Shown: positions 1 through 64,000 of the stretch, one piece after another | How positions within the stretch are numbered: position 1 is the first letter of the stretch | How the letters are laid out: each line of letters opens with the position of its first letter | Virus record (IMG/VR): IMGVR_UViG_3300049793_000366 | Coordinates: 310,001-374,000 of that record | Reading direction: 5' to 3' (one strand) | DNA length: 64,000 nt | Made by a program: the position numbers and the translations under genes | The notes under the pieces: model-generated | What the model saw: only the letters and a program-made list of their open reading frames with translations | Database searches by the model: none | Told to the model about the DNA's origin: nothing

Positions 1-203
1 TGAAAAAACAAGGGAATATCGATTAATTGACTTACATTTGGACTTTAATCCAAGTGCCGGACTTAGCGGACGCAATCGTTCAAATGCGGCTTATAAAAAA
101 CACACACCTTGGTTAAGAGGATGTCTGTATCGTGTATGGTGTAAACCACTAGCATACGCTGCTACATCTGCTGCTGATTTATTGTTACAATAATAATTAA
201 AAA

Positions 204-797
204 ATGAAAAAAGTATTAGTAAATGTATTGGGACTATCTTATAGTCAAACGCAAAGCGGAGCTTATGCTGTTGTATTGTCTGAACCCAAAGGTAACAGGA
301 AGTTACCAATTATCGTTAACTCAACCGATGCACAAACAATTGCACTTAGGTTAGAAGGTATTAAAACACAACGTCCACTGACACATGATTTGTTTAAGTC
401 ATTCACAGAGGTCTTTAATGCGGATCTTGTTGAGGTTAGTATTTATAGCTTAGTAGAAGGTATCTTTATGACTAAGTTAGTATTTAATGATGGTGTTCAA
501 GATATTGAACTCGATTGTACAATTGGTGATGGTATAGCACTTGCTATGATTTACCAAAGTCCAATCTATGTCGCTGAGTTTGTAATCAGCTCTGCTGGTA
601 TTGTTGTTGATGAAGACGATGTTGCTCGATATGAAGATGGTGAGGACGTTGACGATGCCGAAATTATTGAAGAAAAACCAAGAAGAAGCACTGTCGAAGA
701 GTTGGAAATTATGTTACAAAAAGCACTTGATGATGAACAGTATGAAGTCGCTGCTCAAGTGCGTGATAAAATAAATTCGTTAAAAGAAAATCGCTAA
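204..797 (+). CDS. Bifunctional nuclease family (DUF151) protein with C-terminal UVR domain
   Basis: RKLPIIV, RPLTHDL, EGIF..KL and DGIALA motifs; C-terminal LQKALDDEQYEVAAQVRDKI is a UVR motif; Bacteroidota-like architecture. Confidence 0.85.
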   Translation: MKKVLVNVLGLSYSQTQSGAYAVVLSEPKGNRKLPIIVNSTDAQTIALRLEGIKTQRPLTHDLFKSFTEVFNADLVEVSIYSLVEGIFMTKLVFNDGVQDIELDCTIGDGIALAMIYQSPIYVAEFVISSAGIVVDEDDVARYEDGEDVDDAEIIEEKPRRSTVEELEIMLQKALDDEQYEVAAQVRDKINSLKENR

Positions 798-838
798 AAC
801 GTAATATCCATAAGGAAAATTATTATATATAGGATATT

Positions 839-1054
839 ATGACCTCTATTATTAAGATATACTGCTTACGTATTCGATTACGAAAACTCAAAAAAAGAAG
901 AGACGAGGCGATGGCCAAACTCATTTCAGCTCACCCAAGTAGGGCCGCTAAAATGGATAGACCTGAGGACTTAGACTCGAAATTATTTGAGGAAATAGAC
1001 AGACAGATAGTAAAGTATAAAAGACTTATAGAAAAAGCAAAAAAAGAGAGTTAA
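839..1054 (+). CDS. Hypothetical protein
   Basis: ORF follows a TATATA element and ends in a bidirectional terminator. Confidence 0.55.
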   Translation: MTSIIKIYCLRIRLRKLKKRRDEAMAKLISAHPSRAAKMDRPEDLDSKLFEEIDRQIVKYKRLIEKAKKES

Positions 1055-1069
1055 TTAACTCTCTTTTTT
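1041..1069. terminator. Bidirectional intrinsic terminator between convergent genes
   Basis: AAAAAGAGAGTTAATTAACTCTCTTTTT inverted repeat. Confidence 0.7.
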
Positions 1070-1641
1070 TATAGTAGCATATTTAAGCTTATAATTCTTT
1101 CCAGTGATGCTATCTCATTTCGAATATCTTCTCTATCTATAACAGGAACACGACTAGTATTTTGATGGAAAATATTACCACCTGGATAAGCATATCTTGT
1201 ACTCTTCACTAAATCCTTTTCTATTTTAGGATATAACTCTCTGAATAAATCGAGAGCATTATGTATTTTAATGTAGTCAGTTAGTATTTGAAAAAAATCA
1301 ACATCGTGTTTACTAAATGTATCGTGTATCTTTGGATTCATAGCGTATGTTTTAACCGCATTTAATATATCCTCTTTGACTATCTCTTCACCTCTCTTAT
1401 TGAGTAAGAGAAGTCTTCTATCTGGCTTAGAGAAGTTTTTTACAAAATAAAATGGCTTATCTAATTTATGTAGATGTGTTATTATTTTCTTAATCTCGGT
1501 ATAGTACCCAATGTCAAAATTTATAAGATAGCTATCGGAATTTGATTCGTATCTAAGTATTGGTCTTGTGTGTATATTGAAACAATACAAACAATCATCC
1601 TTTATACTCCAGCTATTATTTAATATTAATTTATCAAGCAT
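1069..1641 (-). CDS. Hypothetical protein with C-terminal R-motif (RIISLNMLL)
   Basis: 190-aa ORF; no recognisable family. Confidence 0.7.
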   Translation of the reverse strand: MLDKLILNNSWSIKDDCLYCFNIHTRPILRYESNSDSYLINFDIGYYTEIKKIITHLHKLDKPFYFVKNFSKPDRRLLLLNKRGEEIVKEDILNAVKTYAMNPKIHDTFSKHDVDFFQILTDYIKIHNALDLFRELYPKIEKDLVKSTRYAYPGGNIFHQNTSRVPVIDREDIRNEIASLERIISLNMLL

Positions 1642-1723
1642 CTATATTTTACTACTAAAAGTAAGAATGTTTAAATATAATAATAATATATAGTAATAAG
1701 AAATAAAAATACTAAAATACTAG

Positions 1724-3067
1724 ATGTCAGGAATAATTCAGGGTAAAAATGATATAAACGCTGTTGAGGTGCCTACTGATAAGTATCACATTGTTGTGGA
1801 TTTAGATGGTAAGCTTAAGAAGAAGTCATTCGATGGATCAATTGTTGATTTAGAGACTGGTGCCGCATATACAAGTGTTGAGAAGGTTTTCGAGTGTAAT
1901 ATAAACTATGATTTTGATGCAGGATTCACCGCAACAAATCTAACGAGTTTAATGGAACATAAGAATAGTCACATAGGTGCAAGTTTTTCTCATTATCAGA
2001 ATATGCTATGGACTCTATTTGGTGGTAACTTTGATGATGGTGGTTCTGCTTTATTTGAAGGTATGACTTTTTCATCATATGATGAATTAGCAGCTGAGAT
2101 TCAATCTGTTGCTGAAGGTGTTACAAATACTACGGTATTAATATGTTATTATCTAATAGATGGTTCATTACCAAAAGTTAGTTTTCAAGGTAGAAATTCA
2201 ACTTATTGGAGACTAAAAGGTGGTGATAACTATTATGGTAATACAGACTTTAAAACACTTAAATCAATAACACCTACTGGTCAAACATTATCATCAGTAG
2301 CAAGCTTTGTGACTGCTGTTCAAGCACAGTCAGAATTTCCAAATTATACAATGGAAACATTATGGATAACAAATGGTAGGAATTTATATGTAAATGAATC
2401 TAAAGTATCAAGTGACCATCCATTCAAAGGTATGTATGAACTTGGTGGTCCAAGTAGAAGTACTATGAATTTAGCACAGACAGTAGCTACACCACTATCC
2501 ACTTTTCAAGGTGAGTGTACACCTACAAATTATTGGAAATTATTTGCATTAGATAGATTTGGTAGTGGTAACCCTACGGTTGAGCTTAATCTAAGTTTCA
2601 GAGGTAGAGTATATGTTAGAAAATATAGTGTTAATAGTAGTTACTTCGCAATGGTTAGACCATGTGGTATAGATACGTTATTAATTGACTATATTGATAT
2701 TCCAGTTGGGTATAAACTATATGCAGTTTATACTAACTCAAATAATGTAACTAAGAAGGTTAAAGAGATTACATCAGCGGATCTTAAAACAAGACCAATA
2801 GAGGAAGTGAGAGATTTTGAAGGTGGTGGTCAAGGAAATAGTCAGTATTCAACTGGTAGACTTGGTTCTATATTTTTAGAAGAATTCATGACTACTGATT
2901 TAATATCTCGTAACAATACAAGAGCAGTAACAGAAAGAAAAGCATTAAGAGTACATCTGGTTTATGGTAAAGATGGTGTATTTAGTAATTATAGTGATTC
3001 ATACCTTACATTTAATCAAGAGTCATATAAAGGCGTAGGTTACTTTATGGTAAATAAAATTAAATAA
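1724..3067 (+). CDS. Putative late/virion structural protein
   Basis: 447 aa, rich in G/S/T/N; TAATATATA at 1684-1692 upstream. Confidence 0.55.
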   Translation: MSGIIQGKNDINAVEVPTDKYHIVVDLDGKLKKKSFDGSIVDLETGAAYTSVEKVFECNINYDFDAGFTATNLTSLMEHKNSHIGASFSHYQNMLWTLFGGNFDDGGSALFEGMTFSSYDELAAEIQSVAEGVTNTTVLICYYLIDGSLPKVSFQGRNSTYWRLKGGDNYYGNTDFKTLKSITPTGQTLSSVASFVTAVQAQSEFPNYTMETLWITNGRNLYVNESKVSSDHPFKGMYELGGPSRSTMNLAQTVATPLSTFQGECTPTNYWKLFALDRFGSGNPTVELNLSFRGRVYVRKYSVNSSYFAMVRPCGIDTLLIDYIDIPVGYKLYAVYTNSNNVTKKVKEITSADLKTRPIEEVRDFEGGGQGNSQYSTGRLGSIFLEEFMTTDLISRNNTRAVTERKALRVHLVYGKDGVFSNYSDSYLTFNQESYKGVGYFMVNKIK

Positions 3068-3103
3068 AATAAAAACTCTAATAAATTTTTAGAGTATAAA
3101 GAT

Positions 3104-3390
3104 AGTAGTGGCGCAAAACAGTTACGCGTATATGGAAGTCGTAACGCAAAACAGTTGCTCGTATATGGAAGTAGCAACGCAAAACAGCCACTCATGGGGA
3201 TTATCAAGTAGATAAGGAGTAATCCGAGGTTCGTTACCTCAATTCCCACAAAATTGACAGACGTTGTGTAAAAAATCCTGCTTAGGTCAGTGAACCGTAC
3301 AGCACACTCGATAGAAAGTCCACTTATTACATTAAGTTGTAGTTGCAGAGAAGTAGAGGTAAAAACGGGTAATCCTCTTGTTTGTCATTT
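3104..3390 (+). ncRNA. Structured ncRNA candidate with a threefold-symmetric junction
   Basis: Three GCAAAACA linkers separate helices AGTGGC/GCCACT, GTTACG/CGTAAC and GTTGCT/AGCAAC (compensatory changes); more hairpins downstream; GC-richer than flanks. Confidence 0.65.
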
Positions 3391-3396
3391 ATTACT

Positions 3397-4104
3397 TTAG
3401 AAATCAATCGGCATCTCAATATACAAGTTTATAATTCTTGTTCTGAAACCAATTTCCGTTAAGGGTCCAATTACTTTGAAATCGTCAACAATTTGTTTGA
3501 TTAAACTTTTAGTTTCATCATCCTGACCAGCAGTTGTTAATTTATTGGTAGCTTTTATATAATTAGATACACCAAAGTTAACATCGTTTAAATATAACGA
3601 AACCTGACTGTATGGATTACCATCTTTGTCTTCATCGTGCTTTATATCAATATTATCAATATCAATACCATATTTATCATTGACTAACTTTTCTAACTTA
3701 TACTTATTGATATACATAGTGAAGTCTTCTTCTTGTTCTATGAATATATCTTCTATTTTAATATCATCAAATGCTGATTTATAATAAAGCTTAAATTGTA
3801 TTGAGTAATTACGAACAACCATTAAGTCATCCATTACAAACTCTTCTTCAATCTTCTTAAGGTTTCTATTAACAAGTAATAATATATCTGAGATATCTCT
3901 ATATCTCTTAGCTTTCAATTCAATAGTTTCAGTAAGTTCGGTCTTAAAATTTATGGATATAGAAAGAAAATCACTTGAATTCTCATTGTAGTTAATGTCG
4001 ATATCGTCAGAATACGTATCTTCAATATTAAAGAAATATTCCTTTAAATCATCTATTTTAGAGTTTGTTGATTCGAATAATCTGAATGACTTTAACTTTT
4101 TCAT
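3397..4104 (-). CDS. Putative internal head protein (N-terminal MKKLKSFRLFES)
   Basis: Capsid-targeting-like N-terminus; TAATATATA 4 nt upstream of the ATG. Confidence 0.55.
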   Translation of the reverse strand: MKKLKSFRLFESTNSKIDDLKEYFFNIEDTYSDDIDINYNENSSDFLSISINFKTELTETIELKAKRYRDISDILLLVNRNLKKIEEEFVMDDLMVVRNYSIQFKLYYKSAFDDIKIEDIFIEQEEDFTMYINKYKLEKLVNDKYGIDIDNIDIKHDEDKDGNPYSQVSLYLNDVNFGVSNYIKATNKLTTAGQDDETKSLIKQIVDDFKVIGPLTEIGFRTRIINLYIEMPIDF

Positions 4105-4118
4105 TTACTATATATTAA

Positions 4119-4802
4119 TTAAAAGGATTTGATTTTGTTTACAGCTATCGTTTTTATGATAGGTAGAAGCGTTAAATCTATTGGGTAGTATTCTGACTCG
4201 ATTGCTAGTGTAAGTGGCGCTGGTAAGTCTGTTTCCCTCATTAATTTCAATTTTAAAGACTCATACACACCCAATCCATATTCCTCTTTAGATATCTCCG
4301 TAAAAGATATGTCGGAATTTGGTATACTATCTAAAATAACAGAATTTAAGCCATATCTATAAACTCTGACTTCTTTACCAGTTCTGAGCATAATAAAGCC
4401 CTCTTGTTTATATTGTGGTATGATACCAATCGTGTACCACTTCATTTGTGACTCAACTTCACGCCATATATCCTTACCAAAGTTAAATGCTTTTTTAAAC
4501 ATAGATATTGAGTATTTAGTGATGTCATCCAATTCAGACATTTCGGGAGAATTCTCCGGAGTATCATAAATGAGTGTCATTTTCTCAAAATCAAAACCCT
4601 TGAGTTCTTTTTTGATATAAAGCTCTCTGGTTGTTGACCATTTTTCGAGATTTTGTATATGATACTTAATATCAGGTAGGTGAGGATATAATATCCTATT
4701 ATCGAAGTCATGTTTAACATCTCTTAAAGCGGCTAATAATATCCACTTTTTATGTTCACAATCAACTGGGTATTCAATAAACCAATCAGGACTTAACTTC
4801 AT
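4119..4802 (-). CDS. Hypothetical protein resembling a Bacteroidota conserved protein
   Basis: Likely start MKLSPDWF at 4802; WF.E.PVD.EHKKWILLA.L and LYP.L motifs. Confidence 0.55.
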   Translation of the reverse strand: MKLSPDWFIEYPVDCEHKKWILLAALRDVKHDFDNRILYPHLPDIKYHIQNLEKWSTTRELYIKKELKGFDFEKMTLIYDTPENSPEMSELDDITKYSISMFKKAFNFGKDIWREVESQMKWYTIGIIPQYKQEGFIMLRTGKEVRVYRYGLNSVILDSIPNSDISFTEISKEEYGLGVYESLKLKLMRETDLPAPLTLAIESEYYPIDLTLLPIIKTIAVNKIKSF

Positions 4803-4861
4803 AGTAAACTTTGAAACATTTTTAATTATAAGTATATATTCCAAATTACGGCTCAACAAAT

Positions 4862-5653
4862 ATGGCAAAGAAAGACAAGATTAAACTAAAAGTAAATGGT
4901 GATAAATTCTCAGAGTTTATCGGTAAACTAAGCGACCTTACTGATATCGGTAATATCGTAAAGCTAAAGATGGATAGAGATAACATTCTCATATATTCTT
5001 TGGTTGGTGAAACTGCGGTATTAGCTTTCAAATCATATCTATTAAACACATCAGATTATTTTGAGTTCGAAGATTTCGAATTCACACTTGATTATGTTAT
5101 TAATGATGCTAAGAAGTTCGTAAAGAAATTTGGTTTCTTAAACACATCCAGTTTAGAGCTTGAAATATCGTTTAAAGATGCACCGGAAGATGAAAATATT
5201 AAACACGTTAGAGCTATCACCGCGAATGATGGTATATTGAAATTAGCGGCTGTCGGTGCTGAACAATTTAAAATAAGAGATATGTCCAAAGATAGATTAG
5301 CTAAAACTTTGGATTTAAATAATTCTAAATGGTCATTTAATGTTCACAAGGATTCTTTTACTCAGGTTAAGAAGTTATCAGCTATTGGTGATGATAAAAT
5401 ACTCAATATAAACATTGATGATAACCAAGTTAAGTTTTCAGAGTTGGGTAACTGGGAAATGTGTGTCTCTACAATTGATGGTAGTAAAAAATACAACAAC
5501 CTGGTATTTGGTAAGAAATATTTAAAGTCGGTTAACCTAAATGATGATTATGTTAGCTTTAATATCTTCGAGACGTTTATTCTGATTAAGGATAATGAGT
5601 CAAATTTTATGATGAGTTTTGAACAGAATTTTCAAGACGATGATACAGAATAA
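4862..5653 (+). CDS. DNA polymerase sliding clamp (PCNA/gp45-like)
   Basis: 263 aa; two repeated helix-strand units (FSEFIGKLSDL..IVKLKMDRDNILI; SFTQVKKLSAIGDDKILNINIDDNQVKFS) and LVFGKKYL, resembling PCNA; acidic tail. Confidence 0.6.
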   Translation: MAKKDKIKLKVNGDKFSEFIGKLSDLTDIGNIVKLKMDRDNILIYSLVGETAVLAFKSYLLNTSDYFEFEDFEFTLDYVINDAKKFVKKFGFLNTSSLELEISFKDAPEDENIKHVRAITANDGILKLAAVGAEQFKIRDMSKDRLAKTLDLNNSKWSFNVHKDSFTQVKKLSAIGDDKILNINIDDNQVKFSELGNWEMCVSTIDGSKKYNNLVFGKKYLKSVNLNDDYVSFNIFETFILIKDNESNFMMSFEQNFQDDDTE

Positions 5654-5984
5654 TATACCATTAAATAGTCTTCAACGGTTTACTTTAGAACTTCTTGATA
5701 TACTTGAATTAAAAAATCAATGTATATTAATGGATGATTATGGTTCTGCTGATGAATGTAGAAACCGAGAGAAAAAGTTATTAGATTCAACAGATGATTC
5801 TATTATAAAGGCTTTTAACTCTGATTTAAGATTTATAGCAAATAATACCGGAATACAATTAGATGAAAGTCGCACATCTGGTTTCTCAACAGTAAAGAAT
5901 ATTAAAAACATACGAAACCTTCTCACATATTATCAATCACTAAGAAACAATAAGATTAACCAAATACTTAAAAAAGATGAATAA
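5619..5984 (+). CDS. UVR-like domain protein with C-terminal R-motif
   Basis: LKNQCILMDDYGSADECRNREKKL; ends RNNKINQIL. Confidence 0.5.
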   Translation: MNRIFKTMIQNNIPLNSLQRFTLELLDILELKNQCILMDDYGSADECRNREKKLLDSTDDSIIKAFNSDLRFIANNTGIQLDESRTSGFSTVKNIKNIRNLLTYYQSLRNNKINQILKKDE

Positions 5985-6921
5985 TCAACTATTAGATTTC
6001 ATTAAAGAATTATCTATCAGAGATAAGAAAACACTATCACAAAAAGCACTTAAAAATTCGGAAGAATGTGGAGAATTAGCTAAAGCGGTTTTACCATATG
6101 ACGGTGCTTATTGCACAAATCACCGATTCACTGATAAGACTAAGATATTAGAAGAAGTAGCTGACGTTATATTAACGTCAATTTCAATTGCATATCATTT
6201 AGGATATACAACCGATGATATAGAAGAAATGCTTGACCATAAATCAAATAAATGGTCAGAGCTTCAAGCAAAAGAAGATAAAATAAAAGCACCAATTCCA
6301 TATGAGATTCATGTTACCGTTAAAAGGCCAACTGATATCGACAAGTATAAAATGGATTGTCAATCAATACAAGTTAAGCCCATTGTGCTGGATCTTGAAA
6401 ATAGTAAAGGTAATATAACTGATGTTATGACCTCTTCTAAATTTGTTGGTGATAACAGAGGTGCATATGAAAAGACAAAAGAGATATCTGCTTTTATGAA
6501 GTCGATGGGTTATGAAGTTTTGAGAGAGAAAATCGAAACTATACCTTGGCACCCAGCCGCACCGACGAAAAAGGGTGAGATGCCTAAGGATTGCTACTTC
6601 GAAAGTCATGTTGGTGTAAAAGTTAATGGTTCTGATAATAGAGATAGATTAACAGAGATTGCTAAGTTATACAATGCTCATATTTCGCGCAACTTCTTCA
6701 AGAAATTGGATAGTGGTGAGTATGTATTGATGTTAACACTAAGAGATTATGATTCCACATCAGAACTATTTAAGGGTCAAGTAGATAGTCTATTAAAAGC
6801 ATTATCATCCAATGATTTTGAGTATGAGAAAGAAATAATAGAGTTCTCTATATTTGACACTAAAGTATCACATGATTTTAATTGGTTAAATAATACAGCT
6901 ACCAAAGCTGAGTTAGTATAA
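5977..6921 (+). CDS. MazG-like nucleotide pyrophosphohydrolase fused to an unknown C-terminal domain
   Basis: KNSEECGELAKAV and EEVADV MazG motifs. Confidence 0.75.
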   Translation: MNNQLLDFIKELSIRDKKTLSQKALKNSEECGELAKAVLPYDGAYCTNHRFTDKTKILEEVADVILTSISIAYHLGYTTDDIEEMLDHKSNKWSELQAKEDKIKAPIPYEIHVTVKRPTDIDKYKMDCQSIQVKPIVLDLENSKGNITDVMTSSKFVGDNRGAYEKTKEISAFMKSMGYEVLREKIETIPWHPAAPTKKGEMPKDCYFESHVGVKVNGSDNRDRLTEIAKLYNAHISRNFFKKLDSGEYVLMLTLRDYDSTSELFKGQVDSLLKALSSNDFEYEKEIIEFSIFDTKVSHDFNWLNNTATKAELV

Positions 6922-6957
6922 TTTTTTTGTAAAGTCCATAATTATTTATATCTTTGT

Positions 6958-7347
6958 ATGAATATACCAGAAGAGTTAACTAAATTTATCACAGATTGGG
7001 TTTACAATTTACACAATCTGAATAATATTTCGCTTGAGAGTTTGATGAAGTTTACATCTGATTTAAATTATATTAATGATAGATATAAAACTACGTTTAG
7101 TTATGATGATGATACTGTTTGGTTATTTATTGTTGAAATGAAGGAGTGGGAACCAATAGCTTCTGCTGAGAAAGGATTAGTATTCAATGAGGATAACTAT
7201 ATACTTGATTCAGATGGTAGAGTGATTGCTATGAGAGGACAAGGTGATTCAAAAATTAAATCATCTGGGTGTATATGTTTTGAGGTTAAACAACTTAAAA
7301 GAGAACTGAGTATAAATGAAATTACAGATACAGAATCATCCACTTGA
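6958..7347 (+). CDS. Hypothetical protein with C-terminal R-motif (RELSINEI)
   Basis: ORF downstream of TATCTTTG promoter element. Confidence 0.6.
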   Translation: MNIPEELTKFITDWVYNLHNLNNISLESLMKFTSDLNYINDRYKTTFSYDDDTVWLFIVEMKEWEPIASAEKGLVFNEDNYILDSDGRVIAMRGQGDSKIKSSGCICFEVKQLKRELSINEITDTESST

Positions 7348-7585
7348 GGGTCGTCAAATAACTGATGGTAAAGAAGTGTATGGTATACAATCAGTGTTTG
7401 AAATGGGATTAGAGGGTCAAAAGTATATATGCTTATTGACATGGACTCCTGGTAATGTACCACCAGAATATAAGTCACACGGTCAAGTTGAGTGGGAGAA
7501 TATTTCTCTCGATGAGTCAACTTTAGTTGGAAAAACACTATTGAATATAATAAACGGAAATAAACAAATTTATAAACTAATATAA
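7316..7585 (+). CDS. Hypothetical protein
   Basis: ORF in a tightly packed cluster. Confidence 0.55.
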   Translation: MKLQIQNHPLEGRQITDGKEVYGIQSVFEMGLEGQKYICLLTWTPGNVPPEYKSHGQVEWENISLDESTLVGKTLLNIINGNKQIYKLI

Positions 7586-7587
7586 AC

Positions 7588-7938
7588 ATGGCAACAGCGA
7601 AGAACAGAAGTAATATCAATACATTTGATGATATATACGAAGATTTAAAAAATAGATTGAGTAATGCTAAGAAAGGCGAAGGTCTTAAGTTTTCAGAATT
7701 ACCTTCTGAGAGTCTTATCGAGTACTTAAAGAATGTTGGTATTCCGGTTAATCAACTTGAGAACGCTGTCAGCTTTTTGAATGATAAATTTAAAGGTATT
7801 AAGAAAAAGGTAGTTGAGACTCAAGAAGAGCATCACTTTAGCGAACCAATTATTCATATGGGTGAGCATCCTTTTGTAGAAACAAAACACAAACCGAGAA
7901 AAACAGTTTTCGGTCAAATAGTTAAAATAACCAAATAA
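7588..7938 (+). CDS. Hypothetical protein (possibly frameshift-linked to the next ORF)
   Basis: 116-aa ORF; the +1 frame is open from 7931 to 8218. Confidence 0.55.
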   Translation: MATAKNRSNINTFDDIYEDLKNRLSNAKKGEGLKFSELPSESLIEYLKNVGIPVNQLENAVSFLNDKFKGIKKKVVETQEEHHFSEPIIHMGEHPFVETKHKPRKTVFGQIVKITK

Positions 7939-8014
7939 ATATAAAGCCGCAGAAAATTATTCAAATAATCCGGTCCTACATGGACAGTATTGGGAAGACT
8001 TACATAAGCAGGGA

Positions 8015-8218
8015 TTGCCTAACTATATAAAGTTAGGTGATGAACTTGTTATTATAGTAGAAGTTCTCAATAAGAAGCGTAGTGGTAAAGGTACTGCTAC
8101 GCAAGTTTACTATAAGATAGAAGATGGTAGATGTTATCATGCTTCCAGATTCAGAAAGATGTCAATCGCAGATTTAAAGGTAATAAACAGAGATAATAAA
8201 TTAAAACAACTACTATGA
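8015..8218 (+). CDS. Hypothetical protein with C-terminal R-motif (RDNKLKQLL)
   Basis: Only a TTG start; frame is open upstream to 7931. Confidence 0.5.
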   Translation: MPNYIKLGDELVIIVEVLNKKRSGKGTATQVYYKIEDGRCYHASRFRKMSIADLKVINRDNKLKQLL

Positions 8219-8823
8219 GAAAAGGATTTGTCGTAAGAGAAAAAGGCTACGAATACAATGATAATTGGTATGACCACGATCCAGGTCAAGATAAATATAC
8301 TGAGCTTTTTAATGATAGGGAAACCGCATTGAAACACGCACAGAAATATACATCTGATTTTCTTGAGGGTCGAAGAGTATATGATTACTTCAACGAGAAA
8401 GACTACTTAGGTAAGTTAAAGAATATTTTAAATAGTGATGAATTCAACATCACACCAGGTACCGATGAATTCAATCAAGTTTGGGAACTTATCAAAGAAG
8501 ACATTGGTGAGGTTCTTGAAGTAGAGATTGAAGACGGTGACCCATGTGTAGTTAGTTACTCAGATGGTACTAAAATGTATTACAAAGATAATGTATTACA
8601 TCGTATTGGTAAACCAGCAATTGAAAGACCTGATGGAACTTGGTCATACTTTTACAAAGGTGCAAAACATCGCGTTGATGGTCCTGCTGAATACAGTGAA
8701 TATTCTGATGAAGGATATTACATAGATGGTGAGTATTACTGGAATATGGATGAGTTTAAAGCAGCAGCACACCAGTGGTTACAAGAACACAGAGATTATC
8801 AAATAGAGAGCGTTATTAAATAA
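8215..8823 (+). CDS. HRxDGPA-repeat protein with C-terminal R-motif
   Basis: LHRIGKPAIE and KHRVDGPAEY repeats typical of large viruses; ends RDYQIESVI. Confidence 0.65.
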   Translation: MRKGFVVREKGYEYNDNWYDHDPGQDKYTELFNDRETALKHAQKYTSDFLEGRRVYDYFNEKDYLGKLKNILNSDEFNITPGTDEFNQVWELIKEDIGEVLEVEIEDGDPCVVSYSDGTKMYYKDNVLHRIGKPAIERPDGTWSYFYKGAKHRVDGPAEYSEYSDEGYYIDGEYYWNMDEFKAAAHQWLQEHRDYQIESVIK

Positions 8824-9440
8824 TGATAACTACTGATGATATCTTAACCGAAGATTACCTATTAAAGATTATTAGGGATCCTTCGCTTATAAAAGCTGAT
8901 TGGAGAGATTTAAAACTGAGGTTGATGTTATCAGACATCGACTCTCAGTTAATTCCTGATATAGATAGTATAAGGTATAAACAAGATTCTTTCTTTAAGA
9001 GAGAAGAACACTATTGGAGTATAGCATCGAAAGTTCGTATTGGTATTATAACTGGTTCTCTATCATTGAAAGCATTTGGATTTATCAGCAGAGCGGCTAA
9101 AGATGTTGATATTATAGTAAGTGATAGAGTAAAGGTAAAAGATTTAAATTTGAATCAACATAGATATCCAGAATCAGATAGTGATTTAGAATCATTGGGT
9201 TATATATCATTTACGAAGTCTGGAATCTTCGGTAGTGTTAAGGGAATGTACGAAGTTGACTTCTTCGAGAATAAAAATGCAACGTTCATTGAGAAAGATG
9301 GTTTAAAATTTCATCACCCATTTGAAGTAATGGATAAGAAATTACAAATATTACAGAACAGAGGAACTAGCGATAGAGTTAAAGATATACAGGACTTTTA
9401 TAGCTTTCGTAATGTTTTAAGAAAAAAATATTTAGTCTGA
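8823..9440 (+). CDS. Putative nucleotidyltransferase (Pol beta superfamily)
   Basis: ITGSLSL...KDVDII (GS/DxD motif) and EVDFF. Confidence 0.55.
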   Translation: MITTDDILTEDYLLKIIRDPSLIKADWRDLKLRLMLSDIDSQLIPDIDSIRYKQDSFFKREEHYWSIASKVRIGIITGSLSLKAFGFISRAAKDVDIIVSDRVKVKDLNLNQHRYPESDSDLESLGYISFTKSGIFGSVKGMYEVDFFENKNATFIEKDGLKFHHPFEVMDKKLQILQNRGTSDRVKDIQDFYSFRNVLRKKYLV

Positions 9441-9494
9441 AACCTTTGTGTACAAAGGAAAGTCCAAAAAAGATTGAATAAAATTGAAAATAAA

Positions 9495-9526
9495 TTTGCA
9501 AAACGTATTTTAGTGTTGTATATTTG
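9495..9526 (+). promoter_or_regulatory. Bacteroidota-type promoter (-33 TTTG, -7 TATATTTG) for initiator tRNA
   Basis: TTTG 9495-9498 and TATATTTG 9519-9526. Confidence 0.65.
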
Positions 9527-9611
9527 TACTCAGAAAGAAAAAAATAAAAATTTTATTTTTCTTCATTAAACAACAAAAGGGAGAAATAAAATATAATATA
9601 TATAAACATAT

Positions 9612-9683
9612 TGCGGGATAGAGCAGGGGTAGCTCGCTAGGCTCATAACCTAGAGGTCGGGTGTTCGAATCACCCTCCCGCTA
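9612..9683 (+). tRNA. tRNA-fMet (CAT), initiator-like
   Basis: Cloverleaf; 1:72 mismatch; CTAGG-CTCATAA-CCTAG. Confidence 0.85.
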
Positions 9684-9744
9684 CAAAGAATACAAAAATA
9701 TCAGTCTGGGAATCAGGACTTTAAAAGAAAAAGTAAAATTTTTC

Positions 9745-9775
9745 TTGACAATCTGAAACTTTCACCTTATATTTG
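9745..9775 (+). promoter_or_regulatory. Bacteroidota-type promoter driving the leader peptide/tRNA operon
   Basis: TTGACA at 9745 and TATATTTG at 9768-9775. Confidence 0.65.
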
Positions 9776-9888
9776 CGTAAAAATAAAGAAGTTGTTTACC
9801 TCACAAACATCAGATATAGTACGAGGTCTTGATTGAAAAAACAACTCTTAAGGAATTTAATAACAAAAACTGAATAAATAAAATAGTA

Positions 9889-10020
9889 ATGAAAACTCTA
9901 ACAGTAAATATGAATCTAAATAATACCATGACAACGGTGGTGAATATTACGTTATGTAATATTAGACCGGAATCTGGGTTAGTTCCTATTTGCCTAAAAG
10001 AGAAAGATATCATGCGATAA
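9889..10020 (+). CDS. Attenuator leader peptide, 43 aa (MKTLTVNMNLNNTMTTVVNITLCNIRPESGLVPICLKEKDIMR)
   Basis: Translated by hand; contains the antiterminator segment; composition matches the downstream tRNA set. Confidence 0.75.
   Translation: MKTLTVNMNLNNTMTTVVNITLCNIRPESGLVPICLKEKDIMR
9970..9982 (+). promoter_or_regulatory. Antiterminator segment GAATCTGGGTT(AG)
   Basis: Exact 11-nt copy of the terminator 3' arm, complementary to AACCCAGATTC at 10045-10055. Confidence 0.8.
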
Positions 10021-10043
10021 CTTATTCACAAGCAAAAAGCTCT

Positions 10044-10076
10044 AAACCCAGATTCATAAAGAATCTGGGTTTTTTT
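10044..10076 (+). terminator. Attenuator intrinsic terminator immediately before the tRNA array
   Basis: AAACCCAGATTC-ATAAA-GAATCTGGGTTT followed by TTTT. Confidence 0.9.
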
Positions 10077-10078
10077 AT

Positions 10079-10154
10079 GCCTATATAGTCCAACAAGAGC
10101 AGAGACAGTCGGCTTAAAATCGACACAGTAAGGGTTCGAACCCCTTTATAGGCA
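10079..10154 (+). tRNA. tRNA-Leu (TAA), atypical short variable loop
   Basis: GCCTATA/TATAGGC; GTCGG-CTTAAAA-TCGAC. Confidence 0.75.
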
Positions 10155-10164
10155 CAACATATAA

Positions 10165-10236
10165 GGATCAGTAGCTCAGTGGTAGAGCAAGTGACTGTTA
10201 ATCACTAGGTCGTAGGTTCAAGCCCTACCTGGTCCT
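10165..10236 (+). tRNA. tRNA-Asn (GTT), U73 discriminator
   Basis: AGTGA-CTGTTAA-TCACT; canonical D and T arms. Confidence 0.85.
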
Positions 10237-10244
10237 CAAAAAAT

Positions 10245-10323
10245 AGGTATGTACCGAGCCACACTGATAATGTGGATATTCGTAGCGGTGTTGTAAACGT
10301 GGGTTCAAATCCCACCTTACCTA
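10245..10323 (+). tRNA. D-armless tRNA-Ile (GAT)-like RNA with expanded variable region
   Basis: Acceptor AGGTATG/CTTACCT; only 7 nt before the anticodon arm CCACA-CTGATAA-TGTGG; intact T arm. Confidence 0.6.
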
Positions 10324-10331
10324 CAAAAAAT

Positions 10332-10404
10332 GCCTGAATAGCTCAGTTGGTAGAGCGTCTGATTTGTAATCAGAAGGTCGTCGGTTCGAACCCGGCTTTA
10401 GGCT
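10332..10404 (+). tRNA. tRNA-Thr (TGT)
   Basis: Canonical cloverleaf. Confidence 0.9.
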
Positions 10405-10414
10405 CAAGTTAAAT

Positions 10415-10494
10415 GCCCAGATGGTGGAATGGTAGACACGCTGGTCTAAGAAGCCAGTGCTTTTAGCGTGAGAGTTCAAGTCTCTCTTTGGGTA
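10415..10494 (+). tRNA. tRNA-Leu (AAG)
   Basis: Type II Leu body; CTGGT-CTAAGAA-GCCAG. Confidence 0.85.
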
Positions 10495-10507
10495 CGAAAT
10501 AAAATAT

Positions 10508-10581
10508 GCACTCGTGGTCTAACGGACAAGGGCGAGAGTTTTCTAAACTCTAAGGTGGGGGTTCGATTCCCTCCGAGTGTA
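10508..10581 (+). tRNA. tRNA-Arg (TCT)
   Basis: AGAGT-TTTCTAA-ACTCT. Confidence 0.85.
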
Positions 10582-10588
10582 CAAAAAT

Positions 10589-10677
10589 TGATGATTTGCC
10601 GTAGTTGGCCGAACGGTCCAGACTGTTAATCTGGTGAGCGTTATGCTCCGTCACAGGTTCGAATCCTGTATCATCAG
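10589..10677 (+). tRNA. tRNA-Asn (GTT) with long (type II) variable arm
   Basis: TGATGAT/ATCATCA plus G73; CCAGA-CTGTTAA-TCTGG; variable hairpin GAGC-GTTAT-GCTC. Confidence 0.8.
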
Positions 10678-10682
10678 CAAAT

Positions 10683-10756
10683 AGTCGGGTAGCTCAGTTG
10701 GTTAGAGCGCCACACTGATAATGTGGAGGTCGTGGGTTCAAGTCCCGCTCCGACTA
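10683..10756 (+). tRNA. tRNA-Ile (GAT)
   Basis: Canonical cloverleaf. Confidence 0.9.
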
Positions 10757-10762
10757 CTAAAT

Positions 10763-10845
10763 GACACCATGGCCGAGTGGAGCTGAAAAGCGATAGGCAT
10801 CAGTCTGCAAAACTGATTACGGGGGTTCAAATCCCTCTGGTGTCT
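10763..10845 (+). tRNA. tRNA-Cys (GCA) with hairpin insertion in the D-loop
   Basis: U73; TCAGT-CTGCAAA-ACTGA; GCT-GAAA-AGC insertion. Confidence 0.8.
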
Positions 10846-10926
10846 CAATGGGTTCGGTTTTAGTCCGAATATGATAAGATTACCTGAGGTAGAAATACTA
10901 ATCAAGGGGCACCGAAAGAATTGAAT

Positions 10927-11011
10927 GGTTGGGTGGCGAAATTGGCAGTACGCGGTAGACTTAAAATCTACTGGTTTTAACACCGTGAGGGTTCAAGTCC
11001 CTCCCCGACTA
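10927..11011 (+). tRNA. tRNA-Leu (TAA), canonical type II
   Basis: GTAGA-CTTAAAA-TCTAC with long variable arm. Confidence 0.9.
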
Positions 11012-11018
11012 CAAATGC

Positions 11019-11093
11019 GCCTTCGTAGTCCAAACGCGCAGAGACATACGCCTTAGAAGCGTAGTGTTGTGGGTTCGAATCCCACCGAAGGTA
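11019..11093 (+). tRNA. tRNA-Leu (TAG), atypical short variable loop
   Basis: TACGC-CTTAGAA-GCGTA. Confidence 0.75.
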
Positions 11094-11104
11094 CAAACAT
11101 AAAT

Positions 11105-11176
11105 GCCCTGATGGCGTAACGGCAAGCGTTATTCTTTTACATGGAATAGGTAGTGGTTCGATTCCACTTCGGGGTA
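11105..11176 (+). tRNA. tRNA-Val (TAC), divergent
   Basis: ATTCT-TTTACAT-GGAAT. Confidence 0.7.
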
Positions 11177-11182
11177 CAAAAT

Positions 11183-11257
11183 AGTTGCATAGCTCAGTTG
11201 GTTCAGAGCATCTGCCTTACAAGCAGAGGGTCGTTGGTTCGAATCCAACTGTGACTA
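11183..11257 (+). tRNA. tRNA-Val (TAC)
   Basis: Canonical cloverleaf. Confidence 0.9.
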
Positions 11258-11265
11258 CAAAAAAT

Positions 11266-11338
11266 GCCCGTATGACGTAATCGGCAGTCGTACTTGTCTC
11301 AAAAGCAAGGTGTCTTGGTTCGAATCCAAGTATGGGTA
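11266..11338 (+). tRNA. tRNA-Leu (CAA), atypical short variable loop
   Basis: CTTGT-CTCAAAA-GCAAG. Confidence 0.75.
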
Positions 11339-11341
11339 CTA

Positions 11342-11513
11342 AACCGAAAGAGATATGTAAGGAATGACATATTCTTTCACATCAATGAAGTAATGAAGAA
11401 TATTCGAATAGTTCGGATTTACTTTGAATGTGTGGGGTGATGAGAGTGGTTAAAGACCACAAGGGATGGAAACAGTCCTGATGTTTGACAAAGCTCATCG
11501 TACTCTTTTGGTT
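11342..11513 (+). ncRNA. Multibranched ncRNA of about 170 nt inside the tRNA array
   Basis: Closing helix AACCGAAAGAG/CTCTTTTGGTT; internal stems ATATGT/ACATAT, CACAT/ATGTG, GATGAG/CTCATC, GTGGT/ACCAC. Confidence 0.65.
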
Positions 11514-11517
11514 ATTT

Positions 11518-11591
11518 AGTCACATAGCTCAGTTGGTTAGAGCATTCCCTTGACATGGGAAAGGTCACAGGTTCGAATCCTGTTGCGACTA
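11518..11591 (+). tRNA. tRNA-Val (GAC)
   Basis: TTCCC-TTGACAT-GGGAA. Confidence 0.9.
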
Positions 11592-11617
11592 CAAACATAC
11601 ATGAAGTACAAGTGTAT

Positions 11618-11691
11618 GGCGCAGTAGCTTAACTGGATATAGAGCATCTCTGTTTTAGGAGAAAGGTTTGGGTTCAAATCCCTTCTGTGTA
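11618..11691 (+). pseudogene. Degenerate tRNA (6-nt anticodon loop GTTTTA)
   Basis: D arm and GGTTCAAATCC T-loop retained; imperfect stems. Confidence 0.5.
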
Positions 11692-11699
11692 AAATATTA

Positions 11700-11783
11700 G
11701 CCGATGTGGCTCAGTGGCGACAGCACTTGCCTTGTAAGCAAGTCGTGATAAACGCATCGGGGGTTCGAGTCCCTCCATCGGCT
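11700..11783 (+). tRNA. tRNA-Thr (TGT) with long variable arm
   Basis: CTTGC-CTTGTAA-GCAAG; variable hairpin CGT-GATAA-ACG. Confidence 0.8.
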
Positions 11784-11798
11784 CATAAGAAGTGTAGT

Positions 11799-11871
11799 GC
11801 TGATATAGTTCAGTTGGTAGAACGCATCCTTGGTAGGGATGAGGTGACAGGTTCGATTCCCGTTATCAGCT
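11799..11871 (+). tRNA. tRNA-Thr (GGT)
   Basis: CATCC-TTGGTAG-GGATG. Confidence 0.85.
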
Positions 11872-11883
11872 CAAAGTAAAAAT

Positions 11884-11965
11884 GCCGTTGTGAACAGATG
11901 TGGTAATTGTGTTCGGCTCATATCCGAATTGGAAACTATTGTAGGTTCGAGTCCTACCAGCGGTA
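11884..11965 (+). tRNA. tRNA-Met or Ile2 (CAT) with enlarged variable region
   Basis: TTCGG-CTCATAT-CCGAA; 12-nt variable region. Confidence 0.75.
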
Positions 11966-12004
11966 CTAACAAATAAAAATAAACAAATAAAAAACAAGAA
12001 GACA

Positions 12005-13200
12005 ATGGGAACGAAAATTTAGACCATAAGGAACTCGGAAAGCAATTAAATCTTTTTTGCTTTTCAGAAGATGTGGGTAAGGGTCTACCACTATGGTTAC
12101 CGAAAGGTGCTATAATAAGAGAGGAATTAATTTCTTATCTTAAAAAGATACAACTCAAAATGGGTTATCAAGGAGTAGTAAGTCCACATATAGCAAATGT
12201 TAAGCTATATAAAATATCAGGACACTACGACAAGTATAAGGATCACGCATTTGGAGAGATATGTTGTCCTGGTGAAGAAAGTTATATGCTTAAACCCATG
12301 AACTGCCCTCATCATTGTCAGATTTATAAAAGTGAACCTCGTTCTTATAGAGATTTACCTTTAAGATTTGCTGAGTTTGGACAAGTATATCGGTATGAAG
12401 ATAGTGGTGCTGTTAATGGTTTATTACGAGTGCGAGGATTTTGTCAAGATGATGCTCACTTATTTTGTAGACCTGACCAAGTGAAGGTTGAAATTAACAA
12501 CATAATTAAACTCGTTCTTTATGTACTGAATGAATTTGACTTTAAAGATTTTAAAGCTCAAATATCTCTAAGAGATAGTTCTGATGATAAGTATATTGGG
12601 TCAGATGAAGTTTGGGAACAAGCGGAGTCAGCACTAATAGAAGCGGCTAAAGATAATGGATTAAACTACAATATCGAAAAAGGTGAAGCCGCGTTTTATG
12701 GTCCTAAGATAGACTTCATGGTTAAGGATTGTTTGAATAGAGAATGGCAATTAGGGTCAATACAATTAGACTATAACTTACCAGATAAGTTTGAGTTAGA
12801 ATATATTGATTCGGAAGGGAAGCCGAGTAGACCAGTTATGATTCATAGAGCGCCATTTGGTTCTTTAGAAAGATTTATAGCAATTTTACTCGAACACTAT
12901 CAAGGTAGATTACCATTTTGGTTATCACCAGAACAAGTGATGATTTTACCAATATCAGAAAAGTTTAATGATTTTTCAGATAGTATAAAGTCAAGATTAT
13001 TTGATAGCGATATCAGAGCAGTTGTAGATAGTAGGAATGAAAGATTGCCTAAAAAAATAAAAGATGCTCAATTAAATTATATCCCGTATATGATTGTGAT
13101 TGGTCAGAAAGAAGTAGATAGTGGAATTTTATCAATTCGTTCAAGAGAAGGAAAAGAAGAAAAGATTGATATTGATAGTTTCATTAAAAGTGTAAAATAA
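12005..13200 (+). CDS. thrS: Threonyl-tRNA synthetase lacking the N-terminal editing domain; start apparently needs a -1 frameshift
   Basis: KPMNCPHH, YRYEDSG, RVRGFCQDDAH, AFYGPKID, MIHRAPFGSLERF; conserved DHKELGK begins at 12022, upstream of the first in-frame start (GTG 12073); ATG 12005 is out of frame. Confidence 0.9.
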
Positions 13201-13223
13201 TAATTCCACCGAAAGGTGGATAT

Positions 13224-13296
13224 GCTCTCGTAGTTTAATGGAAAGAATCACACTTTCCTAAAGTGGCGGGTAGGGGTTCGAATCCCTTCGAGAGTA
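13224..13296 (+). tRNA. tRNA-Arg (CCT)
   Basis: GCTCTCG/CGAGAGT; CACT-TTCCTAA-AGTG. Confidence 0.8.
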
Positions 13297-13300
13297 CAAC

Positions 13301-13400
13301 GCCTGGGGAAGCTCTTAGTGGTAGGTAGCACTTCAGTAGCTTATATAACAGTCGGTTATGTGACAGGAAGAGGGTGTCGGTTCAATCCCGACCTTGGGCG
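13301..13400 (+). ncRNA. tRNA-like RNA with the anticodon loop replaced by a long hairpin
   Basis: Acceptor, D and T arms present; CTTC...GAAG encloses TTATATAAC-AGTCG-GTTATGTGA. Confidence 0.6.
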
Positions 13401-13456
13401 CAATAAAAATAGAAGATTAAATAAATTAATGTCTAATAAAAATAAAAATAGAAACA

Positions 13457-14635
13457 ATGAAAGGTTGGATAAAATCAATCAGAGAGTCCAAAGGACTACA
13501 ATTTCTCGCAGTGACGGATGGGCAACATGACCACCAGCTTACAATTAAAACAGGTGAAGCATTCATTGAGGGAAATCCGAAAGTGGGTGCTTCTTTTTTT
13601 GCAGAAGGTTTTGATTCTGTAACGCCAAGAGGTCTACCGGAGTTCGTAGTGACTAAGCTGACAATAGTTGGTGAATCAGATGATACATTTCCGATTCAAC
13701 CTAAGCATCATACGCCTGAGTTCTTAAGAAGTATTCCTGAGTTAAGGGGTAAAGCAAAAGGATTTCAAGCAACATGGAAAATCAGACATCACCTAACACA
13801 AGCGATTCATCGTTTCTTAGAAGATGAAGGTTTCTATCAGTACTACACACCGATAGTTACACACGCTGATTGTGAAGGAGCTGGTGAGACATTTGATGTA
13901 AAGAGTGATTGGATGTCAGAGAAACTAACGGTGTCTGGACAGTTACATGGTGAAGTTGGTATGATGTCTTTAGGAAAGATTTATACATTCTCACCTTGTT
14001 TCAGAGCAGAGAAGTCTTTAACTAAAAAGCACTTATCTGAATTCTGGATGATTGAACCAGAAATTGCGTTCTGTGAATTAGATGAGACAGTTGAATTTGC
14101 CGAGAAATTTGTAAAGTCAATAATTAAATATGTACTCACTAAATCAGAGTATGAATTTAAGCAACTCGGAATCGACCATCAACACCTCGAACCTCTCCTG
14201 GATAAGGATTGGAAGAAAGTAAAATATGATGAAGTATGTGAAACATTTAAGCTCACTTGGGGTCACGATATTTCATCTGAAACGGAAAAAAAGATAGTCG
14301 AGAAATGGGGACCAACATTCGTTACTGAATACCCAGAAGGATTGAAACCCTTCTATATGAAGAAAGATGGTAGAGTAGCAAAATGTTTTGATTTAATTTT
14401 CCCAGAAGTGGGTGAGTTAATCGGAGGGTCACAACGAGAAGAAGACTATGATAAAATAGTTGAGCAAATGACTCAAGCACACTTGGATCTGGATAAGATG
14501 CACTGGTATTTAGCAACACGAAAATGGGGAACAGTTCCACATTCAGGGTTCGGATTAGGTTTTGAACGTTTATTAATGTTCATCACCAAAGCAACTAAAA
14601 TTCACGATGTTATTCCTTTTCCGGTGAGCTATTAA
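13457..14635 (+). CDS. asnS: Asparaginyl-tRNA synthetase
   Basis: OB-fold KGWI, CEGAGETF, LTVSGQL, FRAEKS..KHLSEFWMIEPE, GELIGGSQRE, PHSGFGLGFER. Confidence 0.92.
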   Translation: MKGWIKSIRESKGLQFLAVTDGQHDHQLTIKTGEAFIEGNPKVGASFFAEGFDSVTPRGLPEFVVTKLTIVGESDDTFPIQPKHHTPEFLRSIPELRGKAKGFQATWKIRHHLTQAIHRFLEDEGFYQYYTPIVTHADCEGAGETFDVKSDWMSEKLTVSGQLHGEVGMMSLGKIYTFSPCFRAEKSLTKKHLSEFWMIEPEIAFCELDETVEFAEKFVKSIIKYVLTKSEYEFKQLGIDHQHLEPLLDKDWKKVKYDEVCETFKLTWGHDISSETEKKIVEKWGPTFVTEYPEGLKPFYMKKDGRVAKCFDLIFPEVGELIGGSQREEDYDKIVEQMTQAHLDLDKMHWYLATRKWGTVPHSGFGLGFERLLMFITKATKIHDVIPFPVSY

Positions 14636-14652
14636 AAAATAGTAAACTAAAA

Positions 14653-14919
14653 ATGAATAATATTAATATAACAGAAATAGTAAAGAACGGAAAAACAGAA
14701 TTAACACACGCAGTAGCAGGAGTACTCTATTATAGAACTGATACCAATACACACAGTTATATCTATGTGATTGATATGAATGATAGAGAAGATGTAGGTA
14801 CTGCTACATTCGAAGCAAGGCCAAAAACCTTATATTTGATGCGTTGGATTCGAAAGTCCATAGAGAATAATACAATAATCGTAATTAAAAAGAAATACAA
14901 TGAAACTGAATCTAAATAA
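14653..14919 (+). CDS. Hypothetical phage protein
   Basis: 88-aa ORF in the aaRS operon. Confidence 0.6.
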   Translation: MNNINITEIVKNGKTELTHAVAGVLYYRTDTNTHSYIYVIDMNDREDVGTATFEARPKTLYLMRWIRKSIENNTIIVIKKKYNETESK

Positions 14920-16075
14920 AATAAAAACAACTCCGAAAGGAATGCCCTTTGGCTTCTGTGTGTATGGGAAACCTACACCAGAAGTCCAAGCATGGGCTTC
15001 GCATTGGAATATCAAAGAGCAAGAGTCGGGTCCATATACGAATTTCATCTTACCTGATGGCTTAAGTATCGAAGAGATTTTTGAAGAAGCAAAAACATAT
15101 GAGTGGGTCGATGGTTTTAGTCCAAATTTAAATAAACATTTGCACTTAGGTCACTTATCTAATCTGATTATAGCCAAAGCAATGCAGTCAATGAGTGTAG
15201 GTAAAAACTACATAGCGATATTGGGTGATACGCTGTCTGGTCAGGTTGATAAAACAGATGCCTTGAAGAAGTATAATGAATATTGTCAGAACTTCGGGTA
15301 TAATATCAATCAACTCATTTTCGCCTCAGAACAAAAATTATCAAATGATATTTTAGTTGATGGTGATGGTGAATATACGGGAACGAAAATATTCAATATC
15401 AATGAAGACAAAGTTGTAGGAATTAAAAGCGATGGTTCAACATCCTATTTCTATCAAGATGTCTCACTTGCTCAAAAGTTAAACGCACCAACGTTGTATT
15501 TAACTGGATTTGAACAAGTGGGGCATTTTTCGTTATTGAAACAATTATTCCCGCATATAGAACACATTGGTCTTGGATTGGTAACAGTAGATGGTAAAAA
15601 GATGTCTTCATCTGAGGGTAATGTAATCTTCGCAGAGGATATTTTCAATCAACTACTTGATAAATTTAGTGGTGATGAAAAATTAGTTTGGAATGTAATA
15701 GCTGGGCAAATTTTAAAATCTACACCAAATTCTGTTAAGAATATCGATATGAAGCAAATTGAAAATGTAAAACAATCTGCTGGGTTGTATATCTCTTATA
15801 CGATGGCACGTATGTGGTCAGCGGGTATTGAATACATTGAAACTGATACTATCGAGGATCCTGCTCTTCTTTTTAAATCAATGAAAGCGAAGTTTAACTT
15901 ACAACCGAATATTCTATTCGAAGAGGTAATTGAACATTGTAAGAAAATTAATAACTTATATATAACACACAAAATAAAAGACAACGATGCTAATACAAAA
16001 TTATTTCAATCACTCACCAACGATTTGGTGACAACGACTAAAAAATTAGGATTATTTAAAATAAATAAATTATGA
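14900..16075 (+). CDS. argS: Reduced arginyl-tRNA synthetase (class I)
   Basis: FSPNLNKHLHLGHL (HIGH), KSDGSTSYFYQD, KMSS, GLYISYTMAR; only 391 aa. Confidence 0.8.
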   Translation: MKLNLNKIKTTPKGMPFGFCVYGKPTPEVQAWASHWNIKEQESGPYTNFILPDGLSIEEIFEEAKTYEWVDGFSPNLNKHLHLGHLSNLIIAKAMQSMSVGKNYIAILGDTLSGQVDKTDALKKYNEYCQNFGYNINQLIFASEQKLSNDILVDGDGEYTGTKIFNINEDKVVGIKSDGSTSYFYQDVSLAQKLNAPTLYLTGFEQVGHFSLLKQLFPHIEHIGLGLVTVDGKKMSSSEGNVIFAEDIFNQLLDKFSGDEKLVWNVIAGQILKSTPNSVKNIDMKQIENVKQSAGLYISYTMARMWSAGIEYIETDTIEDPALLFKSMKAKFNLQPNILFEEVIEHCKKINNLYITHKIKDNDANTKLFQSLTNDLVTTTKKLGLFKINKL

Positions 16076-16323
16076 AAAACAAGGATGATAATTGGTATGA
16101 AAACCAAGTCCAGGATATAAAAAAGCGTAAAAGAGCTATGTGTAAAGCCATAAGTTCATTTGCGTATGGAACTGACTTTATGGGTGGAAAACTTACTAAC
16201 AAGAGAATCAAGGAGTTAAAGAATTCACTCACAAAAGAAAAGCGAGCTGCTAAACGTTCTAATAAACAATTCGTGGAAAAATTAATAGAAGATGAGATAG
16301 AAAATTTTGAGAATTCAAAATAG
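16072..16323 (+). CDS. Basic hypothetical protein
   Basis: 83-aa ORF overlapping the argS stop. Confidence 0.55.
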   Translation: MKNKDDNWYENQVQDIKKRKRAMCKAISSFAYGTDFMGGKLTNKRIKELKNSLTKEKRAAKRSNKQFVEKLIEDEIENFENSK

Positions 16324-16362
16324 TTTTTTATCTTTGTCCGGAAATGATGAATAAAAAAGAAT

Positions 16363-16528
16363 AAACCGATTGGAGGATGCGTAATTTGGTGAGCTGGGAG
16401 AGCAGCTCCGCAAGGGTACACACTTAGGATAAGTAGAAATACTCGTCTCTATCATGGTGTGTGAAGCAGGGTTAAAACAGTTTAAGACACCCACAACCAG
16501 ATTCCTGATAAAACCAAATCCATCGGTA
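16363..16528 (+). ncRNA. Structured ncRNA candidate of about 165 nt upstream of tRNA-Arg
   Basis: ACCGAT/ATCGGT and ATTTGGT/ACCAAAT closing stems, GAGCTG/CAGCTC, CACAC/GTGTG, AGTA-GAAA-TACT; own TATCTTTG promoter at 16329. Confidence 0.6.
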
Positions 16529-16534
16529 TATTTT

Positions 16535-16606
16535 GGTCTCATAGTTAAATGGATATAACAGTAGCCTTCTAAGCTTCTATTCCAGGTTCGATTCCTGGTG
16601 AGACCA
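16535..16606 (+). tRNA. tRNA-Arg (TCT)
   Basis: GGTCTCA/TGAGACC; canonical Arg D-loop. Confidence 0.9.
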
Positions 16607-17099
16607 CAAAACCAGAGTGTATTTCTCTGTGACAATTTGAACAGACTAACGCACATTTATCAAGTTCTATTTTGGCGTTGTTGTCAAATTTCCAAAGTCT
16701 TCGGTGTGCTATTGTGAAATCTTTATGTTCTGGTTCAATGTGATGAAATTCAAGTGATGCGTAACACCTATTGTAACCACACAACACGCAATTACCACCT
16801 TTGTATTCAAGACATTTTATTTTAAAAGCTCTCTGTCTTTCGATAGTTTGTTCAGTGGTACAAATTTTACAATATGTTAATAGCTTATTAGAGTTTTTTC
16901 TTTTATAAAACTCATCGACTGGTAAATGTGAGTCACATCTTTTGCAATATTTAATATCAGTATAATTAACCGGATTCGTCTTAAGTTCATATTTATTTAG
17001 CCAGTATTTTACTGTACCATATGAGCATTTCAATTCTTTAGCAATTTTACGTATTGATATATTTTTATCCACTAATTTTTGTAAATCTTCTTTAAGCAT
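16569..17099 (-). mobile_element. HNH homing endonuclease with N-terminal HTH
   Basis: SIRKIAKELKCSYGTVKYWL HTH; CVLCGY..SLEFHH..CALVCSNCHREIH; likely start at 17099. Confidence 0.85.
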
Positions 17100-17192
17100 T
17101 AAACAAACATCATTTATTTGTATATATTTGTATCTCAAAATGAAAAAAATATATTTTTGGCACATTGTCCGAAAATGTTTAATTTTACAAAT

Positions 17193-17402
17193 ATGACAAA
17201 CAAAGATTTACAAAAAGTAGCATTCATATCATTTATAGTTTGCTTTCTTGGTATAACATTCTTTTTCGGGATGTTAGCATCAATACATCCAGCCGTTAAA
17301 GTAACATTAACGGCTTTCTTTATGCAGATGCTTATGATATCACTAACATGGTCAGCATTTATGACCTTAACTTATAGAATTGCATATGGAAAAAAGAAGT
17401 AA
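17193..17402 (+). CDS. Small membrane protein
   Basis: Two hydrophobic segments. Confidence 0.5.
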   Translation: MTNKDLQKVAFISFIVCFLGITFFFGMLASIHPAVKVTLTAFFMQMLMISLTWSAFMTLTYRIAYGKKK

Positions 17403-17787
17403 ACAAATAATCGTAATGCGTAAAGACCTTAATATGCGTAAAGGTAAAATGGTCGCTCAAGGCGCACACGCATCTATGAAAGCAGTTTTAGACATGGGTA
17501 ATTTTAAACGTGAGTCTAAATTAAACTTCGTTCTGGAAATTGAAGAAGAGTCTGCTGTGATGAATTGGTTAGAAGGTAAGTTTACTAAAATTTGTGTATC
17601 AGTTGATTCGGAAGAAGAATTGATGGCAGTTTATGAACAGGCTAAAAATGTTGGTCTTCCTGTTGGTCTTATTACGGACTCTGGACTTACTGAATTCAAT
17701 GGTGTTCCAACCTTAACTTGTTGTGCTATCGGACCCGCCTGGGCAGAAGATATTGACAAAGTTACCAACAATCTAAAACTTCTATAA
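17380..17787 (+). CDS. pth2: Peptidyl-tRNA hydrolase type 2
   Basis: KQIIVMRKDLNMRKGKMVAQGAHA, KICV, DSGLTEF, TCCAIGP. Confidence 0.92.
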   Translation: MHMEKRSKQIIVMRKDLNMRKGKMVAQGAHASMKAVLDMGNFKRESKLNFVLEIEEESAVMNWLEGKFTKICVSVDSEEELMAVYEQAKNVGLPVGLITDSGLTEFNGVPTLTCCAIGPAWAEDIDKVTNNLKLL

Positions 17788-17945
17788 TGAAACTTCTAAT
17801 AATGCAGTGTACACATAGTAATTTTTGGTATGCTGACTTAATCGGAATTGAATTCGATATAGTTAGTGAATCTGTTAGAGATTACAATGTAGTACACAAT
17901 GGTACTATTAAGAGTATTCTCAAAATAGATGCTGTAAACATATAA

Positions 17946-18017
17946 GGGCAGGTGGACGAGAGAAATAGTCGGAAGCCCGCAAAGCTTCATACGGTGGTTC
18001 AATTCCATCCCTGCCCT
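17946..18017 (+). tRNA. tRNA-Cys (GCA) with C33
   Basis: GGGCAGG/CCTGCCC plus U73; GAAGC-CCGCAAA-GCTTC. Confidence 0.75.
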
Positions 18018-18031
18018 CTAAATTTAACGCA

Positions 18032-18307
18032 ATGTTTTTAAGCTTTAATGAATTAAACTTCACTGACCAAGTTATAATTGACTCATATATAAATATGGGA
18101 TATACACAACTGAATGGTGTTACCGCAAGTAACCCACATCTTTCTAAACAAGAATCCGGTAAGGAACTTATTCTAATGAGAGATTATAGTGGTATGTGGA
18201 CAGAAGCAATAGTTGATAATACACAGCAATTTAAATTACCAATACCGACTATATCATATACACCACAAGAGCTTTTAAGAAAATTACAAATCGATAAATT
18301 AATATAA
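18032..18307 (+). CDS. Hypothetical protein with C-terminal R-motif (RKLQIDKLI)
   Basis: 91-aa ORF. Confidence 0.6.
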   Translation: MFLSFNELNFTDQVIIDSYINMGYTQLNGVTASNPHLSKQESGKELILMRDYSGMWTEAIVDNTQQFKLPIPTISYTPQELLRKLQIDKLI

Positions 18308-18308
18308 A

Positions 18309-19316
18309 ATGGAATTTAGTAAACTATTAGTGGACAAAATCTCAGCAATTAAGGATAACAAAATTGCAACTATCATACTTGATAAGTATGATGATATCTA
18401 TGACGCACCATTTGATTATATCAATACAGGGTCGCGTAATGATTTGATTTCATTTTTACCGGAGAGTAAGCAAGAGAAGGCTTCTGAGAATGGTGATGAA
18501 TGGTCAGACTATCGCAATGAAGTTAAAGTTGGTAGATTTGTAAAACAATTCTTACACGAATTAGGTGATATTACTATATCATATACCGACCAGGACGTTG
18601 AAGATTTTGTAAATAAGTTTAAAGCCGCATCCACTAATGAGAACTATAAATTTGAAATAGTAGAGGGTGAAGATATCAGAACATGGTATTTAGATGATAA
18701 CTACGTTGAGTGTGGATATGGTTCCTTAATGGACTCGTGTATGAAAGATGAATACAAACAAAAGTATTTATCGCTATATGCTAAAAATAAAAAACAAATT
18801 AAATTAGTTTGTTTAATTGATAAAGAAAGTGACCTATTAATGGGTAGAGCATTATTATGGACATTAGATGAAAGTCCAAGTCCAAGTAAATTATTTATGG
18901 ATAGAGTTTATGTAGCAGAAGAATATTTATTCGAGCTATTTAAACAAAAGGCAGAAGAAGAAGAGTGGATGTATAAAGCTAATCAGTCAAATGATATAGC
19001 AAGAGGACAAGAATTTATCCACAAAGGTAAAAAATATCAAGGCTTAGCTAAAGTAAAATTATCAAAGTGGAGATTAAGCTACTATCCATATGTTGACTCT
19101 ATGACCTTCTTTAACGAGAAGAAAGGTGTCCTATTAAACAGAGGATTTAAAAATGCATTTCAATTACGCTCAGTAGATGGTGACGGATCTAATTGTTGTG
19201 ACTCATGTTCCGGTAAATGGGAATATGATTGTGACGACTGTTATGGTGAAGACACAAGCTGTGAAAACTGTGAGGGTAAAGGTGTGATTAAATGTGAAGA
19301 GTGTAACTTTGGATAA
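18309..19316 (+). CDS. SCM/RALLW/MDRxY family protein, paralog 1, with C-terminal Zn finger
   Basis: Shares motifs with ORFs at 23132 and 53520; four CxxC pairs at the C-terminus. Confidence 0.7.
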   Translation: MEFSKLLVDKISAIKDNKIATIILDKYDDIYDAPFDYINTGSRNDLISFLPESKQEKASENGDEWSDYRNEVKVGRFVKQFLHELGDITISYTDQDVEDFVNKFKAASTNENYKFEIVEGEDIRTWYLDDNYVECGYGSLMDSCMKDEYKQKYLSLYAKNKKQIKLVCLIDKESDLLMGRALLWTLDESPSPSKLFMDRVYVAEEYLFELFKQKAEEEEWMYKANQSNDIARGQEFIHKGKKYQGLAKVKLSKWRLSYYPYVDSMTFFNEKKGVLLNRGFKNAFQLRSVDGDGSNCCDSCSGKWEYDCDDCYGEDTSCENCEGKGVIKCEECNFG

Positions 19317-19317
19317 G

Positions 19318-20190
19318 TTAGAAACAACTTAGATATCTTTCACCACGGTCAGGCAGAACAGTAATAACATTACCTTTCATATCTGGGTACATTTTAAGTA
19401 GCTTCTCAGCCGCTAAAACGTTTGCACCAGAACTTATACCAACAAATAATCCGGACTCGGTAGCAAGTCTAATAGCTCTTTCTTTAGCTTCTTGTGTAGA
19501 TACAACTATTACATCATTTACTTCTTCAAGATTGACTAAGAATTTGCTACCGTCACCGATACCTTGTATTCCATGTAATCCTGGTTGACCACCACTCATA
19601 ACCGGAGATTCTGCTGGTTCAACAGCAACGATTCTCATATTTGGATGATATTGTTGTAGTAATCTTGAACAACCCATTAGCGTACCACCAGTTCCAGTAC
19701 CAGCTAAAAATGCGGCTATCTCTGATGTGTGTTGATGAAGAATCTCAACAGCAGTTCCTTCGTAATGTGCTTTTATGTTTTGTGGATTGGCAAATTGGTC
19801 AGTATTGAAATAACCATTTTGTTTTGATAATTGGTCGCGTAATGAAATAGCCGCTTCGAAATCACCAGCACCTACTTCAATTAATTCAGCACCATAAAAC
19901 CTAAGCATTTGCTTTCTCTCATCACTCATATTAGATGGCATAACAATTTTTACTTTATAGCCTCTCTCTGCACCCAAAAAAGCAAAAGCAATACCCGAAT
20001 TACCAGATGTTGCTTCTATTATTGTATCTCCTTTGTGAAGTAGTCCGTTTTGTTCCGCATCATTAAGAATATAAGATGCCATTCTGTCTTTTATAGAGCC
20101 ACTTGGATTACATCCTTCAAATTTAGCCCAAACTCTATCGCTGACTTTTAATAATGGTGTTTTCCCAACACAATTTGATAATTTATTCAC
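19318..20190 (-). CDS. cysK: Cysteine synthase (O-acetylserine sulfhydrylase, CysK/CysM family)
   Basis: GKTPL, KFEGCNPSGSIKDR (PLP lysine), EATSGNSG, GTGTGGT, GISSGA; likely GTG start at 20190. Confidence 0.92.
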   Translation of the reverse strand: MNKLSNCVGKTPLLKVSDRVWAKFEGCNPSGSIKDRMASYILNDAEQNGLLHKGDTIIEATSGNSGIAFAFLGAERGYKVKIVMPSNMSDERKQMLRFYGAELIEVGAGDFEAAISLRDQLSKQNGYFNTDQFANPQNIKAHYEGTAVEILHQHTSEIAAFLAGTGTGGTLMGCSRLLQQYHPNMRIVAVEPAESPVMSGGQPGLHGIQGIGDGSKFLVNLEEVNDVIVVSTQEAKERAIRLATESGLFVGISSGANVLAAEKLLKMYPDMKGNVITVLPDRGERYLSCF

Positions 20191-20305
20191 GCTTCGTAAA
20201 CTACTTTTTTGCGGGCATAGAAGGGAGCGAATCTTCATATGCCCATGGCTTGTAACCATTGCACGGTCCTAAGACGTACATAAAAATTATTTATTATATA
20301 TTAAT

Positions 20306-21334
20306 TTAACTAAAGCCTTTAGAAGATTTTAATGATTTAACTATTTCAATCTCTTCATCAGAGAGATTTTTTGGTATTTTGACGTTTACTTTTACATAGA
20401 AATCGCCACGATTTCCATAATTAACATCCGGTAATCCCTTACCTGGTAGTCTATATAACTTACCAGATTCAATACCATTTTCGACAGTTACTTTGAATTG
20501 AGATTCAACACCATCGATTAATAGTTCACAACCAAGAATAGCATCTGGTATTGATATGTATTCTTCAACCATTAAATCATTACCGTTTCTTTTAATAGTC
20601 GGGTGTTTTTCCTCTTCTATTAAAATTTGTAAATCACCAGCAGCTGCATTCGCGGCGTAATTACCATAACCAGCCATACTCAACATAAGACCATTATAAA
20701 CACCTGGTGGTATTCTAATGTCGATTGTTTCTGTTACCGATTTAACTCCACTACCAACACAAGTTTTACACTTATTAATAATGTTTTCACCAGTTCCACT
20801 ACAAGATGAACAAGTATATGCTTGATTTATTCTACCATATGGTGTAGATTGAACTTTAACTTGTTGCCCAGATCCACCACACATAACACAAGCTCTGATA
20901 TCAGAACCACCTCTACCGCTACAATCATTACACGGTGTATTGCGATTATACTTTATCTTTTTCTCACAACCATTTAATATATCAGATAAATCAACAGTTA
21001 CTTTAACTCTTAAACCCTGTCCTTTTCTTTGTTGCTGTCTACCTCTTTGTTGACCAAATATGTCACCAAACTGACTAAATATATCACCCATATCGAATCC
21101 ACCACCAAAGCCACCACTTCTACCATCTGCTGTTCCGAATGTATCGTAATTTTGCTTTTTCTCAGGGTCAGATAATACCGAATATGCCTCTGCTACTTGT
21201 TTAAATTTCTCTTCGGCTTCTTTATTATCTGGATTTTTATCAGGATGATACTTAATAGCTAATTTTCTATATGACTTTTTAATTTCATCCTCAGTAGCTC
21301 CTTTTTTTAATCCTAATGTCTCGTAATAATTCAT
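20306..21334 (-). CDS. dnaJ: DnaJ chaperone
   Basis: J domain HPD, G/F region, four CxxCxGxG repeats. Confidence 0.95.
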
Positions 21335-21552
21335 ATCAATAACGTATTTATTTGTTTTCGCCTATGTTCGGCTTTTATTTCTTCTGGTGTCATTACTTCA
21401 ACCAATGGTGAACCACATGAACCCATATTAGTCCTAATATCTATTAATGAACCTAAATTCCCTATCCAAATATTTGGATCTGCGGTGGGTATCATCGGAG
21501 CGCCAAGATTATCAATTATTTGTGGCATCGACTTCACTTGGTTCTTCTTCAT
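21331..21552 (-). CDS. Hypothetical protein with C-terminal R-motif (RRKQINTLL)
   Basis: Small ORF in the grpE-dnaJ cluster. Confidence 0.55.
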
Positions 21553-21847
21553 CCTCTTTACTACGTAGCATCTCTAATAAGTTCTCATAGTTAATCGAAA
21601 ACAATTCAGACACTTCATCAACGCTTAATTGTAAGTTTAAATCACTTAAAATCTCGTTAATGCTTATTATAATGTCTGTATTTACTTCACCATTAGTTTC
21701 AATAACATACAAATCAGGGTTTGTATCTATCTCTATTTGGAAATCATCCTCAGTCATTTGACCTTGGTCTAGTAACCAGCTTAGATTAAGAAAGTTATTT
21801 TTCTTCATAAGATTCTTAACCATTGATTTGTATAGTTCTTCTTTCAT
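21512..21847 (-). CDS. Acidic hypothetical protein
   Basis: 111-aa ORF. Confidence 0.6.
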   Translation of the reverse strand: MKEELYKSMVKNLMKKNNFLNLSWLLDQGQMTEDDFQIEIDTNPDLYVIETNGEVNTDIIISINEILSDLNLQLSVDEVSELFSINYENLLEMLRSKEDEEEPSEVDATNN

Positions 21848-21852
21848 TTGAT

Positions 21853-22353
21853 TTATTTTTTTCCTAAAATTATTTTTGGATAGCGAATTACTTTACCATT
21901 TAAAATATATCCTTTAGAAAGGACTTCAACTATTCTATCTTCACCAACAGGTAAAACAGATACTACTTCGTGTAAATCAACGTCATATACATCTGTCTGT
22001 ACCTCTTGTATACCTTGACTAGTTATGAACTTTGTCAATTTATCAAAGATTAGGTTTAAACCACTTCTCTGTGATTCATCAAGTTTATTTATTTCAGACT
22101 TAGCATACTTTAAATCATTATCCAAGTCAAGAACACCGTTTAATGCTTTTATTTTAGCATATTCGACAGCATCTTCTTTGTCTTTCTGAGAACGCTTTTT
22201 ATAGTTCTCAAATTCAGCGTATAATCTAACGTATTTATCGTTAGCTTCATCTCTATCCTTCTTAAGTGTTGAGATGGTTTCTTTACAAGAGCATTTTTTT
22301 ACTTCTGTGGCTTCATCCTTGTTACAGCCACAATTTTCACCGCAATTACTCAT
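21853..22353 (-). CDS. grpE: Nucleotide exchange factor GrpE
   Basis: RLYAEFENYKKR, YDVDLHEVV, KGYILNGKVIRYPKI. Confidence 0.9.
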   Translation of the reverse strand: MSNCGENCGCNKDEATEVKKCSCKETISTLKKDRDEANDKYVRLYAEFENYKKRSQKDKEDAVEYAKIKALNGVLDLDNDLKYAKSEINKLDESQRSGLNLIFDKLTKFITSQGIQEVQTDVYDVDLHEVVSVLPVGEDRIVEVLSKGYILNGKVIRYPKIILGKK

Positions 22354-22576
22354 TTATACCAAGCATTTTTTTTAAATATTCCATACTGACCATAGGTTCC
22401 CCCATTTTAGCAAGCTCCATCATTATCTTAATCTTCTCAGCTTCCATCTCATTTTCTTTTAGGCTATCGATATTCCGAATAGCCCTATTAAACAAGATTC
22501 TTTGTTTATCAGATAAATATGAATACTGCTGTATCATCCTATCCAATTTCAATTGGTCTAAGTCAACTTCGTTCAT
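22346..22576 (-). CDS. Hypothetical protein
   Basis: ORF coupled to its neighbours. Confidence 0.55.
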   Translation of the reverse strand: MNEVDLDQLKLDRMIQQYSYLSDKQRILFNRAIRNIDSLKENEMEAEKIKIMMELAKMGEPMVSMEYLKKMLGINE

Positions 22577-23067
22577 TAGTAGTTATGAAAACTTAAGCAT
22601 TTTTTAACAGCATTTGAAACATAAAACTCGTGAGTTCCAGTTTGGTCAGTGATGTTTAATATTTGAAGACCAGCTAAATCAACCTTTAATTCGTCTACAT
22701 AAGCTTGTAAATCAGCTAATCCTTTAGCATATCCTGTTTCTGGTACCCAGAATTTTGTTGGAAATTTGTCAAAAAACTTATCAACCAATAAATCGATAAC
22801 TTTCTTTTTAATAACAACGTCATCACTACATTTCACAGACTTAACAGTAAGGTAGTGATACATATAGTCATTGAATTTGTGGATAAGGTTATCCGACTCA
22901 ATTACCTTCAATAAGCCACAAACAAGAGCATCCCTTTCAGATAATTCCACTTCTTTGTCTTCTTTAATCAACTGTTCGATATTCTTGTCGGATCCTAATA
23001 CGTAATGTACGTAGGTGTCCCATACGCAGCGTTTTATTAATCCAGTTGGGCAAATTTGTATTTTCAT
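22576..23067 (-). CDS. Hypothetical protein
   Basis: 163-aa ORF. Confidence 0.65.
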   Translation of the reverse strand: MKIQICPTGLIKRCVWDTYVHYVLGSDKNIEQLIKEDKEVELSERDALVCGLLKVIESDNLIHKFNDYMYHYLTVKSVKCSDDVVIKKKVIDLLVDKFFDKFPTKFWVPETGYAKGLADLQAYVDELKVDLAGLQILNITDQTGTHEFYVSNAVKKCLSFHNY

Positions 23068-23131
23068 ATGATTACAATAATTTTTATGAAATTATATCCC
23101 TTATTAGCAATAAGTTTTAATATATACTTAA

Positions 23132-25261
23132 ATGAAACATCTTAACCAATTTTATAACCACTTATTACTTGAATCCGTAATATTAGCATCCGACGAGGTT
23201 TCTGAGATTCTGTCAAAATGTATCAAAACCAAAGTCGGCTTAGAGCTTTGGCTAATAATTGGTGATAAAAAAGATGTAACTACTGATTTTAACACACTTG
23301 GGTTAAGCGATAAGAATGATGAGTTATTCTTCCTTCCTGACGCTAAAACGCAGAAATTGGTTGATGCTGGTGAAACACCATTTGGTAAAAACAAGCAGGC
23401 TATGAAGATTGGTAGAATTGCTAGAGCAATTTTATCAAAAAATGGTATAACCGTAAGCGATAAGGATATTGAAGAATTTGTTAATGAGTATAAAGCTCAA
23501 TTCGATATACAGAAGAATAAGGAATCAAATGTAGAAGTAATAAAGCTTGTAGAAGGCGAAGATATTAGATTCTGGTATAACGAAGATAATTATCAAGATG
23601 ATGGTTTATATGGCACTGAATTGGGTCAATCTTGTATGAGATACAACCGTTGTCAAGAATATCTTGACATATATGTTGAGAATCCTGGTCAATGTAAATT
23701 ATTAATATACCTAAATACTGATAATCAACTAAAAGCAAGAGCTTTGGTTTGGAAATTACATTATCCAGATGAGCATTACTTTATGGATAGACCATATACT
23801 ATTAATAGCTCAGATGCTTTAGTTATGGCTCAATGGTTATGTGAGAACTTACCAGGTGATGAACCGATAATATTTTATAGTAAAAGACCAACACATGATA
23901 GAGTAGCGCAACGTTCAATTAGTGGTGCTGAGGTAATTTTATCAAAATCTGAATTTGATTACTACCCATATATGGACACTTTTATGTATTTATCAACCAA
24001 TGATGATAGAATATCTACACAAGAAGACGAAGGTGATTATGAATTACAATCGACTGATGGGTATCGTACTGAAACAGGAATTTATTGTGAATACGAAGGT
24101 GATAACTATCCAGAGAGTGAAGTTGTTTACTCTGATTATCATAATGTAAGTATGCGTGAGTCTAATGCTACTTATTCTGATTATCACGATACATATATAT
24201 GGAGTGATGATGCAGTTCGTTCTGAAAAGTTGGATGATTACATACATAAAGATGTAGCAGTATATTCAGAACACTTAAATGACTACTTAGTAGGAGATGA
24301 TTCAGTTAAAGTTTATTTAGATGCTGATGATGATACATCTGATTACTACCCAGAGGATGATAAAGATATATTTGCTGAAGATGGTTACAGTGGTAATAAT
24401 TATTTACTTGATTTACTAATTGAACAAGATGAAGTTTTTATACTTAAGAAATATGCTATAAAGGTATATTCATCATCTGATAATAAACCAGAGATGTTAT
24501 TAGATCCTGTTATCTCAGAATTAGATGCTAAGTTATTTAGAGTTAAGGTTAATATATCAAGTGAGAAGATAATGGATAAAAGAGAATACTATGACTTTAA
24601 AATTAAAAATCATGGTCCATATGACGCTTGGATAGAACTTGTGAATAACACCAAAGCTTCTAAGACATTAAAGAATAGAAAGATATCTGAATTAGTAGAA
24701 GCACACCAAGCACTGATGCTTGATACTGATTATAAATTTGAATACCTTATCAGTAAAGAGGGTGGTGTAGAAGAGATTTTAAGTAAGTGGAAAAATAAGA
24801 TAGCTGACTTTGCTAAAACAATAAAGAGAAAAGATATTACCGATGCTGCTAAAGAAGCATTAAGTTATCGTACTGCATTGTTTGGTAATTATTATTACAC
24901 TGAGAAGAAAGATTTCATCGAAGCTGATGAAGATACTAAGAAGAGATTAAATGAATTGGTTACAATTATGTTTAAATGTTTACCAAGTTATTTAGGTGCC
25001 TATAAAAGAAAGGGTTTCTTACACTCATACACAAGTGGTTCATTAGGTGATAGAGATATTCTATACTCTATATTGAAGCCTACATTACAAGATAATCTTC
25101 CGGAAGTTAGTAAAGATGAACTATCAAGACAAGGTTCTAAAATAGTAAACACATTTAGAGCCGTTTATAGTCAATTATTGAGTCCTGTTTTTGAAGATGG
25201 TGGTAATGATTTAGCGAAACTATTACAGTACGCTCACAGTAAAGGTGAATTAAAAATCTAA
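23132..25261 (+). CDS. SCM/RALVW/MDRxY family protein, paralog 2; putative internal head protein
   Basis: N-terminal MKHLNQFYNHLLLES; TAATATATA promoter; YSDYH-type repeats. Confidence 0.7.
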   Translation: MKHLNQFYNHLLLESVILASDEVSEILSKCIKTKVGLELWLIIGDKKDVTTDFNTLGLSDKNDELFFLPDAKTQKLVDAGETPFGKNKQAMKIGRIARAILSKNGITVSDKDIEEFVNEYKAQFDIQKNKESNVEVIKLVEGEDIRFWYNEDNYQDDGLYGTELGQSCMRYNRCQEYLDIYVENPGQCKLLIYLNTDNQLKARALVWKLHYPDEHYFMDRPYTINSSDALVMAQWLCENLPGDEPIIFYSKRPTHDRVAQRSISGAEVILSKSEFDYYPYMDTFMYLSTNDDRISTQEDEGDYELQSTDGYRTETGIYCEYEGDNYPESEVVYSDYHNVSMRESNATYSDYHDTYIWSDDAVRSEKLDDYIHKDVAVYSEHLNDYLVGDDSVKVYLDADDDTSDYYPEDDKDIFAEDGYSGNNYLLDLLIEQDEVFILKKYAIKVYSSSDNKPEMLLDPVISELDAKLFRVKVNISSEKIMDKREYYDFKIKNHGPYDAWIELVNNTKASKTLKNRKISELVEAHQALMLDTDYKFEYLISKEGGVEEILSKWKNKIADFAKTIKRKDITDAAKEALSYRTALFGNYYYTEKKDFIEADEDTKKRLNELVTIMFKCLPSYLGAYKRKGFLHSYTSGSLGDRDILYSILKPTLQDNLPEVSKDELSRQGSKIVNTFRAVYSQLLSPVFEDGGNDLAKLLQYAHSKGELKI

Positions 25262-25590
25262 AGTAATTTTCTTTCGATAACGTAAGAGTTTTCTTCACTT
25301 AATAATTTATAAGTGTAGTGTATGTGTTCACACGTTTCTGAAAATTGTGATACATCATCAACACTTAAATTAAACCACTCACCGCTTATTCTTTTTTCTT
25401 TAAATCTTCTTTTCAATGAAGATTCTATTTTCGTTCCCCACTTAGATTGAAAGGTATCAATTAATGTCAAGTTAGATGCATTACCTGTTTGGAATTCTCG
25501 CATTCTATCTTCTGGTGTTCTTCTAGTCCAACCAATTTTATATACAATCGTATCTTGTAATTCAGCAGATACTAAATAAACTGTTATCAT
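25258..25590 (-). CDS. GIY-YIG family nuclease (T5orf172/MUG113-like)
   Basis: VYL..YKIGWT..PEDRMREFQTGN..IES..GEWFNL. Confidence 0.85.
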   Translation of the reverse strand: MITVYLVSAELQDTIVYKIGWTRRTPEDRMREFQTGNASNLTLIDTFQSKWGTKIESSLKRRFKEKRISGEWFNLSVDDVSQFSETCEHIHYTYKLLSEENSYVIERKLL

Positions 25591-26285
25591 TTAACATTAT
25601 GAATTGATTTTAGGTGTAAGTAAAGCAAGTGAGCATCATTACAATCTTCAAGTGGTTTCTTAATATCTTTATTACAAAGAACATCACCACTTATTGTTTT
25701 TAGAAATGTTGAATAAGAGTCTGTGAAATTATTATTCTCTATAATAGCTTTAAACATATCAGTCTTGGTGAATTTACCACCAGATGTACCTTCGTTGTTT
25801 CTCCATTCTAATTTTGGCTTCTTCTTACCAACATCTATTGGTTGATATGTTAACTTACAAGCTTCGAGTTTCAATGAGAGTGGTGATATAACCAATAGGT
25901 CAGCAGATACTCTCTCCATTATCTTTCTTCTTAGTAGTGTACCAAAAGTAACTAAGTCAATTAAGTCACCAGCTTCCGAACCAAATGAGTAACCTTCAAT
26001 TGCTACTTTTGTTTCTTCATTTGGATTTATATTATCTAAAATATCAGAAATTATTTGATTAGTTACCAAATCATAATCTGACATCTTTATCAATTCACCC
26101 TCAGAATAACTTTCATATCTTCTTAAGTTAATGAACTTATAATCTATGTGTTGCTCACATAATTTAAACCATTTAGACATCCCTGTTTTACCATAAGCAG
26201 TTGATTCTCTGCAATAGTTTAGCATTTTCCCATTAACATTAACGGCTGTTGATATAATTGATGGGTCTAACGCGACTAAATTCAT
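25587..26285 (-). CDS. RuvC-like Holliday junction resolvase
   Basis: VALDPS, VAIEGYSFGS, EDCNDA acidic motifs of the RNase H fold. Confidence 0.75.
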   Translation of the reverse strand: MNLVALDPSIISTAVNVNGKMLNYCRESTAYGKTGMSKWFKLCEQHIDYKFINLRRYESYSEGELIKMSDYDLVTNQIISDILDNINPNEETKVAIEGYSFGSEAGDLIDLVTFGTLLRRKIMERVSADLLVISPLSLKLEACKLTYQPIDVGKKKPKLEWRNNEGTSGGKFTKTDMFKAIIENNNFTDSYSTFLKTISGDVLCNKDIKKPLEDCNDAHLLYLHLKSIHNVK

Positions 26286-26343
26286 TAAAACTTATTTATT
26301 TTAGAAGTATATATAGAAGAATACTAACTTCATCGATAACTTT

Positions 26344-26724
26344 ATGGAAAAATTATACAGCATATACAAGCAATTATTTGGCATGGAAAACCAAAAAACA
26401 CCAGAGGCACCAACGACTGATAACGAATGGACTATGTTAGATGAAGGTGATTACGAAAAAGTTAAGCATAAGCTTGATAAAATGATTAAAGACTACAATT
26501 TAAGTAGACATGAGACCGAAACCGAAATTGACGGACAAAAATATACGGTAGAAAGTTGGTTGACTGATAAGGGTGAAATGGTCATACAGCGCATCTATCA
26601 GGCAAAACCAAAAGAAAAACCAGATTTAATCAAAGAACTGCAAGATAAACTAAATCAAGCAGTTACGGATGAGAATTACGAAGAAGCCGCTAGAATTCAA
26701 TCAGAATTAAATAAACTTCTGTAA
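26344..26724 (+). CDS. UVR-domain protein
   Basis: LQDKLNQAVTDENYEEAARIQSEL. Confidence 0.75.
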   Translation: MEKLYSIYKQLFGMENQKTPEAPTTDNEWTMLDEGDYEKVKHKLDKMIKDYNLSRHETETEIDGQKYTVESWLTDKGEMVIQRIYQAKPKEKPDLIKELQDKLNQAVTDENYEEAARIQSELNKLL

Positions 26725-26744
26725 ATATTTGCACAGTTCAAATA

Positions 26745-26759
26745 TTGTCCGTATATTTG
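26745..26759 (+). promoter_or_regulatory. Extended host-type promoter TTGTCCGTATATTTG
   Basis: Variants also at about 28090, 39338, 39613, 46966 and 51818; plain TAnnTTTG at 6949, 16329, 41852, 44979, 49857. Confidence 0.65.
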
Positions 26760-26779
26760 TGTTATATTAAAAAACACGG

Positions 26780-27253
26780 ATGCACGGAGCTAAACTATCA
26801 AACGACACAGCATTAAAATTCATCATGGCGGGTAAAGCTATCTTTACTGCGTTGAATAGTGTTTCATATAATCGTTTTACATTCAAAGTAAATAAGAAGA
26901 AAAACCATGACGTGTGGTTCGTATCTGTTCTTCGTGGACAAGATAATTCAAAAGACTATACATACTTCGGTGCTATCGTTAATGGTGTTTTCAAACACTC
27001 TCCGAAATCAACCATTACACCTGATGCTCAATCAGTAAAGGTGTTCGCATATCTTTATAGTAAACTTGTTACGGGTACATTACCTGAAACAATTGAAATA
27101 TGGCACGAAGGTAAGTGCGGTAAGTGTGGTAGAATGCTTACTGTACCAGAATCAATCGCAACTGGAATGGGTCCTGAGTGTGGACACAGAAACAAACCGA
27201 AGACGAAGCGTGAAGAAAGACAAATCAAACTTGATATCTTAATTAAAGACTAA
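26780..27253 (+). CDS. DUF6011-like Zn-finger protein with C-terminal R-motif
   Basis: CGKCGRMLTVPESIATGMGPEC; ends RQIKLDILI. Confidence 0.7.
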   Translation: MHGAKLSNDTALKFIMAGKAIFTALNSVSYNRFTFKVNKKKNHDVWFVSVLRGQDNSKDYTYFGAIVNGVFKHSPKSTITPDAQSVKVFAYLYSKLVTGTLPETIEIWHEGKCGKCGRMLTVPESIATGMGPECGHRNKPKTKREERQIKLDILIKD

Positions 27254-27438
27254 TGCAAAATATAGTAATACTTTTAATATTAATATTATGTGTGCTGAGT
27301 ATGTTTGTGATAGCATTTCTATTAGCACCAATTATTAACGCGATATTAGCCTCATTTGCTGGGCTATTTGTCGGGCTTGCTTTACTGATAAGTATCGGTA
27401 ATAGTAGCAGGGTCAATACATTAATAAGCAAAATCTAA
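27253..27438 (+). CDS. Small membrane protein
   Basis: Two hydrophobic helices. Confidence 0.5.
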   Translation: MQNIVILLILILCVLSMFVIAFLLAPIINAILASFAGLFVGLALLISIGNSSRVNTLISKI

Positions 27439-27469
27439 ACAAACAATTAAAAACAAAAACAAAAAACAC

Positions 27470-28024
27470 ATGGGAAAATTAGGAGCATTAATCTTAACAG
27501 GAACAATTTTAGTTCTGGGTATCTTTGGTATGATTTGGTACTTCGGTGTACAAAATGATGAAGTAGGACTTCGTAACAGATACAACAAACAAGAGAAGAA
27601 CGTAGACCTTTGCTTTGACGAAATGTTCAAAGTATTGAAAACAAATGCCGGTATCACTGACAAAGCAAAAGACGCTTTCAAGGAAATCTATATTCCTATG
27701 ATTGAGGGTCGATATTCAAAAGGTGATGGTTCACTTATGAAATGGGTACAAGAGCAAAATCCTACCTTCGACCAGTCAATGTATACCAAGCTTATGAATC
27801 AAGTAGAAGCTATGCGTAGAACATTTAAAGATGAACAAAGCAAATTACTTTCTATTAAAGAAGAACACGATAATTTACGAACAAAGAAACCATCGAGTTT
27901 TGTTGTAGGTTCTGTTCCTGAACTTGAAGTTAAGCTAATTACATCTGCTGAACAGAAAGAAGTAAGACGTACTGGTGAAGAAAATGACTTCGAATTATTC
28001 GATAAGAAAGAAGATAAGAAGTAA
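27470..28024 (+). CDS. Membrane-anchored coiled-coil protein (LemA-like)
   Basis: N-terminal TM segment and helical body; WVQEQNPTFD. Confidence 0.55.
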   Translation: MGKLGALILTGTILVLGIFGMIWYFGVQNDEVGLRNRYNKQEKNVDLCFDEMFKVLKTNAGITDKAKDAFKEIYIPMIEGRYSKGDGSLMKWVQEQNPTFDQSMYTKLMNQVEAMRRTFKDEQSKLLSIKEEHDNLRTKKPSSFVVGSVPELEVKLITSAEQKEVRRTGEENDFELFDKKEDKK

Positions 28025-28041
28025 CTCTAAATAAAATCAGA

Positions 28042-28076
28042 GAAACCCTATCAAGCTAAGATAGGGTTTCTTTTTG
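28042..28076 (+). terminator. Intrinsic terminator
   Basis: GAAACCCTATC-AAGCTAA-GATAGGGTTTC followed by TTTTT. Confidence 0.8.
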
Positions 28077-28123
28077 GTTATCTCGAATTTTGTCCGTATA
28101 TTAGTCAACACAAAAAACACACT

Positions 28124-29404
28124 ATGGAATATTTTTCGCTATTCATACCAGTTATACTAATTGCTGTTCTGTTTTTCTTCTTTAAGAGACAAACTGCAAT
28201 ATGGGAATACTTCATACCGACAGTATCAACAGTCATTGTCGTACTATGTATGCACGGTTGTATGCAGTCCTCAAGAACAACCGATAATGAATTCTTAACT
28301 GAGAAAATTACACAATGCGCCCATGAGGATCCTTGGGACGAAGAGGTTTCATGTCGCCACGAGATACCATGCTCTCACCCAAAGTACTGTGAAGACAGCG
28401 ATGGTAAGGGTGGTACACATCAATGTGGTTACGAACATTCAAATGATGGTTACTACCATTTATATGATGTTGACTTTCACGACCACCAATGGTACTTCAT
28501 AACAGAGAGTGGTAATAGTGAATCATGTTCAGAAGCATATTATAATAAATTAAAAAAAGAGTGGAGCAACGAATCATTCGTAGAAATGAATCGTAGAAAT
28601 GTTCACTCTATCGATGGTGATAAACAAGTCACTAATTGGAAAGGAGAATTTGCTCTTACTGAAACTTATACATGGGAAAGAACCTATGAGAATAAAGTAC
28701 AAGCATCCGATAACATTGTAAACTTCCCTGATGTTGATACAAGCGATGTTAGTAGATATGGTTTATTTGAATATCCTTCTGTTTCAAATCTTAATCACAA
28801 ATTCATATTATCAAGTGGGTTCTATGTATCACAAGCAGACCAAGACCACTTACGAAAAGTAAACGCACATATCGGTCCCACTAAGCAATGCCAAATATTT
28901 GTATTACTATTCAAAAACAAATCGGCTCAGTCAGCACTGAAACAGAGGTGGTATTGGAAAGGTGGTAACATGAATGAATTCATTGTATGTATTGGTGTTG
29001 ATGATTTAGGCAACGTACAGTGGAATGAAAACATTACTTGGACAGAAAAACCAATGTGTGATATTCAAGTGCGTGACTTCGTTCTCTCTCAGAAGAAATT
29101 AAATCTTAGTAAAGTAATTGACTTTGCTTATACTGAAATGAACACTGAATTTAAACGCAAAGATTTTAAAAAAGATTTTGACTACTTACAAATTGAATTA
29201 ACAAGCGGACAAGTATCTGGTATCTACTGGACAATAGTAATCATCAATATATTAATGGGTATATGGATTATTATGAACGAGTTTGGTAACGAAGAAGCAG
29301 AGGCAACTAGTGTATCATTTTTTAATAAACAAAGAAGACAGGGAACAACAACATACAGAAGTAAAAACCGAATAAAAGAAATATTCGATAGATTTAATTT
29401 ATAA
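28124..29404 (+). CDS. Membrane protein with a large extracytoplasmic domain
   Basis: Two N-terminal and one C-terminal TM segments; WKGGNMNEFIVCIG. Confidence 0.65.
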   Translation: MEYFSLFIPVILIAVLFFFFKRQTAIWEYFIPTVSTVIVVLCMHGCMQSSRTTDNEFLTEKITQCAHEDPWDEEVSCRHEIPCSHPKYCEDSDGKGGTHQCGYEHSNDGYYHLYDVDFHDHQWYFITESGNSESCSEAYYNKLKKEWSNESFVEMNRRNVHSIDGDKQVTNWKGEFALTETYTWERTYENKVQASDNIVNFPDVDTSDVSRYGLFEYPSVSNLNHKFILSSGFYVSQADQDHLRKVNAHIGPTKQCQIFVLLFKNKSAQSALKQRWYWKGGNMNEFIVCIGVDDLGNVQWNENITWTEKPMCDIQVRDFVLSQKKLNLSKVIDFAYTEMNTEFKRKDFKKDFDYLQIELTSGQVSGIYWTIVIINILMGIWIIMNEFGNEEAEATSVSFFNKQRRQGTTTYRSKNRIKEIFDRFNL

Positions 29405-29405
29405 C

Positions 29406-29879
29406 ATGACCATTAACGAATTCTTCAAGCGAAATAAATATGCGATAATCGCACTACTATCATACATACTAACGGTTGTATTATTTACTGACCTAACCAA
29501 TCGGTTTCAGTTAGCAACACTATTGATAGCAATCTTAACGATGCCACCATTGTTTAATTTTAAAATAACAGTGCGTAGCTTTTGGATTAGTTTATTAACA
29601 GGTTCTTTCATCAGTATCTATCTTATGCCACCGGGATTTCATAGTATAGCAGTAGATAGTCAACCAGTAAACGCATTCATCACATTTCCAAATCAAGGTG
29701 TGGTTATGTTTTGGGTTATGATAGTTGTATTAAACGTAATGAATGGTTTACATAGAAGTATCAATCTAACACGATTGACTGCTGTGAAGGAAAATTTAGC
29801 AGATAAGCGCGATGATGTTCTTGATGAATTATTGACCCCTATCAAGCGAAGACTTAAAGACATTAATTATTTTTTATGA
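29406..29879 (+). CDS. Multi-pass membrane protein with R-motif (RDDVLDELL)
   Basis: About four hydrophobic segments. Confidence 0.6.
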   Translation: MTINEFFKRNKYAIIALLSYILTVVLFTDLTNRFQLATLLIAILTMPPLFNFKITVRSFWISLLTGSFISIYLMPPGFHSIAVDSQPVNAFITFPNQGVVMFWVMIVVLNVMNGLHRSINLTRLTAVKENLADKRDDVLDELLTPIKRRLKDINYFL

Positions 29880-30340
29880 CCCATCCACTGAACCCAATGC
29901 CGAGTATCATACCATCAGGATTTCATCCTGGTGCTTTTGGTGCTTTGAGAAAACACGATGTACACACTGGTATAGATTTATATTGTAACGATGGTGAGTC
30001 TGTTTATGCTATCGAAGATGGTGTTGTGGTAAATATATGTGACTTCACGGGGCCTAAGGTTAATCTACCTTGGTGGAATGATACACGAGCTATTCTTATT
30101 GAAGGAAAAAGTGGTGTTATTCTATACGGTGAATTATTGGAGTGTGTTAAGTTAGGTGATAGCGTAAAAGAAGGTCAGCTTATCGGTAATATCAAAAGGG
30201 TTTTGAAAACTGATAAAGGCTTACCAATGGATATGCTTCATCTTGAATTATACGACACTGGTTATAGAGGTGATGGTGAAATATGGAAACACGATGAACT
30301 GAAACCAGAAGCTCTTAAAGACCCTTTAATTTTATTATAA
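29876..30340 (+). CDS. M23 family peptidase
   Basis: HTGIDL, VYAIEDGVV, HLEL. Confidence 0.8.
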   Translation: MTHPLNPMPSIIPSGFHPGAFGALRKHDVHTGIDLYCNDGESVYAIEDGVVVNICDFTGPKVNLPWWNDTRAILIEGKSGVILYGELLECVKLGDSVKEGQLIGNIKRVLKTDKGLPMDMLHLELYDTGYRGDGEIWKHDELKPEALKDPLILL

Positions 30341-30480
30341 TGCTTGACGGAATAGACATACCTGAACCACCAAACCCAAGAGAAAATCCAGGGTGTTTCA
30401 TTTTGTGGTTACTTCTTGTTGGTGTAATAATATTTATTGTAGTAGTAGGATTGAAATGTACAATGTAATTTGAATATAAA

Positions 30481-30915
30481 ATGGGCAATGATAAAAAATG
30501 GTTAGATAAAACAAACGAGGAACTTGAAGCAGAATACTTTCGAGCATACTATGATTTGCGTAAATATAAAACCAGCGACACTGATTGGGAAATTTCATTT
30601 GGCTTACATAGCCCAGGTGGTGGTACAATCGGTGAGATAATAATGCACTGGGTACATCTTGGTGACAGGATGGTACCACAGTTACAAGCATTTGATGATT
30701 CTTGGCGAATATTAAGTTGTTTTTCGGATTTAATGGCTATATTAGCCAAACACGATTCTGATAATATTACACCAGATGATTTTATTAAAATACTCAAAGA
30801 GAATAATTTTCTTAACCCACAAGAAATGTGGGATGGTGATTTTATTTCCGATGAAATGTTTAAGCAGTACCAAATACAAAGGCAACGAAATAATAATTTA
30901 AAACAATTAATATGA
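30481..30915 (+). CDS. Hypothetical protein with C-terminal R-motif (RNNNLKQLI)
   Basis: 144-aa ORF. Confidence 0.65.
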   Translation: MGNDKKWLDKTNEELEAEYFRAYYDLRKYKTSDTDWEISFGLHSPGGGTIGEIIMHWVHLGDRMVPQLQAFDDSWRILSCFSDLMAILAKHDSDNITPDDFIKILKENNFLNPQEMWDGDFISDEMFKQYQIQRQRNNNLKQLI

Positions 30916-31286
30916 TAAATTTAGAATACGGTGATGGTACATATGATATGACATGGTTCATTGTCGATTTAGATAATAACATTGCTCAATTAACCACAAA
31001 TGGTTTTGGATTCATACCAAAAAATGATGAGAGCGGTGAAGTATTATTCGACTGGGTTGAGAAACTAAACAGCGATAAAAAAGTAAACAAAGCAACACCA
31101 GTACCGAATGGCTATTGGTATGAGTTAGCTCAGAAAGGTTTATTTGCTTTTGATTATGAAGATGATAACTATACATTAGTTGCTCTTCCCGCTGAACCAA
31201 TAAAATATCAAAACAACTGCCCTAACATTGTTAGAGTCAATTTCAGATTCGAGGATAGAACAACTATAAACTCTTCTGATTTCTAA
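30912..31286 (+). CDS. Hypothetical protein
   Basis: 124-aa ORF. Confidence 0.6.
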   Translation: MINLEYGDGTYDMTWFIVDLDNNIAQLTTNGFGFIPKNDESGEVLFDWVEKLNSDKKVNKATPVPNGYWYELAQKGLFAFDYEDDNYTLVALPAEPIKYQNNCPNIVRVNFRFEDRTTINSSDF

Positions 31287-31670
31287 TACTATAATTACAT
31301 ATGAATTACAATAAGATACGAAATAACATCAGACAAATCATGTTTCAAAACAGATTTACACTGAGAAATAGAAACCAAATAATAGCCAAGTTTAATAAAC
31401 GATACCCAGCTACCAGAATCAACAGTGGTGTGTTTGTGAAAGCTATTATCGAAGTATCTAACACATCAGGCGCATTATAGTATGAATATATCAAACAGTC
31501 ACGGAGCAATGATAGTGTGTTGGTTTGACACACCATTTGATAAAATAAATCAACCAGCAATAGATGAATTCAAACAAGCTGGATTATTAATTGAATCTAA
31601 TGGTGAACTATCATGGCATCAAGATGCAATAAAGCACTACAATGAATACCAAGAATGGTTAAGAAAATAA

Positions 31671-31700
31671 AAAAAGCCGCTTTGATTAAAGCGACTTTTT
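31671..31700. terminator. Bidirectional terminator
   Basis: AAAAAGCCGCTTT-GATT-AAAGCGACTTTTT between convergent genes. Confidence 0.7.
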
Positions 31701-31702
31701 GT

Positions 31703-32755
31703 TTATTGACAAATAGTTCTTATAATTCTCTCACAAGCTTCATATGGATCTACATTCGATGCTGGTCTTCTATCTTCTAAATAACCAGGTGTCGTTGTAT
31801 CATTAATAGTAGATGGAATACGAATAGATGCAGTTCTATCACCAATGCCATACTTGAACTGATTGATACTACAAGTCTCATTAGCACCAGTTAAACGTAA
31901 TTCATTGTGTTTACCATAAACAGCAATGTGTTCAGCTACAACTCTTCCCATCTTCTCACAAGCTTCAAATACTAAATTCTTTTTATTAGCAATATCTTCT
32001 CTCATTTGTTTAGTAGAGAAGTTGATGTGCATACCGCTACCATTCCAATCTTTACCTTCATAGGGTTTAGGATGTAATTCAACATAATAACCCATATCTT
32101 CTGATAATCTTTCAGCAATGTAACGAGCTACCCATAATTGGTCACAACCATCTAAGTCATATCCGGAAATTTGATATTCCCATTGACCCAATGTTACTTC
32201 AGCATTAATTCCATCAATTCCAATATTCGCGTATTCGCATAAATCAGCGTGTTTCTCAACGAAGTCTCTTCCTTTTACATTGTTACCACCAACAGCGCAG
32301 TAATAGTCTCCCTGAGGGCGAGGGAATGTACCATTTTCAGTTGGCCAACCAGCAGGCTTCTTACTATATGAATCATATAAGAAATATTCTTGCTCCATAC
32401 CCCATCTCATTTCTGGATTGTATTTAGCAACAGTCTCAGCTAATTTAGCACGTTTATTAGTAGCGTGTGGTGTCATGTCAGTATTATAAACCTCAGCAAC
32501 GATAATCAATCCCTTGTCTTGTTTAAAAGGATCTCTGAAAACGTTAACTGGCTTAAGCAACAATTCCGATTTAGAAGTCTCTGCCTGATTCGTAGATGAA
32601 CCATCGAAATTCCAAATCGGAAGCTTACTAACGTCTTTTTTATATTCTTCGAATAAAGAAGATAAATCAGTGTCTTTTGATATTATTTTCGTTTTAGACC
32701 TGATGTGTTGTGGACTATTTCCATCCAACCAAATGTATTCTAAGTGAATATTCAT
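31703..32755 (-). CDS. glnII: Glutamine synthetase type II
   Basis: EYIWLDG, WNFDGSST, GINAEV..GQWEYQ, DWNGSGMH, RLTGANET, YLEDRRPASN. Confidence 0.92.
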   Translation of the reverse strand: MNIHLEYIWLDGNSPQHIRSKTKIISKDTDLSSLFEEYKKDVSKLPIWNFDGSSTNQAETSKSELLLKPVNVFRDPFKQDKGLIIVAEVYNTDMTPHATNKRAKLAETVAKYNPEMRWGMEQEYFLYDSYSKKPAGWPTENGTFPRPQGDYYCAVGGNNVKGRDFVEKHADLCEYANIGIDGINAEVTLGQWEYQISGYDLDGCDQLWVARYIAERLSEDMGYYVELHPKPYEGKDWNGSGMHINFSTKQMREDIANKKNLVFEACEKMGRVVAEHIAVYGKHNELRLTGANETCSINQFKYGIGDRTASIRIPSTINDTTTPGYLEDRRPASNVDPYEACERIIRTICQ

Positions 32756-32938
32756 ATTTAATATTATTTTTTGATTATAGTCTATATATAGAGGGTAGTT
32801 TGCCAAAAAACCACACTTTTTTACAAAAGTTGCTCAAAAAATAGGGGGTATAACCCGGAAATGTAGTGTTTTTCAGAAACTCACTCAATTTTTAATTTTT
32901 AAAAAATTTTTAAAAATAATCAATTTAATATATAACGA

Positions 32939-33808
32939 ATGAAACATTTAATGCTATTCGAGAATTTCGAAGTGAATGATAAAATACAAGCAATTATTGA
33001 CACAATCAATACAAATGAAGGCTTCGAAGTTATTCATACTAAAGCTCTAAATGATACTCTCTTCTTAAAGGTTAAGATACCAAGAGTAGAAAGACCAGAC
33101 TATGGTTTTATGTCTGAGGTTAATAGAATACCTTACGTTAAAGGTGTTTATGGTAAAGGTTTCTTTATGGGTAAGAAAGTAGACAACTGTGCCTATATTC
33201 AATTCAACTTATTATTGAAGCATGGTGTAACTGATGTAAGTCTATCAGCAGGGTTCGGTAGAATAATAGCATTCCTACAAAAGTATAATATTAAAAGCAT
33301 CGATGAGTTCAATGATATAATAGCAAGATCCGCAAATGACTTAAATAAGTACATAAAGATATGCGATAAACCAAAAGCAGAAAAAGTGAAACTATACTCA
33401 CTTAAAAGTTCTGCTGTTAAATTCTTAGTAAAAAATGGTGGTATCAGTGATGTGAAATTTCATAAGGGAGAATACGAAGACTTAGTATTATTCATTACAA
33501 ATACTGATAATATATCATTTCATATGCAAGCAAGAAAATTCTTCGATAAGTTTGGAGTCTATCCTGAAAGTTTAGATAAGATAGAAGATGATGTGTATAA
33601 GTCAAAACAATACACAGAAGAAGATATTCAAGACCAAGATAGAATGTTTGATGCTATGAAAATATTAGCATTGATAAATCAGAATATACTTCAAATATAC
33701 AACTACTTCAATGAGAAGATATTTGACTTGAATAATTATTTCTATAACCCAAGTCATATTGGTGGTAATGATATGCTACCAGAAGATGGTTATGAACCAT
33801 ATCTATAA
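32939..33808 (+). CDS. Putative internal head protein (N-terminal MKHLMLFENF)
   Basis: Capsid-targeting-like N-terminus; TAATATATA 4 nt upstream. Confidence 0.55.
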   Translation: MKHLMLFENFEVNDKIQAIIDTINTNEGFEVIHTKALNDTLFLKVKIPRVERPDYGFMSEVNRIPYVKGVYGKGFFMGKKVDNCAYIQFNLLLKHGVTDVSLSAGFGRIIAFLQKYNIKSIDEFNDIIARSANDLNKYIKICDKPKAEKVKLYSLKSSAVKFLVKNGGISDVKFHKGEYEDLVLFITNTDNISFHMQARKFFDKFGVYPESLDKIEDDVYKSKQYTEEDIQDQDRMFDAMKILALINQNILQIYNYFNEKIFDLNNYFYNPSHIGGNDMLPEDGYEPYL

Positions 33809-34849
33809 AGACATATCTAATATCATCGGTATCTTATCCGCTTCGTAATAAGAGATTCTAATTAATTCAATATTATTCTGTAAACACCAACTAGTTTTAA
33901 TAGCATCATTAGCTTTTAAATTAGCAAACGCCTGTTGACCACCAAAGTGTTCATTAGCCTTGAAGTGTTGCTCACCATCATACTCAATCAATACCTTCTT
34001 AGAAGGAATCCAAAAGTCAAACGGCAATTCAAATACATTACGACACGTAGTAAATTTCTTCTGCCTTATAAATGGTATGTGATTATCTTTTAAATACTTT
34101 GCAATAGTTTTCTCACCACGAGATTCACTACAATGCGGGCAACCATACCCTCTTATATGTGATAATGGTGTTTGTTTAAATTCACCATGTATAGGACATA
34201 AAATAATTACTTTAATCTGACTTTTAAAATACTCTACTTTTGAATAGTCATATTTACTCGAATGAACCAATACTGACTCTCTTATAAAAGTTTCAGTAGT
34301 TTTTCTTATAGATAGATGTATATTCTCTGGTCTTGCCCCACTTAAGTGGGTAGTAGGTGTTTGTTCATATATTTTATTTTTATGAATTATCTTTACCTTA
34401 CTATTTGCATTTATATATTCAACTAGAGAGTAATCATAACGGTCACCATGAATATTGGTAGCAAGTTCAATGAAGTTATCGGTGTCTGATTTATTATTCT
34501 CAGGAGCATATCTTAAATGTGATGTTGCTACTTGTTCATATACCTTATCGTTGTATATTATTTTAATTTTAGATAATGCATTTTTATATTCAACCAAAGA
34601 GTAATCATATTTATCACCCCATTTTTCACGAGCTTCTGTGATGAATTGTTCAGTTGTTTTTCTTGCTGTATTTTTCTCAGGGCATCTACCCATTAAATGT
34701 TTATGTGGTGTTTGTTCATATACAATACCATCTAATATAATCTTCACTTTCGTATCATAGTTCACATATACTACTTGTGAGTAATCATACTTATCACCAT
34801 GTATTTCTTTAGATTTTGATATAAATAAATCTGTTGTCCATTTCTCCAT
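33803..34849 (-). mobile_element. Homing endonuclease with four HGDKYDYS repeats and a C-terminal Vsr/PD-(D/E)xK-like nuclease domain
   Basis: Repeats FI..A...HGDKYDYSLVEY; CPIHGEF..CPHC; FDFWIP..LIEYDGEQH. Confidence 0.8.
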
Positions 34850-34949
34850 CTATATTATACGCCCTCCCTTTAGAAAGTTTTTAGGTTATTTTATAAGTAG
34901 CTTTTCACCGCTTATATATATGTTATAAAATAAAAATAATTTTACGAAA

Positions 34950-36176
34950 ATGGCTAAAAAGCAACAAGAAGACAAGAAACCTGGATTCTCATTCTCCAAA
35001 GTAGGAGACTTAATGAGTAGCATATCCAAAAATGTACCTATCTTAATTGATAGAGAATCAAAAGAAAGAAAATTCATTTCGACTGGTGTTTATTTACTAG
35101 ACGCTGCTATGTCATCACACTTATTAGGTGGTGGTATTCAATCAAATCGTATTACAGTATTAGCTGGTGAATCTGGTTCTGGTAAATCATTTATCGCATA
35201 TTCTGTATGTAAGAATGCTCAGAAACAAGGTTACTGTGTTATCTACATTGATACTGAATATTCAGTTGAGTTAGATGAGTTACCAAAATTCGGATTAGAT
35301 AATAGCCCAGATAAATTCATGTTAGTTAGAACTAATAAGGTTGAAGATATTAACATCGCATTAACACAATTAATTGACCAATTAAAAGAAGAAAAAATGT
35401 CTGGTAACACAATTCAACCAATGATAATTGTATTAGACTCAGTTGGACAATTAGCATCTAACAAAGAGCGAAATGATTTGATTAAAGGAGAAGTTAAACA
35501 AGATATGACTAAGGCTAAGGCCATCGGATCATTATTTCGTTCAATTAACACTGACCTTGGATACCTTGATATACCTATGATTTGTTGTAATCACACATAT
35601 CAAACAATGGACCTTTTTCCACAGGAAGTATTAAAGGGCGGAAGGGCCATCGTATATACAGCAAGTGTTATAGGGCTTATGTCTAAGTCAAAATTTAAAA
35701 CTGGTGAAGAGGATGAGATGGATTTAGGTCAGTCAGGTATCACAGTTTTATTTAAGACTATGAAGAATCGTTTAGCTAAACCAAAGAAGATTAGATTTGA
35801 CATTTCATTTACAACTGGTATGAATCCATATTCTGGTTTAGATGCGTTCTGTCGTCCAGAATTCTTCGAACAAGTTGGTGTTGCTCAGGGTAAAATGGAA
35901 GTTGATAAGAAAACTGGTGAGATTAAATTTACACCAGGTGGTAATAGATGGTATGTTCGTCACTTAGATAAATCAGTAACAACAAAACAATTATTGACAG
36001 CAACCGTATTTACACCAGATGTATTGAAGGCGATGGAACCAATTGTGAATAATTATTTCTCTTATAAATCACTTGATGAGATTGAAGAAGTAGAAAGACA
36101 ATTAGAAGCATTAGATGAAGAGATAGGTATTGACCCAACTGATATTGATGCTGACAACTTTTTCGATAAAGAGTAA
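34950..36176 (+). CDS. uvsX: RecA/UvsX recombinase
   Basis: ISTG, AGESGSGKS Walker A, YIDTE, IVLDSV, NHTY, KNR; phage-type. Confidence 0.88.
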   Translation: MAKKQQEDKKPGFSFSKVGDLMSSISKNVPILIDRESKERKFISTGVYLLDAAMSSHLLGGGIQSNRITVLAGESGSGKSFIAYSVCKNAQKQGYCVIYIDTEYSVELDELPKFGLDNSPDKFMLVRTNKVEDINIALTQLIDQLKEEKMSGNTIQPMIIVLDSVGQLASNKERNDLIKGEVKQDMTKAKAIGSLFRSINTDLGYLDIPMICCNHTYQTMDLFPQEVLKGGRAIVYTASVIGLMSKSKFKTGEEDEMDLGQSGITVLFKTMKNRLAKPKKIRFDISFTTGMNPYSGLDAFCRPEFFEQVGVAQGKMEVDKKTGEIKFTPGGNRWYVRHLDKSVTTKQLLTATVFTPDVLKAMEPIVNNYFSYKSLDEIEEVERQLEALDEEIGIDPTDIDADNFFDKE

Positions 36177-36205
36177 TAGAACTCTCGAAATAGCTTATAA
36201 TACTA

Positions 36206-36240
36206 AAGGCCGCTCAAAATAGAAAAAGAGCGGCTTTTTT
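36206..36240 (+). terminator. Intrinsic terminator
   Basis: GCCGCTC...GAGCGGC followed by TTTTTT. Confidence 0.7.
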
Positions 36241-36382
36241 ATTTGATATATAGCTATTATGAATATGAAAATGAAAACAAAACCTAGCAGAACAACACCT
36301 AAGAAACAGGAGCAAAATGTTCCTAAGTGGGTAAAGAAACCATCATGGTTTAGAACGACTGATAGAAAAATCAAAGAAGTGA

Positions 36383-36835
36383 TTAAGATTCAGTCTTCAC
36401 ATCAAATCCAATAACAATATTAGTAGGTAGAATTATGGGTGTAGCTATTAGCTTACACCCTGCTTCTATTATGGAATCAAGTGTTCTGCCTTGAGCAGTA
36501 GCTAATGTATTTATGTTTATGGATTCAATTCGAATTTCCTCTGTATCAATATTAAATGTATAATTTATACTTGATACGATGTGTGATATATCGGAAAGTG
36601 ATATGATACTTCTATCATTGTTATCATCATGTAATCTTCCATACACTGATGATTTATTACCAACTTTTCCGGAAATGACTACTTCTTCTAATATATCTGA
36701 TAGTTTACGATGTCTATTATTCTCGCTATATAGTAGCTTTTCAAGCTTAAGGTCTCTAACAATAATTGGATCTAAAATAGCTTCAAGTCTACTCAACTTA
36801 AAATCCGTTATATCACATGGTAATGTTAAATCCAC
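36383..36835 (-). CDS. Degenerate prohead-protease (T4 gp21)-like protein
   Basis: YGRLHD..ISLSDISHIV..TLATAQGRTLDSIIEAGCKL..GFDV parallels GELxHP..INLxxVSHxI..ILxTPxGxxxxxLxxxG; SSRG catalytic motif absent. Confidence 0.5.
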   Translation of the reverse strand: MDLTLPCDITDFKLSRLEAILDPIIVRDLKLEKLLYSENNRHRKLSDILEEVVISGKVGNKSSVYGRLHDDNNDRSIISLSDISHIVSSINYTFNIDTEEIRIESININTLATAQGRTLDSIIEAGCKLIATPIILPTNIVIGFDVKTES

Positions 36836-37020
36836 AACTTTCTTCTTTTTTGGTTATATCATATTTATCTTAAATGTTCGCATATGTTATTATTAAAAAT
36901 ATTCGGTGCTATTAATTTATTAGCAATTATCGTTATTATCATCCGTAGTGTAAGGGTTAGACCTGCTAAAAAGCACTGTGAGAAATGTGAAAATAAGTTC
37001 ACTCTTTATTGTAGGCACAA

Positions 37021-37275
37021 ATGATTAAGGTAGAAACTATACGTGATATAGATGACTCTACCAAAGAGGGTAAAATGTTAATGTCGGCATTGGCTGTATT
37101 AACGTCTATAACACATGAACAAATAAATGATAATGAATATGGTGGTAATACTCATCCAGATGAGGTTACTGAGCGCATAGCTGATTTAACGAATCGTATT
37201 TACTATGAGTTTGAATATAAACAGTTACAAGAAATTAACAAGCGCGATAACGCTATAAACCAAATATGTCAATAG
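37021..37275 (+). CDS. Hypothetical protein with C-terminal R-motif (RDNAINQIC)
   Basis: 84-aa ORF. Confidence 0.6.
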   Translation: MIKVETIRDIDDSTKEGKMLMSALAVLTSITHEQINDNEYGGNTHPDEVTERIADLTNRIYYEFEYKQLQEINKRDNAINQICQ

Positions 37276-37844
37276 ATAATATCTTCGGTGAAATAAGTCT
37301 TGATACGAATAAAATCATATGTCATTCTGGTGGTGCTGATGGTTCAGATACCGAGTGGAGTAATGCGTGTAAAGAGCTTGGTATAAAAACCAATGCTTAT
37401 TCCTATAAAACAAAGTATCATAATTCAGAAGATAAGATTGAGATATCAGAGGAAGATTTTCAAGAGGGTATTCGTGAAGTACATCGTGCTAATAAATATT
37501 TAAAGCGACATGGTATTAGTAAGTATATTAATTTATTAGCTCGTAACTGGGCGCAAGTTAAGTATTCAACACAAGTGTTTGCTATTGGTACTATCAATGA
37601 GTCACAATTAGTAAATGGTGGTACTGGATGGGCTGTGATGATGGCTATATTGAATGAGCGAGAGGTGTTTGTATTTGAACAGGATAAGAATAAATGGTTT
37701 ATTTGGTCTGATGCTCAGAATAAATTCATTGAATATGATACACCGAAAATATCCAGTTATAATTTTGCGGGTATTGGTACCAGAGAGATAAATTCTAATG
37801 GTGTGAAAGCGATACACGATGTTGTCAATTTACTAAGAACATAG
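37266..37844 (+). CDS. SLOG-superfamily (DprA/YspA-like) nucleotide-binding protein
   Basis: HSGGADGSD, GGTGWAV, FAGIGTR. Confidence 0.6.
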   Translation: MSIDNIFGEISLDTNKIICHSGGADGSDTEWSNACKELGIKTNAYSYKTKYHNSEDKIEISEEDFQEGIREVHRANKYLKRHGISKYINLLARNWAQVKYSTQVFAIGTINESQLVNGGTGWAVMMAILNEREVFVFEQDKNKWFIWSDAQNKFIEYDTPKISSYNFAGIGTREINSNGVKAIHDVVNLLRT

Positions 37845-37867
37845 TGTAAATTTTTAATATAAAAACA

Positions 37868-38209
37868 GTGAAAAATTTGATATCAGTTATTGCAATATTT
37901 ATTCTTGCTCAGTTGTGTGTTTGGTTACAAACATATGGTCAGTATAAGTGGGCATGGATGGCTAAGAATGATTGGTTCTTATTGATAGCGGCTGTTCCTA
38001 TATCTTGGTTGTGGTTAACTGCTACGAGAATGGGTATGGTAACATTTGATAATCAGAGTTGGCCATTGAGGTTTCTTGGGTTCTCTACTGGTATTATAGT
38101 TTTCACAATATGTTCCCGGTTCATTTTAAATGAACCAATAACACTCAAATCTTTAGTATCAGTTGGACTGTGTTTATTGATTGTGTGCATACAAATATTA
38201 TGGAAATAA
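37868..38209 (+). CDS. Four-TM DMT/SMR-like membrane protein
   Basis: Four hydrophobic helices; FILNEPITLK. Confidence 0.6.
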   Translation: MKNLISVIAIFILAQLCVWLQTYGQYKWAWMAKNDWFLLIAAVPISWLWLTATRMGMVTFDNQSWPLRFLGFSTGIIVFTICSRFILNEPITLKSLVSVGLCLLIVCIQILWK

Positions 38210-38212
38210 ACA

Positions 38213-38560
38213 ATGACAAATTTGCAAATCGACTACAAAAAGCCTATATTCGTATATTATATTAATATAGAAGGATTATCTCGTCAAAGGGCGGAAGAAG
38301 AAATACAAGCGATAACGGATAATATGCTTCAACAAGATGTACAGATGTGGTTTGTACCATGTGGTAGTAGACCAGCAACTATTGAATGTGTATATCCTGG
38401 TATGAAAGATGCTGAGTTCAATGATAGAATGAAAGCTCTGATTGATAAGATGATTAGTATATTGGATGGATTTATGGATGGTTCGAGTAAGGATGATATC
38501 ATAATGAAGTTGAAAATGCAAGTAAAAGACATCTTGATAGATGGTATTATAAATGGCTAA
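38213..38560 (+). CDS. Hypothetical protein (C-terminal KDILIDGII)
   Basis: 115-aa ORF. Confidence 0.6.
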   Translation: MTNLQIDYKKPIFVYYINIEGLSRQRAEEEIQAITDNMLQQDVQMWFVPCGSRPATIECVYPGMKDAEFNDRMKALIDKMISILDGFMDGSSKDDIIMKLKMQVKDILIDGIING

Positions 38561-38996
38561 CATAGATAAAATATTAGAAAAGGTTAAGCAAGAGGGTGAC
38601 TATAAAAAGTTTATCCACCGTGGTTTATTTTGCGAAATTCGAAGGAATGGCGACCTTGGTAATCTATGTGGTTATGTTACTATACCTATGTATTCCAAGC
38701 TTTTGGAAGGTAGCCTTCTTGAAGAAGGTGCTATTGATAATATAGTTAGCCCTCATGGTGGTGTTACGTTTAATAACGTATCGAAGAATGGTGATTACAT
38801 TATTGGATTTGACTGTGGTCACTCTGGTGATTTAATACCAGGTATGGCTAAATTCTCATCATTCACAAATGGTGTATATCGTGATATGGAATATGTAGAG
38901 AATGAAGTTCGTCAAATGGCGAATGATATCGCTGATGCTGATAAAACAATTGAAATTCAGTTCAGAGAAGATAAAATTGATGATATAATAAATTGA
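38553..38996 (+). CDS. Conserved phage protein (CGYV..HGG.T..GFDC.H) with C-terminal R-motif
   Basis: Motifs as listed; ends REDKIDDII. Confidence 0.65.
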   Translation: MANIDKILEKVKQEGDYKKFIHRGLFCEIRRNGDLGNLCGYVTIPMYSKLLEGSLLEEGAIDNIVSPHGGVTFNNVSKNGDYIIGFDCGHSGDLIPGMAKFSSFTNGVYRDMEYVENEVRQMANDIADADKTIEIQFREDKIDDIIN

Positions 38997-39319
38997 CCAA
39001 TGAACACTATAAAGTTGTAGCAAATAACTACAACGGATCCATGTCTATTAACATAGACCCAACTACTGTCACTCATTCTTTTTGGGTATTAGACAAACTC
39101 ATAACAGTTAATATAAATTCAGTTGATGTATTACCACTCGCTAATATAGTGACTATGGTAAATACATTTGGTGAAAAATATTGGCATCAGTTTGATGCTC
39201 AGATAGTTATGGATAGAATTCCATTTGAAATAAGAGCTTATATCGATGAGTATATAAGAGCCTATTCGCGTGAGCTTAAAATAGATGATGTTTTAGAAGA
39301 GCCGGAAAAAGCGGATTAA
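38993..39319 (+). CDS. Hypothetical protein with C-terminal R-motif (RELKIDDVL)
   Basis: 108-aa ORF. Confidence 0.6.
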   Translation: MTNEHYKVVANNYNGSMSINIDPTTVTHSFWVLDKLITVNINSVDVLPLANIVTMVNTFGEKYWHQFDAQIVMDRIPFEIRAYIDEYIRAYSRELKIDDVLEEPEKAD

Positions 39320-39373
39320 ATTTGCATAATTAGATTTTTGTCCGTACATTTGTTTAAACTAAAACAAAAATCT

Positions 39374-39565
39374 ATGAGCTTAACAAAACGTCATTACGAA
39401 TCTCAGCGAGAAAATCTAATTGAAAGTGGTTCAGATTGTGTGAGTGATTTAGACCTTATGTACAATGATTGGTTACAATCACAAGAGTATCAAAAGTTAG
39501 TTGAATCTGGTGAACTTGTACCAGTATCAGTTAAACAAAAAGAGTTCTGTGATTTACCATTTTAA
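39374..39565 (+). CDS. Small protein ending in DLPF (SSB-tail-like)
   Basis: Own promoter at 39345 and terminator at 39572; C-terminus EFCDLPF. Confidence 0.55.
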   Translation: MSLTKRHYESQRENLIESGSDCVSDLDLMYNDWLQSQEYQKLVESGELVPVSVKQKEFCDLPF

Positions 39566-39571
39566 TAATAC

Positions 39572-39598
39572 AAGACTGTTAATAGCAGTCTTTTTTTG
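39572..39598 (+). terminator. Intrinsic terminator
   Basis: AAGACTGTT-AAT-AGCAGTCTT followed by a T run. Confidence 0.75.
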
Positions 39599-39629
39599 TT
39601 TTTAACAATTAATGTCCTATATTTGTATA

Positions 39630-40001
39630 ATGAATTCAACCGATGATAAACCAGTAGAAAAGACTTTCGTTGAATGGGCTAAGAATCCCATTTCAAAAAA
39701 AGCTGAGAAATTGCTTGTATTAATAAACAAATTTAATAAAGCAACTGATTTAGAAAGTAAATATTCACTTACATATCGTATAGTTAAGTTATACCCACAG
39801 TTATCTGTTGGAGAAGCTACCACAGCAGCTAAGAGCTTAGGATATACATTGAGTGTTATGAATGATTCAATCACTTCTTTGTCTACATTCAATGAAGCAT
39901 ATCGTAGTCTAAAGAAGTGGAAAGTATTGAGACCGAATAGCTCGGTTAATATGTTCTTCAATAATATAAACACAAATAAAACCCAAAAAACAAATCGATG
40001 A
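39630..40001 (+). CDS. Hypothetical protein
   Basis: Follows TATATTTG at 39618. Confidence 0.55.
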   Translation: MNSTDDKPVEKTFVEWAKNPISKKAEKLLVLINKFNKATDLESKYSLTYRIVKLYPQLSVGEATTAAKSLGYTLSVMNDSITSLSTFNEAYRSLKKWKVLRPNSSVNMFFNNINTNKTQKTNR

Positions 40002-40390
40002 AAAAGGAAAATGTAAAATTTATTTTATTAGTTGCATTAGCACTTACTTGTATATTAATGGTTGCTAATGTAGAGAGGTTCGTAGCTTTTTTAGAGCGTA
40101 TTTCCTCAAGAGAAGCTGTCGCAAGTATGTCAATGTATATACTCGGTGCTATGCTATTGGGTATGGTTGGTTATATTGCGTATGGTATCATACGAATGAT
40201 TAAGTTCGAGCGTAAATCATCTAAGTTTAGAAAAGAGCTTAAGTTGGGTGATGCTGTTGAGATTAGTTCTCCGACTTCATATAGACTCGCTGGTGATGTT
40301 ACTGTCATAGATGATGAATTCGTTACTGTTTCTGTTAAGGTTCGTAAGGGAACTATTTATCCACAAACTGAGAAGAAGAATGAAATTTAA
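39998..40390 (+). CDS. Membrane protein with a YajC-like C-terminal domain
   Basis: Two TM segments, then FRKELKLGDAV..GDVTVIDDEFVTV. Confidence 0.5.
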   Translation: MKKENVKFILLVALALTCILMVANVERFVAFLERISSREAVASMSMYILGAMLLGMVGYIAYGIIRMIKFERKSSKFRKELKLGDAVEISSPTSYRLAGDVTVIDDEFVTVSVKVRKGTIYPQTEKKNEI

Positions 40391-40619
40391 ATTTGAGATA
40401 GAAGCTGGTTTTATTGTTAGAAATACAATAAGAACTGAATTGAATAATTCTAAGCTAAAGCTTGAGTATGCTTATCCTAATTGTTCGGTAACGATACACG
40501 AAGAGAAGACTGTGTTCGAATCTGTATTTAAGATACAAGGTGTTAATCTACCTGACACTGATGAAGTAGAACGAGTGATTAGAAAATGGTTCAAACAAAT
40601 TGAAAACGCAACAAATTAA
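40380..40619 (+). CDS. Hypothetical protein
   Basis: Likely start MKFKFEIE. Confidence 0.55.
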   Translation: MKFKFEIEAGFIVRNTIRTELNNSKLKLEYAYPNCSVTIHEEKTVFESVFKIQGVNLPDTDEVERVIRKWFKQIENATN

Positions 40620-40635
40620 TCTATAATAAATAAAC

Positions 40636-41220
40636 ATGATAACTTTTCTATTAATTGCCCTTACTGGTGTTACATCCTATGTTGGATTCAACAATCAAAC
40701 ATTTTTCAATAAGTATTTATATCGACCATATGCTATTAAGCAGAATAAAGAAGTGTGGCGGTTTGTTACATCTGCTTTCTTACACGCTGATTGGATGCAC
40801 TTCATATTTAATATGTTGTCTCTATTCTTCTTCGCACCGATTGTTGAAGCAGAAATCGGTATACTTGGTTTTCTAACACTATACATTAGTGGTTGCGTGA
40901 TGTCTTTAGTTCCTAATTTCTTGAAGAATAAAAGATTCAGTGGATATACTGCGATTGGTGCCTCTGGTGCTGTATCATCTGTTGTATTCGCTGCTATTAT
41001 GATTGCGCCATTTAGTAAGATGTCACTATTGTTTTTACCAATACCAATGTCTTCATGGTTATTCGGTCTTATTTACTTATTTATTTCGTGGTATATGTAC
41101 AAACGAGATACGGATAATGTTGGACATGATGTTCACATTTATGGTGCGCTATGGGGATTGTTATTTATGATTCTTGTAGACTATCATTATATTATTAACC
41201 TAATAACAAATTTTATTTAA
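40636..41220 (+). CDS. Rhomboid family intramembrane protease
   Basis: WRFVTSAFLHADWMHFIFNM, GASG, H..GALWG. Confidence 0.92.
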   Translation: MITFLLIALTGVTSYVGFNNQTFFNKYLYRPYAIKQNKEVWRFVTSAFLHADWMHFIFNMLSLFFFAPIVEAEIGILGFLTLYISGCVMSLVPNFLKNKRFSGYTAIGASGAVSSVVFAAIMIAPFSKMSLLFLPIPMSSWLFGLIYLFISWYMYKRDTDNVGHDVHIYGALWGLLFMILVDYHYIINLITNFI

Positions 41221-41221
41221 T

Positions 41222-41656
41222 ATGAATTGGAATTGGATCAAACGATTGCTTGGGATTAAAGATAAACCACAAGCAAAGCAAACAACTAAACCGTTACCAC
41301 ACAAAAAGACAATTAGTGGTAGTAGTTATACATCAAGTAATAATAACAATACTAACAATGATGATTATTTAACTAATCCATCAAATCCGTATAGTATGAT
41401 GAACCCGATGAACCCGATTAATCAAATGAATGATGAATCAGAGTCTAACCACTCAAATCACTCTCATTCACATAATGATTATCAGGCACCAGAGAACAAC
41501 GATTATCATTCGCACTCGAATCATTCCAATAACGAGTATCACTCAAATGATAATAACAACAATAATGATTATAACTCTGGTTCGAGTAACTATGACTCCG
41601 GTAGTTCTAATGATTATAGTTCATCACCTGATACTACATCATTCAACAGTGACTAA
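41222..41656 (+). CDS. Low-complexity N/S/H/D-rich protein
   Basis: NDYHSHSNHSNN-type repeats. Confidence 0.6.
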   Translation: MNWNWIKRLLGIKDKPQAKQTTKPLPHKKTISGSSYTSSNNNNTNNDDYLTNPSNPYSMMNPMNPINQMNDESESNHSNHSHSHNDYQAPENNDYHSHSNHSNNEYHSNDNNNNNDYNSGSSNYDSGSSNDYSSSPDTTSFNSD

Positions 41657-41876
41657 GTACTGTAAACGGTGTCTAATGACTATGAGTGCATTTTTCAGTG
41701 ATGGGACCAAACTTCATCACGATTATTTATATTGCAGTAGATGTGATAGAACATGGCGAAGCTATGAGTGCGTTACTCCGCATAAAATAAGGAGCCGTAG
41801 GTTACACGACCTTCTACATGGTGTGCGTTTGGATAATTAGATTTTTTTCACTATATTTGTTGTAAAGTAAATAACT

Positions 41877-42521
41877 ATGCCCGTATATAATAAATACCGT
41901 TATCTTTTTCCACCTCGACCAGAGAATGCTATTCCTATCGATGATATTGAAACGTATGATAACGATTCAATGATTGCTCAACCTAAGTTGAATGGCTCTA
42001 ACTGTGTAATATTTACTAATGGTATTGAAATGCACATTATGAATAGACATAATGAGTATATCACTAACTTTCAGCTATCGAAAGAAGAGCTTATTACCAC
42101 TCTTTTCAAATCACAACCAGGTAACTGGCAGATTATTAATGGTGAGTATTTGAATAAGTCTAAGAAAGACGAGAATAATCAAACGTTTAATCACAAGCTG
42201 GTTATTTTTGATATACTTACATTCAATTCTGATTATCTTGTTGGTAAAACATTCACAGAGCGCATAGAGTTACTGGATGAATTGTATGGTCAACAAGAAT
42301 GCGAGAAAGACTACCTATATAAAGTTACAGACAATGTATATCGCGTAAAAAGCTATAATAGCGATTTTAAAGCACTATACGAAAGCTTATCGAAGATTGA
42401 CATGATTGAGGGTCTTGTGATGAAGAGGAAGTCTGCTAAACTCGAATTGGGTGTATCTCAAAAGAATAATACCAAGTCACAAGTAAAAGTTCGTAAACCA
42501 ACAAAAAATTATAAATTCTAA
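41877..42521 (+). CDS. ATP-dependent ligase-like nucleotidyltransferase (adenylation domain only)
   Basis: QPKLNG motif I, INGEY, IFDIL, EGLVMKR, VKVR. Confidence 0.75.
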   Translation: MPVYNKYRYLFPPRPENAIPIDDIETYDNDSMIAQPKLNGSNCVIFTNGIEMHIMNRHNEYITNFQLSKEELITTLFKSQPGNWQIINGEYLNKSKKDENNQTFNHKLVIFDILTFNSDYLVGKTFTERIELLDELYGQQECEKDYLYKVTDNVYRVKSYNSDFKALYESLSKIDMIEGLVMKRKSAKLELGVSQKNNTKSQVKVRKPTKNYKF

Positions 42522-42719
42522 TGGAATTTTCTGACAAAAAGTTAGATAGATATACTAATGCTGTAACTACTTTTGGAACAAGTGGTAGTAGATACGTTGA
42601 GGGTAAGCAACTACAACGTGATTTAGCCTTCATGAATAAAAAATACGAAGAAGGTGGTAAATGGGAAGAAGGTAAGAAACACGCTATTAAAGAACTATTT
42701 AAAAAGATTTTTAAAACTA

Positions 42720-43301
42720 ATGGCTAATCACGCGAAGGTATGTACTGGTAAAACTCTTGACCCAAATGAGGTTAATGATATAGTACAGAAACTAAATAAA
42801 GAAAAACTCAATGGTATATTCACACTTAAATATGATGTGAATTACCCAGGTGGTTGGGCTGACCATCAATGGACTCTTCAATATAAAAACGAAGACTACA
42901 TTGCTCTTCAATTTTGGTTATCAGATGATGTAGAATATGGCGAAGAGAAAGATGGTGAATACACTGAGTATGATGAACCAAAAATTCTATCTAAACAAAG
43001 TTGTATTGAATTCAGACATGGGCATTCATATAACTTCATGTGGTGGGTTGAAGGTGTATTCAGAGAGAATCTTGGTAAACACTACGATGCTCGTATGTGG
43101 GATGATGGTTGTGGTTGGATAGAAGAAGAGCGTAGATTGGATAGATACGAATCATTCGAGTCGTATGTGCGAACATTATGTAAAGATCCTAAGAGTAAAA
43201 AACTTGTGAAGGAAATGAAAGATTTTAAATTTCCTGATTGGCAAGTAGAAGATATCCCGAAGGAACTTATTGATGCACTTAACTTAGATTTTAAAGTATA
43301 A
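42720..43301 (+). CDS. Hypothetical protein
   Basis: Likely start MANHAKV. Confidence 0.6.
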   Translation: MANHAKVCTGKTLDPNEVNDIVQKLNKEKLNGIFTLKYDVNYPGGWADHQWTLQYKNEDYIALQFWLSDDVEYGEEKDGEYTEYDEPKILSKQSCIEFRHGHSYNFMWWVEGVFRENLGKHYDARMWDDGCGWIEEERRLDRYESFESYVRTLCKDPKSKKLVKEMKDFKFPDWQVEDIPKELIDALNLDFKV

Positions 43302-43657
43302 TGGAAATTGTTCTATCTAAAACAGAATTCGAAACAGCTAACGCTCTGAGTAATTACAGAGAGTGTTCTGTTGCTAATTTAAAATTACCAATTGGTGATG
43401 AACGCTATGAGCTTATACGCGAAGGTAATGATAGAGCGCGAATTACTAATGAAAGATTTAAATTCACTATTGTTATTGATAAACCAAAAGCTGGGTATAG
43501 CCGATACAATGAGTGTATTAGATTTATAGATTGTGTTCTTTGTTCTTATGGTCAATACAACGGGTTTGAAAACATTCAGATTAATTTCTGGGCTACCGAA
43601 AAATTAAGCGAAGAAGATAGACGCAATGTTTTATTACATCATGTTCTTGAAGTATGA
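43301..43657 (+). CDS. Hypothetical protein with C-terminal R-motif (RNVLLHHVL)
   Basis: 118-aa ORF. Confidence 0.6.
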   Translation: MEIVLSKTEFETANALSNYRECSVANLKLPIGDERYELIREGNDRARITNERFKFTIVIDKPKAGYSRYNECIRFIDCVLCSYGQYNGFENIQINFWATEKLSEEDRRNVLLHHVLEV

Positions 43658-43938
43658 TTGAACACTATAAATATTATCTCTTACGTGAAACGAGTCGCAT
43701 TTATAAAAAAAATAAAGACGACAGTAAGAATAATGTGTTCAACAATACAATAACCGATTTACTTAGTGACCCTATAAAGTTTGGCTACTCTCTAAGAGAA
43801 GCGTGTAGTCGAGCGCATGAAATACTACTCACCGTAAAATCTAATTCACCAGTAATGAATTATGATGATTTTCTATCAGCAAGTAGAATTCAAAAGATTG
43901 ATAGAATAAATAACCCAGAACCTAAACATGGCTTGTAA
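43654..43938 (+). CDS. Hypothetical protein with C-terminal R-motif (RIQKIDRIN)
   Basis: 94-aa ORF. Confidence 0.55.
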   Translation: MIEHYKYYLLRETSRIYKKNKDDSKNNVFNNTITDLLSDPIKFGYSLREACSRAHEILLTVKSNSPVMNYDDFLSASRIQKIDRINNPEPKHGL

Positions 43939-44278
43939 CTCAATGGGTGCAACTTACAGTTATAATTATTTAAATAGTGAGAAGCTTATCAATTGCTTTA
44001 TGTACGTAGGTAAAGAAGATGATAACTTCAACGGTGATTCATACTACGAAGATTATAATTTATTTATTCAGATAATGAATTCATGTGGTTCAGCTAAAAC
44101 AACTGGTCTAAGATATAGACGGGAAAGCTGGTTTCACAAGCTATTCAGATACGAGCCACAATTTTTCATTAAGAATAAGTGGTACAATCAAAAAGATTTC
44201 GTATCACTCAAAGTAAAAGATACTGATTTCAAAGCTAATCAGAGGCACGATAAATTAAATAGCTTAATCAACTCTTAG
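43928..44278 (+). CDS. Hypothetical protein with C-terminal R-motif (RHDKLNSLI)
   Basis: 116-aa ORF. Confidence 0.6.
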   Translation: MACNSMGATYSYNYLNSEKLINCFMYVGKEDDNFNGDSYYEDYNLFIQIMNSCGSAKTTGLRYRRESWFHKLFRYEPQFFIKNKWYNQKDFVSLKVKDTDFKANQRHDKLNSLINS

Positions 44279-44422
44279 TAGTTCATCTATTTTCTCTAAT
44301 CTACTCTGCATTTTCTTTCTCTGTAATTCAGCGTCACTCGTGATGTTTACGCTAATGGTAGCACAATGAAAGCCTGGTGACATTACGATATCATAAGTGA
44401 ATATTTCTTTAACTGTTACCAT
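44264..44422 (-). CDS. Small protein with C-terminal R-motif (RLEKIDELL)
   Basis: Near-consensus motif supports coding status. Confidence 0.55.
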   Translation of the reverse strand: MVTVKEIFTYDIVMSPGFHCATISVNITSDAELQRKKMQSRLEKIDELLRVD

Positions 44423-44482
44423 TTTAATTATATTTAATAAACTTCTTTTGGTTTTGTCCATAAATGATTATATATTTACATT

Positions 44483-44938
44483 ATGATAATTTTTGATTTA
44501 TTTATAGTGGTGATGTCTTTAGCTATGCTATTGATATTTATGCCAAGAGTTAGAAAAAAATTTAAAGAAGGATCTTCTGGGATGTGCGCTGGATGCGGCA
44601 TTAACTTAGCTGAGTTATTTACACAATCTATTACTGAAAAAGAAATGGATGATGCAATGAAAGCACATAGAAGAGGTACTTGTGATGCTTGTCAGACGCA
44701 AATAGAGCGAGAAGAACAGCTAAATGAAGTATTCACACCTAAGATTGTGTCCACAATAAAGCGGAAATCCGCAAAAATTGTCCAATATAAGTTCACAACA
44801 ACGATTTTATTTTTCTCGTCCGCAATCTTTGGAGTGATGCCTGTTTCCGGCGATATTAAGCTGGTTTTCAAGCTGTTACAGGTGATTACATTAGGTCTTG
44901 GGTGGACAATTCTTTTTATCTCATTAAAAAAAAGATAA
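44483..44938 (+). CDS. Membrane protein with a Zn ribbon and internal R-motif (REEQLNEVF)
   Basis: TM segments; CAGC..CDAC. Confidence 0.6.
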   Translation: MIIFDLFIVVMSLAMLLIFMPRVRKKFKEGSSGMCAGCGINLAELFTQSITEKEMDDAMKAHRRGTCDACQTQIEREEQLNEVFTPKIVSTIKRKSAKIVQYKFTTTILFFSSAIFGVMPVSGDIKLVFKLLQVITLGLGWTILFISLKKR

Positions 44939-45022
44939 AATAATTGCTAAAAAATTTGGATAATACAAAAAGATGTATTACATTTGTAGAGTAAATTATT
45001 AAAACACTATAAAAAAGCAGAT

Positions 45023-46165
45023 ATGAGTAAACTCGAAGAAAAATCAAAACAGTCGGCACATTTTAACGCTGACCAATTCGCAACCTTATCAGAGCGCGAG
45101 AAAACCTACTTCTCTATTATGAGAGGTAAATCTGGTGTACTTTACATTACATCAAAACCTGGAATTGCTAAGTCCAGTATTGCGCGTTCAATCGCGACAA
45201 AAATGGGGTATAAATACATGGATATTCGTTTATCTATGGTTGATGAAACAGACGTAGGTTTGTTCCCAAATTTGTCAAACATGACAATTAATAATCAAGA
45301 AGTGAAAGTGCTTGATTTCGCTATCCCGAAATGGGCTGTGAAATCAAATCAAGCACCGACAATCATTCACTTTGAAGAGCTTAACCGTGCTTCTTTACCT
45401 GTACGTAACGCGGCACTTCAAATCTTACTTGAGCGTTGTATCGGTACTGAATTTGAGTTCGGTAAAGACGTTCTAATGATGTGTTCTGGTAACTTAGGTG
45501 AAGAAGATGGAACTGACGTTGAAGAGTTCGATAATGCGCTTAACAACCGTCTTATCCACTACAAACACAGTCTTTCAACTCCTGAGTGGATTGAGAACTA
45601 CGCGAAAGATAATGTACACCCAACAATTGTGTCGTACATCAAAGCTAATCCTGAGAGGTTATACCAAGAGCCTGCTGAAGGTGTAAAAGCTTTCGCTACT
45701 CCGCGTTCTTGGACTTTCTTGTCCGACTTCATCATCGCTAACTTCGGTCACGATGCGACACCAAGCCAATTCATTCCTTTGGTACAGAAAGTAGCTGGTG
45801 GGTATGTGGGTAACTCCGCTCTGAAATTCGTACAGTATTGCGAAGATATGATTAAGATTAACATCAACGATGTAATCAATCGCTTCGATGATATCAAGGA
45901 CGACTTGAAGAAATACAACCGTGATAAGAACTCTGAGCTTATCGGTGCCTTCAAAGAAATCGACATCAAGAACTTGAAAGAGAAACAACTTCAAAATGCT
46001 GCAAAGTGGTTGAAGACTGTTGGTGAAGATGAATTAACTGGTTACTTGTTACACTTACTTGACACAGTTGATGTGGGTGACAAGCGAATCAAAGGCTTCA
46101 TGCTTGAGTTCAAAGAAGTGTTAATGACTATCAAGAAAATTAACAAGCCTGGTCAGACTAAGTAA
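45023..46165 (+). CDS. MoxR-like AAA+ ATPase
   Basis: SKPGIAKS variant Walker A, DIRLS, HFEELNRA Walker B, ALNNR, ATPRSW. Confidence 0.8.
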   Translation: MSKLEEKSKQSAHFNADQFATLSEREKTYFSIMRGKSGVLYITSKPGIAKSSIARSIATKMGYKYMDIRLSMVDETDVGLFPNLSNMTINNQEVKVLDFAIPKWAVKSNQAPTIIHFEELNRASLPVRNAALQILLERCIGTEFEFGKDVLMMCSGNLGEEDGTDVEEFDNALNNRLIHYKHSLSTPEWIENYAKDNVHPTIVSYIKANPERLYQEPAEGVKAFATPRSWTFLSDFIIANFGHDATPSQFIPLVQKVAGGYVGNSALKFVQYCEDMIKININDVINRFDDIKDDLKKYNRDKNSELIGAFKEIDIKNLKEKQLQNAAKWLKTVGEDELTGYLLHLLDTVDVGDKRIKGFMLEFKEVLMTIKKINKPGQTK

Positions 46166-46188
46166 TTAGTCTCTCAATATCAAAAATA

Positions 46189-46215
46189 AAAAAGGGACTT
46201 CGGTCCCTTTTTTTT
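46189..46215 (+). terminator. Intrinsic terminator
   Basis: AAAGGGAC-TTCG-GTCCCTTT followed by a T run. Confidence 0.85.
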
Positions 46216-46227
46216 ATATTTTTACAT

Positions 46228-46313
46228 AGACTATTCCAGGGTAAAGGTCACGAACTTACATATCTAATATATGCAAAGTGTGTCAAGTGGAGTTCGAGTC
46301 TCCATATAGTCTC
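46228..46313 (+). ncRNA. tRNA-like element with no clear anticodon
   Basis: AGACTAT/ATAGTCT acceptor and TGGAG-TTCGAGT-CTCCA T arm; non-canonical interior. Confidence 0.5.
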
Positions 46314-46485
46314 ACATGAAACAATTTATTAAACGATTATTTTGTAAGCATACTAACTATGTCTTATCAGGTGATTTCATAGATGATAGTGAAGCTTATA
46401 GAGGTGGTAGTGGTAAGTGTGTGAAGATGGCTAAATGTAATAGCTGTGATAAAGAATTTAAGAAAACCTGGTTTATATTCACATA

Positions 46486-46959
46486 ATGTTTATAGGTAAA
46501 ATAAACATATTATTATTCACTAGTATGAGTTCAACTGGTGTAACGCGACAAGAAGTGAAGTATAATATACTTAGCATACTTAGTCGTGCAAATAAAGTAT
46601 TATCACTTGACTCAATCAACCTAAATAAAAGAAATTCAAACAACAACATTGATTTAGAAAATCTTAAGCAAATTAATCCAGTATCTAATGACTTCACTAT
46701 ATATGAACCATATTTTGATTTCATTTTTGTTGGTGATTGGAGTAAACCATTAATATCAAACAATAGGACATACTTCGGTATTTCGGACAGTAAATTCCCA
46801 CTGGCTCTGAAAGATGATGAAAGATATAATATCGTAAAAGTTTATAACAATCATCAGATGATTTTTGTTAATAACTTAGAAACGATAGAGATATCAGAGT
46901 ATTACAGTCTACTGGAACAAGATATTCGTGATTATAATATCAATAAACTTGTAAATTAG
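46486..46959 (+). CDS. Hypothetical protein with C-terminal R-motif (RDYNINKLV)
   Basis: ORF; start uncertain. Confidence 0.6.
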   Translation: MFIGKINILLFTSMSSTGVTRQEVKYNILSILSRANKVLSLDSINLNKRNSNNNIDLENLKQINPVSNDFTIYEPYFDFIFVGDWSKPLISNNRTYFGISDSKFPLALKDDERYNIVKVYNNHQMIFVNNLETIEISEYYSLLEQDIRDYNINKLVN

Positions 46960-47012
46960 GAAAAAAGTCCGTATATTTATACACTAAATTAAAAAACACT
47001 AAATTATAAAAT

Positions 47013-49823
47013 ATGATAAATTCAAAAACACAGCAAGGATCAATCTATTTTCACGGAACCAATGGTCAACTATTTAATGGTTGTGCTTATATCGAAATTG
47101 GTCAGATATTAGGTACACTATATGCTAAGATGATAGCACAAGTAGACTTAATCAACGGTGTGATTCGAATGTCTCTTACTGATGAAACTATTTCTAAATT
47201 CTCATTAGACGAGAGTGATACAGCAAGAATAAATTCTGAGCTAAGTGATGTAGCAGATAAAGTGAATGATGGTTCTATCGAAGAAGATAGTAATCACACT
47301 ACTTGGGATTTCTATGAGTCAAGCGACTGCACTCAAGATAGATATAGTGTTACTGATGTTGAATACACAGCTAATAAAATATTACAAGCTAATCTTGGTA
47401 ATTCAAGTACACCTCCTCCGGGTTTAATGTCAACAGCAATGGGCATTCATAATCAAAGTGCTTCACAAAATTTAAAAAATAATTTAGGTAATCCATTCTC
47501 TAAGATAGATGATATCTTAGGTCAAGATACTGAGAAGAAAACCACTGAGCGTGATGATGCAATTGATAAAGTGCGTGATGTAGCAAACACTGGTTTAAAG
47601 ATTGGTAGAACCAGTAGAGGTGAATTAGCAGAAGTTGTTTTGAAGCTTTATAGCTTAGATGATTTATGCTATTCTATCCCAGGTACTCGTGTAGTAATGG
47701 TTGAAAGAAAAAAAGCAAACAATCGTGTTGGTAGTAATGAGTTCTATGTAGTTGAAGAAATTATTGAGAACACAGAAGTATATTTAGTTTTATCAAACAG
47801 TGATGATGAAGCAACACCGCGTAAAATACTTTACTCAGATATGAGACAAGACTCAATGAACGGTACTGCTATGCTTAAACACGAAGCATTAGAAGTAGGC
47901 GACTTGATGGATATTCATTTATTAAAAGTTGAACAAAAACCAATCAGCAAACTTATGTCATTATTCGAAGATGAACCAAAAGAAGAAGAGATTGAAGTGA
48001 ACGATACTCACTTAGATAAGTTAAATTCATTATTCGGTGACGATGATGAAACAGAAACACACGAAGAAGAGAAAGAAGAAGAACAACACGAAGAGAATGA
48101 AAGTTCTGTAAATAAAATTGATGAACTTCTTGCGGGTATCGAAGAAAAAGCAGAAGAGAAAGAAACACACGAAGAAGAAGTAAAAGAAGAACCTAAAATA
48201 TCATATGCTGCTCAGATGATTGCTGAGTCTATGAATACAATGAACGCTGATAAAATCGCTGAATTAAAAGAGCGTATCGCAGAGAAACAAAAAGATATTA
48301 AAAAATATCAATACGAAGCTAAATTAGCTGAACAGAGAGCTAAACAATCTGAGACTGATTTAGAAGTTTTATATTCTCGTCTTGGTCAAATGGAACCTAA
48401 GAAACCAGCAAATGGTTATGGCTTCGCAGTTGGTGTAATGAATGAAGAAAATGCAAGCATGGAAGTATTAATCATACGTGCTGCTGATTCATATACACAA
48501 GATGATTTCAAAAACACAGTTATACCAGAAGACGTGAAGAAAGAATTAGCTGAGCTAGGGCTTGAAATCGCAAGTGCTGGTTTAGGTGAGTCTACATGGA
48601 AGCAACCAGGTATCGATGCTGAAACTATTGAGAAGTTAAAAAATGGCGCTCGTATTTCATTGAAAGGTATGTACAAAGCATACCACGAATTAAAACTTGA
48701 CTTAACTAAAGCAGGGTTTGTTCACGATGCTAATCTTGAGTTATACATCGATAAGAAGAAAGAAGAATTATGTGCTTCTATTCAAACTGGTTCAAGTGAA
48801 ATGGATAACGAAATTCGTCAATCAATCGGATTATTCGATGCTGTGAATGAAGTTGCTCCGATGGGAATGGGTGGTAACACTCAAGTGGGACCAAACACAG
48901 TAATGCCATTTGGTAATCCTTACACTACTAATCCAGTGAATGTAAACCCAAATAGTAATGGGATGCAGATTAATCAACAAGGAACACAAACTGTGAAAAC
49001 AGATGATGGCTCTCTTGAAGTAGCAGTTGGTTCATATAGCAACATCGCTGATTTAATTAATTCATCACCTGAGTTACAGAAAGCATGGAATGACGACCAA
49101 GGTGGAATGATTTCTATCGAAGACTTCATGGATGATTCAGATAAAGAAGATATCGAATTAGCTATTCTTATTGACCTTGGCTTTAATCAAGCAACAGGTA
49201 AGAATAACATCACTGTAACAAATACTACTGATAGTGATTGGAGAAATCATAGAGTTATTGTTACTACAACCAATCAGTATTTCAATAAAACAAAAACAGT
49301 AGCAACAGAAGATGCGAATAAATATTCACACATCACTGATTCAACTAAGTTAGAAACTAATAGTGATTATACTACTGTTATCACTAATGATTATAGCGAT
49401 GTTGAAGTATCTGAGAATTTTGATGTTAGAGTTCAACTATTAAATAAGATTAAGTCTAATAGCGAATTTACTAACGGTATCACAGAAGATAACATCAGTA
49501 ACTTTGTATATGAGCTACAAGAGTTAAAAGGTTGGCCACAGATAGACCAATTCGATGGGAATGAGTGGTCTGGTGCTGAAAATTTAGACTTAGAGAACTA
49601 CGAAATCGTAGAAGTGTCCAAAAATCGCGTATCTATCTCTTGTGGTGGAGATTGGCAGTCACCTGCACTTGTCCATATTGGATGTGACGAAAAGGGTAAT
49701 CCAATCGTGTATAATGCTGAGTATCAGGAATATACAGATGGTATGTCGGATAGCGACATTGTGGACGCTTTTTCAATATCCAACATTCGTGACCAAAAAA
49801 TAACGGATATTTCAAAAAATTAA
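47013..49823 (+). CDS. Large acidic multidomain/coiled-coil protein between the MoxR and VWA genes
   Basis: 936 aa; Glu-rich linker, coiled coil, repeated KIDDIL/KLNSLF/KIDELL helices; ends RDQKITDI. Confidence 0.75.
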   Translation: MINSKTQQGSIYFHGTNGQLFNGCAYIEIGQILGTLYAKMIAQVDLINGVIRMSLTDETISKFSLDESDTARINSELSDVADKVNDGSIEEDSNHTTWDFYESSDCTQDRYSVTDVEYTANKILQANLGNSSTPPPGLMSTAMGIHNQSASQNLKNNLGNPFSKIDDILGQDTEKKTTERDDAIDKVRDVANTGLKIGRTSRGELAEVVLKLYSLDDLCYSIPGTRVVMVERKKANNRVGSNEFYVVEEIIENTEVYLVLSNSDDEATPRKILYSDMRQDSMNGTAMLKHEALEVGDLMDIHLLKVEQKPISKLMSLFEDEPKEEEIEVNDTHLDKLNSLFGDDDETETHEEEKEEEQHEENESSVNKIDELLAGIEEKAEEKETHEEEVKEEPKISYAAQMIAESMNTMNADKIAELKERIAEKQKDIKKYQYEAKLAEQRAKQSETDLEVLYSRLGQMEPKKPANGYGFAVGVMNEENASMEVLIIRAADSYTQDDFKNTVIPEDVKKELAELGLEIASAGLGESTWKQPGIDAETIEKLKNGARISLKGMYKAYHELKLDLTKAGFVHDANLELYIDKKKEELCASIQTGSSEMDNEIRQSIGLFDAVNEVAPMGMGGNTQVGPNTVMPFGNPYTTNPVNVNPNSNGMQINQQGTQTVKTDDGSLEVAVGSYSNIADLINSSPELQKAWNDDQGGMISIEDFMDDSDKEDIELAILIDLGFNQATGKNNITVTNTTDSDWRNHRVIVTTTNQYFNKTKTVATEDANKYSHITDSTKLETNSDYTTVITNDYSDVEVSENFDVRVQLLNKIKSNSEFTNGITEDNISNFVYELQELKGWPQIDQFDGNEWSGAENLDLENYEIVEVSKNRVSISCGGDWQSPALVHIGCDEKGNPIVYNAEYQEYTDGMSDSDIVDAFSISNIRDQKITDISKN

Positions 49824-49883
49824 CGAAACTTCCTTGCACAATCGGATAAAATAACTTATATTTGTAACAAATAAAAAAACACT

Positions 49884-51449
49884 ATGATAGTAAAAGACAT
49901 ACACGAGAAATTATTAGCTGGTATTCAGCAAATGTTAATTGATTTAAAAGTTAATTTACCGTACTACGGTGAGTTTAACCTCTTCGTTAACTTTCACGAA
50001 CAAGAGAGTGTGGGTACTTGTGGAGTAAACGTATCAGCTAAAGGTATGAACTTCTATTACAACCCAAAGTTTTTAGATAAGCTTTCTCAGAAAGAAGTTA
50101 ACTTCATCACTCTTCACGAAGATTTCCACTTACTATTTAATCACCCTCGTCGTACTGTAACCGGACAGTACAATCCGAAGCTTGCGAATATCGCTCAAGA
50201 TATGATTATCAATCATATCATCTGGGAAGATATCAACCACGACTTCGTTGAAATTCCTAAAGACGATAAAGGTAAGAACATGGCTTTGTTCGTACCAAAA
50301 GAATATCAAGATAAATTAATCTTTGAACCATTATACGAGTGGTTGAAAGATAAGAAAGAAGAACACGACAAGAAGAAAAAGTGCGATAGCAACTGTAAGT
50401 CTTGTAATGGTTCTGGTAAGCAACAACAGCAACAGGGTCAAGGACAAGGTCAACAAAACCAACAAGGTCAAGGACAGCAGGGACAAGGACAAGGTCAGGG
50501 TCAAGATGGCCAAGACCCACAAAATGGTCAAGGTCAAGGTCAAGGACAGGGCGAAGGTCAAGGTGATGGTCAAGGTGATGGTCAACACAATCATAACCAA
50601 AATCAAAGCCAAGGTGGTGGTGGAGGTACTCAACAACCATGCCCAGACTGTAATGGTTCTGGTCAAGGTGAGACTGATAGCTCTGGTAAACCATCTTACG
50701 GTCCTTACGGTAAAAACCCTAAGAACGAAAAAGGAAATATGGACACTCACTCTTTAGAGTCTATCTTTGACTCTATGGATAACAATGATGGTCAATATCT
50801 TGATAATCACATGGTAGACGAAATTCCTGAGGAATTGCGTGAGACAATGGTGAAAGACATCATGGAACGTCTTGCCGCTCGTGGTCTTGCTTCCGGTAAC
50901 ATGGAGACAACTCTTAACAAGCTTCGTAAGCAACGTAAAGATTACTTACGTGAGATTAAACGTTCTATCTCAAGTGTAATCTTTGGTACTACTAAACAAA
51001 GAACTATCACTAAGCCTAACCGCCGTGGTATCTCTGGTCTGAAAGGTAACCGTAAGGTTAAAACTAAGATTAACTGTATTCTTGATACATCAGGATCTAT
51101 GGGTGGTACATTTGAGAAAGTACTTTCTTACATCTACCGTAACGATATCGAGGTAAACTTGATTGAAGCTGATACTGATGTAAAATGGATTCAAACCATT
51201 AAGAACAAACGTAAGCTTGCTTCTTTACCTATCAAGGGACTTGGTGGTACGGTTTTACAACCAGCTATCAACTTAGTAGCAGAGCGATTCAATGAGTTCA
51301 ACACAGTTGTATTAACTGATGGTTACTGCGATAGTTTAGACTTATCAAAAATCAAAGGTCGAGTGCTTATGATTTCAATTGGAACTAAAGTACCAATCAC
51401 TAAGACGAATGGTAAAGTCAAACAAATACAAGTTGACCCAACCCAATAA
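49884..51449 (+). CDS. Metallopeptidase-like plus VWA domain protein (DUF2201-like), MoxR partner
   Basis: LHEDFH (HExxH), NIAQDMIIN, LDTSGSM MIDAS, GLGGT, LTDG; G/Q-rich insert between CxxCxGxG motifs. Confidence 0.85.
   Translation: MIVKDIHEKLLAGIQQMLIDLKVNLPYYGEFNLFVNFHEQESVGTCGVNVSAKGMNFYYNPKFLDKLSQKEVNFITLHEDFHLLFNHPRRTVTGQYNPKLANIAQDMIINHIIWEDINHDFVEIPKDDKGKNMALFVPKEYQDKLIFEPLYEWLKDKKEEHDKKKKCDSNCKSCNGSGKQQQQQGQGQGQQNQQGQGQQGQGQGQGQDGQDPQNGQGQGQGQGEGQGDGQGDGQHNHNQNQSQGGGGGTQQPCPDCNGSGQGETDSSGKPSYGPYGKNPKNEKGNMDTHSLESIFDSMDNNDGQYLDNHMVDEIPEELRETMVKDIMERLAARGLASGNMETTLNKLRKQRKDYLREIKRSISSVIFGTTKQRTITKPNRRGISGLKGNRKVKTKINCILDTSGSMGGTFEKVLSYIYRNDIEVNLIEADTDVKWIQTIKNKRKLASLPIKGLGGTVLQPAINLVAERFNEFNTVVLTDGYCDSLDLSKIKGRVLMISIGTKVPITKTNGKVKQIQVDPTQ
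50419..50630 (+). repeat. GGTCAA/GGACAA-type low-complexity repeat encoding a G/Q tract
   Basis: Direct inspection. Confidence 0.8.
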
Positions 51450-51453
51450 TAAC

Positions 51454-51480
51454 AAGCCCTCTTAACGGAGGGCTTTTTTT
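51454..51480 (+). terminator. Intrinsic terminator
   Basis: AAGCCCTC-TTAACG-GAGGGCTT followed by a T run. Confidence 0.85.
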
Positions 51481-51496
51481 CTTCTTTCATTTTCAC

Positions 51497-51817
51497 ATGA
51501 TAGCAATCAAAGCAAAGTTTATAGGTAGCGATAGTCTTGGGTTTAAACATGGCTATGACTATGATTTACATATACGACCAATACAACTCGTAGCGAATGA
51601 TGTTAATGCTATGAGCATACAACCATTTCCGTTAAACAAAGCTCAAGCTTGTGAATATCAAAGCTGGAATTCATTCACAAAAAATTGGAAAGTCACTGAT
51701 GTAAACGAAGCCGATTTAGCAGAGGGTGTTAAGATTTTTAAAAGTACTTATCATTCAATATTTGAAAATCTAAAATCGGAAATAAGAAACCTCAAAATAA
51801 TTAGGATAATTGATTAA
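51497..51817 (+). CDS. Hypothetical protein with C-terminal R-motif (RNLKIIRII)
   Basis: 106-aa ORF. Confidence 0.6.
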   Translation: MIAIKAKFIGSDSLGFKHGYDYDLHIRPIQLVANDVNAMSIQPFPLNKAQACEYQSWNSFTKNWKVTDVNEADLAEGVKIFKSTYHSIFENLKSEIRNLKIIRIID

Positions 51818-51837
51818 TTGTCCGTATATTTATTAAC

Positions 51838-52968
51838 ATGGATATCAAGAAAACATTTATAAAGCTTACTTCTAAAACGTATCCGTACGGCACTGAGGAT
51901 CAATTATTGAGCTTCTTACCTAAAGACATCAAGATAGATGAACACGGTAATTACTATACCAAGATTGGTAAAGACAGTAAAACTATTTTTGCTTGTCACT
52001 TAGATACAGCGTGTAAAGAAGAAGTTAAAGTAAAACATATTTTCAGAAACAACTTCATTGAGACAGATGGTAAATCTATTCTCGGTGCTGATGATAAAGC
52101 TGGTGTAACAATATTACTTTGGTTACATAAACACAAAGTACCAGGTACATACTATTTCTTCATTGGTGAAGAAGTTGGTTGTATTGGTTCGGGTCAAGCA
52201 TCTAAAGATGTAAAGCAATTTAAAAAGTATGACAGAATCATTTCATTTGATAGAAAAGATACTTGTTCTGTAATTACTCACCAATCTTGGTCTCGTAGCT
52301 GTTCAGACGCATTTGCTGACGGTTTAATAAACGAACTTAAAAAAGGTGACTTACATCTTAAGAAAGATGATGGTGGTGTTTACACCGACTCTGCTGAGTT
52401 TGTAAATGTTATTCCTGAGTGTACTAACTTATCTGTTGGTTATTATTCAGAACACACACATAACGAAAGACAAGATATAGTTTTCTTAGAAAAATTATGT
52501 CACGCTCTATTACTCGTTGATTGGGAATCATTACCAACTGAAAGAGATCCTAAGAAAACAGAATACAAATCATATGCTAACGATGATTATGAATATGGTT
52601 ATGGTTGGGGTGGTAGCTATCACACAACCGCTAATAAAAACTCTTCTGGTTTCAACGAAGGTTATGGTTTAGAAGACTTCTCTGTTGACCCATATACATT
52701 CAACGTAACTAAAAAAACAAGACGCTCTACCAAAAAGAAAAAAGGTGATGATGATTTCTTCATCAATGATAGAGACTTTTTCGAACCATTAAGTGATAAT
52801 GATTATGTCGTACCGGCTAAGAAATTTCACTATGGTATTTTGAAAGAAATTTACTTCGATGATAGATTAACTGAAGAAGAAATATCTATCGTTAAAGAAC
52901 AATACTTAGATATGGAAAATCCAGATGATGTAGCCTTTGCTAACCATTTAGATTTAATTCGTAGATAA
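51838..52968 (+). CDS. M20/M28-family zinc peptidase
   Basis: CHLDT, GADDKAG, GEEVG, SFDR, YTDS, GYYSEHT. Confidence 0.8.
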   Translation: MDIKKTFIKLTSKTYPYGTEDQLLSFLPKDIKIDEHGNYYTKIGKDSKTIFACHLDTACKEEVKVKHIFRNNFIETDGKSILGADDKAGVTILLWLHKHKVPGTYYFFIGEEVGCIGSGQASKDVKQFKKYDRIISFDRKDTCSVITHQSWSRSCSDAFADGLINELKKGDLHLKKDDGGVYTDSAEFVNVIPECTNLSVGYYSEHTHNERQDIVFLEKLCHALLLVDWESLPTERDPKKTEYKSYANDDYEYGYGWGGSYHTTANKNSSGFNEGYGLEDFSVDPYTFNVTKKTRRSTKKKKGDDDFFINDRDFFEPLSDNDYVVPAKKFHYGILKEIYFDDRLTEEEISIVKEQYLDMENPDDVAFANHLDLIRR

Positions 52969-52969
52969 A

Positions 52970-53323
52970 ATGTTTGAGAGACTAAATATATTTTCCAATA
53001 AAACAATTTTTGATTTAGTTCAATCATTGAAGGACTATGATGTTGATTTTAGTATCAACATGAATCTTGTTCAAGTTTCGTCCACAAATATACCCAAAGA
53101 TAAAATAATTTTATATTCCAAACTAGTTGATAGACAGGTAGCTAAGTATGAATTTAGTTTTAGAAAGGAATCTTTCGACAACAATAGCACGATAAAAATA
53201 TATCATGAACTGAACGTGTTATTGAAAAAGCTAAAATCTATTGGTTGCGATGCGGAAATCTCAGAAAACGATAAATTAATTATTGTTCTTGCGATTCCTG
53301 TAGATGTCGATAATTTGGTTTGA
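52970..53323 (+). CDS. Hypothetical protein
   Basis: 117-aa ORF. Confidence 0.55.
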   Translation: MFERLNIFSNKTIFDLVQSLKDYDVDFSINMNLVQVSSTNIPKDKIILYSKLVDRQVAKYEFSFRKESFDNNSTIKIYHELNVLLKKLKSIGCDAEISENDKLIIVLAIPVDVDNLV

Positions 53324-53506
53324 TTTAATCTTCTGCTCAGGAGCATTCCAAATTTTGGATTCCTTGATGTTATGAGAGACGGTGATATATCCACCTTTCT
53401 TGCTTAATATCTTCACAGGGGTTATCATATCGTTATACCAGTACTTTATTAGTACAATAGCACCTACTTCATGACGAAATGAATTAAACTCTAATATTAA
53501 CCTCAT
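53276..53506 (-). CDS. Small late protein (N-terminal MRLILEFNSF), SH3-like
   Basis: ATG 4 nt after TAATATATA (53511-53519, minus strand). Confidence 0.55.
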   Translation of the reverse strand: MRLILEFNSFRHEVGAIVLIKYWYNDMITPVKILSKKGGYITVSHNIKESKIWNAPEQKIKSNQIIDIYRNRKNNN

Positions 53507-53519
53507 AGCATATATATTA

Positions 53520-54596
53520 ATGATGAAACTCCAAATTGACAACAATTTCAAAAAATTTTTAGAAGTAAACGCAAATAGAAGCATAATCTGTGCTTTACTG
53601 AGCCACGGCGGTCCGGAATATCTCAATTTAAATGATTTTAACTGGATTAGGAAGTCGATTGTAAAAGATGATATGGTTTCATACCTACCATTAAAGAAAT
53701 ACGAGCAGTACAAGAATGAACCAGGATTCGAACCATTCGATGGTTATGGTAGAATGCAAGTAAAAGCTGGTAAGTTCGTGAATAAGATTCTAAAGCCGAA
53801 TACATTTACTGAATTTAAAATTAATGATGTTGAAATTGAAAAGTTTGTCAATCTATTAAAGTCAGATTCATATAAATACGAAAACTGCAAATTGGAAATT
53901 GTAGAAGGGTCTGATATAAATAAATATTATTCAGAGAATACATACTTCATCGATGATACATCGAATCAAAGAGGTACATTGTGGTCTTCTTGTATGAGAC
54001 ATACACATATGCACGAGTTATTCAACATCTATCGCGATAGTGCTAAGATGTTGGTTCTATTCACACCAGAGAAAACAGTTAGAGGCAGAGCTTTATTATG
54101 GGATGCGTTTAATCCTATTACCAATGTTACTTATAAGGTAATGGATAGAATCTATCACTATGACGAATCTGACACTGAGCTATTCTTAAAATGGGCAAAT
54201 GAAAATGGTTACATAACCAAATCACATCAAGATGCACATAACTATAACCTATTTGATGTAAATGGTGTCAGTACGCCACTTGAACTACAAGTTAATCTAC
54301 CAGTTGGTAGTTACGAGTTCTACCCGTATTTAGATACGTTTAAATTCTTTTGTTCAAATCTTAAGTGTGTTAGAAATTTCAATCGCTTAGGTCAAACCTA
54401 TTGTTTAATACAAACAAATGGTACGGCACAAGAAAGTTGTCCTTCCGAAGAAGAGGGAATCGATGAAAATTACACATATGATTATGAACCGAGTGCTGCT
54501 TACGATGATGAATTAGAATTAGTCGAAGAGGCTCCATCAGAACCAATCACAATTCAAATGACACTCGATAACCTTAGCGATATGATAGAGATATAA
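53520..54596 (+). CDS. SCM/RALLW/MDRxY family protein, paralog 3
   Basis: VSYLP, KAGKFV, IEKFVN, EIVEG.DI, GTLWSSCMR, GRALLW, MDRIY, YPYLDTF. Confidence 0.7.
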   Translation: MMKLQIDNNFKKFLEVNANRSIICALLSHGGPEYLNLNDFNWIRKSIVKDDMVSYLPLKKYEQYKNEPGFEPFDGYGRMQVKAGKFVNKILKPNTFTEFKINDVEIEKFVNLLKSDSYKYENCKLEIVEGSDINKYYSENTYFIDDTSNQRGTLWSSCMRHTHMHELFNIYRDSAKMLVLFTPEKTVRGRALLWDAFNPITNVTYKVMDRIYHYDESDTELFLKWANENGYITKSHQDAHNYNLFDVNGVSTPLELQVNLPVGSYEFYPYLDTFKFFCSNLKCVRNFNRLGQTYCLIQTNGTAQESCPSEEEGIDENYTYDYEPSAAYDDELELVEEAPSEPITIQMTLDNLSDMIEI

Positions 54597-54598
54597 AA

Positions 54599-55357
54599 TT
54601 AAATTTTATATCTCTTCATTACCTCAATTAGAAATGGATCTCTAACGATATCATCTTCGGTGAATTGCATAAATTCAATACCAGATATACCTTGAAATCT
54701 ATTAAAAGCATCTTCCAAACCAGATTTATCACTTTTACTAAGCTTTAAGTCTGACTGCTCTATATCACCCATTATAATCAATTTGGTGCCTTCTCCCATA
54801 CGAGAGATGAATAACTTCATCTCATCTATTGTGCAGTTCTGAGCCTCGTCTAAAACGCAAATACAACCAAGTGGGTTACCTTCATCATCATAGTGGCCAA
54901 ATGTATTACCTCTTAAATAGTTTAAGGGTACTTCTTTAACCAATTCATTACTCTTAAAATAAGTAACACTTTCTGAGCCAGCTAATTTTTTAAGGTTAGC
55001 CCAAAATGAGAACATATAGGGACTTAATTTCTCTTCTAATGTACCAGGTAAATGACCCATAGTTTTAGCAGCTTCAATTGAAGGTTTTGTTATGATGATT
55101 TGGTTTATTTTAAACTTATCATCCTTTAGCATTTTCAGAGCAGCCATCAAAGCAATATAAGTCTTACCTGTACCAGGCGCACCAGCGATAAACGTGATCC
55201 TACTTGATATGATTTTAGTAAATAATTCTTTTTGTTTTTGATTTTTAAACTTCGACTGAAATGTAAATGTTTTGTCTACTTTTTTATCAGCTTTTTTACC
55301 GTGTTCACCTGAATCCTCATTGGATTTCTTCTTGTGATTTTGACGTGGTTTGGTCAT
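54599..55357 (-). CDS. phoH: PhoH-like ATPase
   Basis: GAPGTGKTYIA, GHLPGTLEEK, YLRG.TF, LDEAQN, SRMGE, GDIEQSD. Confidence 0.92.
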   Translation of the reverse strand: MTKPRQNHKKKSNEDSGEHGKKADKKVDKTFTFQSKFKNQKQKELFTKIISSRITFIAGAPGTGKTYIALMAALKMLKDDKFKINQIIITKPSIEAAKTMGHLPGTLEEKLSPYMFSFWANLKKLAGSESVTYFKSNELVKEVPLNYLRGNTFGHYDDEGNPLGCICVLDEAQNCTIDEMKLFISRMGEGTKLIIMGDIEQSDLKLSKSDKSGLEDAFNRFQGISGIEFMQFTEDDIVRDPFLIEVMKRYKI

Positions 55358-55487
55358 GTAATCGGTTTTTTTTTAATTCCTAAAAAAGAATATAAAGTAT
55401 ATATTGATTTCCTGCTTCTTTATTGGTATATATGAAAAACCTCATCACAATCTGTTTTATATATACTCTAAAATGTAATGCACACCA

Positions 55488-55703
55488 ATGAAAGACAGGG
55501 AAGCACTGATATATGACCTAATTTTTTCCGAAAAAACTGACTATGAAATTAACGTGGCAGAATACATTGTGGATATTTATAAATACGATTATTTTATTTC
55601 AGATATAAAGAAAATACTTAAAAAGTCAAAAGTTTCAATACTTTCAGATAAAATCGACCTTGAACCTAAAAAAGTTATGTGGAAAATCAAGGTTAAAAAG
55701 TAA
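55488..55703 (+). CDS. Hypothetical protein
   Basis: 71-aa ORF after a TATATA element. Confidence 0.55.
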   Translation: MKDREALIYDLIFSEKTDYEINVAEYIVDIYKYDYFISDIKKILKKSKVSILSDKIDLEPKKVMWKIKVKK

Positions 55704-55719
55704 GCATAGACGAACATTT

Positions 55720-55728
55720 TAATATATA
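55720..55728 (+). promoter_or_regulatory. Putative phage late promoter TAATATATA
   Basis: Identical 9-mer also at 1684(+), 4109-4117(-), 9594(+), 20295-20303(-), 23118(+), 32926(+), 53511-53519(-) and 60877(+), each just upstream of a gene. Confidence 0.65.
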
Positions 55729-55749
55729 CTTCAAAGTTAATAAATTAGA

Positions 55750-58700
55750 ATGTGGTCACAGAATATCGATACTAAGCAGTGGACTCGTCAAGAAGATACA
55801 CTACCGAAACAAGATTATGAGCTATTAAAGCAAGAATTGGAGAAGACTAGATACTACTCCAAATGTCTTCATGGTACCACATATTTACCAATAAACAGAT
55901 TAGATGATGCCTATGATATATTAGGCTATACCAATGAATCGGGATATTACGTTGGTATTGGTACATCACCATACGCTCCGGCGGTTTCTGCCGCGCCATA
56001 TGAAATCGAGATTAACAACTCGACAAATGATGCATTTACAAAGTATAAAGCTGAATATGGTCATACACTTAAAAATCTATTTACACCTGAGAAGATAATT
56101 GACGAATCCGTTAAAAATTACGTATTTGTAGATGTTGCTACAACTGATGCTATACCTGGTGGTTTAACTGGTCAAAAGATAAATTTAGTAATAGATGGTA
56201 TACGAATTAGAGAAGGTCATAGAATTTTAGTAAAAAACCAGAAAACATTCGTTGTATTAAGCAATTTTGTTGACCCTGATACATATTTTACTGGTAATTA
56301 CTACATCAATAGAACTGACGCATTAAACACAGAATACTACTATTTTGGTAGTGATAATGGTATCTATATCTACAAAGATAGAACCTTAGTTAGAGAATCT
56401 GACTTAGATACTTATGAAGATTGTATCAGATATTCAATCGCTTGTAAAATGGGTGATGTGAATGCTGATAAACAATGGCATTTATCAAGACTTAAGAATG
56501 GATTCTATCCATTATATGTTAATGGTGACTATATCGAATTTACTGAGAAACACAACTGGATATTAAGAAATAGAGTTGATTACAATAACGTATTGGATAT
56601 TAATTATTACGATATCATCAGAATACCAGCAGAAACAATGAAGATTTTAGGTTATACCTATTCTATTCCTGAGAGAAAAATTTCAGTTGGTGAGTTCGGT
56701 GTTATATTAAATGTTCAGAATAATGTTCCAAACATAATACAGAATAAATATAAAGTTAACTTAAGGTCTATCTCTAAAACTAATAACTACTATTGGGTAG
56801 TGGGTGATGAGGGAACTTTATTGAGAGTTAATAAACTTACATATGAAATTGATAAAATTTCACTTAATACATTTAATAATTTATGTTCAATTAGCTTCTT
56901 CAATAATCTTAGAGGATTTATTGTTGGTGAGTATAACACAATCTTCGAAACGATAGATGGTGGTATTTCTTGGACACCTATTGTAATTGATGAATTCGAA
57001 GGATTCAAATACAACAAGGTTATTTATTACAACTTCAATAAGGTTTATATTGGTGGTGATACTGGTATCTACTTAGAGCTTGAATTCGCTAATGGCGAGT
57101 GGTCAGTTTATAAACGTACAGTTAAGAAAATTGTTGATGATGATGACGAGTTTGATTTAGTTGATGACATCAATGACATTATACCATATACATGGGGTAC
57201 AACAAATCCTTGGTCATTAACTTGGTCAGGTAGTGCTTCATTTGGAACTATATCTACTACGAAAGAATCTATGATACTTGTTACTAATAGAGACAATATC
57301 ATTGTACACAACATCAATAACTTTATTGAACATGAGTATTTATATTTAGATTACAATCAACCAGTTGGTAAGGTTAATACTATCGCGGCTAACACTGCGT
57401 CTTTCTACTTCGCATCAATTGATGATTTATTCTATTTCAATATAAACCAATTCCAAACAGTTGGTAGTGTTTCTAATATTATATCTATGAGTGGTTCTTA
57501 TGCTACTGCATTTGGTTCTGCTATTCCTAATATTAATAAACTATATAACTTTAATAATCAATCATTGGAAATTGCTGGTGATAACTCTGAATTATTCAGT
57601 GCTACTTATTCAGCAGCTACTCAATCAATATTAACAACTGCGTTTATCGATTCATTAAAGTCTAAATTACTTTTCTTAGATTATGAAATTGCGGGTAAGC
57701 TAAACTTCTTTGATGACAATCAGATTTATAGAATACCAAACTCAATTGATATTACTGCGGCTACTACATCTATTACTATAACAGCATCTACTAATGAATA
57801 CAACTGGTTATCTTATTACAAGGACAGTTTGAAAACTTGGAGCTACTATACATATTCAGCATTATTCCAATTGGATGATACTAATAAAATAGAATTCTCT
57901 AGTACGTTTAGAAAAATTGGTTCTACTAATACATTATCATTTACATCAAGTTCAATGACAATGGATCCAGCTATCGTAGTTGATTTAGCACCTACTATTA
58001 ATAAATATAAAGTATCAAATTTCATAGTTGGTTCTGCTTCTATAACAGCACCAAGCTCACCATACACAATATATGCGTGTGATGATATATTAGTAGTAGC
58101 ATCAAATACATTAGATGCATTAGTTGGTGAGATATTACTATTAGAATCTTCTGTTGTTAAAGCTAACTTTATGGTTAATAGAATTGATATCATTTCTGGT
58201 ATAAGATATTTCTATTGCTATACTAAACTTGCTCAGAATATATTAACTGAATTAAAAGCATCAACTGATACAATTACAATTACGAATTTAAATACATTTA
58301 ACAATTTACTTATTGATTTCAGTACAAGATTCAATGACCACCCAGTTGGTGTTGGTTATGTAACAGTTGTTAAGGGTAGTTTATTAACACTATCACCAAT
58401 TTTCAATAACTTCACCGCATATTATAATATGGGTACTGAAGTTGTTATTGATGCGATACCATATAGTATGTATTATCAGGATTCATTCCTTGATTTTGGA
58501 TTCAAACCTACGTATAATTTATTAGGCTATTTAAATAATATAGACCCTATTACATTTACAGCTAGTAAAGAGTTCAAAGCATTACCAAGATATTCAAGCG
58601 TACCATTTAGTGATTTATCTGGTGGTACATCATCATTCAACGGTATTTATATCGATACGAATGTTGGTACAAATAAGATTTACTTTAGTCCAAGTCTTAA

Positions 58701-60831
58701 AAATGAATGGGAAACATTCTACAAGTGGACTTTCTTAGATGTTGATGTTAACTACTCAGCAAACCCAACAGTGAACAGCGAGAAATTATTAATTACTGAT
58801 AAGTTCTATGATGAGTCACAAGATTGGTATGTATTAGAGTTTCATAAAAAGGTTAACTACTCAACAGGTATTACTATTTCAACATTTAATGTGTTATCAA
58901 GAAATAGACTTGACCAAATATCACATGACTTAGAAGAGTTAAGTAATATTCAAAAGACCAAATCATTTAAGAATTACAATATGAAGTTCGGTCAAGATGA
59001 TACGACTACTATTCCAAATTCATGGAGCTTTAGTAATCTTCAAGGAGAGCTTAATTTTAAATTTCCTACTGATTCATATGCTTTAGCTTTTACTGCTGAC
59101 CATGATATAAAAGAATCTATTTCTGGTATCGTATATGTTGATGATAACAATCACTTAGCGTTCAATACTGTAAGATTAACTCAGCAAATTTTGGCTGATA
59201 TAAATTACTTATCACAGGATGTTAATGGATATCTTATTGTAAATACATTACAAGAACATAGACTATCTGTAATGGATGGATTCCTATTGACATTGAAACC
59301 TGCACCGGGTTCTTCTTATTATCTGAACCCGCAATATAATGGTTATCTAACTGTTAAATCAATTATTGATAAGTTCACATTTGTTGTTGACATTCTATCT
59401 GGTTCGTTTACAGTTGGTGATATCGGTACAATAGAACACTTTAAGAAAGATCCATTCTTTAATTATCAACCAGTAGATATTATTGATGTTGGTATTGATA
59501 AGAAAACAAAACGTTCAGTTGCAATTCTTCCTGAGAATGTAATCTTAGAAGGATTCAAATATAAATTAGTAAACATCGACTTAACTAAATTCAAATTTAA
59601 TTTGGTTGATGGATTGAGCTTAGAAACAATTGTGAAGAAATATTCATGGTTGCTTGAAGCTGAGATTGACAATGCAATTATTGGTGAAGATGAAAATGGA
59701 CTTGTGTGGTACATGGGTACTTGGTTCTGTGGTCGTTGGTTTGGTGGTACTTGGTACTCTGGTGAATGGCTTGGTGGTGACTGGTATGGTGGTACATGGG
59801 ATTCGACGAAGGTTGATAATAAGATACTATCAGCTAAAGTTGATACGATAGTTAAAGATAGAAAATATTCGTTATGGAAGTCTGGTCATTGGTACGCTGG
59901 TGATTGGAAAGAAGGTACTTGGTATAATGGCACTTGGTATAACGGTAATTGGTCAGATGGTGAATGGTTTAACGGTATCTGGAATGATGGTGTTTGGACT
60001 AAAGGTTCATTCATTGGTGGAACTTGGGTTGAAGGTATATGGAATGATGGTCTATTCTCATCAAGAAATAAACCGGCTTACTGGTTACATGGTAAATGGT
60101 ACGGTGGTGATTTTGAAAATGGTATTTGGTACGGTGGTACTTGGGCTCAAAATAGAGGAAAAGTATCAAGATTTGGTACGAAGCCATCTAATTCGCGACC
60201 TGCAATTTGGCATGGTGGTAAATGGTTTGCTGGTCAATTCCACTCAGTATTGAATTTAGATGAGAACGGTAAACCACAAGTTTCAGACAGACATAGTTAT
60301 TCTATATGGAATACTGGTATCTGGATGGGTGGTGATTTCTATGGTGGTAAAGCTTATAATATCGATATGCGTAACGGTAAGTGGTATGGTGGTATTATGG
60401 AAGAATTACCGATATATGGTATAGTTGCAAGTACAGCATCGACACCAGCTACGAATGCGTTCGAATTCTACGGTGAGTGGAGATTTAATAATTTAGATAC
60501 TCTTTGGATAGTAGATAACTATATAAATGGAACATCTTCATTGGGAACTACTGAAGCTCCGAAAGCTTATCAAGTTCGAGATGTTGATATTGATTATACT
60601 GTACCTGGTAAGAAAACGACAGTTTATGTATTCTATCAAGATAACACTGTTGCACTTCCTGTAACGCCTGTATTATTCAGTACCCTACCAACGGGATATA
60701 GAATCGTTTCTCACGTCTCTAAATCAAAATGGTACTCCGGTATATGGGAGAATGGAATCTTCTCGGAGAGTGAATTCTGGGGTGGTATATGGTATAATGG
60801 AGTGTTTGATAACTCCAAATGGTATACATAA
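55750..60831 (+). CDS. Large virion structural protein (tail/baseplate) with beta-propeller segments and GxW pentapeptide repeats
   Basis: IDGIRIREGHRILVKNQ..NGIY tail motif; VGDEG and TIDGGISW (BNR-like); GxWxx repeats near the C-terminus. Confidence 0.7.
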   Translation: MWSQNIDTKQWTRQEDTLPKQDYELLKQELEKTRYYSKCLHGTTYLPINRLDDAYDILGYTNESGYYVGIGTSPYAPAVSAAPYEIEINNSTNDAFTKYKAEYGHTLKNLFTPEKIIDESVKNYVFVDVATTDAIPGGLTGQKINLVIDGIRIREGHRILVKNQKTFVVLSNFVDPDTYFTGNYYINRTDALNTEYYYFGSDNGIYIYKDRTLVRESDLDTYEDCIRYSIACKMGDVNADKQWHLSRLKNGFYPLYVNGDYIEFTEKHNWILRNRVDYNNVLDINYYDIIRIPAETMKILGYTYSIPERKISVGEFGVILNVQNNVPNIIQNKYKVNLRSISKTNNYYWVVGDEGTLLRVNKLTYEIDKISLNTFNNLCSISFFNNLRGFIVGEYNTIFETIDGGISWTPIVIDEFEGFKYNKVIYYNFNKVYIGGDTGIYLELEFANGEWSVYKRTVKKIVDDDDEFDLVDDINDIIPYTWGTTNPWSLTWSGSASFGTISTTKESMILVTNRDNIIVHNINNFIEHEYLYLDYNQPVGKVNTIAANTASFYFASIDDLFYFNINQFQTVGSVSNIISMSGSYATAFGSAIPNINKLYNFNNQSLEIAGDNSELFSATYSAATQSILTTAFIDSLKSKLLFLDYEIAGKLNFFDDNQIYRIPNSIDITAATTSITITASTNEYNWLSYYKDSLKTWSYYTYSALFQLDDTNKIEFSSTFRKIGSTNTLSFTSSSMTMDPAIVVDLAPTINKYKVSNFIVGSASITAPSSPYTIYACDDILVVASNTLDALVGEILLLESSVVKANFMVNRIDIISGIRYFYCYTKLAQNILTELKASTDTITITNLNTFNNLLIDFSTRFNDHPVGVGYVTVVKGSLLTLSPIFNNFTAYYNMGTEVVIDAIPYSMYYQDSFLDFGFKPTYNLLGYLNNIDPITFTASKEFKALPRYSSVPFSDLSGGTSSFNGIYIDTNVGTNKIYFSPSLKNEWETFYKWTFLDVDVNYSANPTVNSEKLLITDKFYDESQDWYVLEFHKKVNYSTGITISTFNVLSRNRLDQISHDLEELSNIQKTKSFKNYNMKFGQDDTTTIPNSWSFSNLQGELNFKFPTDSYALAFTADHDIKESISGIVYVDDNNHLAFNTVRLTQQILADINYLSQDVNGYLIVNTLQEHRLSVMDGFLLTLKPAPGSSYYLNPQYNGYLTVKSIIDKFTFVVDILSGSFTVGDIGTIEHFKKDPFFNYQPVDIIDVGIDKKTKRSVAILPENVILEGFKYKLVNIDLTKFKFNLVDGLSLETIVKKYSWLLEAEIDNAIIGEDENGLVWYMGTWFCGRWFGGTWYSGEWLGGDWYGGTWDSTKVDNKILSAKVDTIVKDRKYSLWKSGHWYAGDWKEGTWYNGTWYNGNWSDGEWFNGIWNDGVWTKGSFIGGTWVEGIWNDGLFSSRNKPAYWLHGKWYGGDFENGIWYGGTWAQNRGKVSRFGTKPSNSRPAIWHGGKWFAGQFHSVLNLDENGKPQVSDRHSYSIWNTGIWMGGDFYGGKAYNIDMRNGKWYGGIMEELPIYGIVASTASTPATNAFEFYGEWRFNNLDTLWIVDNYINGTSSLGTTEAPKAYQVRDVDIDYTVPGKKTTVYVFYQDNTVALPVTPVLFSTLPTGYRIVSHVSKSKWYSGIWENGIFSESEFWGGIWYNGVFDNSKWYT

Positions 60832-60890
60832 GTAATATATCATGATGTTGCATGAATGAAATTTAATATCGATTATTAATATATACAAAT

Positions 60891-61307
60891 ATGAAAAACT
60901 GGAAACAATTTAACGAAGATTTAAACGAGCAACCAAATGTTGACGCTGAGAAACCATCAGAAGATGAAATTAACAGCGACCAAGAGTTTAAAGATGCTAT
61001 TGTTGAAATAGTTCAGAAGTCAGTTAATTCTACTGAGGAATCAGTTATAAGCGAGTTTATAGACTCATATTTAAAGGATCCTGAAACAACAAATATAGAA
61101 GGGTTAATTAATGACTCTGATGTTTGGGATTTCTATGTGAAATGGACATCAGAAATTGATGAAGTTTTAAATGGTATTAAATGGTTTGATGAGATTCCAT
61201 CGGAGAATAACACATATGGTGTTTATGACTATGTTGTTAAATCTACCAGACGTGCTGTTAAAGAAGCAATAAGTGATATTAAAGAAGAGAAGTCTAAGAC
61301 GCAATAG
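60891..61307 (+). CDS. Putative internal head protein (N-terminal MKNWKQFNE)
   Basis: Capsid-targeting-like N-terminus; TAATATATA 5 nt upstream. Confidence 0.55.
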   Translation: MKNWKQFNEDLNEQPNVDAEKPSEDEINSDQEFKDAIVEIVQKSVNSTEESVISEFIDSYLKDPETTNIEGLINDSDVWDFYVKWTSEIDEVLNGIKWFDEIPSENNTYGVYDYVVKSTRRAVKEAISDIKEEKSKTQ

Positions 61308-61740
61308 TTTTAATCTTTCTATCTCTAATGAATATTTCTACTGGTGCGTTCAATTGTTCCTTACTTTCTATTTCATATTCAACTATCCAAGAATCTGTAT
61401 CAATACTATTGTGTGAGTAAGTAACTTCAATCCTAGTAAACTTTAAATTAAAAAATGATGATTGTATAGTCACATCTTTTTTATCGTGTAGATTCATCGA
61501 TAAGTATTTAAGCTCTTGCACAGCATCAAAGTATAATGGATTCGAAGAATCGTTGTATATTTTCAATACAACTGATTCTGAATCTTTATGTATGTGGAAA
61601 GATACGCTATGTATTCCAGCAGAACATATGTGGATATTTACATCCTTATCATAAAGCTTCGCATCAAATAGATTACTATAAATTGGTTCATAGTTAACTA
61701 ATTGTGATGCGGCACTATTTGTGAAGAAAGGTAGTGGCAT
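61294..61740 (-). CDS. Tail-tube-like protein (divergent) with C-terminal R-motif
   Basis: MPLPFF..YEPIYSNLFD N-terminus reminiscent of gp19-like tube proteins; ends RDRKIKTIA. Confidence 0.4.
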   Translation of the reverse strand: MPLPFFTNSAASQLVNYEPIYSNLFDAKLYDKDVNIHICSAGIHSVSFHIHKDSESVVLKIYNDSSNPLYFDAVQELKYLSMNLHDKKDVTIQSSFFNLKFTRIEVTYSHNSIDTDSWIVEYEIESKEQLNAPVEIFIRDRKIKTIAS

Positions 61741-63578
61741 TATTTAAGCAATTCATTTTTACGCAAGTCTGAGTCTTTACCAAACCATATGTTTAATGAT
61801 TGTGATGATAACTCATCTCTTGTTAATAATGTCAATCGAGGGTTATTGATAATCTCTTTATACTCATCATCAACAAGAGCCGCAAGACCCTTTTTATATT
61901 TAATTTCCCATTCCTTCGTAGTCGCATTAACTAACCAGTCATTATATTCCGTTTGTGAATAGAACGGCATTTTCTTTTTAGTTTTATAATGTTGAGCAAC
62001 CACAATCGGTGTTTCAGCTTTGAATACCATTTTGTGTTCAAATAATTCTGGCCAATATTTATATAAGAAATTAACTAATAGAGCTACGATTGAATAACCA
62101 TCATAATCCTGGTCACAATAGAATAAAATTCTACCATACCTTAGCGTACCTGGTATAACCTTCTGTCCTAATTTTAATCCCAACGCACCCATTAAGTTTA
62201 CAACTTCATTATTAGCAACAAGCTTAACGTTAGTCATCTCTGTTGCGTTTACGAATTTACCGCGTAAAGAAAAGGCACCTTGGTATTGTGGGTCTCTGTA
62301 TTTTCTAAATGCTGATGATGCTGAATCACCCTCGAATAAAGCTAAACTACATTTCCATCTATCTTTAGCTTTAGCATCAATTAACTTATCTACTTTTATT
62401 TTAGATAAATTTTTATTAAGTTCTCTTGCCAATTTATTATCATCAGCCGCTTTCTTTTGTTGAATCCAATCTAAAATTAAATCTACAATTTCGGATTTTA
62501 AAATATCCTTAATCATTTTATCAGTAACTTCGAATTGATATCCGAAATCTTTTATCTCTGTGATTAATTTCTCTTTAGTCTGTGAAGAGAATGCCGGGTT
62601 GACAACCGTAGCATTTAAGAAAATAAATAAATGGTTCTTCAATTCAGATGGCTTAACATCAACTTTATGTTTCTTCTGAAAGTATTCTCTTAGCTTGGTT
62701 AATATTTGGTTTAAAACATAATCAGTATGTGTACCACCGTCATATGTATCAGTAGAGTTAACAAAACTTATTTGTCTGAATCCATCATCAGATGGAGCAA
62801 CCGCTAAAGACCATGATTTATCTTTTGTTGTTTCAAAGAAATACTTTGGTGTGTAATACTTAACGTAATCCTCAAATGTTTTAATCTGAATTAATTTATC
62901 ATTGAAATATACTTTTATACTTGGATTACAACCAGCGATATCAAGTACACGCTTATGCAACAAACGCATATGTGATTCATCTATACCATTCATACCGAAT
63001 TTTTCATAATCAGGTGTGTATGATATTTGTGTGAAATTCTTAGTTGCCTTTTTAACCTTAGGTTGAGTCCTGTCTCTCATATTATTAGAGAACGCCTGAC
63101 TGTACTGGTTCTCACCATCACAGGTATCAATGATGAATTGTTTAGAATAGATATTAGTTAATGTAGAACCTACACCATTTGTACCAGCACCAGTCCTAGA
63201 TTCATCATCATTAAAGTTTGAACCAGCTTTCAGATTTGAAAATATCATTTCTGGAATCCACTCTTTATGTTCTTTATGTTTTACTACTGGTATACCACCA
63301 TTATCCCAAATAACAATAGTACCATTATTTATTGATACTTTAATTGTATTCAATTTTGAACCAGAACGTTTGTGTTCATCGACTGAGTTTGTAATAATTT
63401 CGTCGAATACTTTTAAAAATCCTGGATTATAAGTAATTGTAGTTAGCTCCATTTTACTTTCCTTGTTAGGAAGGTATTTGTTAGCCGTGTGTGGCTTAAT
63501 AGACCCGATATACATTCCTGGTCTCTTCAATACGTGTTCTATATCATCTAACTTCTTAAATTTGCTCTCAATGCTCAT
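61740..63578 (-). CDS. Type IIA topoisomerase, ATPase/TOPRIM subunit (T4 gp39+60-like)
   Basis: HVLKRPGMYIGS, EIITNSVD, GTNGVG, EGDSA, LRGK, DQDYDG, YKKGL. Confidence 0.95.
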   Translation of the reverse strand: MSIESKFKKLDDIEHVLKRPGMYIGSIKPHTANKYLPNKESKMELTTITYNPGFLKVFDEIITNSVDEHKRSGSKLNTIKVSINNGTIVIWDNGGIPVVKHKEHKEWIPEMIFSNLKAGSNFNDDESRTGAGTNGVGSTLTNIYSKQFIIDTCDGENQYSQAFSNNMRDRTQPKVKKATKNFTQISYTPDYEKFGMNGIDESHMRLLHKRVLDIAGCNPSIKVYFNDKLIQIKTFEDYVKYYTPKYFFETTKDKSWSLAVAPSDDGFRQISFVNSTDTYDGGTHTDYVLNQILTKLREYFQKKHKVDVKPSELKNHLFIFLNATVVNPAFSSQTKEKLITEIKDFGYQFEVTDKMIKDILKSEIVDLILDWIQQKKAADDNKLARELNKNLSKIKVDKLIDAKAKDRWKCSLALFEGDSASSAFRKYRDPQYQGAFSLRGKFVNATEMTNVKLVANNEVVNLMGALGLKLGQKVIPGTLRYGRILFYCDQDYDGYSIVALLVNFLYKYWPELFEHKMVFKAETPIVVAQHYKTKKKMPFYSQTEYNDWLVNATTKEWEIKYKKGLAALVDDEYKEIINNPRLTLLTRDELSSQSLNIWFGKDSDLRKNELLK

Positions 63579-63697
63579 ATAATTGGTGAAGTGTCTTTTT
63601 TATTATATATGCCATTACGCATTTTACCTTTCTAAACTTTTGTCGGGAAAGGGAATAAAAGTGTAAAAGTTATATTTTTAAAAAATAAAAAGTTTGA

Positions 63698-64000
63698 ATG
63701 TTAGAATCCAAGAGTATTTCACAGTTTTTAGCGGATGAGTATAAAGAGTTTTCTCTCTACACAATAGAATCGAGAGCTATTCCATCAGTAATTGATGGAT
63801 TTAAACCAACGCAAAGAAAAATCATACACGTATCAAGTGGTATATGGAAAACCGGATCTGAGAAGACCCTTAAAGTGTTTCAATTAGCCGGTAAAGTAGC
63901 CTCAGATGCATTCTATCATCACGGTAATGCTTCACTTGAGAGTTCAATAATAACAATGGCTCAGAAGTTTAAAAACAATATGCCATTATTAGAAGAAGAC
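63698..64000 (+). CDS. Type IIA topoisomerase, breakage-reunion subunit (T4 gp52-like), 5' part only
   Basis: Translated by hand: MLESKSISQFLADEYKEFSLYTIESRAIPSVIDGFKPTQRK...YHHG; runs off the window. Confidence 0.9.
   Translation, partial: MLESKSISQFLADEYKEFSLYTIESRAIPSVIDGFKPTQRKIIHVSSGIWKTGSEKTLKVFQLAGKVASDAFYHHGNASLESSIITMAQKFKNNMPLLEED

Follow-up and report, generated by a model that had tools for sequence, protein, structure and literature searches.

Does the 79-nt element at positions 10245-10323 (+) of the analysed sequence encode a tRNA that has lost its D arm, and if so, can it still be a working tRNA? The window, i.e. the whole 64,000-nt stretch that was analysed, corresponds to positions 310001-374000 of a 507,910-bp IMG/VR virus record (IMGVR_UViG_3300049793_000366, hereafter G000) with 33% G+C, which among DNA data sets is best represented in a soil metagenome. 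A sequence-only reading had described the element as a D-armless paralog of tRNA-Ile with an identical anticodon arm, in which the complementarity of TACCG to CGGTG of a 23-nt variable region suggests a substitute helix, and had inferred either a re-wired functional tRNA or a decoy for anticodon nucleases. We found the description accurate in every element. The acceptor strands AGGTATG and CTTACCT form 6 of 7 pairs with one U.U at 6:67, TACCGAG stands in place of the D arm, and the anticodon arm CCACA-CTGATAA-TGTGG is followed by 23 nt, the T arm GTGGG-TTCAAAT-CCCAC and the discriminator A. CGGTG (10286-10290) is complementary to TACCG (10252-10256), giving 5 pairs including one G.U. The identity with the canonical tRNA-Ile(GAT) at 10683-10757 (+) extends over 19 nt, the 17-nt anticodon arm plus one base on each side.

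To determine whether the element is recognised as a tRNA, we compared it with standard tRNA models. The Rfam tRNA model (RF00005) scored it at 39.6 bits against a gathering score of 29 (E 7e-5 for the window), with 15 D-arm positions replaced by 4 nt and a 20-nt insertion placed in the variable region, whereas ARAGORN did not call it. The canonical paralog at 10683-10757 was found by both ARAGORN and Rfam (71.4 bits). The 7-bp acceptor stem, the 5-bp anticodon stem with a 7-nt loop carrying U33 and R37, and the 5-bp T stem with a 7-nt loop are all present, while a D hairpin between positions 9 and 26 is absent, because only 4 nt lie between U8 A9 and G26.

A conserved family in viral records

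To see whether the element is unique to this genome, we searched for homologs. The nearest public relatives are two 634-642 kb huge phages, LR745206.1 and LR756502.1, for which Bacteroidetes hosts were predicted by their authors (PMC7162821), and both carry the element just 3' of tRNA-Asn, with an identical core and compensatory changes in the acceptor stem. Pattern scans of IMG/VR brought in further copies, and a covariance model, R1, was built from 26 members. The R1 model separated the family (35 bits or more) from canonical tRNAs (31 bits or less), and the canonical tRNA-Ile of the window obtained only 24.5 bits. Members occur in 44 viral records, comprising 41 IMG/VR contigs of 4-385 kb, G000 and the two GenBank huge phages, and there are 62-63 distinct sequences. 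Among 62 unique members, the anticodons are GAT in 25, TAT in 14, CAT in 8, TCG in 7, TCT in 7 and ACG in 1. A second member of G000, an Arg-TCG gene, lies outside the window at 412731-412807 (locus L103:1501-1577), between tRNA-Arg(ACG) and tRNA-Ser(GGA).

The existence of conserved homologs had been set beforehand as a condition for the re-wired reading, and it is clearly fulfilled. In contrast, no member was found among 80 pattern hits in bacterial and archaeal genomes, nor in 151 sampled Bacteroidota genomes, of which only part of the candidates per genome were scored. Likewise, there was none in the tRNA array of Cellulophaga phage phi4:1, and blastn with two members returned none in cultured phages. 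The family is thus so far found only in viral records. Considering this conservation, a decaying pseudogene of tRNA-Ile that lost its D arm and gained junk in the variable region is very unlikely. Although ARAGORN misses the element, one acceptor pair is mismatched and a canonical paralog lies 360 nt away, the architecture recurs in 44 viral records with compensatory changes in every stem and invariant core bases, and the homologs are not assembly artefacts of a single sequence. One Ile-GAT subtype (L005 4148-4227, identical in loci L016, L019 and L028) shows what decay looks like, since its acceptor strands pair at only 4 of 7 positions although the rest is intact (R1 63.9 bits); it is possibly a decaying copy, or uses a different end.

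Helices and D-loop elements outside their usual order

To determine which helices are conserved, we aligned 49 members with Infernal, because a MAFFT alignment of all types mis-registered members with an 8-nt 5' segment. The acceptor stem (10245-10251 with 10316-10322), the anticodon stem and the T stem showed changes on both sides at 7/7, 5/5 and 4/5 pairs, respectively. Overall 94.9% of cells were paired (95.5% in the acceptor stem), against 32-44% when the partners were slid. The proposed TACCG/CGGTG helix was then examined on the same 49 members, and none of its pairs showed a change on both sides, only 72-82% of cells were paired, and one pair was unpaired in 22 of 49. The fifth pair faces C, T, A or G, and in Arg members the base after GG is A, opposite A9. 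While this helix is the minimum-free-energy fold of the single sequence and the CC and GG involved are conserved in most members, it competes for the same bases as the covarying helix described below, and the GG is explained better as G18G19 of a D loop. The fold therefore seems unlikely for the family, and we retain it only as a possible alternative conformer of the Ile-GAT subtype.

What covaries instead is a 3-bp helix directly next to the anticodon stem, in which CGA (10255-10257) pairs with TCG (10280-10282), as the 3' and 5' strands of a D stem would. All 3 pairs showed changes on both sides, and natural variants are CCC:GGG, CGC:GCG, CTC:GAG, CGT:ACG, CAG:CTG, ACC:GGT and CCG:CGG. Since the Infernal alignment was fitted to a model that contained this helix, we repeated the test with anchors that do not depend on pairing. 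In this test, 3 of 3 pairs formed in 55 of 62 sequences and 2 of 3 in the rest, with 14 distinct strand combinations, 9 of them fully Watson-Crick. None of 10,000 partner shuffles reached the observed value, and shifted registers gave 0.27-1.52 pairs on average against 2.89 observed. For the window sequence alone, however, nearest-neighbour thermodynamics did not prefer this helix and was neutral to unfavourable for it; the TACCG/CGGTG helix was about 3.6 kcal/mol better than the three classical stems alone, and both helices had a pairing probability near 0.4, so that the structural case is a comparative one. An extended model with TA:TA flanking CGA:TCG was contradicted by locus L022 and was dropped.

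Based on this helix, each part of the element could be related to standard tRNA numbering. T-A at 10252-10253, equivalent to U8 A9, was invariant in 34 aligned members and in all 49, and C at 10254 followed by CGA corresponds to position 22 and positions 23-25. G at 10258, equivalent to G26, faces A at 10276, a combination that occurs in 37 of 62 members and in the canonical tRNA-Ile at 10683. The anticodon arm occupies 10259-10275, with GAT at 10266-10268 and with U33 and A37 present. A-T-A-T at 10276-10279 is equivalent to positions 44-47 and forms a bulge between the anticodon stem and the D-stem strand, which is 4 nt long in 46 members, 3 nt in 12 and 5 nt in 4, of 62. TCG and the invariant T at 10280-10283 correspond to positions 10-12 and 13.

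The following A-G-C-G-G-T (10284-10289) is equivalent to A14 G15 C16 G18 G19 U20 of a D loop, and the word T-A-R-N(0-3)-GG is present in 62 of 63 unique members, the exception being a GAT member (L022) without a recognisable D-loop word. Three observations tie this stretch to real D loops. First, the base after GG is A in 10 of 10 Arg-anticodon members and T in about 35 of 37 Ile/CAT members, after three pattern mis-hits were corrected by eye. A20 is the classical D-loop identity element for ArgRS, and the Arg members read AACGGA, like the D loop of the canonical tRNA-Arg at window position 10508. Second, one CAT type carries AGTTGGTTA, which is identical to the D loop of the canonical tRNA-Ile at 10683. 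Third, the base equivalent to R15 (G at 10285) covaries with the last base before the T stem (C at 10298), equivalent to Y48, as the Levitt pair of the tRNA core. The combination is A/T in 43, G/C in 17 and G/G in 2 of 62 unique members, and two CAT sequences break the rule. In the alignment, where this pair was not part of the model's structure, it reads AU 34, GC 12, GU 1 and other 2. Both states occur within the GAT, second-GAT, short-TAT and long-TAT subtypes. On a tree built without these two columns, 4 of 5 well-supported independent contrasts switched together and none switched oppositely, although the sign test is underpowered (p = 0.125).

The linker at 10290-10297, GTTGTAAA, behaves as the true variable region. 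It is 5-8 nt long in the family, and the 89-90-nt TAT members carry an inserted 4-bp hairpin there. A possible pairing of T-A-C (10252-10254) back to the distal linker showed covariation at one pair (CG 29, UA 8, GC 2), but the alignment was fitted to a model that contained this outer helix, it is energetically unfavourable, the CAT types lack it, and the inserted hairpin of the long TAT types competes with it. In the T arm (10299-10315, loop TTCAAAT), T55 and C56 are kept in all members seen. Some phages have non-standard T loops (CTCAGAA, ATCGTAA, ATCATAG) in both canonical and permuted genes, as at L002 3154-3226 and 3233-3311 and in the GAT members of L008 and L011, where positions 54 and 58 change together (T/A to C/G or A/T). 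The discriminator A73 at 10323 is A in every Ile/CAT member, and no CCA is encoded, as in the neighbouring canonical genes.

Inferred fold and function of the permuted tRNA

Taken all together, the element is best described as a phage tRNA-Ile gene whose D arm is permuted and not absent, so that the term D-armless is misleading, and the interpretation offered by the sequence-only reading was partly supported: the evidence favours a re-wired functional tRNA, but not with the helix that was proposed. The chain runs 1-7, 8-9, 22-25, 26, 27-43, 44-47, 10-13, 14-20, linker, 48, 49-65, 66-72 and 73, such that segment 10-21 has moved from in front of the anticodon arm to between 47 and 48. In a normal tRNA the D stem stacks on the anticodon stem, so that 39-44 and 10-13 form one quasi-continuous strand and 22-31 the other, positions 8/9 lie next to the 13-22 end, and 21 and 48 lie next to each other. 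The new connectivity would therefore need no change of shape. The D stem (CGA:UCG) would become a covalent extension of the anticodon stem, and the D-loop-like strand could still make the core contacts U8-A14, G15-C48 and G18G19 with the T loop, although this is geometric reasoning from the canonical structure and not a computed model. Tandem duplication of the D/anticodon domain followed by loss of its two ends would produce this order. The anticodons of the family are connected by single base changes (GAT-TAT-CAT, TAT-TCT and TCT-TCG-ACG), and the switch of N20 from T to A accompanies the step from Ile to Arg.

In this view, the RNA would be cut out of the polycistronic array transcript, receive CCA, be charged with isoleucine through GAU and A73 by IleRS of the host, or by the phage's own in this genome, and read AUC/AUU. 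We consider a chargeable, decoding tRNA-Ile the most likely reading, with a probability of roughly 0.68. The existence of the family, its helices, the 15:48 covariation and the identity-linked position 20 are established by the comparative analysis, whereas the three-dimensional fold with its tertiary contacts, expression, processing, charging and decoding on the ribosome are inferred from sequence, as no RNA run contains the locus. The features kept are those of a tRNA that is charged and decodes: A73, N20, the core pairs, U33/R37 and the T loop, and the window copy has the anticodon GAU with A37/A38 and A73 expected of tRNA-Ile. ARAGORN found 61 tRNA genes in G000, covering all 20 amino acids, plus one with a CTA anticodon, but no canonical TCG gene, and in the 360-kb, complete or near-complete genome G002 there is no canonical TAT or TCG gene, so that permuted genes are the only ones found with these anticodons. 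Contig L017 carries six permuted genes, five of them without a canonical counterpart in the locus. For the window copy, however, canonical tRNA-Ile(GAT) is also present in the genome, so the gene is not needed to fill a gap here.

A decoy or sponge, which would present the anticodon arm of the real tRNA-Ile to a host anticodon nuclease or other tRNA-sensing defence without serving in translation, is not excluded but seems unlikely. The anticodon arm is 17/17 identical to that of the canonical paralog, a canonical gene with the same anticodon lies in the same locus for 16 of 47 permuted genes (often for GAT and CAT members), and phage tRNAs are known to counter tRNA-targeting defences (PMC10264068, PMC11464382, PMC11555353). 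However, a decoy needs neither A73, nor the identity-linked position 20, nor a 15:48 pair, G18G19 and a canonical T loop, all of which are conserved. Furthermore, the 17/17 identity is special to the window, as the two copies share 8-15 of 17 positions elsewhere, and the gap-filling genes of G000 (TCG) and G002 (TAT, TCG) also speak against this reading.

A tRNA-like RNA with another role, for example a ligand that regulates or is dedicated to a phage synthetase, a primer or a recombination site, is likewise improbable. The gene lies in an island of synthetase genes, and in the sequence designated W02 an IleRS gene lies 3.6 kb upstream. However, IleRS is present in only 2 of the 6 large genomes that carry the permuted tRNA-Ile, which rejects an obligatory link to a phage IleRS and means that host IleRS must usually do the charging, if charging occurs. 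In addition, the full set of decoding features (U33, R37, and anticodons restricted to sense codons of Ile/Met/Arg) is kept.

Known tRNA variants and the surrounding gene array

To place the element among described tRNAs, we searched the full text of open-access papers and bioRxiv and found no description of this topology. Compared with canonical bacterial and phage tRNA-Ile(GAU), the acceptor stem, A73, anticodon arm, T arm, U8 A9, G26/A44, A14, R15:Y48 and G18G19 are all present, but the 5' strand of the D stem and the D loop lie 3' of the anticodon arm. Mitochondrial D-armless tRNAs, such as metazoan mt tRNA-Ser(AGY) and the armless tRNAs of nematodes and mites (review PMC4394434), also have only a short connector between the acceptor and anticodon stems. 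However, they have lost the D loop and its G18G19/T-loop contacts and are shortened, whereas here the D-loop elements, the 15:48 pair and a canonical T loop are retained in a new position, the RNA is longer than normal (79 nt), and the carrier is not an organelle genome but a phage of bacteria. In the circularly permuted tRNA genes of the red alga Cyanidioschyzon merolae (the topic of PMC4090602), segments also occur in non-standard order, but there the 3' half precedes the 5' half and processing through a circular intermediate restores a canonical mature tRNA. Here the gene starts and ends with the two acceptor strands and the permutation is internal, so it must persist in the mature RNA. The allo-tRNAs and (8/4)/(9/3) tRNAs of bacteria and phages (Mukai et al., PMC5389517) are likewise non-standard cloverleaves found by mining genomes and metagenomes, some in phage tRNA clusters, with anticodons that include UAU. 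Those alter the lengths of the acceptor and T stems and keep a normal D hairpin and a long variable arm, while this family keeps the 7/5 configuration in all members and re-orders the D arm. Phage tRNAs that escape or neutralise tRNA-targeting defences (PMC10264068, PMC11464382, PMC11555353) also duplicate available anticodons, but the known cases differ from host tRNAs by point changes in the anticodon loop or stem and not by topology.

All known cytoplasmic and bacterial tRNAs share one strand connectivity, and the only natural exceptions known are reduced mitochondrial tRNAs, which lose arms rather than re-order them. A conserved family that keeps every core element of the L shape but threads the chain differently would be a natural circular permutation of the D/anticodon domain, and would test whether synthetases, RNase P, EF-Tu, modification enzymes and the ribosome read connectivity or shape. 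It would also be a ready-made scaffold for orthogonal tRNA engineering. In practice, ARAGORN misses these genes or calls them with wrong borders, so that tRNA inventories of huge phages are undercounted.

The permuted genes look like the Ile/Arg/CAT part of a second, structurally distinct tRNA set. Both G000 and G002 carry, for about ten other amino acids, short/long pairs of tRNA genes with the same anticodon, as seen at window 10589-10678, 11700-11784 and 11884-11966, elsewhere in G000 and in G002 (loci L232-L250). The canonical gene is about 72-76 nt and the paralog 82-90 nt; most of the long forms have an extra 3-5-bp hairpin in the variable region, and most have a 3-bp D stem with an 11-nt loop, i.e. 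a class II-like body. The pairs cover Thr, Gly, Lys, Gln, Asp, Val, Cys, Met, Asn, Trp and His and represent a systematic second tRNA set in two megaphage genomes. Evasion of tRNA-directed nucleases is a reasonable guess for why such a set is kept, in view of the published counter-defence, and would add a new kind of counter-defence, although no link to a defence system is shown here. A more far-reaching possibility, which remains unlikely on present evidence, is that huge phages maintain a parallel, topologically re-wired set of fully functional tRNAs, with a permuted D arm for Ile, Met/Ile2 and Arg and class II-like bodies for many other amino acids. This set would be charged by normal synthetases but not recognised or cleaved by tRNA-targeting host immunity, or by a phage nuclease that removes host tRNAs. 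If so, the tRNA L-shape can be built with a different strand connectivity and still work on the ribosome.

The element lies in a dense tRNA array at 9612-13297, which is directly followed by a translation island of synthetase genes. This island holds a ThrRS core at 12073-13197, which aligns only to positions 189-562 of the 565-position thrS profile and lacks the N-terminal part, an AsnRS at 13457-14632, and a 391-aa protein at 14900-16072 with a weak, sub-threshold ArgRS match. Elsewhere, G000 encodes an IleRS of 742 aa at about 51.8-54.0 kb (locus L225; TIGR00392, 695.6 bits against an equivalog cutoff of 621.4), a ValRS-like protein of 509 aa at 396.7-398.2 kb (L226) and a LeuRS-like protein of 421 aa at 128.1-129.4 kb (L227). 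The latter two are shortened and match only the flanks of their profiles, so they appear to lack the editing domain. The tRNA gene with the CTA anticodon, an amber suppressor type labelled Pyl by ARAGORN, lies outside the window at 121630-121702 of G000. Within the array, a tRNA-Cys(GCA)-like gene at 10763-10845 has normal acceptor, anticodon and T arms but a D loop of about 21 nt; ARAGORN misses it and Rfam gives only a partial hit (10781-10837, 32.7 bits). Finally, a tRNA-like gene at 11617-11693 has an irregular anticodon loop, for which ARAGORN reports a two-base anticodon and Rfam a score of 29.4 bits, just at threshold.

Follow-up and report, generated by a model that had tools for sequence, protein, structure and literature searches.

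How is a gene translated when its reading frame offers no start codon ahead of conserved coding sequence? The question is raised by a phage genome of 508 kb that encodes a threonyl-tRNA synthetase (ThrRS, thrS). In the 64,000-nt stretch of DNA analyzed here (the window), the plus-strand ThrRS frame is open from 11983, just past a TAA at 11980–11982, and the conserved segment DHKELGKQLNLF begins at 12022. The first ATG, GTG or TTG of this frame is GTG 12073, with no near-cognate start codon upstream of it. The sole ATG, at 12005, is offset into the +1 frame with respect to ThrRS and reads ATG GGA ACG AAA ATT TAG. An initial annotation had described this arrangement, with all coordinates correct, and had proposed that ribosomes reach the ThrRS frame by a −1 shift at the threonine codon ACG when charged Thr-tRNA is scarce. 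The features of the region are collected in Table 1.

Table 1. Features of the thrS region (positions in the window)
Feature	Position	Strand	Remarks
Phage tRNA-Thr(UGU)	10332..10405	+	ARAGORN and Rfam; reads ACA/ACG
Phage tRNA-Thr(UGU)	11700–11784	+	ARAGORN and Rfam; just 5' of thrS
Phage tRNA-Thr(GGU)	11799–11872	+	ARAGORN and Rfam; just 5' of thrS
tRNA gene ahead of leader	11884–11966		3' end adjoins leader
A-rich untranslated leader	11967..12004	+	From 3' end of tRNA gene to putative start codon
0-frame short ORF, M-G-T-K-I-stop	12005..12022	+	Stop TAG at 12020–12022
Candidate −1 shift site G_GGA_ACG	12007..12013	+	Thr codon ACG at 12011–12013
ThrRS frame after the putative shift	12010..13200	+	Inferred product M-G plus 396 residues
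6-nt spacer	12014..12019	+	From A-site codon to first complementary segment
TAGACC	12020..12025	+	0-frame stop and 5' arm of a possible stimulatory stem
Predicted internal hairpin	12035..12068	+	12035–12042 pairs with 12061–12068; RNAalifold consensus
Synonymous-invariant segment GTG GGT AAR GGT CTA CCA CT	12072..12092	+	Includes GTG 12073
GGTCTA	12082–12087	+	3' arm of the possible stem; complements TAGACC 12020–12025

The identity of the protein is clear from its domains. Pfam searches gave a class II core (tRNA-synt_2b, PF00587, 1.5e-47) followed by an HGTP anticodon-binding domain (PF03129, 7.1e-21), the pair of domains that marks a class IIa ThrRS, and the closest solved structures are ThrRSs (1nyq, E 9.8e-117). 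The TGS and editing/SAD domains (PF02824, PF07973) had no match in the phage ThrRS, whose frame opens just 13 codons ahead of the DHK motif, right after a tRNA gene. TGS and editing domains are dispensable for aminoacylation in truncated E. coli ThrRS, and from the DHK motif on the phage enzyme aligns with crystallized N-truncated E. coli ThrRS (1evk and others). The zinc-ligand columns (Cys of PMNCP, His of DDAH and His of IHRAP) are invariant across phage and cellular sequences; we take these residues to be E. coli C334, H385 and H511, which act in threonine recognition. A catalytic core plus anticodon-binding domain, starting from DH(R/K)xxG, is likewise all that is found in the E. coli delta-N constructs, in ThrRS-cat of Crenarchaeota and in the ThrRSs of other huge phages. 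The present clade differs in how the gene begins. Truncated phage ThrRS genes elsewhere all start at an ordinary in-frame ATG, 1–11 codons before DHR, whereas here such a codon is missing.

A misplaced ATG could simply be an artifact, since in a single sequence a G missing from the GGG run would look identical. We compared the window with 12 further distinct relatives from independent metagenome assemblies (72–91% amino acid identity). The layout was common to 11 of the 12: an A-rich leader, an out-of-frame ATG, G_GRR, a 0-frame Thr codon, a 6-nt spacer and TAG. In the window and these 11 relatives, the ATG, the Thr codon and the TAG occupy matching positions, the Thr codon of the relatives is always ACA or ACG, and their TAG overlaps (C/T)TA-GAC. 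Their leaders occur in two length variants, 6 nt apart. Logan contigs from four runs of four studies had zero indels over 11975–12521, and thus no extra G at the GGG run; in the run that is the probable source, word depth was 23. An offset shared by 11 relatives, together with indel-free contigs, is due neither to chance nor to misassembly. Signs of decay are also absent, with a whole-gene pN/pS of 0.23 at a synonymous divergence of 0.66 and, as noted, invariant zinc-ligand columns. For practical purposes, an assembly error or a decaying pseudogene is refuted. Searches beyond this set added little: a protein-alignment profile scan of metagenomes returned cellular ThrRSs only (55–62% identity), and a scan for the invariant 24-mer pattern gave nothing new in genome_contigs and just the known relative in viral_contigs.

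The twelfth relative (L008) is the only one with an in-frame ATG. It is nested inside the clade and derived, and it has lost the GAC (now GAT), the GTG and GGT-CTA all together, an exception that fits the frameshift reading. In the others, as far as their sequences tell, the main ORF can be reached from the conserved start only via a −1 shift, the arrangement that defines a programmed −1 frameshift.

This conclusion depends on where translation begins. For ATG 12005, the preceding 25 nt are 72% A, similar A-rich leaders stand before the ATG in all relatives, and the context score ranks at the 70th percentile among ORF starts of the genome and at the 99.6th among internal ATG/GTG codons. GTG 12073 scores in the 18th percentile of ORF starts. 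These data point to ATG 12005 as the probable initiation codon of ThrRS. Coding constraint gives a second line of evidence. Over the 17 codons between TAG and GTG, pN/pS was 0.236, versus 0.231 after the GTG, while the other two frames gave 1.7–2.0 and contain stops. Because the upstream codons are constrained like the rest of the gene, they must be translated, and a start at GTG alone therefore fails. The same 17 codons are predicted to form a helix and a strand (pLDDT about 80) and match the N-terminus of crystallized truncated E. coli ThrRS. Gene callers cut these thrS genes short at the GTG or at an internal ATG (P0001–P0017). The GTG, at V18, is invariant despite being a rare Val codon, which is also compatible with an internal start.

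That invariance invites a different explanation, leader-peptide translational attenuation, in which ThrRS would be made from GTG 12073, the short ORF would serve as a leader that senses Thr, and a ribosome stalled at ACG would melt a TAGACC:GGTCTA pairing to expose the GTG. The complementary segments do flank the GTG, which is fixed in frameshift-type relatives though GTG accounts for just 8–14% of Val codons, and L008 lost the GTG and the pairing along with the out-of-frame ATG. The proposal leaves the gene-wide protein constraint upstream of the GTG unexplained, however, and would discard predicted structure that has its counterpart where the catalytic domain begins; it also runs against the poor start context of the GTG and against all other truncated phage ThrRSs, which begin before DHR. 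We judge it improbable. The initial annotation had further mentioned an attenuator upstream, for which we found no support. No terminator-like site lies within 10072–13205, and an Rfam search of 9000–14000 (E up to 0.01) returned tRNA genes only, bar one sub-threshold antisense match over a tRNA gene, with neither a T-box nor another leader among the matches.

Initiation at a non-canonical codon of the ThrRS frame would also make a shift unnecessary. The obvious candidate is an ATT in the longer leader, invariant and in frame 5 nt past the ATG in seven longer-leader relatives and also in L189; bacteria are known to use AUU as a weak start (infC). But in the open part of the ThrRS frame, neither the window nor any of the three other short-leader relatives offers a cognate or near-cognate codon, and it is the out-of-frame ATG that follows the conserved A-rich context. 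In L005 and L014, just 7 codons of open ThrRS frame precede DHK, with zero cognate or near-cognate starts there. A start of this kind seems most improbable. Taken as a whole, the comparison makes it very likely that ThrRS synthesis depends on recoding of some kind between ATG and TAG.

Where might the shift occur? G_GRR_ACR is present in the window and in all 11 frameshift-type relatives, and several observations bear on P-site slippage there. This genome encodes tRNA-Gly(UCC). G_GGA is the P-site half of G_GGA_AAG, which is highly shift-prone in E. coli, and hungry A-site codons promote slippage (PMC5009743). Modulation of −1 frameshifting by tRNA abundance is documented for HIV-1 (PMC6547452). 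Counting against the site, slow A sites are held to weigh more in +1 than in −1 shifts (PMC5009743). The site departs from the X_XXY_YYZ heptamer, in that the P-site half fits and ACG cannot re-pair on AAC. Since re-pairing of ACG in the −1 frame is excluded, a slip here would involve the P site only, with the A site vacant. In three relatives (L003/L188, L015 and L010), the P-site codon is GAG or GAA in place of GGR; re-pairing would be weaker there, as pairing on GGA needs a G-U at the middle position. The shift would fall at codon 2–4, where short peptidyl-tRNAs tend to drop off.

Other places and other codes were considered and rejected. A slip at the 0-frame stop is disfavored by the codon before TAG, which varies (ATT, ATC, AAT, TAC, AGC, GTC, TTT) without consistent −1 re-pairing. 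The initiator tRNA would re-pair poorly after a slip, and the base ahead of the ATG is not constant (A, T or C). Readthrough of TAG in the ATG frame, under an alternative genetic code, reaches a TAA eight codons later, and a change of code is unneeded; long ORFs of the genome end in TAA (207), TAG (17) and TGA (17). The frame could also be restored by RNA polymerase slippage, by RNA editing, or through doublet decoding by a tRNA with a 6-nt anticodon loop (11617–11693). The genome does have tRNA-like genes whose anticodon loops measure 6 nt and 8 nt, and in the window and 6 of the 12 relatives AA stands first in the codon that follows the Thr codon. In five relatives, however, that codon begins with AG or GG, the odd tRNA has mismatched stems and at 29.4 bits barely exceeds the gathering score of 29, and polymerase slippage has zero conserved homopolymer runs between ATG and TAG to act on. 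Such routes are barely credible.

Constraint beyond the amino acid sequence extends downstream of the candidate site. The spacer is 6 nt in every relative, with variable sequence. Beyond it, TAGACC is invariant in 11 sequences; GAC is a minority Asp codon (17%). Synonymous diversity reaches its gene minimum in the segment 12072–12092 (0.134 versus a mean of 0.423); the minimum spans codons 13–26, codons 1–9 form the second-lowest region, and as a block the first ∼26 codons are the least diverse of the gene at synonymous sites. The segment holds a GTGG/CCAC hairpin as well as the GGTCTA arm, so that a pseudoknot is possible. For TAGACC/GGTCTA and GTGG/CCAC, all pairs are standard and 98% of cells are paired; because the proposed pairs never vary, covariation cannot offer proof of them. 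The internal hairpin is a weak candidate by prediction, with 96.6% of cells paired, one-sided changes only and one mismatch in the window. The local fold of the window was no more stable than shuffled sequence (single-sequence, z = −0.79).

The codon content of the gene bears on what the shift might sense. Phage ThrRS has 0 Thr in 396 residues, versus 11–16 in cellular homologues, and the phage clade consistently lacks Thr at seven positions where 15 or 16 of the 16 cellular homologues have it. Relatives do carry a few internal Thr codons, and 12 of these 13 are ACT/ACC. With the ThrRS frame free of Thr codons, the one at the shift site is the only Thr codon that a ribosome meets. This is strong circumstantial support for scarcity of Thr-tRNA as the trigger, as first proposed, and we regard the idea that recoding senses Thr-tRNA as almost evenly balanced. 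The purge reaches further: this genome has at least 14 aminoacyl-tRNA synthetase genes whose products each contain almost none of the cognate amino acid. The other 13 begin at plain in-frame ATGs, with no similar leaders, so that cognate purging alone does not imply a sensor. An Asn-rich ORF upstream of an AsnRS-like gene is common to the closest relative only and is absent from L015.

The plain starts of these cognate-free genes, which need no sensor, agree with an alternative: a constitutive programmed −1 frameshift, whose fixed low efficiency would set the level of ThrRS, with the Thr codon incidental or serving as context only. The comparative evidence for recoding serves this view equally, and it can accommodate the weaker P-site re-pairing of three relatives and the alternative A_AAA_AAT heptamer that L003 carries past the Thr codon. 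Harder to explain would be why a 0-frame Thr codon is kept in the window and 11 relatives, though it requires RAC, which makes up just 17–20% of Asn/Asp codons in these genes (GGR is similarly a minority of Gly codons), and why, in a gene purged of Thr, the translated path has no other Thr codon. We consider a constitutive shift unlikely, if worth keeping in view.

Overall, we somewhat favor programmed −1 frameshifting at G_GGA_ACG, with scarcity of Thr-tRNA as its probable trigger. The retention of G_GRR plus a Thr codon and the constraint upstream of the GTG both support the shift proposed initially. Translation of thrS mRNA would begin at ATG 12005, one base out of register with ThrRS, and a ribosome that does not shift would make only M-G-T-K-I and terminate at TAG 12020. 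Production of ThrRS would need a one-base backward slip before this stop, for which G_GGA_ACG (12007–12013) appears to be the only conserved place. While ACG stays unfilled in the A site, fMet-Gly-tRNA(UCC) on GGA could re-pair on GGG. The next codon would then be AAC, and the product M-G-N-E-N-L-D-H-K..., a 398-residue ThrRS of catalytic and anticodon-binding domains. From 6 nt past the A-site codon, TAGACC/GGTCTA and GTGG/CCAC probably fold and hold the ribosome at the site. Because the shift would need the A site to be vacant at the Thr codon, and no further Thr codon follows in the ORF, output should go up when Thr-tRNA(UGU) is scarce; its recharging by ThrRS would lower output again, giving negative feedback.

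The initial annotation likened this to prfB, the release factor 2 gene, in which a +1 frameshift at a stop codon provides autoregulation by negative feedback. The regulatory logic of that comparison may well stand. In thrS, as in prfB, the main ORF would be entered by an early programmed shift from a short 0-frame ORF ending in a stop, and in thrS too the shift would compete with A-site decoding whose speed depends on the gene's own product. The mechanics do not carry over. In thrS the shift would be −1 and the sensed codon a sense (Thr) codon decoded by charged tRNA, whereas in prfB the protein itself recognises a stop; nor is a Shine–Dalgarno stimulator evident, the leader being A-rich, as is typical of Bacteroidota-type initiation. 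The tail-chaperone G/GT site of phage lambda (G_GGA_AAG) is closer in form, sharing a P-site half that moves from G_GGA to GGG and a 6-nt spacer before a possible structure. Unlike G/GT and other X_XXY_YYZ sites, thrS has an A-site ACG that cannot re-pair, and it would control on/off supply of a single product rather than a fixed ratio of two. Related precedents are hungry-codon shifts (Gallant), the +1 shift that Ty1 makes at a rare Arg codon, and the tRNA-abundance-dependent −1 shift of HIV-1. The bacterial examples stem from laboratory starvation or viral ratio control; in the literature examined, we found no hungry codon cognate to the synthetase being made. Control of thrS itself is known from the translational operator of E. 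coli and from Gram-positive T-box leaders. Like these, the element proposed here would exert feedback on ThrRS synthesis through the state of Thr-tRNA or ThrRS; unlike them, it would lie in the coding region, within its first 90 nt, and act via reading frame.

A literature word search, which is not proof of novelty, returned neither a frameshifted thrS nor avoidance of the cognate residue in phage synthetases. To our knowledge, no other aminoacyl-tRNA synthetase gene is under the control of ribosomal frameshifting. If the proposed mechanism is true, thrS would be the first such gene, and its leader the first natural bacterial-type recoding site whose sensor is a hungry sense codon cognate to the very enzyme it controls, as well as a portable element of ∼100 nt through which the charging of a tRNA would set how much protein is made. 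In practical terms, annotators should note that thrS genes of this kind are mis-started by gene callers. At odds somewhat below even, the thrS leader may be a natural tRNA-charging switch, in which an empty A site at the single Thr codon would turn a dead-end ORF of 5 codons into ThrRS, within a phage that has at least 14 cognate-purged synthetases. Fourteen self-avoiding synthetases and the putative frameshift would point to a phage strategy for translation without specific charged tRNAs. In such a design, tRNA charging could be rebuilt from nothing once the host supply of charged tRNA collapses, be it by defence, by a shut-off that the phage itself imposes, or by failure of host enzymes to recognise phage tRNAs. 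Surveys of huge phages have left open why they carry translation genes (PMC7162821), and the thrS finding bears on that question.

Following a TAA at 11980, the ThrRS frame stays open from position 11983, and its DHK motif begins at 12022. The earliest ATG, GTG or TTG in this frame is the GTG at 12073, and the 13 codons ahead of DHK include no start, not even a near-cognate one. The ATG at 12005 lies in the +1 frame relative to ThrRS and reads ATG GGA ACG AAA ATT TAG; on recheck, all coordinates of the initial annotation were correct. Protein clusters and a viral-contig scan yielded DNA of 12 distinct relatives, and the out-of-frame ATG and Thr codon are kept, in the same frame arrangement, in 11 of them (72–91% amino acid identity). 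Two leader length variants, 6 nt apart, occur among these frameshift-type loci. The short form (window, L004, L005, L014) is ATG GGA ACR, two codons (mostly AAA ATY) and TAG; the long form (L003/L188, L006, L010, L012, L013, L015, L016, L189) is ATG GAA TTG GRR ACA, two variable codons and TAG. L005 and L014 have only seven open ThrRS-frame codons ahead of the motif, none usable as a start. An assembly error in the GGG run, raised as a concern in the initial annotation, can be rejected, as the layout is kept in relatives and the segment 11975–12521 is indel-free in Logan contigs from four runs of four studies (word depth of the probable source contig, 23).

Could the protein simply start at GTG 12073? 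In the 11 frameshift-type sequences, pS was 0.556 and pN 0.131 over the 17 codons that run from the 0-frame TAG to this GTG, a pN/pS of 0.236, against 0.231 for the other ∼380 codons of ThrRS. The 51 nt ahead of the GTG gave ratios of 1.7–2.0 in either other frame, with stops present. The segment is thus translated. Its residues align with the N-terminal start of crystallised N-truncated E. coli ThrRS (1evk and others) and form a helix and a strand in the AlphaFold model (pLDDT ∼80), and truncated phage ThrRS genes of other viral contigs all have an in-frame ATG 1–11 codons ahead of DH(R/K). Given coding constraint, structural homology and these other starts, the GTG 12073 product cannot be the (only) product, and a GTG-only start is rejected. 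There is some room for an internal start at the invariant GTG (V18) beside a frameshift product. A position weight model was built from 359 long-ORF starts of this genome, using the 25 nt ahead of each, where sequence is A-rich, and was scored against internal ATG/GTG sites. Ranked among starts, the context of ATG 12005 reached the 70th percentile and that of GTG 12073 the 18th; among internal sites, they reached the 99.6th and the 86th. The ATG itself is constant among relatives, while the preceding base varies (A, T, C). By these scores, ATG 12005 looks like a normal start site for this genome. In public protein predictions for the clade (P0001–P0017), gene callers place the ThrRS start either on the GTG or on an internal ATG (MGYKG), and the P0004 prediction (452 aa) runs back across a tRNA gene; such misplaced starts leave truncated or chimeric ThrRS in public protein sets.

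The layout is thus best explained by a conserved recoding event near the 5' end of thrS, a reading we hold with good confidence. The likeliest event is a –1 slip at G_GGA_ACG, as the initial annotation proposed. The sole conserved re-pairing feature between ATG and TAG consists of a G, a GGR codon (GAR in three relatives) and the Thr codon ACA/ACG, in that order. A slip at the last sense codon before TAG was also considered and rejected: that codon is variable and its re-pairing inconsistent. The shift would occur at codon 2–4, which counts against the model. The phage lambda G/GT shift site, G_GGA_AAG, has the P-site half G_GGA in common with the site here, whereas re-pairing from ACG to AAC is impossible. 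Further weak points are that the site differs from the canonical tandem-slippage heptamer and that, in three relatives, re-pairing requires a G-U pair at the central base. A tRNA-Gly(UCC), able to decode both GGA and GGG, is encoded in the genome. Since the A-site tRNA cannot re-pair, the slip would have to be made by the P-site tRNA on its own while the A site is empty, the 'hungry codon' situation (PMC5009743); G_GGA_AAG, of which G_GGA is the P-site half, is listed among highly shift-prone sequences in E. coli (PMC5009743). With a Thr codon kept in the 0 frame, Asn or Asp in the ThrRS frame can only be written RAC. This form makes up only 17–20% of Asn/Asp codons in these genes, yet it occupies the site in the window and in 11 of 11 frameshift-type relatives.

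Synonymous diversity reaches its minimum for the whole gene at codons 13–26 (0.134 versus a mean of 0.423), with codons 1–9 next lowest. The invariant letters around the site include complementary segments (see table), whose order would allow a pseudoknot enclosing a small hairpin. Every sequence has standard base pairs at the proposed positions and, as nothing varies, there is no covariation; the fold of the window itself shows no exceptional stability (z = –0.79). Complementarity and synonymous constraint are thus the grounds for this putative RNA structure. L008/L009, nested within the clade in the tree, has an ordinary in-frame ATG and carries GAC to GAT, GTG to GTT and GGT-CTA to GGA-TTA changes, the outcome expected if those letters had served recoding and were then freed.

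Sequence features of the thrS region and cognate-poor synthetase genes (window positions; C1, whole phage genome)
Feature	Position	Remark
tRNA gene array	9612-11966	∼20 genes; thrS region at array end
TAGACC	12020-12025	invariant; begins exactly 6 nt past the Thr codon in every relative
GTGG / CCAC	12073-12076 / 12088-12091	invariant
GGTCTA	12082-12087	invariant; complement of TAGACC
ThrRS	12010-13200	cognate-poor
Class II Asp/Lys/Asn-type synthetase	13457-14635	downstream of ThrRS; cognate-poor
ArgRS-like synthetase	14900-16075	third synthetase gene after tRNA array; cognate-poor
Cognate-poor synthetase genes outside the window	C1: 51775-54003, 386812-387783, 388279-389556, 392810-393916, 394421-396040, 396695-398224, 409122-410324, 415861-416961, 422098-422898, 422899-423768, 424433-425512	

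The ThrRS frame contains no Thr among 396 residues. Counts across a set of 12 phage sequences are 0–4 (none in seven), compared with 11–16 in the matching region of 16 Bacteroidota enzymes. At seven positions, 15 or 16 of those 16 have Thr and the phage clade never does, carrying I, C, Q, L, S or Y/I/F. A ribosome starting at ATG 12005 therefore meets no Thr codon but the one at the shift site. If this codon is decoded, the ribosome would stop at TAG two codons on; if unread, a slip would place AAC in the A site, and the remaining mRNA would need no Thr-tRNA. The leader Thr codon is always ACA/ACG, decoded by tRNA-Thr(UGU), while 12 of 13 internal Thr codons of relatives are ACT/ACC. This arrangement supports, but does not prove, prfB-type feedback, and control by Thr-tRNA availability is plausible, at a confidence close to even. 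The upstream attenuator invoked by the initial annotation found no support: only tRNA genes lie upstream of thrS, with no terminator-like site, T-box or other leader family.

The IMG/VR virus record from which the window comes (507,910 bp, 33% G+C; window at bases 310001–374000) carries 61 tRNA genes, including tRNA-Thr genes (UGU twice, GGU once) just upstream of thrS. The nearest cellular ThrRS enzymes are from Bacteroidota (59–64% identity) and branch as sister to the phage clade in the tree. Several tRNA loci are unusual. Several called tRNAs are unusually long (10589–10678, 90 nt; 11700–11784, 85 nt; 11884–11966, 83 nt). A tRNA-like gene with a Lys-like TTTT core (11617–11693) forms its anticodon stem-loop only with a 6-nt or 8-nt loop, has acceptor and T stem mismatches, scores 29.4 bits against Rfam tRNA (gathering score 29), and has indels in a relative from run X2. 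Between tRNA-Arg(CCT) and the AsnRS-like gene, a tRNA-like sequence (13298–13405) with GGTTCAATCCC and acceptor-like ends drew no ARAGORN call or Rfam match and may hold an insertion or intron. Elsewhere, a well-formed tRNA at C1:407698–407772 has an 8-nt anticodon loop (ARAGORN four-base anticodon ggaa), an architecture that would fit a +1 frameshift-suppressor tRNA, and one at C1:121630–121702 has the amber suppressor anticodon CUA (ARAGORN label Pyl). Most long ORFs genome-wide nevertheless end in TAA (207), fewer in TAG (17) or TGA (17). A conserved ORF of 88–91 aa, matching no Pfam family, adjoins synthetase genes, ahead of ArgRS in the window (14653–14919) and ahead of ThrRS in L003 (2700–2972).

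Every ORF in the genome with 200 aa or more was scanned for near-absence of one amino acid. Observed/expected counts were Ile 0/58, Val 0/30, Lys 1/33, Asp 0/29, Asn 1/27, Thr 0/22, Phe 0/18, Tyr 0/17, Gln 1/16, Gly 1/16, Ala 0/12, Pro 0/11 and Arg 1/13, and Pfam puts each depleted ORF in a synthetase family covering the matching specificity. The phage genome thus has at least 14 aminoacyl-tRNA synthetase genes that are nearly without their own cognate residue; the ORF at C1:386812–387783, a putative member of this set, has one Phe and two Tyr. The other cognate-poor genes begin with ordinary in-frame ATGs, so thrS alone among them has the frameshift leader. Near the AsnRS-like gene, an out-of-frame upstream ORF (13429–13530) overlaps the gene start, with Asn at five of its first ten codons (MSNKNKNRNN...); it is present in the closest relative, L004, and absent from L015, and could arise by chance from the A-rich leader alone. 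ThrRS enzymes of the unrelated huge phages L163 and L165 have one Thr each. Literature word searches found no report of cognate-residue depletion in phage synthetases, and the main huge-phage survey mentions only that up to 15 synthetases are carried (PMC7162821). Avoidance of the cognate residue may be the more general discovery.
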